In this document: in pieces, positions 1-64,000 of the stretch
Numbering within the stretch: the stretch's first letter is position 1
Layout of the letters: each line of letters opens with the position of its first letter
Made by a program: the position numbers and the translations under genes
Assembly: GCA_963821525.1 (NCBI GenBank)
Contig: CAWGED010000004.1
Span: 1-64,000, forward strand
Direction of reading: 5' to 3'
Source: an uncultured Gemmatimonadales bacterium
Lineage (GTDB): Bacteria > Gemmatimonadota > Gemmatimonadetes > Gemmatimonadales > GWC2-71-9
Length of the DNA stretch: 64,000 bases
Notes under the pieces: model-generated
What the model was told of the DNA's origin: nothing
Seen by the model: the letters and a program-made list of their open reading frames with translations, nothing else
Database searches by the model: none

Positions 1-307
1 GTTATGTGTGGCGCCGCTGAACCAGTCTCTCCTGTATTGCTCGGAGGAGGAGGACCGGCGCTTGGGCCGCGGCGACTCGGCTAGGAAAGGGAAGTAGCCA
101 TCGAACAAGGTCTGGAAGCGCTGCTGCTCATCCGCGCTGGTGGCGAAGATGGGGCACAGGAGAGTGCGGAGGCTCGGTGGGCTGGCAGCGATACCCGATC
201 CTGTTAAACAGGGCCTGCACCCGCAGGTAGTGGTCCACCCCCAGCTCAAAGTGATGATCGTGCAGGGTCTGCAGGAATCCCTCGAGCCACAGCGGCTCCG
301 AGGCCAC
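1..307 (-). CDS. N-terminus of the vWA-type component of a MoxR ternary system (runs off the window edge, frameshifted)
   Basis: GTG at 307 directly after moxR; reads ASEPLWLEGFLQTLHDHHFELGVDHYLRVQALF, then after a shift LCPIFATSADEQQRFQTLFD, resembling the helical N-terminus of MoxR-associated vWA proteins. Confidence 0.55.
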
Positions 308-342
308 CCCACGTCCCCCCGGCTCGATTTTCAGGAACTCCT

Positions 343-1294
343 TCAGCCGGTCTGTGCCTCCTTGTTCTTGGCCAAGATGCTGCAAGTGACCCTGATGGCA
401 TCTTCCCGGCCCAGGCTGGCAGGGTCGGCAGCGAGCTTCCCCTCCCACAGCACCCGGAGCCAGCCCAGGAACTCAGCGGTGGCCGGGGCCTTTTGCAGCG
501 GCTCCTTACGGATGGCCTCGAACTGCGCGATCGCCTGGGTCACTAGAGTCTCCATCTCCGCCGGGATGACTCCCCCGGGAGCGACGCGGGTGGCCACGAT
601 AGCACGCAGGCGCTCCTGGTCCGGAAAACTCAGGTGATAGAAGACACAACGGCGCAGGAAGGCATCGGGCAGGTTCTTCTCCGAGTTACTGGCGAGAATA
701 AGGATGGGTCGGTAGTCCGGTTGAGCTTGGAACCGGTAGCCTTCGGCCTCCTTTACCTCGAACGAGAGATTCTCGACCTCGTGCAGGATGTCGTTCGGCA
801 GGTCCCGTCGCGCCTTGTCGATCTCGTCGATAAGCACGACCTGACCGGGACGGCTCCCCGCTCCCGAGCATCCCCGGCAGCCCCGCCGGCCGGTCCCTTG
901 TGGGAGTCGCGCGGATGATAGCCTCGCCCAGTGCCGAGTACTCGAGGTAGGCGTCGATGGGCAGTGCCTTGCCCTCGGTCGTCCGGTCGTTGAATCGCCG
1001 CAGCGCGTCGTAGTGGTAGAACAGATCCCGCGCTGTGGCGGTGGTGGTGGTATGGAACACCACCAGCCGGAGCCCAAGTTCGTACGCCACGCTATAGGCC
1101 AGTTGGGTCTTACCGGTGCCGGGCTCTCCGGTCACCAGAAGCGGTTGAGAGAGGGTCGCAAGCGCCACGTTGACCGCGGCCCTCAGTCCGACCTCCGCCC
1201 GGTACCCCTCGGGCTGGTCCAAGGCCCGGAGGTCCACCGCCGGTGGGAGTGGAATCCCGCGTTCCTCCGCGGTTTCTCCGTTCCCCTGGTACAC
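343..1294 (-). CDS. MoxR-family AAA+ ATPase (frameshift near 850-900)
   Basis: Walker A GEPGTGKT, DLFYHYDALRRF, Walker B VVLIDEIDKA, NSEKNLPDAFLRRC spread over ORFs 686..1294 and 343..1077. Confidence 0.9.
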
Positions 1295-1317
1295 CCGCCA
1301 ATCGGTGCTAATCAGCG

Positions 1318-2805
1318 GCTACTTTTTTCACTTTGAGGGCACCCAAGGCGCTCGTGCCCTCGATCATGGCGATCAGCTGCGCCTCGGTGATATCCATGCT
1401 CACGAACCGACTCTTCGGCATCTTGGCTTGGCCAAGGATTGCGTTGATCCGCAGTTCGCGGCTCAGCGCGTCGATATCGGTGTACCTATTGAACTATTTT
1501 CTCAGATCGCACGTCGTTCACCGGGTCGAGCGGTGGAAGTACCGCACGGGTCGGGTGCGAGCCGCCGTTGGCCAGCTTCTCCATGCCCCGCCGGACCTGT
1601 TTGGCCAGAGCCGGGTTGTCCGGATCGGTAATGAGCGCAATGAACAGCATGATCAGCGGCTTCGCGCTGCTGGGCGGAAGGGCGGCCCAGAACTCGTCGA
1701 CGTACCAGCGGGCCAACTCGATCGAGACGGCCGCCGCTTTCTTGTCGCCGAGCCAGACCTCGTGCGAGATGGCGACTAGCGGATTCCGCGGAAATCCCGG
1801 CGCGGCCAAGATGTCTGTAGCGCTGGGCCGCTGACCGATGGACGTGCCATTGAAGGCGTCGAGCAGCCGGGTCAGGAGCCGGCGCTGCAGGTCCCGCAGC
1901 TCACCGCCCCTCGGCCAATCCACCGCCTTGGCCAGCACGGTGGTAACTTCGGATCGCCAACGGCCGGACAACTGCAGGTCCGAGAGCTTCCGATGCAACT
2001 CGACGTCCACCAGCCGGTCAATCAGGCTCTCGGGCGGCTCGGTGCGCTCGCCGAATATAAGGTAGGCTTGCGGAGTTCCGGGGCCTCGCTCAGCCGTGCG
2101 GGGAAGCGCTCTACGAAGAGGTCGGCCTGCTTACCGCGGTCGCACAATTTCTCGAGGCGCCATCCGTCCGCCACCCGAACGGCACCGTCCCTGAGGTCCC
2201 ACGCGCTGGGAAGATTTTCGAACGCGACCGTGGCCGGGAGCAGTGGCAGCGTCACTGCGTCCGGCTTCCGGCCTCCGAGATGCTGCGCGCGATCTCCTGC
2301 ACCGCCTGTTTCACCGCTTCACCCTGCTCGGGAGGCCGGAGCAGACTAACCCATACTTGATGTAGTCCGCGCCCAGGCTCGGATGAAAGAACTGGAGTCG
2401 GGACGCAACCTCAGGAAGGGTGCCCTTGAGCGATTCCGGGGGCCCCACAGGATCGGGATTATCCGGTCTGGGAGCGCCTGGTCCTGGTGTTGATCAACGA
2501 ACGCCTGCTGCCGGCGGCGGAAGGCGGTCCATTCCTGCCCGCAGGCTCGCTTGCTGAAATACCGGGGATGGTAGAGTGGCAGAAACACCCGACAGGACCG
2601 GAGCCCTTCCGCCAGGGTAACGGGCCAATCGTCGCCCAGTGGGATGTCATCCTTGTCCAAGAACCCCAGGCGGTCCTGGGGCCAGGCGGTAGCAGTCCGG
2701 AGGGCATCGCGTAGCCTCTCGTAGAACGTCCGGAGCAGCTCCGGCTCGTCCCATTCCTCGCGGTTGTAGCTGAGAAAGAAAAGGTATGGTGAGGTCGTCT
2801 TGACC
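1318..2805 (-). CDS. FxsC-like TIR domain fused to a probable inactive STAND (iSTAND) domain; several frameshifts, start codon unresolved
   Basis: YLFFLSYNREE...GFLDKDDIPLGDDWPVTLAEGLRSCRVFLPLYHPRYFSKRACGQEW (TIR with conserved Glu), LPLLPATVAFENLPSAW, then LEKLCDRGKQADLF and a Walker-less alpha/beta region; directly upstream of moxR. Confidence 0.7.
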
Positions 2806-3315
2806 TGTTACTCTATCCCGCCGGAAAGCTCAAGAATCGGGATAGGCATTTCAATCGCTCGGCTGGACCGTACAGCGAGTAGCAATGGCCGTCAAGGGAA
2901 ACGAGGAGCACTCATCGTCGCTATATCACGCGGCCGTTGCTTTTCCGGTTCAAAGTGCTCGGCTCGAGAGGCGGGCCAATCGCACACGTCCGATCAATCG
3001 CGGCTCGGGAAGGATCACACGACCCCGACCCCGACACACGACGATATGGTCTGGTACACAGGGCCGCCAGTAAGGCACCCGGAGTCGATGGCTTAGTGCG
3101 GTCGTGTCGGCAGTCTGGCGGTGAGGCTGCACAGACTGCAGATTGGGCAATCCGCTACAGATGGTGTCCAGTGACCAACGCGCCGTCGGCGCTGGTAGAG
3201 TCCTCCCGGCTGTTACTCGATCGGGCGGGAACTCGGCTTGGCTGATGGCGGCGGTGTCCTGTCCCAGGCGCGTGACCTCGTGCTCGACTCTCAGGACGTG
3301 TAGCCGGAGGCTGCC

Positions 3316-4269
3316 ATGAAACGGGCTCTCATTGTGGGCATCGATGATTATTCCTGGGCACCGCTGAACGGCTGCGTCAACGACGCGAACCGGGTCAGCC
3401 GCGTTCTTGCGCGGCACGAGGATGGCGAACCGAATTTCGAGTGTAGGCTGCTCGTTGCAGCTCATGGGACGCCGAACACAGTGACGAGGCCTGTCCTGCG
3501 AAAAGCCCTGGAGGAGGCACTCAACCAGCCGGCCGACGTCGCCCTGTTCTACTTCTCTGGGCACGGGACGGTCAACAATCTCGGCGGGTTTCTCGTGACC
3601 CAGGATGCGGCGCAGTAGGATGAAGGTGTTTCCATGCGCAATGTGTTGGAGCTGGCCAACAAAGCTCCCATCAAGGAGGTGGTCATCGGGCTTGACTGCT
3701 GTCACAGTGGTGAGCTCGGTAAAGTTCCGGAGATCGAGAACGATAGCGCGGTTTTGCGGGAGGGTGTCTCGGTCCTCACCGCCAGCCGAGACTCGCAAAC
3801 GGCCATGGAGACCGGAGGGAACGGTGTGTTTACCTCGCTGGTCTGCGACGCTCTGGAAGGAGGGGTGCGGATGTTTGGGAAGGTGACCGTCGCTTCGGTG
3901 TATGCGTACGTGGATCAGGCGCTCGGGGCCTTTGACCAGCGTCCGCTCTTCAAGGCCCATGTCTCCCGATTGCTCTCGTTGCGCCGCTGCAAGCCGGCGA
4001 TCTCCTTCGAGATCCTTCGGCTGCTTCCAAAATACTTCCCCAAACCGGATTACGACTTTCCCCTCGACCCGACGTATGAACCCGACGCTCTTCCGAGAGA
4101 TCCTGAACGTGAGCTCGTGTTCGGACATCTCCGGCAGTACCACGCCGCTCGACTTCTGGTACCCGTTGGCCAGGAGTATATGTACCACGCGGCGATCAAC
4201 TCGAAGTCGTGCCGACTTACTCCATTGGGCCGTTACTACTGGCAGCTCGCTGGGAGCGGCAAGATTTGA
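3316..4269 (+). CDS. Caspase-like peptidase C14 protein, interrupted by an in-frame TAG at 3616-3618
   Basis: KRALIVGIDDY, LNGCVNDA, catalytic FYFSGHG and LDCCHSG; the two ORFs are in the same frame; RBS GGAGG. Confidence 0.9.
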
Positions 4270-4484
4270 AGCCAAGCGTCCCAACTGCAATGCCTGCCCA
4301 AAGCAAGTAGCGAAACTATTGGGAGGCCGGAGACCCGGCCTCGAGGTCAGAGGGTCGCATTATGTCGCGAAGGATCCTCGAAATCTTCCATTCATCGACG
4401 TCGCAAGACCTAGAGGAATGCCGCGCAAGAGTGAAGGATGTGATCGAGAAGTGCCAGGTAAGCCGACAATCGAGGCGGAATGTC

Positions 4485-5597
4485 ATGCCGAAAGTCTTCA
4501 TCGGCTATAGCCGCCAAAGTGAGCGATGGCCAGGACCCTGGTCAACGACGTGGAAGCGCTAGGCTCCGACGTGTGGTTCGATCAGGAGCTGAGCGGCGGA
4601 CAGAGCTGGTGGGATACACATTCTCGAGATGGTCCGCGACTGTGATGTGTTCGTCTTCGTGTTGGACTCGAAATCGCTCACGTCTACCGCCTGTCAGCGA
4701 GAGTTCGCCTATGCGGCGGATCTCGGCAAGCCGATCCTGCCGGTGCTCGTTGCGGACGGGGTGTCCGTGAACCTCCTGCCGCCGGAGCTCTCGCGACTCC
4801 AGTTCATCGACTATAGGAAACAGGATCGTACTACCGCTTTCAGCTTGGCCAAGGCACTCGCCAGCATCCCACCTTCGAAACCCCTGCCTGATCCGTTGCC
4901 ACCGCTGCCGGAGGTTCCTGTCTCCTATCTGGGCGGTCTCACGCAGAGGATCGACAGGGCATCCGCGCTCGGCTTTGAAGAGCAAAGCGCACTGATGGTG
5001 GATCTCAGAAGGAGTTTGAGGGATCCAGAGGCCGCGAGTGACACCCGCACGTTGCTCGAACGGTTGAGAAGCCGACGCGACCTTCTTGCGACGATCGCCG
5101 AGGAGATTGATGAAGTGCTTCGGAGGGAGAGTGGAGCATCATCACGTCCGGGAACGACTGTTGCGCCGACGCCTCCTGTTAAAAACGACCTGCCGCAACC
5201 AGCAGCTACACCATTTCGCCTCGCTGCGCCCGGAACGTGGCCCCAGTGGTCGCGAGGTGCACTTGGCGGGTTCGCCGTAGGAGTAGTGCTGGATGGAATG
5301 AGCTTTGCCCTCTCGGGGCGCGGGTACTGGCTAATAGGAACGGCTCCGGGCATCCCCGTGTTCTCCGTTTTCGGATTGCTCTGGGCAATTCCAGGAGCGG
5401 TCAGCGGGACGCGCAAGAGAGTGATCGCTATCGCGATGGGTGGAGCCTTGGTTGGCTTCGGTGTTTGGGCGGCCGTGGCCCGTGCGGCCGGTGTCGGGGA
5501 GTTTCTCATCGTCGCAACATTCTTCGGGGCGCCAATCGGTTCGCTGTTGGGTGCGATTGTCGGAAGGACCAGGGAAAGCAAGAGGCCTTCGACATAA
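4485..5597 (+). CDS. TIR domain protein with C-terminal transmembrane helices (5' frameshifts)
   Basis: MPKVFIGYSRQS...VWFDQELSGGQSWW...DCDVFVFVLDSKSLTSTACQREFAYAADLGKPILPV; about four Gly-rich hydrophobic segments at the C-terminus. Confidence 0.85.
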
Positions 5598-6042
5598 CGC
5601 AGCTACTGCACAGGAAACCCCGTCAAGAGCCATTCTGCTTCACGCGGTGCGAGCGCGCGCTCCAACGACGCGCGTCACAAGGAGAAAATAGACCCTCATT
5701 CCTTGTTGATGAGATCATATCCAGTCGCGGGCCGGGACAATACAACCACCTCCCCCATTCAACCGAAGGTACTTCTGCGCAGCAGGACCAACGCGTGAAT
5801 CCGACAAGGCCGGTTGGATCAGTCGAGGGTAGTATCGATGCCGATGCCACCAGCTTTGTGGTCACGTCGTCCAGTTTCCGCTCAAGTCAGCGGATGTAAG
5901 CCTGGACTCCGCGATGCAGCGGCTTGGGGACGAAGCCGAGCCGGTTCTTCAAACTTGAACCCAAGCCGTTAGGCGGCTGCACAGCTGTCTGTCTTGGCAG
6001 CCAGAAGTCCCTTCGTGAAGGGATATTGTCAAGGAGATCGTG

Positions 6043-6902
6043 ATGCCACGGTCAACAACAACCTACCGAATCTTCGTTTCCTCCCCGGGAGATGTACAGC
6101 ACGAACGAGAAGCGATGCGGGGCGTCGTGAATGAAATGAACCGCATCCTCGAAGCCTTATTGCCCGACGACGGGTTCTTCGTGGAACTGCGTCTCTGAGA
6201 AGACTTCGCCCCACGCATCGCGGAGGGGCCGCAGCCTGTCGTCAACGAGCAGATCGGACCGTACGATGTGTTCATTGGCATCCTTGCGAAACGCTTCGGC
6301 ACGCCGACGGCCGTCGCGGGCTCGGGCGCCGAGGAGGAGTTTAGGCGCGCCCATGAGAGCTGGCGCAAACACGGAGCGCCTTGGATTGCGTTCTACTTCA
6401 ACACGAGGTTCGAGCCGCCCCAGGGGACAGACGAGCGCGCCCAGTTGGAGAAGGTTCAGGCGTTTAGAGCCGAGCTGGGTACTAAGGGGATTATCGGGAA
6501 ATACAACGGTGCGGAGGGGTTCATGAGCACCGTCCTCCCTCAGCTGTTGCAGATAATCGGCATCCTGATCCGTGAGGAGCGGCACGTGCGAAGTGTCTTG
6601 CGGCATGCTCCAATCCGGTTTGCCGGGTCAATCGCCGAGCAGCCGGTTCCGATCGATAGGAGGGTCAAGATCTCTGAAATCGGAGAGAAGGACGCTTGCT
6701 TCCTCAAGAGAAGAAGTACATCGGGAGAACGGGAGTCATTCCCGAGGCTCAGCAGATTGGAGAGTGGCTCCGAGGCACCTTCCAGTTCGACGAGCCACTC
6801 TTTAATGGGGACGACGGACGCTACACCTTCCTGCAGTTTCAAGTCGTGGAGGCCGACGCCGAAGCTGGAGACAGGACTCCTATCGTTCGAGACAGTACCT
6901 GA
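6043..6902 (+). CDS. DUF4062 (TIR-like) domain protein; in-frame TGA at 6196-6198 and a probable later frameshift
   Basis: RBS AAGGAG; YRIFVSSPGDVQHEREA...DVFIGILAKRFGTPT...SGAEEEF...IAFYF; C-terminus probably continues in the frame of ORF 6696..6902. Confidence 0.75.
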
Positions 6903-6985
6903 AAAGCCGCGACTACCCACCCCTCGCCACCCACCGCACCGGGCTGACGAGGGGCAGGGATTCGTCCGTTCAACGACGACCCGAC

Positions 6986-7244
6986 CTATTTCTTCTTCGA
7001 AGGATCGCCCTCGCGTCCTCCTCCTGGTGGTGGTGGAGGAGTCCCTTGGCGCCCGCCTCCCGGAGGCGGCGGCGGTGTTCCCCCCTCCCCGGCCCCCGCC
7101 CGGAGGCGGCGGCGGTGGTCCCTCTCGACCCCCGCCCGGAGGCGGCGGCGCGCTTCCCTCACGGCCTTTGCCGGGACGTGGAGCAGGTGTGCCCTCGCGC
7201 GACACCATCGGAATCACTCGGTACCGCCGCTTCAGCTGCATCAT
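6986..7244 (-). CDS. Small (~85 aa) Pro/Gly repeat peptide with about 5 x REGxxPPPPGGG
   Basis: AAGGAGG RBS 6 nt before ATG at 7244; one indel in the G-run near 7085 keeps the repeat in frame up to REGDPSKKK-TAG (6986-6988). Confidence 0.6.
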
Positions 7245-7271
7245 GGAGAACCTCCTTAGGGTGTGACCTAC

Positions 7272-10158
7272 CTATCGCGTTGCAACAGCCCGGCCTTCGC
7301 GTAGCGCGGCAAGCCGATGTTCGTAGCGTGTCGCCAGCACGGCGTCACCAAGCTTAGTCGCCGCCTGCTCCCGCAGCCGCAGGCTCGCAGGCAGATACAG
7401 CGTGTACCCAATCGGCCATGCGGAGTCGAAGACGCTGGCAACGTCGAGCGTCCGCTGAAATTCTCCACGAGCCATCAATAGCTGGGCGAGCTGGAGTCGC
7501 TCGCTGCCCCGAGGTGCCGTCAGATCCCAAGGGAGCTCGTCGCCTGGGATAGCCTCAGACAGCACTCCCATGAGCTGTTCGATCGCGGCCACCGTATCGC
7601 CGTGTGCCAGCGCGACCCGCGCGCTCATTGCGTGGGCGCCGGCTCGCTCGTACGCCGCCCCGCTCGTCCGCGCGCGCCTATCGAGCTCCTGTCCGATAGC
7701 GGCGACACTCTCAGTCGCACCGGCGTGATCCGCCCAGAGACCCAGCGCCCAAAGCCGGTTGGGATAGGGACACTTCACGAAGTGCTCACCGAATTGGATC
7801 TCGTCCCGCCGAGCCACGTCGCTCGCTCGATTCTGCAGCTCGGGAACGAGTGGCGCGTCGACCAGATAGAGCGACTTCCCGCCCAGACCGCGCGCAATGG
7901 CTGAATCAATGCGACCTGTGGCCTCCATCGTTCGGCCCTGTGCCAGCAGAATGCCCTGCAGCCCAATCAGAGCGCTCCAGCGGCGAGAGTCACCCCACTC
8001 ACCGGCGACCGTATCATCCTCAAGAACGGCCGTGAACGCCCGACGCGCGCAGTCCATCTGTGATCCTCCCCCCTTCAGCATATTGCCCGCAGCCAGGAGG
8101 GCGAGAGGGTGGGCCTGGGCGCCTTGCCGCCAGTCCACGTGGTCGGGCCCGCTTCGCACACACTGATCCATGAACCTGACCTGAAAAGCCAAGGTCGTAT
8201 CGGGATCAGCTGCGAGGAACTGCCTGACCAGGGGTTCGGCCTCGACGACTTCTCCCCTGCGCAGCCGGATCTCGATGAGATGCAGGAGCAGGGTGGAAGC
8301 TTGGGGGTCGAGACGATGCGCTTCCTCGAAGGCCGACTTCGCCAAGGAGTCGGGATTACCGGTCTCCGGCAGCAGGTGGGTGTACACCTCGCCCAGTAAC
8401 ATCCAGGCGACACCCATTTCCGGGTCCATCGCGAGCGCACGACGAAACTCGGCGGAGGCGGAGTCCGGCTGGCCATTCAAGTAGGCGTTGTACCCCAGAG
8501 CCGAAGTGATGGTATCTGAGAGGCAGCTTCTGGCGGATGGCGACCTGGATCAACGAGTCAGCCTCCTCCGGACGGTGGTTCCAGGTGGCCGCCTGCGCTC
8601 CGCGAATCGCGGCGAGCCCGAACAGCGAATCGGCCTTCACCGCCCTCCGGTAGTGGGCCAGCGCAGAATCCAGATGGACTCGACGAAACGCCGCCTCGCC
8701 GAGCAGAAAGCTCGCGATCGCGCCCGGCTCGCGGTCCTTCCACCCAGCCAGGACATCCGTCGGGCCACCCGGGATGAGCTTGGGAAGCACGTCGTTCACA
8801 GCGTTTAGTCCGGCCTGCCAGGCATCACTGCTCGAACCGCCGCCCTTGCCTCGGCCGATCGTCGAGTCGCCCTGGACGTCGTACAGATCCAGGAATACCT
8901 CCACCGAGTCGCCGCCTCGAGAGACCAGGCGCCCCGTCACGTAGTACGCGCAGCGCTTGGCGCGGGCCAGTGAGCGCGCCGCTTTAAGGGAAAGCGTGCG
9001 GATGTCCTCGCGTTGTTCAGGCTTGAGCAGGGGCCAACCGTCGATCCAGCGGAGTGGCCCAATGCCGTCCAGTGCATTGCCGATCATACTGGCCACGTCC
9101 TCACCGATCGTTCGTGGCCCTACGAAGTTGCCTGGCGCGACCAGGGGGTAGACCATGACCCTATTGGGATCGAGCGGGTGCGATCTCCGGAGCGCGAAAC
9201 GCCAGCCTAGAGCCAATACCCCAAGCGCTGTCACGCCGACGAGAGTGCGAAATAGCGTCCGGCGCCGAGACGAGTTCGGAGTCGGTTCGCTCAAATCGAG
9301 CTCGCGGAGCGCCCGCTTAAACTGCTCTACCGTGGCGTATCGGTCCGCCGGGACTTTGGCGAGCGCCTTCATGACGATGCGCTCGAGCGACACGCTCACC
9401 GTGGGGCGCACCGTCCGAATACCAGGGACCGGATCAACGGCGTGCCGAGACAACACGGCCTGGGGGGTCGGGCCAGTGAACGGCGGACCTCCGACGAGCA
9501 TCTCATAAAGCACACAGCCGAGGCTGTAGCCATCACTCCGGGCATCGACCCGGCCGCCGGCAGCTTGCTCCGGGCTCATGTATGCGACCGTGCCTACGGC
9601 CAAGCCCGAGTCGGTGAGTTTCTCTCCGGTGGAAACGTCGATGGCCCTGGCGATCCCGAAGTCGGCGAGGAAGACGCGCCCCTCGGAGAGCAGGATGTTG
9701 CTCGGTTTTATATCGCGGTGCACGAACCCTTCGGCGTGGGCGGCTACAAGGGCATCTGCTACCTCACAGGTTATGTCGACGGCCTGCCGAATGGTGAGTT
9801 GTCCCTCGCGGTGCATCAGCTGCGTGAGTGACTTCCCGTCCACGTAGGGCATGACAAAGAAGGGGAGGCCGTCTGCTATCCCTGTGTCGAGTACCGGCAG
9901 AATATTGGGGTGGTGCAGATGGGAAAGGATCTGGATTTCCCGGGTGAACCGCTCCCCAGCGATCACCGGCGCCAACTCCGGGCGCACACGCTTCAGCGCG
10001 ACTCTGGATCCTCCGACTAGATCATGAGCAAGGTAGACGGTGGCCATGCCACCCTGACCGAGCTCGCGCTCGATCTCGTAGCGTGCGGCAAAAATGCGTA
10101 GTGGTCCCGCCGAAGTGTCGGTCACGTTCGGCTCAGGGAGGTGGGAAGCTGCAACCAT
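7272..10158 (-). CDS. Hanks-type Ser/Thr kinase with hydrophobic segment and TPR-like C-terminus (frameshift near 8490)
   Basis: LGQGGMATVY, VALK, HRDIKPSNILL, DFGIAR, GTVAYMSPEQ; helical repeats in ORF 7272..8480. Confidence 0.9.
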
Positions 10159-10477
10159 AGGATACAGGCTAACGGCGGGTTGGCCAGCACCGGGCCGCGA
10201 TCTCAAGCCCGCCGCCTGCACTCCCCAGCCGCAGACCCCCGCCGCACCCCAGCCGAGGGGCTTGGGTGTCACCCCTACGCTCGCGCCCCTTACCCCGGAG
10301 GTCCGGGCTGAATTGGAGCGTGTCCGTCGCAGATGGCCAGGAGTCGAGAGGTCTTGATCTTCCCGCGCCCCCACAAGGCGTGTTACGGGGTCGCTTAACT
10401 CCCAGCCTCGATGCCGATCGCAGCCAAGCGTCTCGCCGTAGCTAACGTCCAAGGGTGGTCTTGTCCAACGGCCGCCG

Positions 10478-11470
10478 TCAGAATGGCAAGCGATCTACGG
10501 TAAGCGGCCCTCGCACTCTCAAGATCTCCGGCGCGTACCGAGATATCCCCAAGCTATTTCTGATCAGCGCGGTCCGAGGATCTACCCCGGCCCCTACGGA
10601 TTCACTCACTCGAAGCGCGCGTTCCACGCTGATCCTTGCTTCACTGAGGCGCCCTTGGTCCCGAAAAAGGCGTCCGAGATTGTGAAGAAGCAACGCCAAA
10701 TCGAGACTATCGCCGCCTCCTATTTCCTCCGTCGCGGCGACCGCGTGTTTAAGACACACCACCGCCTCTTCGAGTCTCCCTTCATCCGCGAGAATCCCGG
10801 CGAGATCGTTCCGACGACTGCTCGCCTTGTGATCCCCACGGTGATTCTTCTCCTCGTCAATATCCACTGCCCTCCGGAGCAGTGCTGTTGCCTCCTCTGA
10901 TCCTCCGAGGTCTCGGATCACGTTGGCGAGATCGCCGAGCCGATCGGCGGTTTCCGGATGACTTGGCCCTACAACACGCTCTGTGATCCCCAGGGCCTCT
11001 TCATAATGCGACTTTACGCTCCCTAGATCGCCGATGTCACGCTCAATTGTTCCTAGATTGCTAAGGCAGGTTGCGTAATCAACACTGTTTTTTCCGCTCG
11101 CCTTTTGCCACAAAGTCAAGGCTGTCGGGGCTGGAACGACCTGCGCACCAAACAGGGCCGTCACGCCCTCACCAGCAGTGACAACGGCCTGGGTCGTCAC
11201 TAGGACTGTTACGGAGACATCCGGAATCAGGGATGAGAGCTCAAAGGTCGGTGACGACATAGTGGCATAGATCGTCGCCGAGCCGGCTTGGTGCGGAGTG
11301 AGAGTGGCGTTGTTCCCGCTCTGGGAGACGCTGACGATCTGCGAATTCGTTGTTTGCCAAGTGATTGTCGACGGGGAAGGTGGGAGTGCCTCGCAGGGGT
11401 TTTGTCCGCAGAGAGCTAGGTTCACTCGTTCGAGCCATGAGGCAGGATTCAGTGCGCCGGTGGTGCCCAC
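10478..11470 (-). CDS. Ig-like (BIG2-like) segment joined to TPR repeats; possibly a mosaic remnant
   Basis: TITWQTTNSQIVSVS...AGSATIYAT followed by YATCLSNLG...YEEALGITERVVGPSHPETA...LLHNLG repeats. Confidence 0.55.
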   Translation of the reverse strand: MGTTGALNPASWLERVNLALCGQNPCEALPPSPSTITWQTTNSQIVSVSQSGNNATLTPHQAGSATIYATMSSPTFELSSLIPDVSVTVLVTTQAVVTAGEGVTALFGAQVVPAPTALTLWQKASGKNSVDYATCLSNLGTIERDIGDLGSVKSHYEEALGITERVVGPSHPETADRLGDLANVIRDLGGSEEATALLRRAVDIDEEKNHRGDHKASSRRNDLAGILADEGRLEEAVVCLKHAVAATEEIGGGDSLDLALLLHNLGRLFRDQGRLSEARISVERALRVSESVGAGVDPRTALIRNSLGISRYAPEILRVRGPLTVDRLPF

Positions 11471-11556
11471 GGATCGTCATGCTCGCAGGGCTAGCCAAGC
11501 TGGGTTGACACGGGCATCGGTGCACTGGCGGGCTACAAGCGGTACCTTCTACCTCT

Positions 11557-14500
11557 ATGGGAGTCACACCCCGACCAACTCGGGTCTTCATTTCGTACTC
11601 GCACCATGACGCGGGGCCGGCGCAGAGGCTACAACGCGACATCTCGGTCGAAGGATTCGAGGTCTGGCTCGACCTCGCTCGGCTCAGCGGCGGCGAGAGC
11701 TGGACGGCCGAGATCGAGCAGGCCCTCGACAGAAGCGACGTGGTGCTGGCCTTGTTGTCGCGGGGTTCATTCGTCTCGGATACCTGCAGGGCAGAACAGC
11801 TTCGTTCGCTTAGGAAGGGCAAATGCGTCATCCGATCCTCGGGCAGGCGGATACCGACCGGCCCATACATCTGGAGGCCAAGCAGTTTCTCGACTTTTCG
11901 GAAGACAAGACCTACGACCGCCAGATCCTACAACTTCTGAACGCTATCCGACGCAGGGACGGTGTAGCGCTGATCAAGCAGTTTCGTCAGACCTACGTCA
12001 CAATGCCTCCGCTTCCGGCGAACTGCGTCCAGAGGCCGCGCGAGCTCGAGGCGCTGCGGCGCGCAGTCATTGGTGATGGGTCTGCTCGCCGCATCGCTCT
12101 CACTGCGCTCAAAGGGATGGCCGGCATCGGCAAGACCGTTCTGGCACAGTCGCTGTGTCTCGATGAGGCCACACAGGCGGCCTTCCCGGACGGAATCATT
12201 TGGCTCGCCTTGGGTAAGGATCCACGCGATCTAGTGCCGTTGTTTCGAGAGGCGGCTAAGGCGGTTGGAGACTCGTTGGAAGGCTATGACAGCCTGCAAG
12301 CGGCCAGCAACCGGCTCCGCAGCCGTCTGCGAGACAAATCGGTGTTGATCGTTTTGGACGATGTCTGGGATCCTCGCGATGCTGCGCCGTTCTTGACAGA
12401 CTCCCCGCGGAGCCGGCTTCTGATCACTACCCGTGACGCCCGCGCTGCGGTGGCCCTAGGCGCGAGCCAGCAGGAGTTGGACGTCCTTACCTGGGAGCAG
12501 TCGCGACACCTGATGGCATTGTGGGCCGACTGCCCTACCTCGGAGCTTCCACCTGAAGCAGGGGAGATTATCAGAGAGTGTGGCTGTCTGCCATTGGCCG
12601 TGGCAATGGTCGGCGCCCAGATGCGTGGCAAGCCTGATCGCTGGAAGAACATCCTGCAGAAGCTTCGTAACGCAGATCTCGACCGGATCCGCCAGAGTTT
12701 TCCCGACTACCCACATCCCGATCTCTTGCGGGCTATCGACGTGAGCATGGAAGCTTTGAGCGATGACCTGCGCAGTCGGTATCTCGCGTTCGCTGTCTTT
12801 CCGGAGGACTGCCTGATTCCGGAACCCGCCGTCCGAACGCTTTGGGGACTCGACCAATACGACACGGAAGACGCAACCGATCAGCTGGTCGATCTGTCGC
12901 TCCTAGCCCGCGACGACGACAAACGATTGCGAGTGCACGATCTAGTCCTGGACTACCTGCGACACCGCTTGGGGGCAGAGCGGTTGGTCGATAGTCATAA
13001 TGAACTCCTGCGGCGCTATTCGCTGATGTGCCCCCATCATTGGTCGGAAGGGCCGCAGGATGGATACTTCTTCGAGAATCTGATCTGGCACCTTCGCAGC
13101 GCCCAGCGGGGAGATGAGGCGCTCCGACTGCTGGCCGATTTCCGTTGGCTCGACGCGAAGCTGCGAGCTTGCGGCGTGGTGGCGCTGCTTCTCTGATTAT
13201 GAGTGGTACGCCTCGCGCGACGACAATGCGAGCTTGATCCAGGAAGCACTTCGCTTGTCAGCTCACCTGCTGGCCATCGATGTGACCCAGCTGGCGGGTC
13301 AACTGCTCGGCCGTCTCCTAGCGGACAATCTGGCGTAGTCGATCTGCTCCGGGCCGATGCCAGCGGTTTCGCGGAGGGCCTTGGTTACGCCCCCTGCGGC
13401 AACTGCTTCCCGGGCCGGGCCGCCCGTAATGTTATACTCTTCGGGCCACGCCGGCCGAGTGCGAAGTATCGCGCTTACGAAGGACGGCCTCAGGGTCGTC
13501 TCGGCATCCGACGACACCACGATAAAGATCTGGGACCTTCGCCGCGGGACCTGGAACGGACGCTGACCGGGCACGCCGACTGTGTCAGAGCAGTAGCGGT
13601 CCTACAACAGGGCGACAGAGCCGTGTCTGCGTCGGACGACCACACGCTCAAGGTCTGGAACCTCTCGACTGGCGAGGAAGAGGCCTGCATCGATACGCAA
13701 TTGGACTGGATTCGCCTACTGGTGGCCTTTGCAGATGCGCCGCGCGTCGCGTCGATATCCGACGACCGCACCATCAAGATTTGGAACCTCACAATAGGAA
13801 CAGTCGATAGAGTGCTGCGTGGGCATTCGGCCGAGATTAGCTGCCTAGCCATGATTCCCGGTGGCGGTGGGCTCGTTTCCGTGCGGATGACCGCACGCTG
13901 CGCCTCTGGAGCCCAGACCACGAGGGCGCAGCGGAAATCCTGAAGGGCCATCGCGCGAGGATTACAGCATTGGCTGCAGCGGCCGGCCGGATCGTGTCAG
14001 TATCAGCGGATGGCGCGGCGCGACTGTGGCACATCGGCGCTGAAAACGACTCGCGACTCTTGAACTGGAAGGCGTATGGCATCCGCGACGCGGCGTTCAC
14101 GCCGGATGGCACTACGATCATCGCGGCCGGAGACGACAACTGCCTGCATCTATTGGACCTGAGGAGCGACACTGAACGGGTTATAGAGGGCCACTCCGAT
14201 TGGGTGAGCCGTATCGCAGCAAACCCCGAACGGCCGTTATGCGGTGTCGGCTTCGGATGATGGAACCCTCAAGGTGTGGGACCTGAGTCGAGTAACGCGG
14301 GAACAATGATGCGCGACCACGATGACCGGGTCCGAGCAGTCGCTGTGACGCCGGATCAGCGGACCGCCTTGTCCGCCTCGGACGACCACACGATTCGCAT
14401 TTGGGACATGGTGACGCGAAGCGTGCGCCGGGTGGTCCAGAATGATCACCAGTGGGCGTTCGCGTGCACGCCAGATAGTTCGACGGTGGTATCCTCTGGT

Positions 14501-15189
14501 GGCACGGGCATGTGCTACGTATGGGATCTCGAATCGCAACAGGAGCTGCACCGCTTCCGGATACACCAGGATCGGGTACGCTGCGTGGCCGTGGCACCAT
14601 GTGGAACCCGGGTTGTATCTGGGGCCGACGACAGCACTGTACGGGTGTGGGACATTCAATCAGGAAAGGAAATGCTTTGTATCAACCTTGAGCGTCAGTG
14701 GCCACGCGCGGTGGTCATTACGCCCGATTCCCGCTTCGCGATCACGGCGGCGGAGAGCGCGAGTCTTAAGTTGTGGGATCTCGAGAATGGCGCCGATCTC
14801 CGTACTTTTCGCGGCCACACGGCGCGAGTCAATGCGGTCGCGGTGACCCGGGATGGCCGGCTCGTGGCGTCCGGCTCCGACGACCACACCTTGCGAGTCT
14901 GGAGCCTGAGCAGTGGTTCGACCATTACTGTCCTTCGCGGTCATCATGCGAAGGTGAATGCACCTGGCGTTCCTGCCTCGGCGACACTTCCGTCGTCTCC
15001 GCATCGGACGATGGGGATCTTCGCGTGTGGGATGTCATGAGTGGCGCACCGATGGCCTGCCTCAGCATTGAGACTCCATTGCTAAGCTGCGCGGTCATGT
15101 CCCAGACGGGGGAGATTATTGCCGGCGATCGGCTGGGGTTGGTTCACTTTGTGGCATGGGAAGCAATCCAAGGGCCAGCTCAAGCGTAA
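11557..15189 (+). CDS. Apaf-1-like NLR: TIR - NB-ARC - helical domain - WD40 repeats (multiple frameshifts)
   Basis: VFISYSHHD/WLD/CRAE TIR; GMAGIGKT, LIVLDDVW, LLITTRD, GCLPLA, VHDL; more than 10 GH...SASDD.T..WD repeats ending IIAGDRLGLVHFV. Confidence 0.92.
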
Positions 15190-15207
15190 TCTTGTATTAG
15201 GTGACTC

Positions 15208-16832
15208 ATGCCAAGAGACTCAGCTCAGACGAAACTGGAACGGGTAAGACCTCCCCGCGTCCACATAACAGACAAAACCACACGCGGCGGCGCGGTCGAC
15301 CGACGCGAGTTGCCGTTCGTCATCGGGGTCTTGGGGGACTTCTCAGGCGCGACTGGTCCATACCCTCGACCTTCCCTTCGAAACCGTAGGTTTGTGACGA
15401 TCAACTGGGACAATTTCAATGAGGTTCTCGCGTCGCTGGAGCCACGGGTCCGTTTCAAGGTCCCGAACCCCTCTGGCGGTGACGCCCTCGACGTTGACCT
15501 CACGTTCAAAAACATCGACGACTTCCACCCGGCCAGCCTTACCCAGCGGATCGAGCCGCTGCGCGCCCTGCAGCTCTCGGAATCGCCCGACGCCCGGGAC
15601 TCGTTGCGGTACTACCTCGATCACGTCCTACACACGCCCGAATTTCAGAACCTCGAGTCGGCATGGAGAGGACTGTGGTACCTGCTTTCCCGAACTGAGA
15701 CGAGTGCCCAGCTAAAGATCAAGTTGCTCGACGTCTCCAAACAGGAGCTGCGTCGTGACCTGCAGAGAAGCCCAGAACCCGATCAATCAGCGCTGTTCAA
15801 GAAGGTGTACGAGGAGCCGCTCGGGGGGGTTGAAGGGGGACCATTTGGGCTGTTCATAGGGGACTTCGCATTCACCATGGTGCCAGAGGATGTCGCCCTA
15901 TTGGAAGATCTGGCGGAGATAGCGGCCCGTTGCCTCGCCCCGTTCATTGCTGGCGCAACAGCGGGAATACGGCCTGGAAAGTTTCGCGCGGGTGAGTCAC
16001 AGGTCCTGATCTCGGCCAAGTCTCCAGGAGCCGGCGTGCGCACAATGGAGGAGTTTTCGGAAATCGGAGAGCTCGCGTTTATGAGGCCTCACGGTGCCGC
16101 GCATTCTGTTGCGATCTCCCTATGGCCTGCGCCCCTCAAATCCGGGAGAGTTTCAGTACGCCGAGGAGACCGTCCGCAGCAACCATTTGTTGTGGGGAAA
16201 TGCCGCATATGCGCTCGCTGCCTGCATTGCCAACGCGTTTGCCCTCTATGGATGGTGTGGCAGCATCAGGGGAGTGGACGGAGGCGGGCTGGTCGAAGGG
16301 CTCCCCACCTGGGTTCACGAGTTCGAGGGTGGAAAGCTGAGGTCCGCCGTCGAGGTTCTGATCACGGACAGGCGCGAAAAGGAGTTCGCGGATCTCGGCT
16401 TCATACCGCTTGTGCACATAGTCGGGGCGGAGTACGCGACGTTCTTTTCCGTCCCATTGTGTATGCAGCCGAGGATATACGACCTTGACGCCGCGACCGC
16501 GAACAGTCGACTGTCGTGCCAGCTGCAGTATGTCCTCACGGCATCCCGCTCGCACACTACCTAAAGGTGATAGCGCGTGATCGCCTCGGCTCGTTCCTGA
16601 CGCGCGGAGACATGGAGCGGCTTCTGAATGATTGGATCTCGCAATACGTCCTCACGGACGATCAGGCATCGCCGGTGATCAGGGCTGGTTGCCCCCGCTA
16701 CGCGAAGCCAGGATTGACGTGGCAGAAGCCCCAGGGAAGCCTGGAGTGTATCGAGCCGTGATGTTTCTGCGCCCCCATTTTCAGCTCGATGAGCTGTCGC
16801 TCTCCTTGCGAATTGTCACCGATCTGAACTGA
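15208..16832 (+). CDS. tssBC: Single-chain TssB-TssC (VipA-VipB) contractile sheath fusion protein (frameshifts in the 3' half)
   Basis: TssB motifs KLERVRPPRVHIT, ELPFVIGVLGDFSG, RRFVTINWDNFNEVL, LTFKNIDDFHP in frame with TssC motifs VLHTPEFQNLESAWRGL, DQSALFKKVYEE; later PRILLRSPYG, LWGNAAYA, GWCGSIRG..GGGLVEGLP, ITDRREKEFADLGFIPL, FLRPHFQLDELSLSLRIV. Confidence 0.92.
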
Positions 16833-17161
16833 ACGGGCAGGGGCGCGCGTCGCCGGGCTAGACGATTCGAAGTGGTGGGGAAAGACGAATCGCCGATCGG
16901 GGCTCAGGAACGGATCACCGGGCCGTACATTTCCAGAAGCCGATCTCCCCCTCGGCCAAGACGTCGTAAACCACATCCGTCCGAAGGGAGTGGTAAGCTC
17001 GAGCAAAGCGGGCGTCGGGGATGACCTTCTTCCTCAATCGCCCCTTCTATCTGGTGGTGGTCCTGATCATCCTGGCCGTCACGCTTGCGCTCCCACCCAC
17101 GGACCTCGAACGCGGCGGCGCCAGTGTGCTGTGCGCAGCCATCCTCACCTTAGGGCGTGCT

Positions 17162-17267
17162 GATCGAGCGGGTCACGGCGGCCAACAACCGGACCGCGCA
17201 GGTGCTCTACGAGAAGACGGGGTACAAGCGGGACGAGGAGTTCGTGCGGTACGAGCTGTGGATGTGA
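17162..17267 (+). pseudogene. C-terminal remnant of a GNAT acetyltransferase
   Basis: TAANNRTAQVLYEKTGYKRDEEFVRYEL-stop resembles GNAT motif B (N..A..LY...G); no N-terminal part is visible. Confidence 0.5.
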
Positions 17268-17294
17268 AAAGTGCGGAGGCTTTCGCCTCCGCAC
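17267..17294 (-). terminator. Intrinsic terminator
   Basis: Perfect 10-bp stem GTGCGGAGGC-TTTC-GCCTCCGCAC with a T-tract on the minus strand, just downstream of ORF 17316..17642. Confidence 0.7.
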
Positions 17295-17315
17295 CGAGCA
17301 GAGCTCACAACGTGG

Positions 17316-17642
17316 CTAGTGTTTCGCGGGGGAGCCAAAGGCGGGCGGGGTCAGGTCCGGAACCGGCTCGAGGTGGTCCACTCCACACCAGTTGAGCAGC
17401 CCCGACACCTCGACCGCGTGTTCCATGGTGTCGACCATCACCTCGGTCTCACCATTGGTCACCACGGGGATGATGTGAAGCCGGTTCCGGCCCCGACGAT
17501 TGAGGGTGCGCCCTCCCGGCCGCCATGGCCCTTCTACTGCGGCTAACTCGACACCTTCACGCTTCAATCCTTCGGCGAGACGATACGCCACGGTGGGCTG
17601 ATAGCGGTGGCGACGAGAGACAAAACTGTATGCTGGCATCAT
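17316..17642 (-). CDS. Hypothetical protein
   Basis: GAGG RBS, ATG, protein-like composition, downstream terminator. Confidence 0.55.
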   Translation of the reverse strand: MMPAYSFVSRRHRYQPTVAYRLAEGLKREGVELAAVEGPWRPGGRTLNRRGRNRLHIIPVVTNGETEVMVDTMEHAVEVSGLLNWCGVDHLEPVPDLTPPAFGSPAKH

Positions 17643-17880
17643 CACTAACCTCACGGTCAGCGGTGGATTCCTAACTGACGACTAGGTCCCACGGCTTCAG
17701 GGTAGGGCGTAGCGATGGCGGGGTCGGTGAGTGGCGTCACAGGTTCGACGGTTCGTCGGTTGGACGGTTCGATGCCAGGGCGGAGGGGGGCAGCCAGCGC
17801 GGGCGGGACGAACAGGGCGGTCGATAATCAATCGAGCGAAGAGAAATGCGCGTGCTGCAACTCTCTCAACGAGGTGTCAG

Positions 17881-18651
17881 ATGTCAGATATGAACGGGCG
17901 AGTTGCACTGATTACCGGAGCGAGCAGTGGAATCGGACGGGCAACTGCCGAGGCCTTCGCAGCGAAGGGCGCGTCGGTTGTGGTGGCTGCGCGGCGACAG
18001 GATGAGCTCACTTCGCTAGTGACTGCGATAGAAGCCCGGGAAGGCAAAGCCAGCGCCATCAAGACGGATGTGTCAGCCAGGAAAGATGTAGAGCGTATGG
18101 TCGCCCACACGATTGAGTTGTATGGCCGTCTCGACTACGCCGTGAACAACGCGGGCATCGAAGGGCATCTCGCTGGCATCGTTGAATTGACCGAAGAGGA
18201 TTGGGACGACGTCCTTGATATCAATCTGAAGGGCACATTTCTCTGCCTGAAGTATGAGGCCAGGGCTATGATCACCGGTGGACGCGGAGGTGCAATCGTG
18301 AACATCGGCTCCATCAACTCATTCCTCGGCTTTCCGACTGGGGCAGCCTACGTCACCTCAAAGCACGGGCTGGTCGGGCTGACCACGAGTGTCTCCGCAG
18401 AGTTGGCGCCGCAGGGCATTAGGGTCAATCTCGTCTGTCCAGGAGTAATCGATACACCGATGCATCAGCGACTGCGGAGGTTGATCGGCGACGAGATTTA
18501 TGACAAGGGGTTGCTCCCGCAGGTGCACCTTCGACGGGCCGGGCGACCGGAAGAGATCGCTCAAGCCGTCGTTTTCCTGTGCTCAGACGAGGGTAGTTAC
18601 ATCACCGGCACGACACTGACCCCCGATGGCGGGTTCACGTTGACGATCTGA
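17881..18651 (+). CDS. Short-chain dehydrogenase/reductase
   Basis: TGASSGIG, NNAG, YVTSK, IRVNLVCPG. Confidence 0.93.
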   Translation: MSDMNGRVALITGASSGIGRATAEAFAAKGASVVVAARRQDELTSLVTAIEAREGKASAIKTDVSARKDVERMVAHTIELYGRLDYAVNNAGIEGHLAGIVELTEEDWDDVLDINLKGTFLCLKYEARAMITGGRGGAIVNIGSINSFLGFPTGAAYVTSKHGLVGLTTSVSAELAPQGIRVNLVCPGVIDTPMHQRLRRLIGDEIYDKGLLPQVHLRRAGRPEEIAQAVVFLCSDEGSYITGTTLTPDGGFTLTI

Positions 18652-18694
18652 GGGCACGCGATGTCGCCCTAACCGCCTGGAGAAACAGATATCT

Positions 18695-19426
18695 GTGCCC
18701 GACTGGTTTACCAGATGCGCCACAGGTGGCGCGCTGCCCACGCGCGCAGCCTCGGAGTTGGATGAGCGAGGCTTCGTCGTGCTTCCCGGCCCGGTCCCAT
18801 CGGATCGAATGGATGAATTGGCCGAGGCCTATACTGCCGCATTCGCGGCGGCCGGCGAGGACATCAGGGTGGGGAGTACCTCGACCAAGGTGGGCGATTT
18901 CGTCAATCGTGGTACCGATTGGGGCGACATCTACGTATTTCCGCCGTTGTTGGAAGCATGCTGTCGCGTCATCGGCCAACCCTTCAAGCTCAGCTCGTTC
19001 CTCGGGCGAACGCTGCGGCCGCACACCGCGGCCCAGGAGCTTCACGTCGACGTTCGGCGCGAATCACCCGACTGGCCACTCCTCGGCTTCATCCTGATGA
19101 TCGACGAGTTTCGACCCGACAACGGCGCCACGCGCTTCGTCCCGGGCTCGCATCGGTGGTCGAGCAACCCGGAGGACGCCATTCCAGATCCGCGTTCCAA
19201 ACACGATGACCAGGTGTTCGCGTGCGGCCCTCCGGGCTCACTGATCGTCTTCAACGGGTCCACCTGGCATGGCCATTCTGAAAACACCTCGAGCGGGCCG
19301 CGCCGGTCCCTCCAGGGCGCGTTTGTTCCTCGCACCGGACATGCCGCGACTGACTTCGGGGCACGAATGCAACCCGACACGCGGACGCGTCTCAGTGAAC
19401 TCGCGCGATATGTGCTGGCACTCTGA
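18695..19426 (+). CDS. PhyH-family Fe(II)/2OG dioxygenase
   Basis: LHVD, NGATRFVPGSH, GSLIVFNGSTWHG, RRSL. Confidence 0.88.
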   Translation: MPDWFTRCATGGALPTRAASELDERGFVVLPGPVPSDRMDELAEAYTAAFAAAGEDIRVGSTSTKVGDFVNRGTDWGDIYVFPPLLEACCRVIGQPFKLSSFLGRTLRPHTAAQELHVDVRRESPDWPLLGFILMIDEFRPDNGATRFVPGSHRWSSNPEDAIPDPRSKHDDQVFACGPPGSLIVFNGSTWHGHSENTSSGPRRSLQGAFVPRTGHAATDFGARMQPDTRTRLSELARYVLAL

Positions 19427-19449
19427 CAGTTAGCCAAGGGAGCGTCGAA

Positions 19450-19839
19450 GTGAAATTCATCATTCCCTTAGGGTTTGTTGTTGCGTGCAGCACTAATCAC
19501 CCCGTCACGGTCACACCCGACGCGGTCCAGCTCGCTCAGTATCTCGAGGCCCACCCGGCTTCCGCCCTTCAAGTCACCGATACCACGGGGCACCGTTACT
19601 GGCTGTACGATCCCGTGGTCCAGAACGACTCGCTCATCGGGGTGAAGAGCCGGGCCGAGCCCGAGGTGCGGTGGGGATTGCCGCTGGCGGAGATCCGGGG
19701 CCTGGCCCGGTCCGAGTTCGACACTCCCAAGACCATCGGCCTGGCGAGCGGGATCCTCATCAGCATGGTGACGATCGTGACCATCATGGAGAGTGAGCAG
19801 GGAGCACTAGTTTATCCCGCTTTAATGGGTGGGGAATGA
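19450..19839 (+). CDS. Hypothetical lipoprotein/membrane protein
   Basis: Lipobox-like VVAC, C-terminal hydrophobic helix; similar layout to 21989..22396. Confidence 0.6.
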   Translation: MKFIIPLGFVVACSTNHPVTVTPDAVQLAQYLEAHPASALQVTDTTGHRYWLYDPVVQNDSLIGVKSRAEPEVRWGLPLAEIRGLARSEFDTPKTIGLASGILISMVTIVTIMESEQGALVYPALMGGE

Positions 19840-19967
19840 GCGGGGGGGGAAACAGCGTGAGAAGTGAGATGTAAGAGGTGAGAGGGAAAAGCAGGAAGGG
19901 AGAGTGAAAAGAGTAAGGAGTGAGGAGTGAGGAGAGGAATGACAGTTCGCTTGCGGGGGAAGAGATT

Positions 19968-20444
19968 ATGAAAACAATCATCGCAACCACAGTATTGCTC
20001 GCGACGGCGTCAGTCCTGGTGGCTCAGTATCCACCCAAGGACGAGCCGGCTCACCGCACGATGCTCACCCAGGACCAGATCCAGTGGGGCGCCGGACCAC
20101 CTGCCCTCCCCAAGGGCGCCCAGTTCGCGGTGATCGAGGGAGACATCAAGGCGAAGGGCCTCTTCACCTATCGGCTCAAGGTGCCGGACGGCTACCAGAT
20201 CAAGCCGCACTTCCATCCGGTGGACGAACACATCACCATAATCTCCGGCACCTTCCACATGGGCGTGGGAGACAAGTTCGATACCGGAGCGGGAACCACT
20301 CTACCGGCCGGCAGCTACGTCGTGATGCCGGCGGGAACCCACCACTTCGCCTGGAGCGAGGGAGAGACCATCGTGCAGGTGCACGCGATGGGGCCGTGGG
20401 GGGTGACGTATGTCGACCCGGCCGACGATCCGAGAAAGCAGTAG
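19968..20444 (+). CDS. Secreted cupin domain protein (DUF4437-like)
   Basis: Signal peptide; PHFHPVDEHITIISG, MPAGTHHFAW. Confidence 0.85.
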   Translation: MKTIIATTVLLATASVLVAQYPPKDEPAHRTMLTQDQIQWGAGPPALPKGAQFAVIEGDIKAKGLFTYRLKVPDGYQIKPHFHPVDEHITIISGTFHMGVGDKFDTGAGTTLPAGSYVVMPAGTHHFAWSEGETIVQVHAMGPWGVTYVDPADDPRKQ

Positions 20445-20504
20445 ACGGGAGACGGGAGACGGGAGACGGGAAAAGCGGACGGGGAACGCGAATGGTGAGA
20501 AGCA

Positions 20505-20592
20505 CCTCATCCCGAGCTAAGCGAGGGACCTGCTATCCTGACCTTGGCGCCAAGGTAAGGAGGTTAGGTCCCTCGCTTCACTCGGGATGAGG
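20505..20592. repeat. REP-like palindrome
   Basis: CCTCATCCCGAG..AAGCGAGGGACCT...AGGTCCCTCGCTT..CTCGGGATGAGG; related copies at 23786, 33202, 50274. Confidence 0.75.
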
Positions 20593-20688
20593 CAATTCAC
20601 GGCTTCGGCTACCCCTTCTCACTTCTCACGGCTCACGTCTCACGCTGTTCCCTCTCACTTCTCACGCTTTTCGTCCGCCCTGTCCGTC

Positions 20689-21747
20689 CTACTCATTAAA
20701 CGACCACCCAATCGCCAACGCCGTCGTCACATCGTTCTTAGCCGCACCCGACTCCGGCGGATCGCTGTCGTAGGAATCGGAGAGTCGGACGCCGAGGAAG
20801 AAGTCGTGGAACAGCTCGTACTTGACCCTGAGCTCCACCTGGGCCCGGACTCGGCCCGCCTCGGTCAGGCTGGGGAAGACGTTGGCCAGGCCGGAGAAGT
20901 CGAGCTTGGGAGAGTCGAACCGGAAGGCGGCGACGTCGATGCCCAGCACCGCTTCCAGCGACGTGAGGCTCGAATCGCTGCTGTAGAATTTTTCCTGGTT
21001 GATCACCAGCCCGACCGGTATCCGGACCTCCTCCCGGTTGTTCTCGACCAGGGTGCGCATGGCCACCGCTCCCAGGGTGGTCCGAAGGGCCAGGTTCAGC
21101 TCGTCGTTCTGCTGCCACTGGGCCGACACACCCGCGCTCCAGCGCAGGCTCAGATCCCGCTGGGCCCCGATGCTCACGTTGTGCTCGGTCACCTGGTCCG
21201 AGCCGGTCTGGTCCTGCAGATAGGTGCTGAACTGGAGTTGGGTATCGATCTTAGGCCCCCGGTACCTGACCCCGCCTGCCGAGCTGAGCTGCACGTTGCC
21301 ATTCACCTTGGCGTAGGTGAGTCCCAGATCGACGCTGCCGCTGAACCGGTGCCAGAACTTCTGGTTGACCGGAGCAATGCCGACCACCTCCCCGACCGGC
21401 ACCGTGTTGAGCGCGGCACCGGAGATGGCCAGGGTCCCGTCCTGGCCGCCCTCGACCAGGGAGCCGAAGAATTTCTGCCCCGACTTGAGTGTCACTTCGA
21501 AGGTCTGGTTGCTGCTGAGCCGAACGACCTTGATCCACTCGATCGAAAGCCGCCCCATGTCGTCGGTGGAGTAGTCGAGCGTGCCGTGCGACAGGTCCTT
21601 CACCTCTCCGGTGATCCGGTTCCCGTTCGTCATCACCACGACGTCGGTCTTCTGAGCCTGAAGGGGTGCCATGGCACCCATAAGGGCGAGGGCAAAGGCG
21701 CCGCATGCCGCGGCGCTCAGGGCGCTCGCCATGCGCGAGGTTCCCAT
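20689..21747 (-). CDS. DUF481-like outer-membrane beta-barrel protein
   Basis: Signal peptide, DVVVMTNGNRITGEVK, amphipathic strands, ends IGWSF(NE). Confidence 0.8.
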   Translation of the reverse strand: MGTSRMASALSAAACGAFALALMGAMAPLQAQKTDVVVMTNGNRITGEVKDLSHGTLDYSTDDMGRLSIEWIKVVRLSSNQTFEVTLKSGQKFFGSLVEGGQDGTLAISGAALNTVPVGEVVGIAPVNQKFWHRFSGSVDLGLTYAKVNGNVQLSSAGGVRYRGPKIDTQLQFSTYLQDQTGSDQVTEHNVSIGAQRDLSLRWSAGVSAQWQQNDELNLALRTTLGAVAMRTLVENNREEVRIPVGLVINQEKFYSSDSSLTSLEAVLGIDVAAFRFDSPKLDFSGLANVFPSLTEAGRVRAQVELRVKYELFHDFFLGVRLSDSYDSDPPESGAAKNDVTTALAIGWSFNE

Positions 21748-21988
21748 ATGAGCGAGGGTGTAGGTGGGCCTAGCTTAACCTGATTCTGGGGAGACGGAAG
21801 ACGGGGAACCGGAAAAGCGTGAGAAGTAAGAAGTGAGAGGTGAGAGGGCTTCTGTCATTGCGAGGCCCCGAAGGGGCCGTGGCAATCTCATCCGCTGTCC
21901 CTTTCTCGGACGACGGAGATGGGAGACCCACTTGATGCCGCCTTGACTCCGACCCGGCAGGTTCCGACTCCCATCTTGGAGGTGGAAC

Positions 21989-22396
21989 ATGCCGGTCGAG
22001 CGGAAGAACGAGCGGGCCAAGGCATTACGGCTCAGGACGGGAGTCATCACGCTGCTTGCAGCCATCAACTTTGCCTGTTCCTCGTGGCAAACAGTCACGC
22101 CAAGCCCGGAAGCGTACCTGAGTGCCAAGTCGCCGGAGGAGATCCGGGTCACGCGACTGGACAGTTCCAGGGTCGTAGTCCGGGCGCCCAAGCTGCAATC
22201 CGACAGCATCGTCGGCACGACCGGCGGGGGGCTCAAGGCCGACGATCCCTTGAGGTCCGTGGGGGTGCCACTACCCGACGTGGCAAAGATCGAGTCCCGT
22301 CACACCGACACCGGAATGGTGCTCGGCGTGGTGGGCATCGCGATGCTCGTGGGATTTGTGGCGTTCCAGAGCTCGGGCGGGGTCATGGGGGAGTGA
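21989..22396 (+). CDS. Hypothetical lipoprotein
   Basis: GGAGG RBS, lipobox-like NFAC, C-terminal hydrophobic helix. Confidence 0.65.
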   Translation: MPVERKNERAKALRLRTGVITLLAAINFACSSWQTVTPSPEAYLSAKSPEEIRVTRLDSSRVVVRAPKLQSDSIVGTTGGGLKADDPLRSVGVPLPDVAKIESRHTDTGMVLGVVGIAMLVGFVAFQSSGGVMGE

Positions 22397-22679
22397 GCGG
22401 TTGGGGAGACGGGGGAGAGGAAAAGCGTGAGAAGTAAGAAGTGAGAAGTGAGAAGGAAAAGCATGAAGGCCGCCAATTCGGCAAACCCCTTCTCACCTCT
22501 CACGTCTCACTTCTCACGTTTGTCGCTTCTCATATCTCACTTCTTACCTCTCACGGTTTTCCGCGTGCTCCGCGTGTTTCAGCGTGCTTCCGCGGTAAGC
22601 AGTTTCCCCACCTGTCGCGATGTCGTCGGAAGGTCGCTCAACATCTCACCGTAATCCGAACCACCTATAGTTCTTCTCC

Positions 22680-23705
22680 ATGACCAAACTCTCCTGCAGT
22701 CTCTTCTGCGCCGCCCTGCTGCTCGGCGCCCTGTCCCTCCCGCTGCACGCCCAATCCTACCACATCGCCAAGACCGTTCCGCTGGTCGGGGATGGCGGCT
22801 GGGACTACCTGACCTTCGACAGCACCGCGCACCGGCTGTTCATCGCACACTCGACCCAGGTGCTGGTGGTCGATGCCGAGAGCGGCTCCCTGCTCGGCCA
22901 GGTCCCGGGTCTCAATGGGGCCCATGGCGTGGCACTCGCCCTGGCGGAGGGACACGGCTTCGCCTCCTCGGGGCGCGACAGCAGCGTCACCATGTTCGAC
23001 CTCAAGACCTACAAGGTGCTGAAGAAGACCACGGCCGCCGATGACGCGGACGCCATTCTCTACGACCCGGCGACACACCGCGTCTTCAGCTTCAATGGCG
23101 ACGCCAATTCCTCGAGCGTGATAGATCCCCAGTCGGGAGTCGTCATCGGCAACATCGACCTGGGTGGGAAGCCTGAGTTCGGGGTTTCCGCGTGGGACGG
23201 CACGCTGTTCGTGAACCTGGAAGACAAGGCAGAGATCGTCCAGATCGACGCTAAGGCGATGACCGTCACCCGCCGCTGGCCCATCGCTCCGTGTGAGGAG
23301 CCAACCGGTCTCGCGATTGACCGGGAACACCACCGGCTCTTCAGCGGGTGCAGCAACCAGGTCATGGCGATCTCCGACGCCACGAACGGCCGGCTCATCA
23401 CGACTCTGCCGATCGGCAAGGGGGTAGACGGCTGCGCCTTCGATCCCGGAACCAATCTCGCCTTCTCGTCGAACGGTGAGGGCTCGCTGACCGTGATTCA
23501 CGAAGACAGTCCCGATTCCTTCCACGTCGCCGCGACCGTCCCCACCAAGCGCGGTGCGCGCACCATGACGGTGGACCCGAAGACTCATCGCGTCTTCACC
23601 GCGAGCGCCGACTACGGTGCCACACCCACCGCGACACCGGAGAATCCGCGGCCGCGGCCGGCCATTGTGCCCGGCACCTTCGTCCTCCTCGTGCTGGAGC
23701 CGTGA
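22680..23705 (+). CDS. YncE/YVTN-type beta-propeller protein
   Basis: Signal peptide, GGWDYLTFD, repeated propeller blades, GARTMTVDPKTH. Confidence 0.88.
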   Translation: MTKLSCSLFCAALLLGALSLPLHAQSYHIAKTVPLVGDGGWDYLTFDSTAHRLFIAHSTQVLVVDAESGSLLGQVPGLNGAHGVALALAEGHGFASSGRDSSVTMFDLKTYKVLKKTTAADDADAILYDPATHRVFSFNGDANSSSVIDPQSGVVIGNIDLGGKPEFGVSAWDGTLFVNLEDKAEIVQIDAKAMTVTRRWPIAPCEEPTGLAIDREHHRLFSGCSNQVMAISDATNGRLITTLPIGKGVDGCAFDPGTNLAFSSNGEGSLTVIHEDSPDSFHVAATVPTKRGARTMTVDPKTHRVFTASADYGATPTATPENPRPRPAIVPGTFVLLVLEP

Positions 23706-23785
23706 ACAGTGGACACTGAACACACTGAACAGTGAACGGTGAACGGGAGAACGGGAGAACGGGGAACGGCGCGGAGGGAGAGCCA

Positions 23786-23885
23786 CACCTCATCCCGAGA
23801 AGCGCAGCGACGAGGGACCTTATCCCCTTACCCTGACGTCTCCGGGTATGGAGACCAGATCCCTCGCTCCGCTCGGGATGAGGTG
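23786..23885. repeat. REP-like palindrome
   Basis: CACCTCATCCCGAG...CGAGGGA...TCCCTCG...CTCGGGATGAGGTG. Confidence 0.75.
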
Positions 23886-24090
23886 TTGCTGAATTCGATG
23901 CGGCGGCCTGATCACCGTTCAGCTTGACCGTCGCCCCGTCGCCTTGTCGCCGCCCCCCTACTCGCCACCACCTACTCCCTACTCCCCGACACCTAACCCC
24001 AACGTCCACCACAACTTACAACCACCCTACAATCCCACCACCCAGCCCCCCATATTTCCGCCCCCTTCCTTATATAGGGAGCAGTTCTCC

Positions 24091-25300
24091 ATGAAGACCC
24101 AGGGGCACCAGCAGGACGTGCTCTTCCTATCCGGAACCCGGACCGGGTTCGGATCGTTTGGCGGCACCCTCAAAGACCTCTCCGCCATCGACCTCGGCGT
24201 CGTCGCCGCGAAGGCGGCACTCGAGCGGGCCAAGGTCGAACCAGGCCACGGTCGATCATGTCGTCTTCGGCAACGCGCTGCAGACCAGCGCCGACGCCAT
24301 CTACCTGGCCCGCCACGTCGCTCTCAAGTCGGGCCTCCCCATCGAGACTCCCGCGGTCACCGTCAACCGGCTCTGCGGCTCCGGTTTCGAGTCCATCATC
24401 CAGGGCGCGCAGCAGATCCTGCTCGGCGAGTCGAACATCGTGCTGGCCGGCGGCGCCGAGTCGATGAGCCAGGCGCCGCACGTGGTGCGCGGGGCGCGCT
24501 GGGGGCTCCGGCTCGGCCCGGCGCCGCCGTTCGAGGACTTGCTCTGGGAATCGCTCAAGGATCCGCAGTGCGGCTTCTCCATGGCGGAGACCGCGGAGAA
24601 CCTCGCCGACAAGTACAAGATTGCCCGCGACGGAGGTGGACGCCTACGCGCTCACGAGCCAGCATCGCGCCAAGGAGGCGTGGGACCAGCTGCGCCTTCA
24701 AGGACGAAGTGGTGCCGGTCACGATCCGGAACCGGAAGACCAGGCAGGACGAGCCGTGGACCGCGGACGAGCACATGCGCCCCGACACCACCGCCGAGGG
24801 TCTGGCCAAGCTGCCGCCCTACTTCAAGAAGGACGGCGTGGTGACGGCGGGAATGCCTCCGGCATCTGCGACGGCGCCGCCGCGGTGGTGATCGCCGGCG
24901 AGGCGACCGTCGCCGCGAAGAAGCTCAAGCCGATCGGACGCCTGGTTGCCTGGGGCATCGCGGGCGTCGAGCCCAAGTACATGGGCATCGGCCCGGCTCC
25001 CGCCGCGCGGAAGGCACTCGCCAAGGCCGGGATGACGCTCGACCAGATGGATCTCGTCGAGGTGAACGAGGCGTTCTCGCGCGCAGTACCTGGCGGTCGA
25101 GAAGGAGCTGGGCCTCGACCGGAACCGCACCAACGTGGACGGCGGCGCCATCGCCATCGGCCATCCGCTCGCCGCCAGCGGCACCCGGATCACCCTGCAC
25201 CTGCTCCACGCGCTCCGGCCGCCGCGGCAAGCGGTTCGGCCTGGGCAGCGCCTGCATCGGCGGCGGCCAGGGGGCGGCGGTGATCGTCGAGGCCATTTCA
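24091..25300 (+). CDS. Thiolase (acetyl-CoA C-acyltransferase), frameshifted; 3' end approximate
   Basis: [49 protein letters not shown]. Confidence 0.93.
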
Positions 25301-25386
25301 GATGGACGATCTCAGACTGCAGATCTGGTGCAGCCAGTAGGAATCTTCGATCTGGAATCTTAGGTCGTTCACGCTTGCAGTCAGCC

Positions 25387-26288
25387 ATGGAAATTCTACC
25401 GGCATTGGCCATCCTCGCCGTCGCGTACTGCCTCGGCAGCCTTCGGGTGCTCAAGCAGTACGAGCGTGGGGTGACCTTCTTCCTCGGCAAGTTCACTGGG
25501 GCACCAAGGGACCGGGCCTCATCTTCGTGCCGCTGGGGCTGGCCCAAATGAAGCGGGTGTCGCTCCGTATCGTGGCGCTCGACATTCCGCCGCAGGACGT
25601 GATCACCCGGGACAACGTCTCGGTCAAGGTGAACGCGGTCCTGTACATGAAGGTGAACTCCCCGCGCAGCGCCATCATCGAGATCGAGAACTATCTCTAC
25701 GCCACGAGCCAGCTGGCCCAGACGACGCTGCGGGCGGTGCTGGGCGAGACCGAGCTCGACGAGCTGCTGGCCGACCGCGAAAAGATCAACGCCATCCTCA
25801 AGAAGATCATCGACGAGCGGACCGACGCCTGGGGCATCACGGTATCGGCGGTCGAGGTGAAGGACGTGGATCTTCCCACCGAGATGAAGCGCGCGATGGC
25901 CCGGCAGGCGGAGGCGGAGCGGGAACGGCGGGCCAAGGTGATCGCCGCTCAGGGCGAGTTGCAGGCCTCGCAGACGCTGGCGGATGCGGCCCACACCCTC
26001 GCCACGGAGCCGGCCGCCATCCAGCTCCGCTACCTCCAGACTGTCATCGAGATCGCGGCGGAGAACAACTCCACGACACTCTTCCCCATTCCGATCGAGA
26101 TGTTCCGCCCCTTCCTGCAGATGGCGGGAGCCTGCAGATCGGCCTGGCGAGGCAGCCGCGCTGCCGCTGCCTCAGATAACCGCCGCACTTCCGTCGGGCG
26201 AAAGCGCCATGCCGGCCAGGGAGCTGGCCGACATGATAGCGAAGCTGCGGGTGGAGGCCGGCCAAAAGGGCGAAAGCCCGCCGGCTGA
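25387..26288 (+). CDS. SPFH/stomatin (slipin) family protein, frameshifted
   Basis: [60 protein letters not shown]. Confidence 0.92.
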
Positions 26289-26301
26289 TCTCTCGTCCGA
26301 C

Positions 26302-27135
26302 ATGGCCGACTCTCCAATCGGGAAGATCGACCGCGCCGCACTCGAGCGGATCATGCAGCGTGCCGCCGAGCTGCAGACCGGGGAGCGCGACATCGGCGAA
26401 GGGCTGACTCCGGAAGAGGTGCTGGCGCTCGGCAAGGAAGTGGGGATACCCCCCGGTTACCTCCAGCAGGCGATGCTCGAGGAGCGTTCCCGCATCGATC
26501 CGGCCCGGGGCCACGGTTTTCTCGATCGCGCGGTAGGACCGGCGGTTTGCTCGGCGCAACGGGTGGTGCGGGGAACGCCGGAAGAGGTCGAGGAGAGGCT
26601 GCTCCGCTGGATCGACGACAACGAGCTGTTCACCATCCAGCGGCAGCAACCGGGACGCATCTCCTGGGAGCCGCTCCGCGGAATGCAGGTGGCGTTCCGC
26701 AAGTCGGCCGCCGTGCTGGGCAGCACCAAGCGCCCCTTCATGCTGTCCCGCGCCGGTACGCTCAACGCGACCATCACGGCACTGGAGCCCGGGTTCTGTC
26801 ACGTCTCATTCAGCGCGGACCTTCACCCCGTCCGCGGCGCATTCCTCGGCGGATGGGCAGGGCTCAGTGGAGCGGGTGTACTCGCCTCGGGGATTCTGGC
26901 GATCATGACGCCGTTCTTGTGGATCGCCTTGGTACCGATTCCGGTATTTCTGGGAGCCGGCGTCGGAGTCCTTCGCCAGTTCTCGCCGGTCGCGGAGCGG
27001 GTGCAACTGGGCCTGGAGCGGGCGCTCGACCATCTTGAGCGGGGCGAGGTCAAACCGACCCACGCCATGCCCAGCACGACCGCGAGCCTGGTGGGGACGG
27101 TGATTCAGGAGGTACGGAAGGCGTTGAAGCCGTAA
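26302..27135 (+). CDS. Hypothetical membrane protein
   Basis: ERIMQRAAELQ...EVLALGKEVGIP N-terminus, two hydrophobic helices, co-oriented with neighbours. Confidence 0.75.
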   Translation: MADSPIGKIDRAALERIMQRAAELQTGERDIGEGLTPEEVLALGKEVGIPPGYLQQAMLEERSRIDPARGHGFLDRAVGPAVCSAQRVVRGTPEEVEERLLRWIDDNELFTIQRQQPGRISWEPLRGMQVAFRKSAAVLGSTKRPFMLSRAGTLNATITALEPGFCHVSFSADLHPVRGAFLGGWAGLSGAGVLASGILAIMTPFLWIALVPIPVFLGAGVGVLRQFSPVAERVQLGLERALDHLERGEVKPTHAMPSTTASLVGTVIQEVRKALKP

Positions 27136-27248
27136 GGTCGTGAGTCATTGGGTCGTGAGTCTTAAGACCTCAAGACCCACGACTCACGACTCACGACTCA
27201 TCAGACTCACAGACTCATAGACTCACGACCATCTACCCCTCAACCACC

Positions 27249-28138
27249 ATGCCCGAAATCAAACACGTCGGCGTCCTCGGCTGCGGCCTCATGGGGAGCG
27301 GCATCGCGCAGGTCGCGGCCGCGCGCAGGCTACTCGACCACCGTCCGCGAGGTGTCTTCGACGCCTGCTGGACAAGGGCAAGGCCGGCATCGTCAAATCG
27401 CTCGACAAGTTCGTCGAGAAGGGGAAACTCTCCCAGGCCGACCGCGACGTCACCCTCAAGCGGCTCGACTTCACGACGGAGCTGTCCTCGCTCCGGAGCT
27501 GCGACATCGTCATCGAGGCGGTCACCGAGGATCTCGAGCTCAAGAACGGGCTGTGGAAGGAGCTGGATGGGATGTGCCCCAGCCACACCATCTTCGCCTC
27601 CAACACCTCGAGTCTCACCATCGCGGCCATGGCGGCCGCCACCAAGCGGGCCGACCGGTTCGTGGGATTGCACTTCTTCAATCCGGTCCCGCTGATGCCG
27701 CTGGTGGAGGTGGTGCGCACCGTAACCACCAGCCAGGAAGCCTTCGACCGCGCCTTTGCCTTCGCCAGGAGCCTGGGCAAGGAGGCCGTCTCGGCCAAGG
27801 ACAACTCCGGATTCATCGTCAACCTGCTGCTGGTTCCCTACCTGCTCGACGCGATCCGCGCTCTCGAGCACGGGGTGGCGAACACGGTGGACATCGACAA
27901 TGCCATGAAGCTCGGCTGCGGCTACCCGATGGGCCCGCTCACGCTGCTCGACTTCGTCGGCAACGATACGACCTACAAGATCGCCGAGATCATGTTCGCC
28001 GAGTACCGGGAGCAGCGCTACGCGCCTCCGCCGTTGCTCAAGCGGATGGTGCTGGCGGGGCTGTACGGGCGGAAGAGCGGCAAGGGCTTCTACGACTATA
28101 GTCAGAATCCTCCAGTGCCAGTTGATTTAGGGGTGTGA
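27249..28138 (+). CDS. hbd: 3-hydroxybutyryl/3-hydroxyacyl-CoA dehydrogenase, frameshifted
   Basis: GCGLMGSGIA, FASNTSSL, GLHFFNPVP, GFIVN, GYPMGPLTLLDFVG, GRKSGKGFYDY. Confidence 0.9.
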
Positions 28139-28286
28139 ATGGGTGGTGGGAGTAGGGAGTAGGGTGTAGGGAGTAGAAGTAGCGTTGTAGGAACAAGGCG
28201 ACTGTACTCGGAACTCGGAACTGAGACTCTCAGTCCTCAGTCCCCAGTCCTTTCCACTCGTAACTGACAAGGAACGCGGGGTACGC

Positions 28287-28881
28287 ATGCTTCTTCTCCA
28301 CGGCGACGGCGGCGGCGGTTTCCTCGGCTACGACCTGCCCCGGCTCCACGCGGCGCTCAACGATTTCCCGGTCGGCGCTGCTCGTGGCGGCGGTGGTCTT
28401 CGAGATCCTCTTTCTACTGACCAAGCGGGACTCGCTCCGGATCGCGGCCTACTGGACGCTCATGGCCGGCGTGATTGGAGCGGGCTTGGCCGTGCTGAGC
28501 GGCCTGGGGGCTGAAGACAGGATCGCCCACGGCGAGGCGGTGCACGAAATCATGGAGGAGCACGAGGAGCTGGCATTCATTACGACGGGGATCTTTGCGG
28601 TGGTCGCGCTCTGGCGGCTCTGGAGGGAGCGAGTCATGAGCCGAGGAGAGCGGATGGCGGCGTTGTGTCTCGCCCTGATAGGATCGGGCTTCCTGGTTTC
28701 GACCGGCCAGCATGGGGGAGAGATGGTGTTCGACCACGCGGCGGGCATCAAGACCCCCGCGCTCGAGGAGGAGATCAAGTCCCGCGCAATGGGGCACAAG
28801 CATGAAGAAGGCGACGAGGACGATGACGACCACGACCATCCGGCACCCGACTCGGTCACCGGGCCGGCCCCATCTCAATGA
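28287..28881 (+). CDS. DUF2231-like membrane protein with His/Asp-rich tail (frameshift near 28380)
   Basis: LHAALNDFPV, hydrophobic helices, TGQHGGEMVFDH, HKHEEGDEDDDDHDH. Confidence 0.75.
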
Positions 28882-29470
28882 CTAAGGCCGGGTGGTCCCT
28901 CGCTCTCGGGAGCCAGGTCCTTCTGGCTCTCGGCTGCCATCCCAACACCACCCGTCCGACCTTTCCTCCTCTCCCCGGTGCCCCCTTTGCCGAGTTGACC
29001 CTCACGGTACCGCGGGCCACCGGCATTGTGGCCGACGCCATGCGACAGGACAGCCTGCCGGTCTCCATTGTCCAGCCGCGCGATGGCCTGATCGAGACTC
29101 CCTGGTTCGACGCCAAGACCTTCGCCGAGACCGATGCTCGACGCCTGGGGCCCGACGTAGTCCAGGTGCGAGCCTGGTTGGATCCCACCAAGCCGGGTTC
29201 GAGCCGGGTAACTATGGAAACGGTGTACCGTCCGCTGGCCGACCCTTCCCTGCCCGATCGTGAGCTGGACCGGCTGGTGCCTTCAGATCATCCGGTCGGG
29301 AAGCGGGTGGGAGACTTGATCACCGCGCTGGCGCGAGTCTACGGGCCCCAGCTGTCCGACTCGACCAGGGAAACTCCCTTCGGCATTCCGGGGGCGGACT
29401 CCCTGGCAGACAGCATTCCATTCGTGCTGCCGAAGCCGGATTCGGGAGAGACAGTACTTAGCCGTCAGCC
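28878..29470 (+). CDS. Hypothetical lipoprotein (3' end uncertain, ORF runs into a repeat)
   Basis: Lipobox ALGC, overlapping ATGA junction with the upstream gene. Confidence 0.65.
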
Positions 29471-29508
29471 GTCAGTCAACCAGCAGCCATCAGCCGTCAA
29501 CAATCCCA

Positions 29509-29925
29509 ATGACCGCACCGCTGTCTTGGACATCGCGACGCACCGGACGCGCCCTTGCCGGACTTGCCGCGCTGATCAGCTTCGGCATCGCGATCTATAC
29601 CGCCATCTCACAGGTCGACCGGGTCCTCCACATCTATGATGGCCTCTGGATGCTCGCCGGGGCCACGGTCGCGCTCGTGCTCTGCGTTCCCCTGGTCTGG
29701 TCCTGGCCGCGGGATAAAGCCATCGCTCTACTAGCACTGGTGACCGTTATCGCGTCCTGGGCACCGTTGGTCGCTCTGGCACTCCGGGCCAGGATTCCAG
29801 TACTCGCGCGACTCAAGGGCGCAGTGTTCTTCAGCAGCGCAGACGTGGTTGGAGTGGCGCTGCCGGTGGGAGTGGTGTGTCTGTATCTGGCGGTGAAGGA
29901 GTATCGGGTGGGAGGTGAGGCGTAG
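29509..29925 (+). CDS. Hypothetical membrane protein
   Basis: Four hydrophobic segments. Confidence 0.65.
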   Translation: MTAPLSWTSRRTGRALAGLAALISFGIAIYTAISQVDRVLHIYDGLWMLAGATVALVLCVPLVWSWPRDKAIALLALVTVIASWAPLVALALRARIPVLARLKGAVFFSSADVVGVALPVGVVCLYLAVKEYRVGGEA

Positions 29926-29990
29926 GACGTGAGACGTGAGACGTGAGACGTGAGACTTGGTACTCGGTACTCGGTACTCGGTACTTTTCG

Positions 29991-30545
29991 CTACTGTCCC
30001 AACAGGTCAGCCGGAATCGCATTTCCCGCCCGTTCATCATCCCACATCACCGACGCGACCCAGTAACGCTTCCCATCCCAGTAGATCTGGAGGCTGTTGA
30101 CGCCACGCCCGAAGACCGGTCCGTCGGCCTTGGCGCGCATTTCGTATGAGCTCAGGATATGGGTGATGTTTCCGAAAGTCTTAGTAACCCGGTGAATCTC
30201 GCTTTCGAAGAATCCGTTCTTGACCATCCCCGCGTCCGCCGCGTCTACAAACTCCTGATGAGTCATCACGTGAGCCGTCGTCTTGCCGGCACGGTCAGCG
30301 CTGGTCTCGACGAAGCGGATGTCCGGCAGGTAGAGAGTGCGATCACGTCCCCAGTCTCGTGGTGCTCCCGCCGGGCCGGAAATCACCTCGTAGAATGCTT
30401 TCATGATGCCATCCAAAGAGCTCACGTCCTGCGCCCGCGGTGCCTGGGTGGGAACCTGCACATGCTGCTGGGCCAAGAGCGAGGAAATGGGAGCCGTCGC
30501 GATCGTGGCCAGCGCAAAGGCCGTTATCAGGGGCCGAAGCACCAT
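29991..30545 (-). CDS. Secreted NTF2-like protein
   Basis: Signal peptide; DVSSLDGIMKAFYEVISGP, FGNITHILSSYE, RGVNSLQI. Confidence 0.8.
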   Translation of the reverse strand: MVLRPLITAFALATIATAPISSLLAQQHVQVPTQAPRAQDVSSLDGIMKAFYEVISGPAGAPRDWGRDRTLYLPDIRFVETSADRAGKTTAHVMTHQEFVDAADAGMVKNGFFESEIHRVTKTFGNITHILSSYEMRAKADGPVFGRGVNSLQIYWDGKRYWVASVMWDDERAGNAIPADLLGQ

Positions 30546-30672
30546 GGGATGTCCAATGGAGAGGATTGGAACCAGACGGTGGGGTGTTCGCGGAGGTTTC
30601 GGTACGGATGAAGTCTTGAGTCTGAAGTCTTGAGTCTGAAGTCTGACGGCTGACTGGCTGGCGGCTGCCGGC

Positions 30673-31467
30673 TCACATCACATATGCCTTCACCCACGTC
30701 TCCAGCTTCTCGAGATCCAGCCCGGCATCCTTACAGGGACCCGATGGCAAGGTCATGGTGAGCCCCAGGACTGGGATCTTTCCGGCAACGTCGTGGAGGC
30801 CGCTTACCATGTCCCGCTCGCAGGCGACCGCCACGACCGCCTTGGGTCGCCGCTCGCGGATCACCCGCCGGGCGAGCTGCCCTCGGGTCGCCACGAAGAC
30901 TGGCACGTCGTACTTCCCCGCGATCGCGAGGACGCCATCCAGTGAGGCCTTGGAGAGGCAGCGAGGGATCAGCAGGAGCAGCTCACCCCGTCCCACTTTC
31001 CGGCCTCTCGCCTCAGCCATCTGATTGTAGACCTTCACGGCGGCGTTCTCCACCCAGTCCCGTTTCCCGAAACGGCCGGCGACTGCGGAGGTGAGACGCA
31101 TCAGCCGGAGCAGGGGCCCACGTTCGGCGAGTCGCTCGGGCAGCAAAGGCCGTCGCAGCGCGTGGGACAGGAGGACGAGACCCCACCAAACCCACAGCAG
31201 GATGGCTATTCCAGCCAGGCCCAGCCAGAGATACCGGGGCAATGGCGGATAAAGGAGTGCGATTCGGGGACCGACCAGGAAAAGCAGCGCGCTCGTTACC
31301 CCCAGCGCGAACACCAGCGCCACGGTAGACCAGGCGAGAAACAGCCAGGGCGGACTGTCGAAGTTGCCCTGATTGGGCAACGGCTTACCATCCCACTCGT
31401 CCCACTCATGGCCGAGCCGACGGTCTACCTCTATGTGGATCAGTTTGGCGCGCTGTACCTCGGGCAT
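30673..31467 (-). CDS. DUF116 domain membrane protein
   Basis: LLLIPRCL, VFVATRGQLARR, AVVAVACERDM, GPCKD. Confidence 0.85.
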   Translation of the reverse strand: MPEVQRAKLIHIEVDRRLGHEWDEWDGKPLPNQGNFDSPPWLFLAWSTVALVFALGVTSALLFLVGPRIALLYPPLPRYLWLGLAGIAILLWVWWGLVLLSHALRRPLLPERLAERGPLLRLMRLTSAVAGRFGKRDWVENAAVKVYNQMAEARGRKVGRGELLLLIPRCLSKASLDGVLAIAGKYDVPVFVATRGQLARRVIRERRPKAVVAVACERDMVSGLHDVAGKIPVLGLTMTLPSGPCKDAGLDLEKLETWVKAYVM

Positions 31468-31530
31468 GCGGGTAAGGCTTTCCCGCCGGCTATTGCTTGT
31501 CAAGGGACCGTAGCGACTTACGTTTCCGCG

Positions 31531-33189
31531 ATGACGGAGACTCCCGACCTCCAAGGCATTTTCCGCAGCGATATCCGCGCCCGGGCCGCCTATTCCGAAG
31601 GCGCCGGGATCTACCGGATTCTGCCCTCGGCCGTGGCTCGACCCACCGACCAGGAGGACCTGGCCGCATTGATCCGTTGGGCGGAAGCGACGGGAACCGG
31701 GCTGATACCTCGTGGAGCGGGAAGCGGAATTCCCGGCGGGAGCATCGGCCCCGGCGTCCTCGTGGACCTGCGAGACTATGTCCCCTCGCGGCTGGAGATT
31801 GATCCCGAACAACGGACTGCGGTCACCGGCGCCGGTGTCTCGCTGCGGGAGCTGAACACCGCGGCAGCGCGACACGGCCTGAGACTGCCGCCCGATCCAT
31901 CGAGCGGTACCTGGGCTACGCTCGGCGGAATGGTGGCAACCAACGCCTCGGGCGCCCGCAGCGTCCGCTATGGCAGCGTGCGCCGCTGGGTGACCCACCT
32001 CGAGCTGGTTGGGAAAGAAGGAAGAGTGATGCGACCGACTCGGCGACTTGGCGGGTCGGCGGCTCGGCGGCTCGGCGGTTCGGCCAAAGGCCCGAGCGCG
32101 AGAACTCAGGAGTTGATCCGCACCCACTTCCCGAAGACTCGGAAGAATTCCTCCGGCTACGCCCTCGACGCCTGGCTCGAGTCGGGCGACTTGCTTGATC
32201 TCCTGATCGGCTCCGAAGGGACCCTCGGATTCATTACCGAGATCGGGTGGCGTCTCGACGAGATTCCAATGGGCCGTACCGGCCTTCTGGCCTCCCTTGG
32301 CTCTCTCGATGATCTGGAGCCGGCCGTTCAAGCCGTGAACCGTTGTAACCCCAGCGCCGTCGAACTGCTGGACCGCACTTTCCTGGATTTGGTCGCCCTC
32401 GCGGGACGCGAGAGTCAATTGCCCCAGACTTCGCCCGGAACTCAAGCGGTCCTGCTCATAGAGTTCGAGCGGGAAAACGAGAAAGCGGCATTGGGGGCCG
32501 TTGGAGATGCGGCTCGCGCGCTCAACCCCATCGCCAGCCAGGTGGAAACCGCGGTCTCGCCTGCGGAACGCGAGCGGATATGGACCCTGCGTCATGCGGC
32601 GAGTCCCATCCTCGCGGGTCTCTCCAACGACCGGCGCTCCATGCAGGTCATCGAGGACGGGTGTGTTCCGCTTCCCCGGTTGGGCGAGTACATCCGTTTC
32701 CTTCGGCAGACCGCGGAGGCACAGGATCTCACGGTGGTCATCTTCGGCCACGCCGGCGACGGGAACGTTCATGTAAACGTGCTTCCCGAGTTGACCCGGC
32801 GGGGCTGGAGGGAGCGGGTCACCGCCCTGTTCGAGGCGGTGAATGCCGAGACTCTGCGGTTGGGTGGGACCTTGAGCGGCGAACACGGCGACGGCCGGCT
32901 TCGGGCGGGATGGCTGGAGCGGCAGTACGGACCGGACGTCCTGGAGCTGTTCCGCGGGATCAAGACGCAGTTTGACCCCCATGGTATCTTCAACCCCGGC
33001 GTAATCCTGTCCGAACCCGTCTCCGCGATCCGACAACTCAAGATCGGGCCCGACGCCGAACCGCTACCAGACGACATAGCGGCGGCATTGCGGGAGATCG
33101 AGCGCAGCGGAGGGTATGCCATCGACCGGCTGGAAATCGCGGACAACTACTGGGGAGACGGGAGACGGAAGACGGAAGACGGGGAGTGA
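31531..33189 (+). CDS. FAD-linked oxidase (GlcD/Dld family)
   Basis: PRGAGSG, PPDPSS, TLGGMVATNASG, GSEGTLG, FGHAGDGNVH, LSGEHGDG, FDPHGIFNPG. Confidence 0.92.
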   Translation: MTETPDLQGIFRSDIRARAAYSEGAGIYRILPSAVARPTDQEDLAALIRWAEATGTGLIPRGAGSGIPGGSIGPGVLVDLRDYVPSRLEIDPEQRTAVTGAGVSLRELNTAAARHGLRLPPDPSSGTWATLGGMVATNASGARSVRYGSVRRWVTHLELVGKEGRVMRPTRRLGGSAARRLGGSAKGPSARTQELIRTHFPKTRKNSSGYALDAWLESGDLLDLLIGSEGTLGFITEIGWRLDEIPMGRTGLLASLGSLDDLEPAVQAVNRCNPSAVELLDRTFLDLVALAGRESQLPQTSPGTQAVLLIEFERENEKAALGAVGDAARALNPIASQVETAVSPAERERIWTLRHAASPILAGLSNDRRSMQVIEDGCVPLPRLGEYIRFLRQTAEAQDLTVVIFGHAGDGNVHVNVLPELTRRGWRERVTALFEAVNAETLRLGGTLSGEHGDGRLRAGWLERQYGPDVLELFRGIKTQFDPHGIFNPGVILSEPVSAIRQLKIGPDAEPLPDDIAAALREIERSGGYAIDRLEIADNYWGDGRRKTEDGE

Positions 33190-33295
33190 AGCTGAGGATT
33201 GCCTCATCCCGAGCGAAGCGACGAGGGATGAGGTGTTACCTTCGGTCCCGTCTCCAGACTCCAGACTCCAGACTCCAGACTTTCTTCTCCCGACT

Positions 33296-34048
33296 ATGGA
33301 CATCCTCAAATCCCCCACCATCACCCTGATCGCCCGGCCCCAGTTCATAGAGCCGGAGCATCTCCGCGTATCCTGGAAGGGCGAGTCATCGGACGGCGAG
33401 AGACTGGCCGAGTTTGCCGGACGGCTCTGCTATATGAGTCAGCACAATCCGGCGGGGCGCACCACGGGGGAGTACCTCTCCAACATTCTCAAGCAGGGAC
33501 ACGGCTCGGTCTTCGAGCACGCCACCTACGTCATCCTGATCGAGGGGATCAGCCGCTCCTGCAGTCACGAGCTGGTCCGGCATCGGGCGGGTTTCGGCTA
33601 TTCCCAGCTCTCTCAACGCTACGTGGACGAGTCCCAGGCCGCGTTCGTCATGCCCCCGGCCATAATCGGAGACACGGCGCTGGAGGCGGAGTGGCAAACC
33701 CAGGTGGAGGCGGCCCAGAAGGCCTACGTCACGGCCGTTGAACGGCTGATGAGCAAGTACGAGTGGGTGGCGGACCGGATCCATCGCAGGAAGCTGGCCC
33801 GCGAGGCGGCACGCAGCGTCCTGCCCAACGCGACCGAGGTCAAGATCGTCGTCAGCGGCAACGTGCGCGCCTGGCGCACCATGCTGGAGCTTCGCCTGGG
33901 TGAGGGTGCCGAGCTGGAGATTCGCCGCATGGCCCTCGGCTGCCTTCGCTTATTGCAGCAGGAGGCTCCATCCCTGTTCGCCGACTTCGAAGTCTATCGC
34001 GCTCCCGATGGGACGGAGTGTGGGAGGGTGGGGTTTCATAAGGTGTGA
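33296..34048 (+). CDS. thyX: FAD-dependent thymidylate synthase
   Basis: GHGSVFEH, ELVRHRAGFGYSQLSQRY (RHRx7S), EAARSVLPN. Confidence 0.95.
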   Translation: MDILKSPTITLIARPQFIEPEHLRVSWKGESSDGERLAEFAGRLCYMSQHNPAGRTTGEYLSNILKQGHGSVFEHATYVILIEGISRSCSHELVRHRAGFGYSQLSQRYVDESQAAFVMPPAIIGDTALEAEWQTQVEAAQKAYVTAVERLMSKYEWVADRIHRRKLAREAARSVLPNATEVKIVVSGNVRAWRTMLELRLGEGAELEIRRMALGCLRLLQQEAPSLFADFEVYRAPDGTECGRVGFHKV

Positions 34049-34270
34049 GGTCGTTGAGTCGTGAGTCGTAGTCGAGTCGTCGAAGCAGCTGCTCAAGACC
34101 CATCGACTCACGACCCAACGACCAACAACGGAGAGTACCCATTTCGATCGCTAAACACCTCAGCATCAGCAAACATCCTGCCACTTTCTTCAACTTTCTT
34201 CAAAAAAACTATTGTGCGTTCGTAAGTTCTTTCTTACTTTAGTATTGCACTCCCTGTCTGACACCGCGCC

Positions 34271-34298
34271 GGCTCGCTCCACTGAGCGGCCTTTTTTT
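34271..34298 (+). terminator. Terminator-like hairpin upstream of the ATP-grasp operon
   Basis: GGCTCGCTC-CACT-GAGCGGCC followed by T7. Confidence 0.55.
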
Positions 34299-34334
34299 AG
34301 AATCACGCGGTGACCAATCACGGCGAGGAACCGT

Positions 34335-35441
34335 TTGGGAGTTCGGATCGGACTAGCATTCAACCTCAAGCCTCTGGCGCCGGCTACTGCTGCCGGGGCA
34401 AGCATCGACCCCTCCGTTACCGCAGGTCCCAACGGCCGAGCCCTTCGGTACGATCTCGAGCAACCCGATCTCTACGCCGAGTGGGACGAACCAGCCACCA
34501 TTGACGCAGTCGAGCGGGCGCTTCATCCACTGGGCGATGTCATTCGCCTTGAAGCCGTCTCCGATTTTCCCCGGCGGCTCATGGAAACCCGGCCCGACTT
34601 CGTCTTCAACGTGGCGGAAGGACTCTTCGGGGTAAGCCGGGAGGCGCACGTTCCCTCCATCTGCGAATTCCTGGGGATCCCCTACTCGGCATCGGAGCCG
34701 CTGACCCTTGCGCTGGCATTGCACAAAGGCCGCGCCAAGGAAATCCTGCAATCCCGCGGAGTGCCGACCGCGCCGTTCATGATGGCGCGGACCGTGGCCG
34801 ATGCCCGGAACTGCTCGCTTGCCTTCCCGGTCTTCGCCAAGCCCGCCTTCGAAGGGTCCGGCAAGGGTGTCAGCGTCAAGAGCGTCTGTCAGAACCGCAA
34901 GCAGCTGGTCAAGCAGGTGAACTACCTGCTCTCGACCTATCAGGAGCCGGTTCTGGTGGAGAGCTACCTGTCGGGCGCCGAGTTCACCATCGCGATCCTC
35001 GGCAACGGCGAAGAAGCCCATTGCCTCCCGATCGTCGGGATGCGCTTCAACGAACTGCCCGAAGGCGCCCCGCCGATCTACGGCTACGAGGCGAAGTGGA
35101 TCTGGGATCGTCCGGACGATCCGCTCGAGATCTTCGAGTGCCCGGCCCGCGTCCCGGCGAGACTGGCCACCCAGATCCGGAGCGTGTCGCTGGCCGCGTA
35201 TCACGCCCTTGAATGCCGCGACTGGTGCCGGGTGGACGTCCGTTGCGATGCCCAGGGCATTCCGAACGTGGTGGAGCTGAATCCCCTGCCCGGGATCCTT
35301 CCCGACCCGCGCGACAACTCCTGCTTCCCCAAGGCCGCCCGAGCCGCGGGGATGTCTTACGACGACTTGATCCGCAGGGTGGCGGACATCGCGTGGCGGC
35401 GGATCAGCGGCCGGTCCCTCTTGGCGGAGGCCGCAGCGTGA
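34335..35441 (+). CDS. Ddl-like ATP-grasp ligase 1
   Basis: VFNVAEG, REAHVPSICEFLGIPY, KPAFEGSGKG, RVDVR, ELNPLPG. Confidence 0.9.
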   Translation: MGVRIGLAFNLKPLAPATAAGASIDPSVTAGPNGRALRYDLEQPDLYAEWDEPATIDAVERALHPLGDVIRLEAVSDFPRRLMETRPDFVFNVAEGLFGVSREAHVPSICEFLGIPYSASEPLTLALALHKGRAKEILQSRGVPTAPFMMARTVADARNCSLAFPVFAKPAFEGSGKGVSVKSVCQNRKQLVKQVNYLLSTYQEPVLVESYLSGAEFTIAILGNGEEAHCLPIVGMRFNELPEGAPPIYGYEAKWIWDRPDDPLEIFECPARVPARLATQIRSVSLAAYHALECRDWCRVDVRCDAQGIPNVVELNPLPGILPDPRDNSCFPKAARAAGMSYDDLIRRVADIAWRRISGRSLLAEAAA

Positions 35442-36445
35442 AGATCGCGATACTCTACGACGGGGAGCACGAGACCTGGGATGCCAAGGACGTTGCCTCC
35501 GTCATGGACAGCGTTCGCGAAATCCAGACCTGCCTCCGAGCCCGGAACTATGAGGTCAGCACGGTTCCCGTCCGCCACCAGGACTTCAGCTGGTTGACCA
35601 AGGCCCGCCGGGTTGATGTGGTCTTCAACCTGTGCGAGGGAATCGGCGGAATCTCCCGGTTCGAAGACTTCGTGGTTGGCACCCTCGAGCTGGCCGGGCT
35701 TCCTTATACCGGTTGCCGGCCCTGGCCGGTTGCTCTCTGCCACCGGAAGCACGTGGCGAACACCGTGCTCGCGCGGGGCGGAGTGCCGATTCCCCGCTTC
35801 ATCCTGGCGCAAGGAAACCGGCTGCCCTCCGACCTGACCCTGCCGGTCATCGTGAAGCCCGCGGCGGAAGACGCGAGCGTCGGGATCGATTCGGCCTCGG
35901 TCTGCACCACGAAGAAGGCGCTCAAGAAGCGTCTCGCTGAGATGGCCGAGCAGTGGGAAGAGGTGCTGGTTCAGGAGTATGTCGCCGGCCGTGAATTCAA
36001 TGTCGGCTTCGTGGGCCGCCAGGTTCTCCCGCTGGCCGAGTTGTGCTTCGACGGCATGCCCGAGGGCAGCTGGCCCATCCTTACTTATGCTGCGAAGTGG
36101 GACGTGGGCAGCCCGGAGGATCTGGGTTCGACGCCGGTGTGCCCCGCGGAAATTCCCGCCGACCTGGCAAAGCGGATAGTGCAGGTGGCGCGTTCGGCAT
36201 GGGAGAATCTCTGCAATGCCGAAGGCTACGGGCGGGTTGACCTCAGAGTCGATTCCGACGGCCAGCCCTATATCCTCGAAGTGAATCCCAACCCCGACAT
36301 CTCGGACTCGGCTGGCCTTTCGCGTATGGCGAAGGCGCATGGCTGGGAATACGAGGAGCTGATCGCCCGGATCGTCGAGGAAGCGCTCAACCGTTCCAGC
36401 TCCCGCCAGGCAGCCGCGGCTCTCGCCAGCGGCACTCCCACATGA
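35438..36445 (+). CDS. Ddl-like ATP-grasp ligase 2
   Basis: VFNLCEG, LPYTG, KPAAEDASVGI, GYGRVDLR, LEVNPNPD; GTGA overlap with ligase 1. Confidence 0.9.
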   Translation: MKIAILYDGEHETWDAKDVASVMDSVREIQTCLRARNYEVSTVPVRHQDFSWLTKARRVDVVFNLCEGIGGISRFEDFVVGTLELAGLPYTGCRPWPVALCHRKHVANTVLARGGVPIPRFILAQGNRLPSDLTLPVIVKPAAEDASVGIDSASVCTTKKALKKRLAEMAEQWEEVLVQEYVAGREFNVGFVGRQVLPLAELCFDGMPEGSWPILTYAAKWDVGSPEDLGSTPVCPAEIPADLAKRIVQVARSAWENLCNAEGYGRVDLRVDSDGQPYILEVNPNPDISDSAGLSRMAKAHGWEYEELIARIVEEALNRSSSRQAAAALASGTPT

Positions 36446-36985
36446 CCACCCTGACCCGAGTCAATCTCCGTGAGCTCACGGCCGCGGACGTCGCCCGGGT
36501 CGTGGGGCTTACCCGCAGCACGGGCGTGTTTCGCGATGAAGAGATCGCGATCGCGGAGGAAGTGGTTAGGCGAGGCGGTCAAGGGAATAAGGGCGGACAG
36601 GGCGAACGGGGCGGACGAGACGGACGGTGAGGAGCGTCCCTACTACGCCCTAGGTGCCGAAGTGGACGGGCGGGTTGTCGGTTGGATCTGCTGGGGTGCC
36701 ACACCCTGCACCGTCGCGACCTGGGATCTCTACTGGATGGCGGTGGATCCGGAAATGCACGGCCAGGGCGTGGGGACCGCGCTGCTCGAGGAGATGGAGA
36801 ATCGCCTCAGCGACAAGGCGCGGCTCATTGTGATCGACACCTCCGGCCGGCCCGACTACGCGCCAACCCGCGCCTTCTACCGGGCACGCGGGTATCAGAC
36901 CGCTGCTGTCGTCCGGGACTTCTACGCCCTCGGCGATGATCAAGTCATCTTCTCCAAACGCCTGCATCGGGATCGTCGGTATTAG
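36442..36985 (+). CDS. GNAT N-acetyltransferase (frameshift near 36570)
   Basis: TGVFRDEEIAIAEE, WDLYWMAVDPEMHGQGVG, YAPTRAFYRARGY; ATGA overlap. Confidence 0.9.
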
Positions 36986-37134
36986 TCTGGGACGAATGGA
37001 ATCCTGGATGGGATGAACGGCTTCTCCGTAACCGGGGAAGCCGTTTTTGATTCGCAACAGCCAGCGCCGACTAGACAAGGTCGTAAAGTCGCCACACATT
37101 AGGAAATCCGCATTCGATTCCTTCGACAGAGGGC

Positions 37135-40100
37135 ATGGTTATGACCCTTGCAATCGTGCGCCGGGGCTTGCCGCTGGCGGCGGCAGCCATCCTGTTGATG
37201 ACGGGAGCAGTGACCGCGTGGGCGCAGAATGGCAGGCTGGCCGGAACAGTCACCGACAAGGCCACCAACGCGCCGCTTGAAAACGCGCGGATCCTGGTGA
37301 GCGGCACCAGCCTGATCGAAACCACGAACAGCGAAGGCAGGTACAACATCCGGAGCATTGCGCCCGGAACCTACCAGGTGCGGGCGCTGCGCATCGGGTA
37401 TGCGCCGCTGGTTCAGACGGTGACCATTGGTCAGGACGAGACCGGGGCCCTGGATTTCGCCCTCACGGCGGCACCGGTCCAGCTGGATGAAATCGTCACT
37501 ACCGCGACGGGGCAGCAACGCAAGCTCGAGGTGGCCAACGCCGTCTCGACCATCGACGTCGCCTCGATAGCGGCTGAGCAGCCGATCACCCAGATGGCGG
37601 ACCTCATCTCAGGCCGAGCCGCCGGCGTGCAGGTGCTGAAGAGCGCCGGCACTACCGGCTCCGGCACCAGGATCCGGATCCGGGGATCCAACAGTATCTC
37701 CCTCTCCAACGAGCCACTGTATTACATCGACGGGATCCGGATGGAGAGCTCCGCTTCATCCAGCACTCTCGATATCGGCGGCTTCGGCGCGGGGGACCCC
37801 AGGACCAACGGCCCCTCCCGGCTCAACGACCTCAATCCGGACGACATCGAGTCCATCGAGATCGTGAAGGGGCCGGCCGCAGCCACCCTCTACGGCATTC
37901 AAGCCTCGAACGGGGTGGTGAGAATTACCACCAAGAAGGGCAATCCGGGCCGGCCCAAGTGGAACTTCTTCGCCGAAGCCGGCGGAGTCAGCGACAACAA
38001 TACTTATCCGCATGAACTTCTTCGGGCGCGACAGTACAGCCGCGACCGGCGCCGACTACGACTACTTCTGCCTCCTGCAATACCAGCTGGATGGGCTTTG
38101 CACCCAGACTTCGGTTCTCAAGTATACGCCTCTGGAGACGGCCAGCACTCGCCCGCTCAAGACCGGCTTGCGCCAGCAATACGGGGCCAGCGTGTCGGGC
38201 GGCAACGAGTTCGCGACCTACTTCGTCTCCGCCGGATACGAGAATGAGGACGGCGTCTTTCGCCTGTCGCAGATCGAGGAAGACTCGGTCCGCAACGCGG
38301 TCGGAACCGTGCCCGACAACCAGATCCGTCCCAATACCCTGGAACGGTGGAGCATACGCACCAATCTGGGGGCCAACGTCTCCCACAACTCCGACCTCAG
38401 CGCCTCGATCGGGTATATCTCCAGCGACACCCGGTTCGTCGAGAACGACAATAGCGTGCTGACCATCACCGGCAGTGCGGAGACCTCGACCAACCCGCCT
38501 ACCGTGATGGATGGCTGGTATTACACCCCGGCCCAGCTTTTCGCGGAGCTGGCGAGTCAGGGCCTCAAACGGTTCACCACCGGGTTGACGTACAACTGGC
38601 GGCCGAGCTCCTGGCTCACCACCCGGGCGACGGTCGGTTATGACATCGCCAACCGCAACGACATCCAGTTCTTCCCGACGGGACGCGTCGCACCACAGGA
38701 CCAGAACAATGACGGTATCCGGGCCGACAACCGGTTCCAGGTCTCCCAGACCTCGGTAGATCTCGCCGCCACGGCGCGGTTCAAGTTCTCGCCCAATGTC
38801 GGCTCCAAGACCTCGGTCGGCGGTCAGTGGTTCCGGGACTTTTCGACCGGTACCCTGGTCACCGGCCGTGGCCTCGTCCCCGGATCGGAAACGATTGCCG
38901 GCGCGGCGTCGGTGGAAGCGAGCAGCCAGACCAGCGAATCCCGGTCGCTCGGCACCTACATCGAGGAAGAGATTGCGCTGAAAGAGCGGCTGTTCCTGAC
39001 CGGCGCCGTTCGCTTCGACGACAACAGCGCCTTCGGAAAGAACTTCAACGCAACGGCCTACCCCAAGGCCAGCGCCTCGTGGCTGCTCTCCGAGGAGCCG
39101 TTCTTCGACAAGGGCTTCTTCAACACCCTCCGGCTGCGCGGCGCCTTCGGCGCTTCCGGTCAGCAGCCCGGCACTACCGACGCGCTTCGGTTCTTCTCGC
39201 CGGTGACCGGCAAGAAGAACGGCCAGGGCCTGTTCGGGGTGACCCCGGGCGGTCTGGGCAACCCTGACCTCAAGCCGGAACGATCCGATCGAGCTCGAGC
39301 TCGGCTTCGATGCGGCCATGGCCAACGACCGGATCTCGGTCGAGTTCACCTACTACAACAAGGAGACCAGGGACGCCCTCATCCTGAAGCCGGTGATTCC
39401 CTCGGCCGGCCAGGTCGAGAGCCAGTTCTTCAACCTCGGCAAGATCCGGAACTACGGTGCCGAGCTCGCCGTTGACGCGCGGGTGATCGAGGCACGGGAC
39501 TTCGTGTGGGATCTCGCCGTGAGCGGCTCACTGACCCACAACACCATCGTGGAGCTGGGCGTGCCGCCGTTCTATGCGCCGGGAAGCTTCTACCAGCGTC
39601 ATGTCCAGGGATACCCCGCCGGCGGATTCTGGGGCGTTGACGTGAGCTACAACGACGCCAATGGTGACGGCATCATCGCCGCCGATGAGGTCACCGTCGG
39701 GGACCAGCTCCAAGTACAGGGGCCCCGCTCTGCCGACTCAGGAAGCCTCGATGAACAGCAGCATGGGGTTCTTCGGCCAGCGGGTCCGGCTGGGAGCCCA
39801 GTTCGACTATCGCGGCGGCCATCGGATAGACAACTCGATCGAGAATTACCGCTGCTTACGTCGGCAACTGCCGCGGGCTGGTGGACAAGACGGCTCCGCT
39901 CTCGGGAACAGGCGCTGGCGCAGGCCGCGTTCTCCGGCTTCTCCAGCAACGTGATCTTCGATGAACCGGGATGGTTCATCAAACTGCGGGAGCTTTCGCT
40001 CACCTTCTACGCGCCCCTCAAGTGGGCGCGCAGCATGGGCGCCTCGACGGCCAGCATCACCCTCGCCGGGCGGAACCTCTGGACCATCACCGACTACTCT

Positions 40101-40212
40101 GGAGTGGATCCCGAGGTGAACGCCTTCGGGCAGGATAATTTCGGCGCCAGCGACTTCGAATCGCAGCCCCAGGTGCAGCTACTGGACGGCGCGGGTCAAC
40201 CTCAGCTTCTAG
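37135..40212 (+). CDS. SusC/RagA TonB-dependent transporter, several frameshifts
   Basis: N-terminal carboxypeptidase-regulatory-like domain, LDEIVTTATG, RIRIRG, DIESIEIVKGPAAATLYG, GNPDLKPE, ITDYSGVDPEV, terminal Phe. Confidence 0.93.
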
Positions 40213-40223
40213 GCGGAAACGAC

Positions 40224-41620
40224 ATGTCAATGTTGATCATTTCCATGCCGGCCGCCTCCTGGCTGCGGAGCGCGCGCTGCGCGACGGATCATCACACAAG
40301 GCCTGCTTGCCGGCATCGGCTCTCACCCTGGGAGCCGGCTGCGGCCTGCTGGACACCAACCAGCCCGATATCATCGAACCGGGCGGACTGGAAACCCCGG
40401 AGGGCGCCGAGGCTCTCCGGGTCGGCGCGATCCACGACTTTGGTTTCGTCAAGGATGGAGACGGCAGCCAGGTCGGTACCGAGGGCTTGGTCATGCTGAC
40501 CGGGGACATGGGCGATGAATTCATGCACTCGGGATTCATCCCCTCGACGGTGGAGTTCGACCAGCGGCTGCTGGTGCCTAACAACTCCAGCCTGGACGAC
40601 GTGTTCTTCCGTCTGCATCGCGCCCGGACCTTGAGCGAGGGAGCGGCGACGGCACTGGAAGCCTTCGCTCTGGATCCCGACAATAACGCCGGGATTCCCG
40701 AGATGTTGAGCCTGGCAGGCCTGACCTACGTCTATTTCGCCGAGGATTTCTGTTCCGGAGTGACCTATAGCTCGACCGTGAACGACCAGCCCGTCTTCGG
40801 GCCGCAGCTCGATACCCAGCAGAGCCTCGACACCGCGATCGCGCGATTCGACTCCGCTCTGAGCCTGCCCGCCATCGCGGTGGATCCCAACATCGAATAC
40901 CTCGCCTCGGTCGGGAAGGCCCGCGCGCTGCTGAACAAGGGCGACTACGCCCAGGCGGCAGCCGCGGTCGCCAGCGTTCCGACGGATTTCCAGTATGTCA
41001 CCGAGCATGGACCGAGCCCGCTGGAGCTGGCCAACGCGATATTCATCTACGGGACCGGCGGCAGCAGCGGCAGCATAAGCATGTCCGACGCGGAAGGCGG
41101 AAACGGGCTCCCCTACCGGACGAATAACGATGCACGGGTACCGTTCTTCGACACCGGCGAGCTTGGGCTGGATCAGACGACGCCGCAATTCGATATTCTG
41201 AAGTATCCGGACCAGAGTGCCTCCATCGTCGTGGCAGACGGGATCGAGGCCCGGCTGATCGAGGCCGAGGACCGGCTGCAGGCCAGCGACATTCCCGGCA
41301 TGATGACCATTCTCCAGGACCTTCGGGACAACGCCATTACCCCGGCGCTTCCGACGCTCGGCACACCCGCCGGTACGACCGATGCGATTGACACCCTGTT
41401 CTCCGAGCGGGCGTACTGGCTGTACGCCACCGCTCATCGCCTGGGCGACATGCGGCGCCTGGTAACCCAATACGGCCGGAACGTGAACACGGTCTTCCCG
41501 GTGGGGGTCTACCTCCGTGGTGGGGACTACGGAACGGTGGTCAATTTCCCGATGCCGCAAGCCGAGGTGGATCAGAACCCGAATTACGACCCGTCCAAGT
41601 GCGACCCAACGAAGCCCTGA
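40224..41620 (+). CDS. SusD/RagB lipoprotein
   Basis: Follows susC; lipobox GAGC, EARLIEAE, ERAYWLY..AHRLGDMRR, FPMPQAEVDQNPN. Confidence 0.88.
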
Positions 41621-41997
41621 CACTGCGAGTACTAGCCTTGTGGGCGGCGGCCGTCTGCTGGTCCGCCTGCGGGGGGAAATCCGATATATCTGATGAAATC
41701 TCTCCCAGCTCGGGAGAGATGGGGGTGCGGATAGAAAGCCACTACTGGTCTGATGCCACGATTTCGATCTCCCGGGGCGGTACATGGAACCGCATTGGAC
41801 TGGCGGGAGCCAACAAGACCTCCAGCTTCGTCGTCCCCTTCCGGCAATTCGGAACCAACCAGTCCGCCCGCCTCAAGGCCGACCCTGTCGGAGGGGACGC
41901 GCCGTTCGTCTCGGACGCGGTGAGTATCCGGCCCGGCGCCCTGATCGTCTGGACGCTCGAGTCTACTTTGGACCGGTCCAATATCGCGGTGTATTAG
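41620..41997 (+). CDS. Hypothetical lipoprotein (start uncertain)
   Basis: Lipobox-like WSAC and a small beta-rich domain. Confidence 0.55.
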   Translation, partial: TLRVLALWAAAVCWSACGGKSDISDEISPSSGEMGVRIESHYWSDATISISRGGTWNRIGLAGANKTSSFVVPFRQFGTNQSARLKADPVGGDAPFVSDAVSIRPGALIVWTLESTLDRSNIAVY

Positions 41998-42009
41998 GCC
42001 TGCGGCAGG

Positions 42010-42394
42010 CTACTGGTAGTGCACGACGGACTGCGCCAGATACTTCTCCAGCTTCCAGCGGATTTCCTCGCCTCCCGTCGCACTCAGCTCTTCGGTGACG
42101 TAGCCCTCGGTCGCGCCGAGATGGAAGGCGCCGAGGTGAAATCTTCCACCCGGTCCCAGGCGGCGGACCGGAACCGTGAACTTCTGGGTGGCTCCCGGGG
42201 CGATGGTGCCCAGACGCTCAGTCGTGCCGTCGTGGATCAGGTTGATGACGACATCGATCTGATGGTAGCTCTCGACGATGAGCAGGATGTCACTCGGCTG
42301 CCGGCTCAACGTCGGTGTCCTTGGTGTGGTGGCAGGCCAGGCTTAGCGCGACCAGCAGCAACCCGCCGACGATACCACGCCGTGGCATTCTCAT
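42010..42394 (-). CDS. Hypothetical lipoprotein resembling the convergent neighbour
   Basis: Signal/lipobox region near 42340-42394; IVES...RLGTI..GATQKFTVP. Confidence 0.5.
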
Positions 42395-42400
42395 ACTGGT

Positions 42401-43660
42401 CTATCTCCCTGACGCTCCGCCTTTCACCACAGACCCGCCTTTCATGACGAATCCGACCTTCATCATCCGGTGCAGATCAGCCATGGCATCACCCTCAACC
42501 GCGATGATATCGGCGAACTTCCCCGGAACCAGCGATCCAACCTTGTCTTCCCACTTCATCAGCTCGGCGGCCCGGATCGTGGCGGACTGAATCGCCTGCA
42601 TCGGCGTCATCCCGTAGCGTACCATGTAGGGCAGCTGAGCCGCGTTGAGCCCGTGAGGGTAGACCCCGCTATCCGTTCCGTAGGCGATCTTGATCCCCAT
42701 CGCGACCGCTTTCCTGAAGGCCACGCGCTGCGTCTCGGTGGTCTCCGTGTTCTTGCGCAGGATCTCCTCAGGCCAGCCGTCGCGCTTGCCGACCGAGTCT
42801 ATATAGTCGCCGTTGTAGATGTCCGCCACCAGCCATGTCCCGTGCTCCTTCATCAGCTTCAACGCCTCGTCGTCCGCTAACGAGCCGTGTTCGATCGACC
42901 GTACCCCGGCGCGAACCGCCCGCTTGATGCCCTCGGCGCCGTGCGCATGCGCCGCGACGAAGGTCCCGTAGTTGGCCGCCTCGTCGACGGCGGCGCGGAT
43001 CTCCTCTTCGCTGTACTCGGGCGCGCCCGGATTGGTTCCAGCGGCAAGGACAGCGCCCGTGGCGATGATCTTGATGAAGTCGGCGCCCCCGTCCAGGATC
43101 TCCCGCACCCGCTGGCGGATTTCGGGAACCGAATTGGCGACGCCTTTCCGCATCTCGGCAGGAACCACCACATCCGGGGCGAGGCCGGTCACCTCACCTC
43201 CGCCTCCCGAAACCGTCACATATGCTCCGGCGACCTCCATACGCGGACCGATCACGGTGCCATCGTTGATGGCGTTCCGGAGCGCCACGTCAACGAAGGC
43301 TCGAAAGGTTCCTACGTCCCGGACAGAGGTGAAGCCCGCCAGAAGCGTCGCGCGGGCCTGTCTCACCCCGATGAAGGCATTCTGAGCCGCTGAGTTGAGC
43401 AGAGGGTCAGCCGGACTGGCGCCCTGAATGGAGTCTTCCAGGTGGGTATGGCAATCGATGAGACCGGGCATCACTGTGTAGCCCGAGAGATCAATGATCC
43501 GGGCCCCCTTGGGAATCGCGGCCGAGGCCGGCTGCACCGCCTCGATCTTCTCGCCGCGAATCAGGATGACCTGGCCGGTACGCACCTCGCCTTGCACCAC
43601 ATCAACCAGGCGCCCGGCCTTGATGGCGGTGACTTCCTGGGCAGCGAACAGGTTTCGTTG
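42401..43660 (-). CDS. Amidohydrolase (Xaa-Pro dipeptidase-like); start approximate
   Basis: PGLIDCHTH, GFTSVRDVG, GADFIK, AAHAHG, SIEHG, GTDSG, GKFADIIAV. Confidence 0.92.
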   Translation of the reverse strand, partial: QRNLFAAQEVTAIKAGRLVDVVQGEVRTGQVILIRGEKIEAVQPASAAIPKGARIIDLSGYTVMPGLIDCHTHLEDSIQGASPADPLLNSAAQNAFIGVRQARATLLAGFTSVRDVGTFRAFVDVALRNAINDGTVIGPRMEVAGAYVTVSGGGGEVTGLAPDVVVPAEMRKGVANSVPEIRQRVREILDGGADFIKIIATGAVLAAGTNPGAPEYSEEEIRAAVDEAANYGTFVAAHAHGAEGIKRAVRAGVRSIEHGSLADDEALKLMKEHGTWLVADIYNGDYIDSVGKRDGWPEEILRKNTETTETQRVAFRKAVAMGIKIAYGTDSGVYPHGLNAAQLPYMVRYGMTPMQAIQSATIRAAELMKWEDKVGSLVPGKFADIIAVEGDAMADLHRMMKVGFVMKGGSVVKGGASGR

Positions 43661-43738
43661 AGATAAAGGCTGAAACAGCGAGAATGCAGGTTAGTGCGAA
43701 TTTCATCTGAGCCACACTCCCGGGTTGTCCCCCGTCTA

Positions 43739-43777
43739 CCTAACCCCCTGTCCCCCTTCCCTATTGGGAAGGGGGTA
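43739..43777. repeat. REP-like hairpin
   Basis: CCCCCTTCCC-TATT-GGGAAGGGGG between co-oriented genes. Confidence 0.55.
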
Positions 43778-43806
43778 CGCCGTCATGCTCTGTTCGCCTC
43801 GTTTAA

Positions 43807-46447
43807 TCAGTCAGCACCCACTGCCCGAACCCATTCCCCACCACCCGTCACCTTGTCCGCCCTGTCCGTCCCGTCCGCCTGCTGCCTCCGCCCTCCCGCC
43901 CTTACCGCCGCTCTCTCAAACTCCTCCCTCGCCTTCTGAATCCGCCCGAGCACCGTTTGCAGCTCGGCTTCACTGTTCCAGGCTTCGCTCGCCCTCACCG
44001 CCTGATCCAGCCGGTCGAGCCAGGCAATGAAGTATTCCGCAGCCGCCTGATCACGAGGAGGGACGCCGCCCACCGTCAGGTAAATCGGGCTCGTGGTCCC
44101 GAAGGGATACAGGTCGAGCACTGGAGCGATCGGCGCGGTCGGCATAGGCCCGGAGAGTGTACCAGCCGCTTTTCGTCGCCCGTAGAGTCAGTACGGTGTC
44201 CTTGGCGGTGTGATCCCCGCTGAGCGGCAGGTCAGCTACGATTTCCCCATTGGCGATCAATTGGAGGTGATCTACCGGAACGTAGGAGCGCAACCAGACT
44301 TCGAAGCGGACCTCGCCTCCGCCGGCAGGGAGCTTCACTTCCTGACCCACCTCCGCGCCGTTGGCCTTGAGCGACACCAGCGGTCCGTTGGTCGCCATGC
44401 TCTTGCCTGCCTTCAGCGCGGCGAGCCATCGAGAATGGTCCAGCGGGACCGGCGAGCGGACAAATACCCGGTCGGTTCCCAACGGTCCCCGCAGCGAGGC
44501 AAAGTTGGTCATCGCGTCGGTACCGGCACCGGCCGGGATACGAAACCCGCAGTTCAGGAGCTGGTACCAGACCCTTGCGGTCGTCAGGTGGTCGCTGAAA
44601 CCCACGATCTCCATGTAGTCGATGTTACCCAGGCCCGCATCGATAGGCAGAGCATTGGTCAGGGCCGTCGCCGTGTCGGAGGGATCGGGGTACTCATCGA
44701 ACGGATGGACATACCCGAAGAGCGCGCCCTGCTGATGTCCCTGTTCGGCGACGAAGCTGTTGTCGGGAAAGAGACTGGCCGCTGGAGTTCCGGCATATCC
44801 GGCATAGCCCGGGAGCACCAGGTGTTTGGTCAGGCCGAGGAGCCCGGTGTGGCCCCATACGCTGGTGTGGTACTCCTGGTCGTGCGCGATCAGCAGGTCG
44901 GGTCGTGAGACCGGATCGGGCCGCCCGCTGAAGTAGCTCACATCGGGGATCCGGTCCTCTTTGTTCACGATCAGGTTCTCGACCACGTTCAGCCCCTCGG
45001 CACGGGCCTGGAACGCGAGGGTGGCCGGCGTCGCGTGGTAGTGGCCGCCGTAGTTCATGTGGACGTGGAGATCGCCGCTGGTCCATCCCTGGGTGCGCAG
45101 ATTGACCAGGCGATCCAGCCGCACCAGTCGAGCGGTGAGCTGATCCTCGGCGACGGTGACTTTCTCTCGATACACCCGGTATTCGGGGCCGTGGGTCACT
45201 TCGATGGTGGCATCCCCCGCCGGCATCGTCAGCGTCGAGGTCCCGGAGGTATGGAAGTAGCCGTACTCGTAGGATCGCTCCTGACGGTCAAAGGCATCGT
45301 CGGCGTGGCGCCAGGCATCGTCAGGCGCGACACTGCGGCCGTCGGGAAGGGAGACCGACACTCGCGCAGGGAGTTCGCGTCCGGTCGCGGCATCGACCAC
45401 CGTGACCTTGAGCCGCCCTACTCGCTCACGATAGGTGCGCTTGCCGATCTCGATCCCGGTGCGCGCTCCGCCGGGGACGGCCACCGTCCAGAGTGAGGTG
45501 TTTCCCCCTTCATTCGAGATGTAGGCGATGCGCCGCCCATCGGGAGACCAGCGTGGATTGGTGGCATCGAAATCCCCATAGGTGAGTTGCAGGGGATCGC
45601 CGCCGTCGGCGGTCATCAGCCAGAGCTGGTTCCACTGGCGGCCCAGGTAGCTGGAATAGACCACGCGCCGGCCGTCGGGAGACCATGCCGGCCGTGCCTT
45701 CCAGGTGGTCTCCTCGTCGTACAACGGCCGCAGCGGTGCGCCCGGAGTCGCAGGCATCCGCCAGAATCCTCCGGTTCCCCAGATCTTCCCGTGATTCGAC
45801 ACCACGATCAGCTCCCGGCTATCGGGAGACCAGGTCGGCGAGAGGTAGTGATCGAACCGGCTGTAGTAGTACCGGGGGAGGCCGCTATCGCGATCTTCCG
45901 TGAGACGCACTGCGGGCCCCGCCGCCATTCCGTTCTCGATTGGGATCAGGAAGATGTGCCAGCGGCCCTCGTAGGACGTGGACACGAAGGCGATGGACTT
46001 GCCATCGGGCGACCAGTGCGGCTCGACGTTGACCGCCCCGTTGGCGACGAGCGGGTGGGCATCCATCGTTTGCCGATCCACCACCCAGAGATCAACCGCA
46101 TCATTGCGATAGGAGGCGTAGACAATGCGGCGCCCGTCGGGGGACCAGTCGGGTTGATGGTCGTAGGCGCCGGTCGTGATCTGTTCGACATTCATGGTGC
46201 GCGAAGGCGCCGCCGGGACCGATCCGGCCCAGAGCGATCCCTGCATCGCGACGACAAGCTCTTTCCCGTCGGGAGACCAGGCGACTGAGGAGGGACCGCT
46301 CGTGACCTGAGGCAGATACATCTCCCGGTAGTAGTAATTGTGAGGGAGTTTGATCTGCTTCAGCACCGGCTCGCGCTGGGCCAGTACGGGGTTCGAGGCC
46401 AGCAACAAGAGGCCGCAGATGAACGCACATGAACGCAGTTGGATCAT
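43807..46447 (-). CDS. TolB-like propeller plus CehA/McbA-family (PHP-like) metallohydrolase, frameshift near 44140
   Basis: Repeated WSPDG, SGDLHVHMNY, GYVHP, WYQLLNCG, AGAGTD, ATNGP. Confidence 0.85.
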
Positions 46448-46526
46448 CGAGTCGCGACGTTTGGGTGTGCTCAACGGCGTAGTGGCCGGTCGCTTGCGCT
46501 TCGAGCCACACACTCGGAATTAGTAG

Positions 46527-47270
46527 CTAACAGCTAATGGCTAATGACATGGCTAATGACTGACGGCTGACTCGGCTCGACCCCAAAATTTCCGTCACCA
46601 CCCGATCGGCATGGATCCGGGCGGTATCAATCAGGGGAATGCCGACATCACGGGCTCCTCGCATGAGGAGCGGGATTTCCGTGCCAGCGAGCAGCACCCC
46701 ATCTGCCCCATCCCGTTTCAGGCGTTCGACCACGGCCAGGAACCCTTCGCGGGTCTCGTCGCGAAAGTTCTCGATGACGAGTTGTTCCATGTACGCGTCA
46801 TGAATGTAGACCTGATCCTCCGGTGAGGGCACGCGGATCGCCATTCCTCGACGGGCAAAGACGTCGGGATAGGCCCGGGCCTGCATGGTGAAGCGCGTCC
46901 CCAGCAGGCCCAGCACCTTGTGACCCCGCTGCTCGGCCGCATCGGCCGCGGCCTCCACGATGCTGAGAAGGGGAATCGGCGATCTGCGCGAAAGCTCGTC
47001 GAAGATGAGATGCGGCGTGTTCGAGGTGAGGACCCCGAAGTCGGCCCCGGCCCGCGCCAGCCGCTCGATCTCGGTCGTAAGCCAGTCGGCAAGCTCGGCG
47101 AGACGATTCTGTTCAAAGAGTCGTTTCAACCGGGCGAGGTTGAGGCTGTTGATCAGGATTTGAGGATAGCTGCCGTCGCCTGTTCGCTCGCGATAGGACG
47201 CGATGATCAGGCGATAGTAATCCACGGTCGAGGGTGGAGCGATCCCTCCGATCAGGCCAACGGTCTTCAT
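46527..47270 (-). CDS. Asp/Glu racemase-family protein lacking the canonical cysteines
   Basis: KTVGLIGG, STVDYY, TSNTPH, GLLGTRFTM, LAGTEIP. Confidence 0.85.
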   Translation of the reverse strand: MKTVGLIGGIAPPSTVDYYRLIIASYRERTGDGSYPQILINSLNLARLKRLFEQNRLAELADWLTTEIERLARAGADFGVLTSNTPHLIFDELSRRSPIPLLSIVEAAADAAEQRGHKVLGLLGTRFTMQARAYPDVFARRGMAIRVPSPEDQVYIHDAYMEQLVIENFRDETREGFLAVVERLKRDGADGVLLAGTEIPLLMRGARDVGIPLIDTARIHADRVVTEILGSSRVSRQSLAMSLAISC

Positions 47271-47850
47271 TCGGCGGGCATCTTTCCGTGCTTGAAGATG
47301 TCCCACCAGATCTTTTGGTCAGCTTCCGAGTAGATGCCTAGCAGCTGGATAATCTCCCGGGCGAACTCCACGCTCCCGATACCGCTCGCCGTGATGAGGT
47401 GGCCGTCCCGAACCGCCCATTCGTCGCTGTACCGGCTCTCATCCTGATATCCCGGTACCAGCGCGCTGAGATACGCCTTGCTGTTGCTGGTGTGCTGGCG
47501 GCCTTTCATCATTCCCATTTGGCCCACAGCGACGGTCGCACCACAGATAGCCGCAACCGGTACCCCTGCGGCGTCGAAGGTCTTGACCACCCTGGTGAGT
47601 TCGGGCCCCGGCGGCCCCTGCTCCCACATGTCACCTCCGGGCAGGATCAGCAGCGCGGCACCGTCTGCAGTGACCTCGGCCAGAGTAAGATCCGGGGTGA
47701 CACGGAGTCCTCCCATCGAAGTCACCACGTCGGGCCCAAAGCCGACGGTCCTGACCTCGAAGCGGCCGCTCTTCTTCACTTCGCACATAGCCAGAGCCGG
47801 TTCCCAATCGGCGTAGCCGTCGAAGACGAGGACGAAGACAACTGAGCCAT
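47267..47850 (-). CDS. DJ-1/PfpI family protein
   Basis: FDGYADWE, TSMGGL, LILPGG, VAAICGAT, ITASG. Confidence 0.88.
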
Positions 47851-47953
47851 CAGCCGTCAGCCGTTAGCGGCGTTAGCCGGCAAGCCGTATGGCGCGTTGC
47901 TGTATCCCTATTCCCTATTCCCTATTCTCCCGTCTCCCGCTCCCGTTCCCGTC

Positions 47954-49345
47954 TTACGCCTCCCGTCTCCTCCCCCGCCAGTACACCGCCAGACCCATCA
48001 CCACGAACCCCAGCGCCCCGCCAACCACCTTCAACTCAAACAAAAGGACGCTCGGCGTGTCGCTTGGAGGCACCACGGCGACGCCCATCGCAAGCAGGGT
48101 AAGCCCAAGGCCAGCGATCGCGACCAGCCAAGGTTTGATACCCCGAGCGGTCGGAGAAGGATTACGACGGGTGAAGAGCAGGTAAGCGGTAAAGAGGTAG
48201 AGATAGGGGATGAAGTACACCAGCAGCATGGTGTCGAGGATGATCAGATACGCTTTCTCGACCGTGGTGCCCCTTCCCAGCACCGACAGAAAAAGGAAGA
48301 CCGTTGCAAAGGAGGACTGCACCAGGATCGCGACGTATGGCGTCTTCCACTTGGGATGGATCCGGCCAAAGGCCGGCGGGAAGTACCGATCGATGCCGAT
48401 CATGAAGGCGACCCGCGCGGGACCGGTAAGCCAGGCGCCGATTCCTCCGATATTGCCGATCACGTAGAGCAGGGCCATGCCCGGCACCAGCCACGCGACC
48501 ACCGAACCTGCTGCTTCCGCTCCTGCGGCCACGGCCTGCAGAAATCCGGAAACCACGTTGACCTTGTCGGTGGGAACCAACCAGAGCACCGAGGCGGTGC
48601 CGACCAGGTACAACAGGATGATGAATGGAGCCGACAGAAAAATGGACCGCGGCAGGGTGCGGGCGGGATCCTTGGTCTCCCCGGCCATGACCGAGCACAG
48701 CTCCAGGCCGGCGAAGGCAAAGGCGATCGTCGCCCAGAGGTTGATCGAAGAGAAATCGGCCAGGTCGGGCACCAGCGAGCTTGGGGTGATGGGAGTCGCG
48801 GAACCCCGATGGACAAAGGCCCAGATCCCGAAGCCCATCAGAGCAACACCAGGCAGGTAGCTCGCGACCGCCCCGATGTTTTGCAGCCACTTGCCGGTCC
48901 CCAACCCGACGATGTTCATGAACGTCGCGAACCAGAGCATGCCCAGCGTCGCGGGAAGGACGTAGGACCAGTTGTTCACCAGCTCGGTATTCCCTCGCCC
49001 CACCACGAAGGTCGCGATGACCGCCGTGGACATGAGCAGATTGGGATAGTAGAGCAGGTTGTTGACCCAGTAGCACCAACCGCACAGGAAGCCGTGCGAG
49101 TCGCCGAAGGCGCGCTTGGCCCAGGAGTAGATCCCACCCTCGTCGGGAAAGCGCGAGGCCAGCTCGGCGACCGCGAGTCCCTGCGGGATGAAGAAGAAGA
49201 GCGCCGCCAGTACCCAGAGCGTAAGGGAGCTGGGGCCGGCTGCCGCCGCCGTCGCCAGCCAGCGCAAACTGAGAACCGCGACGACGTTGAACAACACGAG
49301 GTCGCGGAGGCCCAGAGTCCGTGGAAGAGCCTTGGGGTCCGTGAT
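47954..49345 (-). CDS. APC-family amino acid/polyamine permease; start approximate
   Basis: About 12 hydrophobic helices, ELASRFPDEGGIYSW, FAFAGLE, GETKDP. Confidence 0.92.
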   Translation of the reverse strand: MTDPKALPRTLGLRDLVLFNVVAVLSLRWLATAAAAGPSSLTLWVLAALFFFIPQGLAVAELASRFPDEGGIYSWAKRAFGDSHGFLCGWCYWVNNLLYYPNLLMSTAVIATFVVGRGNTELVNNWSYVLPATLGMLWFATFMNIVGLGTGKWLQNIGAVASYLPGVALMGFGIWAFVHRGSATPITPSSLVPDLADFSSINLWATIAFAFAGLELCSVMAGETKDPARTLPRSIFLSAPFIILLYLVGTASVLWLVPTDKVNVVSGFLQAVAAGAEAAGSVVAWLVPGMALLYVIGNIGGIGAWLTGPARVAFMIGIDRYFPPAFGRIHPKWKTPYVAILVQSSFATVFLFLSVLGRGTTVEKAYLIILDTMLLVYFIPYLYLFTAYLLFTRRNPSPTARGIKPWLVAIAGLGLTLLAMGVAVVPPSDTPSVLLFELKVVGGALGFVVMGLAVYWRGRRREA

Positions 49346-49490
49346 AGGGGGCGGCCCTCCGGGCCGGGTCGATTGAAGATTGAAGATTGAAGATGTCAGA
49401 TTGAACTGCAGCTGAGAGCTATTAGCTGAATTAGCTAACAGCTAACAGCTTTGCTGACGGCTGACGGCTGACGGCTGCCGGCCGTCCGAG

Positions 49491-50255
49491 CTACCCCAAG
49501 TACAGCTTCTTGGGATCCAGCACTTCCCGCAGCAGACGCAATTCCTCTGCCCCGGGCGGAGCGATGAGGTCGAGGTGATCCCGGGCGAGCAGGGGCCAGC
49601 CCACGCTGCTCTTTACGTCTTCGACTGCGACGTCGGGATAGATCGCAGTGAGCACCATCTCACCGGTTTCCGGATCCGATTCGAGGATGCCCTTGTCGGT
49701 GATCACCTTGACCGGACCCGCGCCCGGCATGCCGAGTTCTCGACGGGACTTGCCCTTGCAGCGTTGACCGGGACTGGTGAGGAAATCCAATTCCGCGGGG
49801 AAGGCTCGCGGATTGAGCCGGCTGATGATGAGCACCCGTTGGGCGTGGATCGCGATTTCCGCGGCACCGCCGGAGCCGGGCAGCCGCACTTTGGGCTTCT
49901 GATACTTGCCGATCACCGTGGTGTTGATGTTGCCGAAGCGGTCCACCTGCGCCCCGCCGAGGAAGCCGACTTCGATCTTCCCGTTCTGCAGAAAGAGCTG
50001 GAACACGTCCGCCATGCTGCAGACCATCAGCGATCCGGTAACCAGCGAGGGATCGCCGATCGAGACCGGCAGCCTCTCGGGCACGGCGCCCACGGCACCG
50101 GACTCGTAGATCAACACCAGGTCGGGCGCCTGGAGGGCACGCGCGAGGTTGCAGGCCAGGTTAGGCAGACCGATCCCAACGAAGACCACCTCGCCGTTCG
50201 CGAGCTCGCGCGCGGCCACGGCGGACATCATTTCTGAGGGCGAGTAGCCAGTCAT
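49491..50255 (-). CDS. CoA-transferase beta subunit (CatJ/GctB-like)
   Basis: VFVGIGLP, LIYESG, GFLGGAQVDRFGNINTT, RLPGSGG. Confidence 0.92.
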   Translation of the reverse strand: MTGYSPSEMMSAVAARELANGEVVFVGIGLPNLACNLARALQAPDLVLIYESGAVGAVPERLPVSIGDPSLVTGSLMVCSMADVFQLFLQNGKIEVGFLGGAQVDRFGNINTTVIGKYQKPKVRLPGSGGAAEIAIHAQRVLIISRLNPRAFPAELDFLTSPGQRCKGKSRRELGMPGAGPVKVITDKGILESDPETGEMVLTAIYPDVAVEDVKSSVGWPLLARDHLDLIAPPGAEELRLLREVLDPKKLYLG

Positions 50256-50273
50256 TGGGTCAACTGGCAACCT

Positions 50274-50349
50274 GTCATCCTGAGCGAAGCGAAGGATCTT
50301 GCAGTCCCGAATAAGATCCCTCGGGCGCTCCGCGACCCTCTGAGATGAC
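50274..50349. repeat. REP-like palindrome between the CoA-transferase subunit genes
   Basis: GTCATCCTGAGCGAAGCGAAGGATCTT...AAGATCC...GATGAC. Confidence 0.7.
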
Positions 50350-50374
50350 CATGACTTGGGAAGCAGGCATGTCA

Positions 50375-51280
50375 TCAGAATCCATAATTCACCCCCGCCG
50401 CCATCTGCGTCCCAGCCTTCAATCGCTCTTTGAGCTCAGGCTGACGCGCCATGTACTCGGCGCGGTCCCGGACTCCGTGCACGAACTCGTCGAGATACGC
50501 TTGCAGCTTTTCGGGATCGCGGGAGATCGGCTCCCAGTTCACGTAGAAGTCGTTGTCCCGGTCGTAATAACCCTGGGCGTAAGAAGGATGCGCGCCCCAC
50601 GGTTCCACCACGACGGCATCAACGATCATTCCCGGTATCAGCGTCCGGTTCGGGTCTGCGCGGATGACCGATTCGTCCACCAGCTCCTCGACTACCACGA
50701 TCACTCGCTGCGAAGCGAAGGCCGCTTCCTTCTGGACGCCGAGCAGGCCCCAGACCTGGGTGTTTCCCTGCTCGTCGGCCCGCTGCGCGTGGATGATGGT
50801 GACATCGGGGCGAAGGGCCGGGACGGTTGCAAGCTCGACCCCGGTGTAGGGACAGGTCACCGTCCTGATCAGCGGGTTCGCGACCGGAAGATCGGTGCCC
50901 ATGTAGTTCTTCATGGGCCAGAACGGCAATCCCGCGGCCCCGGCGCTCATTCGCGCCACCATCCCGAAGTGGCTGTACTCCTCGATCTCGAGTGGCGGAG
51001 TCCCCTGCTCCACCGCACGCCGGAAGGCATGCAGCGAACCGGCGCCCGGATTGCCGGCCCAGGAGAAGACCAGCTTCTTGGCACAGCCGGCGCCGATCAT
51101 CTGGTCATAGATGAGATCGGGCGTGAGCCGGCAGATGGTGAGATCCTTCCGCCCCTGGCGGATGATCTCGTGGCCGGCCGCGAAGCAGATGAGGTGGGTG
51201 AACCCTTCGATCACCACGGTATCGCCGTCGTGCACATGGGCGGCGATCGCGTCTTTCATCGAGACCAGTTTGCTCTTCAT
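50375..51280 (-). CDS. CoA-transferase alpha subunit (CatI/GctA-like)
   Basis: EGFTHLI.FAAGHEIIRQ, RLTPDLIYDQMIG, FSWAGNPG, IHAQRAD, GAHPSYAQGYY.RDN. Confidence 0.92.
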   Translation of the reverse strand: MKSKLVSMKDAIAAHVHDGDTVVIEGFTHLICFAAGHEIIRQGRKDLTICRLTPDLIYDQMIGAGCAKKLVFSWAGNPGAGSLHAFRRAVEQGTPPLEIEEYSHFGMVARMSAGAAGLPFWPMKNYMGTDLPVANPLIRTVTCPYTGVELATVPALRPDVTIIHAQRADEQGNTQVWGLLGVQKEAAFASQRVIVVVEELVDESVIRADPNRTLIPGMIVDAVVVEPWGAHPSYAQGYYDRDNDFYVNWEPISRDPEKLQAYLDEFVHGVRDRAEYMARQPELKERLKAGTQMAAGVNYGF

Positions 51281-51372
51281 GCCTGGTGGCCCGGGTTAGA
51301 TCGGCAACGGACTGCTCGCATCCATCACCGTGATCTCGACTAGGAGTGGAATCGGTGGCTGGAGACGGGGAG

Positions 51373-52091
51373 CTATCCTATCGAGCGCGAGGGCGCGGTG
51401 CCAGAGGCGATCGCTTCGATGCCCTTCAGCTCGTGAATGAGATGGCTCGGCTGCCCCGGTGAGGTGGCCGTTCCAACAGGGCCGCCGCCGCTTCCCCATC
51501 CCTTCGCTCCAGCGCCTCGAGCAGGCCACGATGTTCCCGATCGAAAGTCTCCCGGTGCTTGAGCATGAGCCCGTGAGAGAGCCAGTAGCGGTCTACCCGT
51601 CGCAGGAGACCGGTGATCAGCTCCTGGAGGCGGGGCCGGTCGTCGAGACCGTAGATGGCCTCGTGGAATTCCACGTCCAGGACACCCCACTGGGCGCCGC
51701 CGTGAGTACGCTCCGCACGGTCGAGTAGCGCCCTGGCGGCGGCGAGCTGAAGCGGAGTGAGCCGACTGGCCGCACGACGAATCGCCGCGGTCTCGAGGAT
51801 GACCCGGATTTCGTAGATCTCCCGGATCTCTTCCGAGGTCAGTGCGCTGACCGTGGCCCCCCGGTTGGGCTGGTAGGTGACCAGTCCTTCGGACTCGAGC
51901 TGGCGCAGCGCTTCACGAACGGGGATGTGACTGACCCGAAGCTGAGCCGCGATTTCATCCTGAGGAAGCGGTTCGTTGCCCCGGAGGTGTCCGGTGATGA
52001 TCGCCTCCCGCAGCACCGAAGCCACCATTTCATGGGTGGGTTGGCGCCGGCGGGGGCGTTCGAGTCGCTCCAGGATCTGGTCAAGCTCCAC
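51373..52091 (-). CDS. GntR/FCD transcriptional regulator (3' frameshifts)
   Basis: LREAIITG, VSHIPVREALRQLESEGLV, EIYEIRVILE, FH, EH. Confidence 0.9.
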
Positions 52092-52141
52092 GCTTTGGAC
52101 TCGCCGAATGCAGGGTTTTCAGGCTCAACGCTTGCGGGATC

Positions 52142-52155
52142 ATATATTATATATT
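52142..52155. promoter_or_regulatory. Candidate GntR operator in the divergent promoter
   Basis: AT-only palindrome ATATAT-T-ATATAT in a GC-rich background between gntR and kamA. Confidence 0.5.
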
Positions 52156-52212
52156 ACCTTCGCCAAAGTCAATAAGCACCAAGCACATCCGCGCTCAGAG
52201 ACAGGTGCCGCC

Positions 52213-53703
52213 ATGATCTCGAAAGAGTTACCGGACACTCGCGTCAGCGGCCAGCCCGTTCCCTACCCGCCGGCCTTTGAGTACGTGGAGCCCGACTGGA
52301 GACGTCTGCCCGGCTACCGGGACGTGACGCCGGAGGAGTGGGAAAGCGCGGTCTGGCAGCGCAAGCACACCGTCAAGAACCTGAAAGAGTTCAAGGCCGC
52401 GTTGGGCGATCACCTGCCCGAGAGCCTGGCTGCGAGCATCCAGCGCGATCACGATGAGCGGGCCACCATGTCCATGCTCATTCCGCCCCAGATGCTCAAT
52501 ACGATGAACGTCGATCAGCTCTGGGAAGATCCGGTGCGGCGCTACATGGCGCCCGCCTTCGATGACCGGCGGACCGACTGGGCCAACCATCCCAAGGCCT
52601 CACGCGACAGCCTGCATGAAGCCGAGATGTGGCAGGTCGAGGGGCTGACCCATCGGTACCCGACCAAGGTTCTCGCCGAGCTGTTGTCCACCTGTCCCCA
52701 GTACTGCGGGCACTGCACCCGCATGGACCTGGTGGGCAACGACGTGCCCCAGGTCGAGAAGCTCAAGTTCAACACGCCGCAGAAGGACCGGCACCAGCAG
52801 ATTCTCGAGTATCTGAGGAAGACTCCGACGGTGCGGGACGTGGTGGTGTCGGGCGGCGACATCGCCAACCTGCCGATCACCGTGCTCGAGCCCTTCGTGA
52901 GCGCGTTGCTCGATATCGAGAACATCCGGGACATCCGCCTGGCCAGCAAAGGCCTGATGGCCATCCCGCAGCACTTCCTGCAGGACTCGGTGCTGCAGGG
53001 ACTGGAGCGGCTGGCGAAGAAGGCGTTCGAGCGGGGCGTGGACCTGGCGCTGCACACCCACGTGAATCACGCCCAGCAGGTGACGCCGCTGGTGGGCAAG
53101 GCGGCCCGCAAGCTGCTCGAGGCGGGCTTCCGCGACGTGCGCAACCAGGGCGTGCTGCTCCGCGGGGTGAACACCACCCCCAAGGACCTGCTCGAGCTGT
53201 GCTTCATGCTGCTCGATCACGCCAAGATCATGCCCTACTACTTCTACATGTGCGACATGATCCCCAACTCCGAGCACTGGCGGCTGGGGGTCTTCGAGGC
53301 GCAGCAGCTGCAGCACGACATCATGGGCTACCTCCCCGGCTTCGCGACACCGCGCATCGTGTGCGACGTGCCCTACGTCGGGAAGCGCTGGGTGCACCAG
53401 CTCGCCGCCTACGACCGCGAGAAGGGCATCTCCTACTGGACCAAGAACTACCGGACCAGCATCGAGATGGACGTGCCCGATGTCATGACCCGGCAGTACG
53501 AGTACTTCGATCCGATCTATCTGCTGCCCGAGTCGGGCCAGGAATGGTGGCGGGAGCAGATGCTCGCGAGAGAGAGTTCCGGCCCACGTGTAGCAGAGGT
53601 GTCAGGGATAGGAGTCGGGAGTCAGGGAGACAGGCCCTACTCCCCAACCCCTGACTCCCTGATTCCCCATGAAGACATGACAAACACGAAACCTCGTCAC
53701 TGA
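52213..53703 (+). CDS. kamA: KamA-family radical SAM 2,3-aminomutase (true stop may lie near 53600)
   Basis: EGLTHRYPTK, CPQYCGHCTR, VVSGGD, NQGVLLRGVN, PYYFYMCD, DVPYVGK. Confidence 0.9.
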   Translation: MISKELPDTRVSGQPVPYPPAFEYVEPDWRRLPGYRDVTPEEWESAVWQRKHTVKNLKEFKAALGDHLPESLAASIQRDHDERATMSMLIPPQMLNTMNVDQLWEDPVRRYMAPAFDDRRTDWANHPKASRDSLHEAEMWQVEGLTHRYPTKVLAELLSTCPQYCGHCTRMDLVGNDVPQVEKLKFNTPQKDRHQQILEYLRKTPTVRDVVVSGGDIANLPITVLEPFVSALLDIENIRDIRLASKGLMAIPQHFLQDSVLQGLERLAKKAFERGVDLALHTHVNHAQQVTPLVGKAARKLLEAGFRDVRNQGVLLRGVNTTPKDLLELCFMLLDHAKIMPYYFYMCDMIPNSEHWRLGVFEAQQLQHDIMGYLPGFATPRIVCDVPYVGKRWVHQLAAYDREKGISYWTKNYRTSIEMDVPDVMTRQYEYFDPIYLLPESGQEWWREQMLARESSGPRVAEVSGIGVGSQGDRPYSPTPDSLIPHEDMTNTKPRH

Positions 53704-53712
53704 GCACCGCCA

Positions 53713-55031
53713 ATGACCCCACCCGCGACTACCCCCGCATCCTCGTCTCTCCGCCCGGTCCCAAGGGAAAGGCCGTCGTCGCCAAGGACGAGCAGTGGAC
53801 CTCCACCTCCTACATCAAGGAGTATCCCCTCGTCATCGCCGGCGGTAAGGGCGCCATGCTCGAGGACATAGACGGCAACCGCTACATCGATTTCATGGCC
53901 GGCATCGCCGTGTCGTCGACTGGGTACAACCATCCCAAGGTGGTCCAGGCCATCAAGGACGCCGCCGACCGGTTCCTGCATATCTGCGGGACGGATTTCT
54001 ACTTCGAGGGCTTCTCCAATCTCGCGGAGCGGCTGGCGAAGGTGGCACCCGGCAAGAGCAAGAAGCGGGTCTTCCTCTCCAATTCGGGCACCGAGGCGGT
54101 CGAAGGAGCGATCAAGCTCGCCCGGAATCACACTCGGCGTTCCGGTCTCATCGCCTTTCACCAGTCGTTCCACGGCCGCAGCTACGGAGCGATGAGCCTT
54201 ACCTCGAGCAAGGTGAAGCAACACGCCCATTTCGGACCGATGCTTCCCGAGGTCTATCACGTTCCCTTCGCCAATCCCTACCGGGCGGGCAGCGCCCAGG
54301 CGGCGATGGACCTGTCGCTCGGCGCGATTGAAGACCTGTTCACTCGGCAAATTCATCCCGAAGACGTCGCGGCGATCTTCGTCGAGCCGGTGCAGGGCGA
54401 AGGCGGCTACGTGATTCCCCCCGACGGCTATCTCACAGCACTCCGGGAGCTGTGCGACAAGCACGGCATCATGCTGGTCTTCGACGAGGTCCAGAGCGGT
54501 GTCGGCCGCACCGGCAAGATGTGGGCTTGCGACTGGGAAGGCGTCGAGCCCGACATCCTGGTCACGGCCAAGGGCCTGGCGTCCGGCATGCCGATCGGTG
54601 CCATGATCGCGAAGGAGTCGGTGATGACCTGGGAATCCGGCGCCCACGGTTCCACCTTCGGCGGCAATCCGGTCTGCTGTGCCGCCGCACTCGCGACACT
54701 CGACGTCGTGGAGCAGTCTTTGCCTCACGTACAGCAGATGGGTGAGCGGATGCTTTCGGGAGTGCGCCAGCTGCAGGAGAAATTTGCCTGCATCGGCGAT
54801 GTGCGGGGTCGCGGCCTCATGGTGGGTGTCGAGTTCGTGAAGGATCGCGCCTCCCGCGAGCCCTATCCCGAGCTCATCGATCGCATCACCGAGCGGGCCT
54901 TCCGCAAGGGATTGCTGCTGCTGGGCTGCGGAAAGAGCACGTTCCGCCTCGCACCACCCCTCGTGCTCGATGAGTACGATGTGGACACCGGGCTCGGTAT
55001 TCTGGAGGAGTGCCTGCGCGAAGAAGACTAA
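53713..55031 (+). CDS. Class III PLP aminotransferase (GabT/ArgD-like)
   Basis: DIDGNRYIDF, NSGTEAVE, FHGR, EPVQGEGG, DEVQSG.GRTG, TAKG, STFGGNP. Confidence 0.92.
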
Positions 55032-55051
55032 GCCGACGTAGATTCACGCCC

Positions 55052-57580
55052 ATGAGCCTCAGGTCTCCTTCCTGGCTCGTGGGCGTTTTTCTTTGGCTCA
55101 CAGTCGCACCACTCGCAGCTCAAACCGCTTCAGACACCACCGCAGGGGACACGACTGTGGTGGCTGGGGCCGGCTATGGACTCTACGGTCCATTGGGCTG
55201 GTTGCAGCGGTGGATTTTCGGATCCCGCCATCGGGAAATCTGGGCCGCTCCAGTTGAGGTCGAGCGGTTCGACCTCAACTCCGAAGCAGGTGGCCTCACT
55301 CCCATCGGTTCCGACAGCGGGGTCCGGTCCGGGGAGCTCTACCTCCGGGGCGCTGACGGGTCGCTCTACACCTTCAATCAGATTGCCGCCGATCTGAGCC
55401 ATTTTCTCCCCGTCGGCTTACACAACGACTTCGGTGCCGGGTTGGCTCAGGACCTGCAAAGCGGGCGGCATCCCGGGGCGCCCTTCGTGGTCCCGCCCCT
55501 CGCCGCTGCCACCGGGCTGGGTCCTCTGCCTACCGCGCGGCTTGGTGTGCTGCCGCAGGACTCCGGCCTCGATCGCTTCGGCACCCGGTTCAGTGGCACC
55601 GTGGGATTCCTGACTCCAGGCATCATCAGCCGCTTCCGTACCACGGCCGGTGTGGCCGACTCCGCCATCCCCTCGAGCGAGCTGATAGAGCTGCTCCAGT
55701 CGGAAAACCCGCCATCGGTAGACCACCAGGCGTACCTGCGAGAGCGGTTGTTCGACGTGTTCCTCGGCAATTGGGATCCGGTCCCGCAAGATTGGCTCTG
55801 GCTCCGCGACTCCTCAGGAGTCTGGAAACCCCGTCCACGGCCCCGGGATCTCGCCTTCATCCGCCTCGACGGGCTGGTCGCGGGGCTCGCGGGACAGCAA
55901 GTGCCGAACTTCGCCACTTTCAGCAAGGACTACGACACCCGCCTTGCGGTCACGACCCGGGAGCGGACTCTCGATCGCCGGATTCTCCCAACCCTGGATC
56001 GCGCCGCCTACGTCGCGACTGCCACTGCGCTGCAGGGCGAGCTGACCGATTCGGTGATCGAGGACGCGGTGAGCCGGATGCCCCGCTCATACTATGAGAA
56101 GGTGGGTGAAAAGCTGGTTCACGAACTGAAAACCAGGCGTGATCACTTGCCGGAGGCGGCGGAGCGATACTATCGCATCGTGATGAGCCAGGCCGACGTG
56201 TATGGCTCCGTTGGTGACGACACGGTAACGGCGAGCAGAGACGCCGACGGCACACTGGAGGTGGATGCGGGACCGAGATTCCGGGCGCGCTTCGACCCCA
56301 AACAAACCGATGAGGTGCGGCTCTACCTGTCCGAGGGCGAGGATCGCGTGCTTGTCCGCGGTGCTGGAGACAAAGGACCGACACTCGTGATCGGCGGGGG
56401 ACCGGGCGATGTCGTGGTCGACTCAACCGGGAGCGGTCGGCTGACGGTACACGACGCAGAAGACGTGAGCATCGAAACGCCGGGGAAGGTCAAGCGGGAG
56501 AAGGATCCACTTCTTCCGCCGACCTTTACCGACACGGCAAGTCAGGATCCACCCCCGCTCAAGCGCAACAAGGTCTCCTTCGTACCCTGGGTCGACCTGA
56601 ACTCCGATCTCGGCCTCTTCATCGGCGGCGGGCCGGTGCTGACCTCGTACGACTATGGCTACGACCCCTACAAGTCGAAGATCCGGGTCCGCGCCGCCTA
56701 CGCGACCGCTCCGCAGGACTTCGACGTGGACTTCCGGGGGGAGTTTCGGCGCAAAGGCAAAGGCTCGTACTTCCTGGTCGAAGCGGAGGCCTCGGCGGTC
56801 GAAGTGCTGAAGTTCTACGGTTACGGTAACGAGACCACGAGAATCAGCGATGATGACTTCTACAATACGGGGCAGGTGCTTTTCTCGGTGTACCCGTCGA
56901 TCGTGTTCCCCATCGCGCCGAGGAGCAACGTGAGGCTGGGGCCAGCCCTCAAATACGTCTCCACCGATCTCAGCGCCAATACTTTCATCGCGCAGGATCA
57001 CCCTTACGGCACCGATGGGTTCGGCCAGGTGGGCCTTCAGGGCTCCGTCATACACGACACTCGCGACTCGCCGAGGTTTGCGACGCGCGGCGTACTGCTC
57101 ACAGCGGGGAGCAGTTTCTATCCCGGGATATGGAGTGCCGAAGAAGCGTTCGGCGAGGTGGATGGATCGGCGGCGACTTATATCACCCCGACCCCGGATT
57201 TCACCGTCGGCCTCCGCCAGTCAGGCAAGTATGTCTGGGGGAAATACCCGGTGCACGAGGCCGCGTTCCTGGGTGGCTCCAAGACTGTTCGGGGCTACTC
57301 GAAGCAGCGCTACGCCGGCGACGCCGCCATTTATACCAACCTCGACGCCAAGCTCCGCGTCGGCACCATCCCGTTCGTCATGGTGTGGGACATGGGTCTT
57401 CAGGGCATCGCGGACGTGGGGCGGGTGTTCCTTTCGGGAGAAACTTCCGACGTCTGGCATTACGGCATCGGTGGAGGCATGTGGGCCGCGCTGCCGGACA
57501 AGAGCTTCATGGGACTCTTCACAGTCACCTGGAGCGATGAACGGACGACATTCTGGGGTGGGATTGCGTTCATTTTCTAG
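55052..57580 (+). CDS. Omp85/BamA-TamA-like outer-membrane protein with large N-terminal domain
   Basis: Signal peptide, FYGYGNET, HDTRDS, FLGGSKTVRGY...RYAG, terminal F. Confidence 0.8.
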   Translation: MSLRSPSWLVGVFLWLTVAPLAAQTASDTTAGDTTVVAGAGYGLYGPLGWLQRWIFGSRHREIWAAPVEVERFDLNSEAGGLTPIGSDSGVRSGELYLRGADGSLYTFNQIAADLSHFLPVGLHNDFGAGLAQDLQSGRHPGAPFVVPPLAAATGLGPLPTARLGVLPQDSGLDRFGTRFSGTVGFLTPGIISRFRTTAGVADSAIPSSELIELLQSENPPSVDHQAYLRERLFDVFLGNWDPVPQDWLWLRDSSGVWKPRPRPRDLAFIRLDGLVAGLAGQQVPNFATFSKDYDTRLAVTTRERTLDRRILPTLDRAAYVATATALQGELTDSVIEDAVSRMPRSYYEKVGEKLVHELKTRRDHLPEAAERYYRIVMSQADVYGSVGDDTVTASRDADGTLEVDAGPRFRARFDPKQTDEVRLYLSEGEDRVLVRGAGDKGPTLVIGGGPGDVVVDSTGSGRLTVHDAEDVSIETPGKVKREKDPLLPPTFTDTASQDPPPLKRNKVSFVPWVDLNSDLGLFIGGGPVLTSYDYGYDPYKSKIRVRAAYATAPQDFDVDFRGEFRRKGKGSYFLVEAEASAVEVLKFYGYGNETTRISDDDFYNTGQVLFSVYPSIVFPIAPRSNVRLGPALKYVSTDLSANTFIAQDHPYGTDGFGQVGLQGSVIHDTRDSPRFATRGVLLTAGSSFYPGIWSAEEAFGEVDGSAATYITPTPDFTVGLRQSGKYVWGKYPVHEAAFLGGSKTVRGYSKQRYAGDAAIYTNLDAKLRVGTIPFVMVWDMGLQGIADVGRVFLSGETSDVWHYGIGGGMWAALPDKSFMGLFTVTWSDERTTFWGGIAFIF

Positions 57581-57581
57581 A

Positions 57582-57710
57582 GGTTCGACGGTTGGACGGT
57601 TGGACGGTTCGTGGATTCGATAGACAAGAACGCCTTTGGATCGCACGGGGCCACCCGTCACAGGCGAACCGCCAAACCGTCGAACCGTCGAACCGCCGAA
57701 CCGCCTAACC
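57582..57710. repeat. Inverted heptamer arrays between convergent genes
   Basis: GACGGTT-type units facing AACCGTC/AACCGCC-type units. Confidence 0.8.
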
Positions 57711-58862
57711 TTACAAATACCCCAACCACCCCGCCCTCGATCTCGCCTTGAGCCCCGCAAACCACCGACACGGCAAATACAGAATGCCCACGGCGATCGC
57801 GAACACCAGATAGAGCAGGCCCAGATTCCACATGTACCCGTCGGGCAGATCTCCGGGGCGCATTGGATGATTGGTGAAGAGCCAGGGGTTCACCTGGCCT
57901 TCGCGGATCAGGGACACCCCGCAGGCCAGTGCGTGGATGAGGGGGATGTGTAGCAGGTAGTAGAACAGAGGCACTCTTCCGAAGACCGCAAGAAAGTCGG
58001 CGACCCGGCCCCGGGCATGCTCGAGCAGCGGAATCGCAGCGATCGTGGGGCCTAGGGTCATGAGCAGAAACTGGAGCGACGCCGGATACTTGGTCGTGTT
58101 CAGGAAGGAGAGCGGTGCCGGCATCCTGGAGCCTTCCCAGTGCCGAGGATCTCCGTAGAGATTGAATCCCCGCAGGATCAGGAACGCCGCGATTGCACCC
58201 AGGCCGATTGCGTAACAAGTCCGGCGACGCCGCTCGGGCTCCCACCCCAGCACTGCTCCGAAGGCATAACCCAGTGCCATCACCGCGACCCACGGGATCA
58301 GGACATAGAGAATGACGAGGGGCGGCCCGCCCGCGCCCAGCTGGACCTCGCCACCCAGGTAGAGCACCCGCCAGAGCCAGAACGGAGCCGGCCCTTCCGG
58401 GTTCAGGTTTGCGACCACCGGATCGAGCAGGTTGTGTCCCGCCACGACCAGCGCTCCCAGCGCCGCGATCGCAGGTAGCGGCAGCCACACGAGCCCGGCA
58501 AGCACGATCATGGACCAGCCGATGGCCCAGATCACTCCCGCCAGCAGGTAGTGAGCGAAATCGAAATTGAAGGTCCAGCTGATTCGGATGATGGTCAGCT
58601 CGAGCAGGATGAGCCACGCGCCGCGGATCAGGAGGAAGCGGGAGAGTGCGGGACGGTTGCCGAGCTTTTTCCCCAGTAGAAATGCGCTGGTCCCGGCCAG
58701 GAAGACGAAGGCCGGAGCGCAAAAGTGGGTGACCCATCGGGTAAAGAAGATTCCCGGTGTGGGGCCTCCGGGCGGGAGCCCGGAGTAGACCCGCACGTGG
58801 TCGATCGCCATCAGTACCATCACGAGGCCGCGGATGATGTCAACCGCGACGATGCGCCTCAT
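57711..58862 (-). CDS. DUF1624/HGSNAT-like membrane acyltransferase
   Basis: VDIIRGLVMVLMAIDH, FFTRWVTHFCAP.FVFLAG, KYPASL. Confidence 0.88.
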   Translation of the reverse strand: MRRIVAVDIIRGLVMVLMAIDHVRVYSGLPPGGPTPGIFFTRWVTHFCAPAFVFLAGTSAFLLGKKLGNRPALSRFLLIRGAWLILLELTIIRISWTFNFDFAHYLLAGVIWAIGWSMIVLAGLVWLPLPAIAALGALVVAGHNLLDPVVANLNPEGPAPFWLWRVLYLGGEVQLGAGGPPLVILYVLIPWVAVMALGYAFGAVLGWEPERRRRTCYAIGLGAIAAFLILRGFNLYGDPRHWEGSRMPAPLSFLNTTKYPASLQFLLMTLGPTIAAIPLLEHARGRVADFLAVFGRVPLFYYLLHIPLIHALACGVSLIREGQVNPWLFTNHPMRPGDLPDGYMWNLGLLYLVFAIAVGILYLPCRWFAGLKARSRAGWLGYL

Positions 58863-59335
58863 TGCCCGCTGGGCCCCGCGTCCAGATGCCAGCCGGGATG
58901 GATCCACCGGCCGTTCTTCTTCACGAAGACTTCGGTCGCCCGGCCGGCGTCTTTCATGGTCTTGTCTCCCACCTGGTATTCGACGACGTAGCGCGAGTAG
59001 AGGATCGCGACATCGCCGTACAACTGGATATCGGTGTGCGGAAACTCGACCTTGATCAGCTTCCCGCCACCCTGGACGAAGCCGGCCGCGCTCTGCATGG
59101 TGCCGGGTTTGGTCTGCCAGTTGTCGTCTTCCGCACTGATGGCGATGAGCTCTGGCGCGATGATTTCATTCATGCGCTTCTGATCGTTGTTGAACCAGGC
59201 CACCCAGACGTCTTGGCGCACCTTCTCCAGCTCGGTACGTACGGAGGATGACACTTGCTCGGCCTGCGCATGAGCCGGGCTGGTATTCAGGAGCAGGGCG
59301 GTGACCAGACCCGCCAGCAGGAACCGCGGTCGCAT
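58859..59335 (-). CDS. DUF4440/NTF2-like secreted protein
   Basis: Signal peptide, YGDVAILY, RATEVFVKKNGRW. Confidence 0.8.
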   Translation of the reverse strand: MRPRFLLAGLVTALLLNTSPAHAQAEQVSSSVRTELEKVRQDVWVAWFNNDQKRMNEIIAPELIAISAEDDNWQTKPGTMQSAAGFVQGGGKLIKVEFPHTDIQLYGDVAILYSRYVVEYQVGDKTMKDAGRATEVFVKKNGRWIHPGWHLDAGPSGQ

Positions 59336-59342
59336 TGGAACC

Positions 59343-60923
59343 CTACCCTTCAATCACCGTCCGGCTCTGTTCTCGGGCAAACTGCTGCACATACCAGGGC
59401 CCGCAGCCACCCTTTCCTGACGAGCCGGATCCTTTCCAGCCACAGAACGCCTGAGCGCCGGGCCAGGCTCCGGTGGTGGCACCGGTCCGCTTGTTCACGT
59501 AGCAGACTCCGGCCTCGATCTCGTCGAAGAAGCGATCGATCTCTTCCTTCTTCTGGCTGAAGAATCCCGCGGTAAGGCCATACTCTGCCTTGTTCGCCTC
59601 GGTCAGGGCCTCGTCGAGACTCCCCACTTCGCCGATGGCGAGGAACGGCACGAACAGCTCCTCGAAGAAGAGCGAGCTCTTGAGCGGCAGCGAGGCGATG
59701 GTGGGCGCCACGAAGTGGCCCTTGTCGAACACGCCGCCTTTGAGCCGCTCGCCCCCGGTGAGGATCTTCCCTTCTCCCTTGGCCTGATCCACCGCCCCCT
59801 GCCACCGGTTGACCGCCTTTGCGTTGATCACCGGGCCGAAGTACACGTCCTTCTGGGATACGTCTCCCATGACCATCGCCTTGGTACGCTCGAGCAGCTT
59901 GGCGACGAACGGCTGGGCCACTGCGCGATGCACGTAGACCCGGCTCGTGGCGCTGCATTTCTGGTTCTGGAGGCCGAACGCGGATTTCATCACGCCCTCG
60001 GCTGCGGCATCGAGATCGGCCGAATCCATCACGATTACCGCATTCTTGCCGCCGAGCTCCATCAGGCAGGGCTTGACCCACTTCTGGCTGATGCCGTGGT
60101 GGATCCGCATGCCGACTTCTTTTGAGCCGGTGAACACGACACCATCGGTCAGGGGATGCTGCCAGAGCGGATCGCCGATCTCGCGGCCGTGACCGCTGAC
60201 GAAGTTGAACGCACCGGCGGGCACCCCGGCGTCCCGATATACCTCGTACAGCTTGAGTCCGGTCCACGGGGTGTCTTCGGCCGGCTTGTACACCACCGCA
60301 TTCCCGGCCAGCAGCGCCGCCGAGGACATGCCCGTCGATAGCGCCAGCGGGAAGTTGAACGGTGCGATGCACACGAAGACGCCGTAGGGCCGGAGCATCT
60401 CGGTGTTCTTTTCGACCGGAGTCATCTTCGCCATGGGACGGGTGAAGCCGTCGGTCTCCTCGACCTGGAGTGCGTAGTACTCGATCAGGTCGGCGGACTC
60501 TTCGGCGTCTCCCATGGCCTCGAAGCGGGACTTGCCGACCTCGAGGCTCATCACCGCCGCGAGATCGAACTTCCGCTCCCTGATCAGCTCCGCCGCCTTC
60601 CGGAGGATCGCCACCCGTTCCTGCCACGGCCGCTTGGCCCACGCCTTCTGCGCGGTGTGAGCAGCCTTCACCGCCTGATCGACGTGCTCAGCCGTGGCAC
60701 ACGCGAAGCGGCCCAGCACGAGACCGGTATCGATCGGGGAGACGTCCACGATCGGTTCCTGTCCCGGCGATTCCACCGGCTTGCCGTTGATGTAGAGCGG
60801 ATAGCTCCGGCCGGCTGCGGCTCGAACCGCCGCCAACGCGTCGTCATACGCCTTGTGAAAGGCGGTGAGGTCGACGTTGGTGCTGGTGTAGGTGACTTTT
60901 TGCTGGGGTGCTGTGGCGGTCAT
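59343..60923 (-). CDS. Aldehyde dehydrogenase (P5C dehydrogenase-like)
   Basis: IAPFNFP, KPAE, FTGS, MELGGKN, QKCSA, EELF. Confidence 0.93.
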   Translation of the reverse strand: MTATAPQQKVTYTSTNVDLTAFHKAYDDALAAVRAAAGRSYPLYINGKPVESPGQEPIVDVSPIDTGLVLGRFACATAEHVDQAVKAAHTAQKAWAKRPWQERVAILRKAAELIRERKFDLAAVMSLEVGKSRFEAMGDAEESADLIEYYALQVEETDGFTRPMAKMTPVEKNTEMLRPYGVFVCIAPFNFPLALSTGMSSAALLAGNAVVYKPAEDTPWTGLKLYEVYRDAGVPAGAFNFVSGHGREIGDPLWQHPLTDGVVFTGSKEVGMRIHHGISQKWVKPCLMELGGKNAVIVMDSADLDAAAEGVMKSAFGLQNQKCSATSRVYVHRAVAQPFVAKLLERTKAMVMGDVSQKDVYFGPVINAKAVNRWQGAVDQAKGEGKILTGGERLKGGVFDKGHFVAPTIASLPLKSSLFFEELFVPFLAIGEVGSLDEALTEANKAEYGLTAGFFSQKKEEIDRFFDEIEAGVCYVNKRTGATTGAWPGAQAFCGWKGSGSSGKGGCGPWYVQQFAREQSRTVIEG

Positions 60924-61016
60924 GGTTCTCTCCTGACAGTGATGCGGAAATCCGTAAGAGGGAGTAGGGAGTAGGTGGTAGGGTATAGGGCGTGATATCG
61001 AGAGACGCCCTACTCC

Positions 61017-62406
61017 CTAAACCCTACTCCCTACTACCTGCTGCGGACTCCCCGTGACTCTCTGCAGTGCGCCAGCGAACCGTCGCACTAATTCGTCTAT
61101 CTCTTCCTCGGTTATCACAAACGGGGGCGCCAGCAGCGCGAGGTCTCCGTCGGTACCGTTGGCCTGTCCTACGTTGGGCCAAACCATCAGCCCTTCCTCC
61201 AAAGCGGCATCGGCAAATCGCTCGGCGAATTTTTGCTTCCGAGGGAAGGCGGTGCGGCTGCCCTTGTCCTCCACGAACTCGATGCCGGCGAGGAGGCCTT
61301 TGCCACGAACGTCTCCAACATGCGGCAGGTCGCGCAGTTGCTCCAGCTTTTTATGAAAGCTGCGTCCCATCTCGGCACACCGCTCGACCAGGCCATTCCT
61401 CTTGATGTAGCGCACCGCTGCGAGGCCCGTCGCGCAGAGCGTCGGGTGATGCGAGAAGGTCTGGGCATGAAGCAGACTGCCTGAGCCTTTCGCGATCGGA
61501 TCGAGCAGCCGGGTCGGAGCGAGAACCGCCGAGAGTGGCGCGTAGCCGCCGGTGATCCCCTTCCCCAGCACCTGGATGTCCGGTATCACGCCGTACGGCT
61601 CGATCGCGGACCAGGTTCCGGTGCGACCGGCGCCCGAGAGAACCTCATCGGCGATGAACAGCACCTTGTATTTGTCGCAGATCTCGCGAACCTGGCGGAA
61701 ATATCCCGGCGCAGGAACCGATGCTCCGGTCGAGCTTCCGCCCACTGGTTCGGCAATGAAGGCAGCCACGTTCTCCGGTCCGGCGCGGAGGATCGCATCT
61801 TCCAGGACCGAGCCACTGCAGATCGGACATGCGGGAACCCCGGCTTTCGCCTCAGTCCTCAGTCCTCCGCACTCGCACCTGTAGCTGTAGGGCGCCGGAA
61901 TCCGCGACGACGTCCACCAGCCATTCGCGGTAGTAAGTCTTGTAGTGCTCCCTGGCGGACGCCGACAGCGCCAGGAGCGTATTGCCATGATATGCGGGGA
62001 ACAGAGCGATGATCTTGTGCTTGGACGGCTTGCCGGTTTCCACCCAGTATTGCCGAGCCAGCTTGAGCGCGGCTTCGACGGCCTCGGACCCGCTGGAGAG
62101 GAAGTAGGCCTTCTTGAGATCTCCCGGTGCCAGGGCGGCAAGCTCAGCGGCAAGCTCTTCGACCGGCTGGCTGGTGAACGCCGTTCCGTTAAGGTAGGCG
62201 ATCTTCGAGGCCTGCTCCGCCATGGCGGCGGCGATCTCCCGGACGCCGTGGCCGATGTTGGCGACGAAGGCGCCGCCGGATCCATCGAGATAGCGCTTCC
62301 CCTCTTCATCGATCAGCCAGCAGCCCTCTCCCTTGGTGACAAGGGGAAAACGCCGGTTGAGCTTCCGGTAGAAGACGGGCGAGTCGGGATACTGGTGGAG
62401 TGACAT
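61017..62406 (-). CDS. Class III PLP aminotransferase (omega-transaminase/BioA-like), frameshift near 61905
   Basis: YLDGSGGA, SSGSEAVE, YHGNT, AEPVGG, ADEV..GAGRTG, LGKG..GGYAPL. Confidence 0.92.
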
Positions 62407-62500
62407 TGGGCGGAGAAATTTGGTTCTCTGATGGGTGATTTACTAGGGGGGCTAAAAGCCGTTGCGGCCTGCACTTAGCGAAAGGGAATATCGGGTCAGG

Positions 62501-62680
62501 AAACGCGGAGACGCAGAGGGCACAGAGGGAGCCGCCGACCCTAAGCCTGCGCTGAGCTAATGATCAATCCCTATCTCTCTTGTCCGTTGGAAAACACGAG
62601 ACACAAAGGAGACGGAAACCTGAAACGACGAGACCAACTTGGATCGGGGCCCTCTGTGCTCTCTGCGCCTCTGCGTTTGC
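62501..62680. repeat. Inverted ~9-mer repeat element
   Basis: AAACGCGGAGACGCAGAGGGCACAGAGG ... CCTCTGTGCTCTCTGCGCCTCTGCGTTT. Confidence 0.65.
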
Positions 62681-62738
62681 AGTAAAGGGACAGAAGTGCA
62701 GTAGGCAGCACCTACGAGCGACCAACAGAGCCATGCCG

Positions 62739-64000
62739 CTACTGGGAGCCCGAGCTGCGGAGCCGGCGCACCAGCTCGGCCAGATTCTGAATGACTACGA
62801 TCCTGGTGGCCGGACCCCGCCGTATCATGACGAACGTCTTGCCATCCCGAGAGACGTCATAGTTCGCATGAGGTGCGGCGCCAAGAATTTCCTCGAGACT
62901 GAAGAGCGCTTTCTGGGAGACGACTTCGAATCGAGGAGCGGTCCTGATCTGCACCGAGTTCAACTCGACCCGGTTCTCGCTGAGACTACGGTAGAACAAT
63001 TCCTTCCCATCGGGAGCCCAGACCGGCTCGGATCCTCCGCTCTGAGAGATCTGGACGACATCGCCCTCGCCCGACAACGCCCGCACGTAGACCTGCTCGA
63101 CACCCGACTGGTCCGAAGCGAAAGCGAGCCATCGGCCATCGGGTGAGGGCGCGGGGAATCTGTTCTGATATGCATTCACCAGGAGCGGCTTGATCGGCCC
63201 CCGCCCATCGTTCTCTACCGTCGCGAGGTCGGTGCCACTGCCCGGCTCGAGCTCGGTCGCTGTGGTTACCAGCGTGTGTCCGTCGGGGAGCCATTGACCG
63301 GTATAGGCGAGACTGGGTGAGGTCAGGAGGGACTCGGCTGGAGCGGTGCTCCCCGGTCGGGTCCGCAACAGGCTGAACACTCCGCTCTTGAAGGAGGTGA
63401 AGAGGATCGTCTGCCCGTCGGGCGACCAGATGGCATCGTGCCCATCGCGGGTGAATGTGGCCCTCGAGAGAGTTCGCTGATCGAGAGAAAGCACCCAAAC
63501 GTCTCGTCCATCGGCCGAAGTAAAATCGATACTTAACCGGCGACCGTCGGGAGAGAACTTGGGCGCGTGGAAGTTCTGCTTCCCCTCCATGACCGTCCGG
63601 AAGCTTCCGCTGCGGTCAGCGAAGACCAGGGTCCGCGGTTCTTCGGGGATATAGGCGATGAGCCCGTTCGGAGCCACGGAGAATTGCGCGATCCCAGTGC
63701 CGGTGGTCGAAATATTCTCCGCGATCTGCAATGGGGGGCCGCTGGTACCAGTGCCCGAGGGCTGGTAGGGAGCCGCCCACATCGTTCCACCGGGTTGGAC
63801 GTAGACCAGAAAGCCATTGGTGTAGCGCGCCTCAACCATCGGGAGCTCGCTGATGGTTTGCTGATCCCCGTTACGCAGATCAACCCGGATGCAGGGGCCC
63901 GAGCCGGTTCCGATCGGTGTTCGGATCGCAAGAGCATACCGGTCCCCAGGCAGCACCTGCTGCACCAGGAGACGGGGAGTCTTCGACATCAACTCGGACC
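62739..64000 (-). CDS. C-terminal TolB-like propeller region, probably of a kinase-propeller protein (partial)
   Basis: FSPDG/WSPDG/WAPDGKELFY repeats, NYDVSRDGKTFVMI; N-terminus lies outside the window. Confidence 0.8.
   Translation of the reverse strand, partial: SELMSKTPRLLVQQVLPGDRYALAIRTPIGTGSGPCIRVDLRNGDQQTISELPMVEARYTNGFLVYVQPGGTMWAAPYQPSGTGTSGPPLQIAENISTTGTGIAQFSVAPNGLIAYIPEEPRTLVFADRSGSFRTVMEGKQNFHAPKFSPDGRRLSIDFTSADGRDVWVLSLDQRTLSRATFTRDGHDAIWSPDGQTILFTSFKSGVFSLLRTRPGSTAPAESLLTSPSLAYTGQWLPDGHTLVTTATELEPGSGTDLATVENDGRGPIKPLLVNAYQNRFPAPSPDGRWLAFASDQSGVEQVYVRALSGEGDVVQISQSGGSEPVWAPDGKELFYRSLSENRVELNSVQIRTAPRFEVVSQKALFSLEEILGAAPHANYDVSRDGKTFVMIRRGPATRIVVIQNLAELVRRLRSSGSQ

Follow-up and report, generated by a model that had tools for sequence, protein, structure and literature searches.

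A gene for an Apaf-1-like TIR-NB-ARC-WD40 protein and, 18 nt downstream of it, a gene for a single-chain TssB-TssC sheath protein lie in this order at 11557..16832 of the analysed window, a DNA stretch of 64,000 nt from an uncultured Gemmatimonadales bacterium. The two genes together occupy 5.3 kb, and intact copies exist in other genomes. Comparison of these copies supports the view that the two genes form one module, in which the sheath protein has been co-opted and which appears to be inherited as a unit. An earlier note on this DNA had proposed such a module; the proposal gains from the recurrence of the pair in five of five further loci, whereas the loss of sheath domain 3 had gone unnoticed. 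The mechanisms proposed in that note, a polymerising effector, a guarded decoy and a tail-assembly inhibitor, are all hypothetical. The reading that we rank first takes the sheath protomer for a bait or co-sensor, and the state of assembly of this protomer would turn on the TIR enzyme; we put the probability of this reading at roughly 45%.

The NLR gene ends with the TAA stop codon at 15187–15189, the sheath gene starts with the ATG at 15208, and its terminal stop codon is at 16830–16832 (Table 1). These coordinates bear out the earlier note, which had placed the NLR stop 18 nt from an ATG with an AGGTGA motif. No terminator-like site was found on the + strand of the gap, and a promoter/terminator scan gave signal at the chance level. 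The pair belongs to a strain-specific island (window position 1 to about 17,000), which has no counterpart in four congeners, generic kinase DNA excepted. The description of this region as a defence island agrees with its absence from the congeners and with its TIR, caspase and AAA ATPase genes.

Table 1. Features of the NLR–sheath cassette and the surrounding island (window positions).
Feature	Position	Strand	Details
Strain-specific island	1..~16,900 (to about 17,000)	.	cassette, 2 further TIR genes, caspase, AAA ATPase, kinase/TPR genes
NLR, TIR-NB-ARC-WHD-HD2-WD40, Apaf-1-like, ~1200 aa	11557..15189	+	Pfam; 11 small indels in assembly
TIR domain	11584..11960, end approximate	+	TIR_2; putative catalytic Glu80 at 11794–11796
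NB-ARC domain	12099..12692	+	Walker A GMAGIGKT at 12114–12137; Walker B LIVLDDVW
Winged helix (xHD motif) and Apaf-1-type helical domain	12765..13400, end approximate	+	PF21296, PF17908
WD40 sensor region	13440..15170, limits approximate	+	WD40 matches; alignment to orthologues; two beta-propellers by Apaf-1 analogy
Intergenic gap	15190..15207	+	18 nt; carries AGGTGA at 15199–15204, merely 3 nt 5′ of the ATG
Compact single-chain TssB-TssC, ~540 aa, without domain 3	15208..16832	+	small indels in assembly; alignment to intact homologues
TssB/TssC in-frame junction	15570..15610, limits approximate	+	stands in for ~100–120 residues

The product of the NLR gene is collinear with the intact homologues P0172, P0164 and P0186. 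Pfam matches are TIR_2 within 11557–11940, NB-ARC, the APAF-1-like WHD and APAF1_C within 11823–13196, and WD40 pieces up to 15189. The NB-ARC domain with Walker A, Walker B and xHD motifs, the WHD, the helical domain and the WD40 sensor place the protein among the Apaf-1-like STAND/NLR proteins. The closest solved relative of the orthologue from locus L018 is Apaf-1 (E 5e-43), followed in the PDB by ZAR1-type NB-ARC domains. No N-terminal CARD or caspase was found in the protein, and the TIR domain occupies that place. Its glutamate is present in all 35 members of the NLR subfamily examined; from general TIR biochemistry we take this residue to be catalytic, and the activity is putative here. 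Walker B is found in 38 of 38 subfamily members and Walker A in 35 of 38, the other three being shorter proteins that begin downstream of this motif. In PADLOC 2.0 (2023), the libraries of which lack the Avs8–24 models, no Avs/bNACHT model matched the NLR; just the generic HEAT-ARM_XIII, in the WD40 part, and TIR-domain did so, and the fusion had zero matches. All NCBIfam matches of the NLR were under the cut-off.

The matches to VipA (2–128) and VipB (11–130) lie in one frame, 15208–16488, and the rest of TssC is spread over three further frames. As both matches share a single frame, the TssB-TssC fusion itself is not a frameshift product, and the earlier statement that one gene encodes both sheath subunits stands. 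The explanation of the fusion as a frameshift artefact was rejected on this ground and in view of the many intact homologues. The junction replaces the C-terminal helices of TssB and the N-terminal helices of TssC, and a short helix-turn-helix is found there in the predicted model. The spacing from the DFxP to the ExxWR motif is 41–42 aa in most compact members, compared with 121–216 aa in full-length fusions. The homologue P0001 spans positions 1–116 of 160 of the TssB model and 60–470 of 473 of the TssC model. The missing segments, TssB 117–160 and TssC 1–59, correspond to domain 3 with the ClpV-binding N-terminal helix of TssC. Domain 3 is described as the target of ClpV in PMC4632598 and PMC5807055, the former placing the ClpV site at VipB 15–28. 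In the predicted structure of the fusion (pLDDT 87.7), domain 3 is cut to a stump, domains 1 and 2 carry the N- and C-terminal arms of a sheath protomer, and the top fold matches are T6SS sheaths. The ESM Atlas matches are exclusively TssB/TssC clusters.

According to PMC5797969, K223 is needed for sheath assembly and D333 for contraction. The equivalent of VipB D333 is present in 27 of 30 compact fusions and in 64 of 64 ordinary TssC proteins; K or R occupies the K223 site in 24 of 30 and 63 of 64, respectively. The window fusion has D at the D333 site and Gln at the K223 site, with indels nearby. The interfaces are less conserved in compact than in ordinary sheath proteins (N-arm 0.68 vs 0.84, C-arm 0.70 vs 0.87, inner helix 0.65 vs 0.82). 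At a column where 64 of 64 ordinary TssC proteins have proline, this residue is not among the six commonest in compact fusions. Because of the variable interfaces and the altered proline column, polymerisation of the compact fusion may be weakened or gone. The compact clade forms one side of a branch with an SH-aLRT of 100 in a quick tree, which has a midpoint root only and leaves out three rows without the anchor motif. A recent derivation of the fusion from the tssC of its host was rejected, since the members form a single clade.

The same NLR gene is located directly upstream of the compact fusion in all five other genome loci (L017–L021; Acidobacteriota and Gemmatimonadota), and none of these fusions lies inside a T6SS cluster. 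The gaps between the two genes are −26, +2, −8, +33 and +15 nt. The flanks of the pair are unrelated between all five loci and contain mostly non-defence genes. Among 87 fusion and 74 NLR proteins, 23 NLR/fusion pairs come from contigs of exactly equal size, against a chance mean of 0.2; equal size indicates a shared contig, not gene adjacency. These pairs fall into 17 of 63 fusion clusters. Of the 25 clusters with a contig of at least 8 kb, 16 are represented, and the other nine have no NLR size match. No contig-size matches were found with 78 more distant NLRs, for 17 intermediate-length fusions or for 50 other fusions. The trees of 14 NLR/fusion pairs are congruent (Mantel rho 0.78); linkage alone suffices to produce such congruence.

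The locus L097, from a divergent subclade, carries a compact fusion with an M50 peptidase gene upstream and no NLR; L212, just outside the compact clade, likewise has no NLR. L097 is the only whole compact fusion among the best 80 loci of the metagenome scan, in which L098 covers the C-terminal part only and lacks upstream sequence. The compact fusion stands outside T6SS clusters in every locus seen, and its interpretation as part of such a cluster was rejected, as no T6SS genes lie beside it in the window or in L017–L021. Viral contigs contained a single ordinary split tssBC, and the compact fusion was not found on them, which gives no support for phage carriage. No further compact-clade fusions were found among 300 Bryobacterales genomes, 300 of the order of genome G042 and 300 of the host's phylum (four candidates scored per genome), and the NLR was not found among 300 genomes of the host's phylum.

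Apart from the fusion, no TssC was found in the window genome, which is 81% complete. Hcp, TssF, VgrG and TssM were not found in this incomplete genome, and ClpV gave only sub-cut-off matches in frameshifted Clp-family pieces; the search for a T6SS elsewhere in the 81%-complete genome, suggested earlier, thus returned none. As tssC was also not found in the four congeners, a T6SS in the host may be dispensable. All five other carriers have tssC, hcp and tssF elsewhere in the genome. This exceeds the group base rates of 140/300, 50/300 and 27/300 (rough P 0.001–0.01), which derive from incomplete MAGs with four candidates scored per genome. The sheath gene had been called an orphan. This holds for the locus, where no T6SS genes adjoin the fusion in the window, but not genome-wide, as a normal T6SS is present elsewhere in five of five other carriers.

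We propose that the pair is a mobile immune-type cassette, in which the NLR would be the switch bearing the enzyme and the compact TssB-TssC its dedicated bait or co-sensor. Binding, polymerisation, trigger, NADase output and defence role are inferred from the features described above. The compact fusion seems to retain the arms and residues for entering a sheath lattice. It would join a sheath or be templated on a tube of the Hcp/gp19 fold and, with the ClpV handle lost, could not be recycled from there. Altered subunits are reported in PMC5797969 to co-assemble with the wild-type sheath in vivo. The WD40 sensor would read the change in assembly: it would bind the polymer, or a monomer bound to the sensor would be lost. 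Oligomerisation of the NB-ARC domains would follow, and the clustered TIR domains would cleave NAD+, so that the cell would be arrested or die or a signal would be sent. The most likely lattice would be the T6SS of the host itself when an attack perturbs it or makes it fire, with phage tail tubes as the second candidate.

The linkage of NLR and fusion is also consistent with a fusion acting downstream of the sensor. The NLR alone would sense a phage protein, and its ring would nucleate ClpV-resistant tubules of the fusion, which would either amplify the signal or be lethal. ASC filaments in animals offer an analogy. The retained polymer arms, the missing recycling handle and the presence of the cassette in a genome (81% complete) where a T6SS was not found are compatible with this, and sheath subunits are described in PMC4632598 as forming tubules without a T6SS. 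However, the NLR has its own TIR domain with the glutamate, no adaptor domain was detected, and the co-occurrence with T6SS in carriers is left unexplained. The Apaf-1 ring is sevenfold. Such a ring would not match the symmetry of six-start sheaths (PMC5797969), and we consider a downstream amplifier unlikely.

A slightly lower probability, likewise in the unlikely range, is assigned to a role of the fusion as a dominant-negative subunit by which the host T6SS would be jammed or tuned, the NLR controlling the fusion or enforcing upkeep of the cassette, with no part in defence. The T6SS in all five other carriers and the mostly non-defence flanks of their cassettes would fit, as would the dominant T6SS block by mutant subunits reported in PMC5797969. 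A regulator, however, would not need a 1200-aa TIR-NLR co-inherited across two phyla, none of the loci seen has the cassette next to a T6SS cluster, and the neighbours of the window copy include TIR and caspase genes. Improbable, too, is the capture of a degenerate sheath gene downstream of the NLR gene, of which it would be functionally independent. Relaxed conservation of the fusion and the missing NLR beside some compact or shortened fusions favour such passive linkage, and binding between the two proteins is a postulate. Against it stand the full-length open frames, of near-constant length at 48–85% identity, and the gaps of just −26 to +33 nt, with linkage that persists though all flanks differ.

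Frameshift-aware alignment to intact homologues revealed 11 breaks in the NLR and six events in the fusion, about one per 310 nt. The core genes at 36.5–41.2 kb contain about ten single-base insertions relative to both G001 and G002 (about one per 400–450 nt), and rpoB has three in 4.5 kb. The comparable density in neighbouring core genes makes assembly error the likely cause of the cassette frameshifts. A pair of pseudogenes in decay or a chimeric assembly is a very improbable account of the window copy, the only copy that it concerns: 17 breaks in 5.3 kb of cassette against three in 4.5 kb of rpoB and the T6SS not found in its 81%-complete host would suit it, but nearby core genes have a similar indel density, the terminal branch of the window fusion (0.39) is inside the range of intact members, and the pairing cannot originate from a chimera, since five other genomes share this gene order.

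A second, independent module, in which a fused sheath gene adjoins a ClpV-N-TIR gene, was found in 2 of 301 genomes (L213, L256). To our knowledge, the T6SS sheath is known solely as a spring. It is possible, albeit doubtful, that it was made an immune tripwire at least twice, in TIR-NLR with ClpV-proof sheath and in ClpV-N-TIR with fused sheath, the sheath state, host T6SS included, serving as a TIR NADase alarm. If the bait or co-sensor reading is true, a secretion-machine subunit was recruited into bacterial immune signalling, and the guard/decoy logic known from plant NLRs would have a bacterial instance in the cassette. Known plant pairs are ZAR1-RKS1 and RPS5-PBS1, and NAIP senses parts of secretion systems. 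The likeness would be one of logic, the NLR monitoring a disarmed version of a functional protein; here the system is bacterial, the sensor is WD40 and the proposed decoy is a polymer-forming secretion subunit. The cassette also allows a direct test of whether the T6SS state informs cell-death decisions.

Compact fusions resemble the T6SS sheath TssB/TssC (VipA/VipB; PDB 9N4V, 3J9G, 5N8N, 5URX) in the fold and sequence of domains 1 and 2 and in the arms, and most of them also at the D333 and K223 sites. They differ in being one chain with a domain 3 stump, no adjoining T6SS gene and a fixed NLR neighbour. With Apaf-1, its best PDB match, and the bacterial Apaf-1-like STANDs the NLR shares the NB-ARC domain, WHD, helical domain and WD40 sensor, but it has a TIR domain instead of CARD/caspase and a co-encoded sheath partner. 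Bacterial Apaf-1 orthologues were reported by Lee et al. 2026 (PMC13581612), the accessible text of which lists the tail sheath among unassigned targets; the fusion is a candidate partner for such STANDs. That text makes no mention of T6SS, and TssC, VipB, ImpC, EvpB and T6SS are absent from the seven text supplements searched. The anti-phage Avs/bNACHT STANDs share the sensor-ATPase-effector layout with the NLR; Avs families recognise structural proteins, among them the tail tube and the tail terminator, and host EF-Tu serves Avs7 as a cofactor. In the window cassette, by contrast, the partner is encoded within the cassette, and the defence role is putative.

No description of an NLR paired with a sheath fusion was found in the literature searched (subscription papers and bioRxiv supplements lying outside its scope), in line with the earlier view of the pairing as undescribed. 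The fused combination of TIR, ClpV and T6SS likewise had no match, and TIR or NLR is unmentioned in the accessible part of a 2026 review of T6SS accessory factors (PMC13584744). The component families are already known; the novelty would lie in the system. Natural TssB-TssC fusions have reportedly been mentioned in an earlier paper. Full-length and intermediate fusions of 550–680 aa (e.g. in records named Vibrio gazogenes and Thalassolituus) are single chains too but, in contrast to the compact clade, retain all or part of domain 3, and the intermediate ones are the nearest relatives of this clade.

The two-gene module proposed in the earlier note was followed beyond the window through the gene upstream of TssB-TssC fusions lying outside T6SS clusters. 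Compact fusions, single-chain sheath proteins without domain 3, occur in 5 of the best 80 genome loci (80 of 135 relatives), their carriers belonging to the Acidobacteriaceae, Terriglobia, Bryobacteraceae, Gemmatimonadaceae and Solibacteraceae. An orthologous NLR gene is located directly upstream in all five, with spacings between -26 and +33 nt, despite flanks that are unrelated between the loci, which upholds the proposed module; two of these NLRs are cut by the contig start. Among the metagenome matches listed, one of the best 80 loci holds a whole compact fusion (L097, 3386-5023). It belongs to a divergent compact subclade and has no NLR upstream, the upstream gene encoding an M50 peptidase-CBS protein. 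The NLR and the fusion form a conserved two-gene cassette, the role of which we infer. The cassette is rare, since no additional copy was found in about 900 sampled genomes, with four candidates scored per genome.

Features of the cassette in the window and of a second sheath-TIR module
Feature	Position	Strand	Basis or remark
TIR_2	11557-11940	+	Pfam
NB-ARC, Apaf-1-type winged helix and helical domain	11823-13196	+	Pfam
WD40 repeats	up to 15189	+	Pfam
NLR stop codon	15187-15189	+	
Fusion ATG	15208	+	18 nt past NLR stop; AGGTGA 3 nt upstream of ATG
ClpV-N-TIR gene and TssB-TssC-TssA-like gene, divergent	L213:5737-9416 (G326:C36)		
ClpV-N-TIR gene and TssB-TssC-TssA-like gene, divergent	L256:5605-9136 (G310:C65)		

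Members of the compact family are 531-545 aa long, and the TssB and TssC motifs are separated by 41-42 aa in most of them, versus 121-216 aa in full-length fusions. The homologue P0001 covers positions 1-116 of 160 in the TssB model and 60-470 of 473 in the TssC model. By this alignment, the missing part is domain 3, formed by the TssB C-terminal and TssC N-terminal helices. ClpV is reported to bind domain 3 via VipB 15-28 (PMC4632598, PMC5807055). The predicted structure of the fusion is confident (pLDDT 87.7), and its top fold matches are T6SS sheaths. A quick tree built from 86 TssC regions, rooted at the midpoint only, places the 38 compact rows on one side of a single branch (SH-aLRT 100), adjoining fusions with intermediate deletions. 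Residues were counted in 30 main-clade compact rows, excluding 8 divergent or partial ones, and in 64 ordinary TssC proteins. Both arms are retained in the compact rows. The D333 equivalent is present in 27 of 30 versus 64 of 64, and the K223 site is K or R in 24 of 30 versus 63 of 64; the functional roles of both residues are described in PMC5797969. Each of the 8 segments compared is less conserved in compact fusions than in ordinary sheaths, and a proline invariant among ordinary TssC is replaced. On these sequence features, the compact fusion looks able to enter a lattice and seems to lie beyond the reach of ClpV, with the constraint on it relaxed or altered.

Several other sheath proteins were noted. 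The arms are altered in the divergent compact subclade (P0021, P0028, P0032, P0034). The closest relatives of the compact clade are fusions of 560-603 aa with graded domain 3 deletions (P0035, P0037, P0038, P0041, P0044, P0077, P0506 and P0508). A shortened fusion just outside the clade (L212:9451-11060, G090:C10) follows a sodium/sulfate symporter gene and is without an NLR. Divergent fusions with a short C-terminus adjoin ordinary T6SS genes at L014:3602-5257, L107, L116, L120, L136 and other loci.

The NLR is an Apaf-1-like STAND protein with a TIR domain replacing the CARD; the top solved-structure match of its orthologue at L018, a cassette locus with an intact NLR, is Apaf-1. Its subfamily comprises 38 clusters at 62-95% identity, the next relatives falling to 54% or less. 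The Walker A motif occurs in 35 of these 38 and Walker B in all 38; the TIR glutamate is kept by each of the 35 members examined for it. Bacterial Apaf-1-like STANDs have been reported, with the tail sheath named as an open target; T6SS goes unmentioned in the searched text and supplement of that paper (PMC13581612). The cassette is not a T6SS and, by the PADLOC 2.0 and NCBIfam models, not a catalogued defence system. The earlier note knew of no description of the pairing, and none was found in the literature, subscription papers and bioRxiv supplements being outside the scope. The parts of the cassette are of known kinds.

The best reading, to which we give a probability of roughly 0.45, is that the compact fusion serves as a bait or co-sensor for the NLR. 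Beyond gene content and linkage, the steps are ones that we infer: the fusion would be taken into a sheath or tube lattice, could not be recycled from it, and the WD40 sensor would detect this trapped state and switch on the TIR NADase. Altered subunits are reported to co-assemble with normal sheath (PMC5797969).

A second module, seen at two loci with differing flanks, bears on how a sheath may serve a TIR protein. In G326 and G310, a gene fusing the ClpV N-terminal domain with TIR is arranged head to head with a gene for a TssB-TssC fusion of full length that ends in a TssA-like piece; both genomes also carry ordinary clpV and tssC, and the G326 copy lies within a TIR/TPR-S island. About 25 of 150 representatives at 50% identity span ClpV-N and TIR among the matches listed, and 22 of 23 aligned proteins keep the TIR glutamate. 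Because contracted sheath is what the ClpV N-domain naturally recognises (PMC4632598), this module suggests TIR domains clustered by a sheath polymer. Its sheath protein lies on a long branch far from the compact clade in the midpoint-rooted quick tree, so the module is probably an independent recruitment of the sheath. For the cassette, a fusion acting downstream of the NLR as a filament amplifier is unlikely. A stand-alone TssC with about 300 additional C-terminal residues without a Pfam family (L177:10375-12819, G045:C3), distant from the T6SS clusters of its genome, falls together with the protein of L213 in the tree, on long branches.

The description of the sheath gene as an orphan stands in part. 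No T6SS gene was seen beside the cassette at any locus; however, tssC, hcp and tssF are present elsewhere in all five other carrier genomes. tssC was counted in 140 of 300 genomes of G045's order, 50 of 300 of G042's order (including G645 and G661, unpublished and requiring the depositors' permission) and 27 of 300 of the host's phylum. The rough probability that at least five of six carriers have a T6SS by chance is 0.0014, or 0.010 with base rates raised by half, ignoring genome size and kinship and assuming G041 to be in G042's order. As for a T6SS elsewhere in the window's own genome, which the earlier note had asked about, Hcp, TssF, VgrG and TssM were not found in this 81% complete assembly, nor was ClpV above the cut-off; tssC was not found in four congeners. 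These absences weigh against the association with a T6SS. That the fusion is a brake on the T6SS seems quite doubtful. A lone gp19-like tail tube gene lies near tRNA-Cys in the window's genome (G000:C4:423738-424151; L265:11709-12161), and tail-gene neighbours are not evident from ORF starts alone.

Linkage was also assessed indirectly, by exact matches in the length of the longest contig between 87 fusion and 74 NLR proteins. There were 23 matches, one being L018 itself, where 0.2 would be expected by chance. They span 17 of 63 fusion clusters, and among clusters with a contig of at least 8 kb, 16 of 25 for the fusion and 15 of 26 for the NLR; neither 78 more distant NLRs nor 17 intermediate fusions gave any. 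Such matches indicate a contig shared by both genes, not adjacency. Distances among 14 NLR/fusion pairs correlate (rho 0.78; 0.88 for NB-ARC), which reflects joint inheritance and not physical co-evolution. A passive linkage of the two genes is improbable.

In the window, the Pfam domains, the stop and start positions and a single frame holding TssB and the TssC start bear out an NLR and a single-chain fusion 18 nt apart. The remaining TssC lies in three further frames, ending at 16832, and breaks relative to intact homologues number 11 in the NLR and 6 in the fusion. Between 36.5 and 41.2 kb, core genes contain about 10 single-base insertions relative to both congeners compared, and 4.5 kb of rpoB hold 3. 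Since these genes carry indels too, the breaks are most likely assembly errors and less likely decay, and a dead or artefactual window copy is highly improbable. The host probably belongs to the Gemmatimonadota: RpoB of a congener shares 69-71% identity with a Gemmatimonadaceae RpoB, compared with 47-50% for RpoB of Acidobacteriota and Planctomycetota.

The defence-island setting was confirmed: positions 1 to about 17,000 have no counterpart in four congeners, generic kinase sequence apart, and encode a caspase, an AAA ATPase and two further TIR proteins. On the minus strand, 343-2660 holds an FxsC-like TIR gene, an unknown gene and the frameshifted AAA ATPase gene, a row presumably akin to MoxR-type conflict systems. 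At 3316-5597 (+), a frameshifted caspase gene precedes a TIR gene whose product has a putative membrane tail, a pair which we take to resemble TIR-caspase defence pairs. Divergent from the NLR, 7272-11470 (-) encodes a TPR protein and a Ser/Thr kinase-TPR protein; the latter has dozens of paralogues in this genus.
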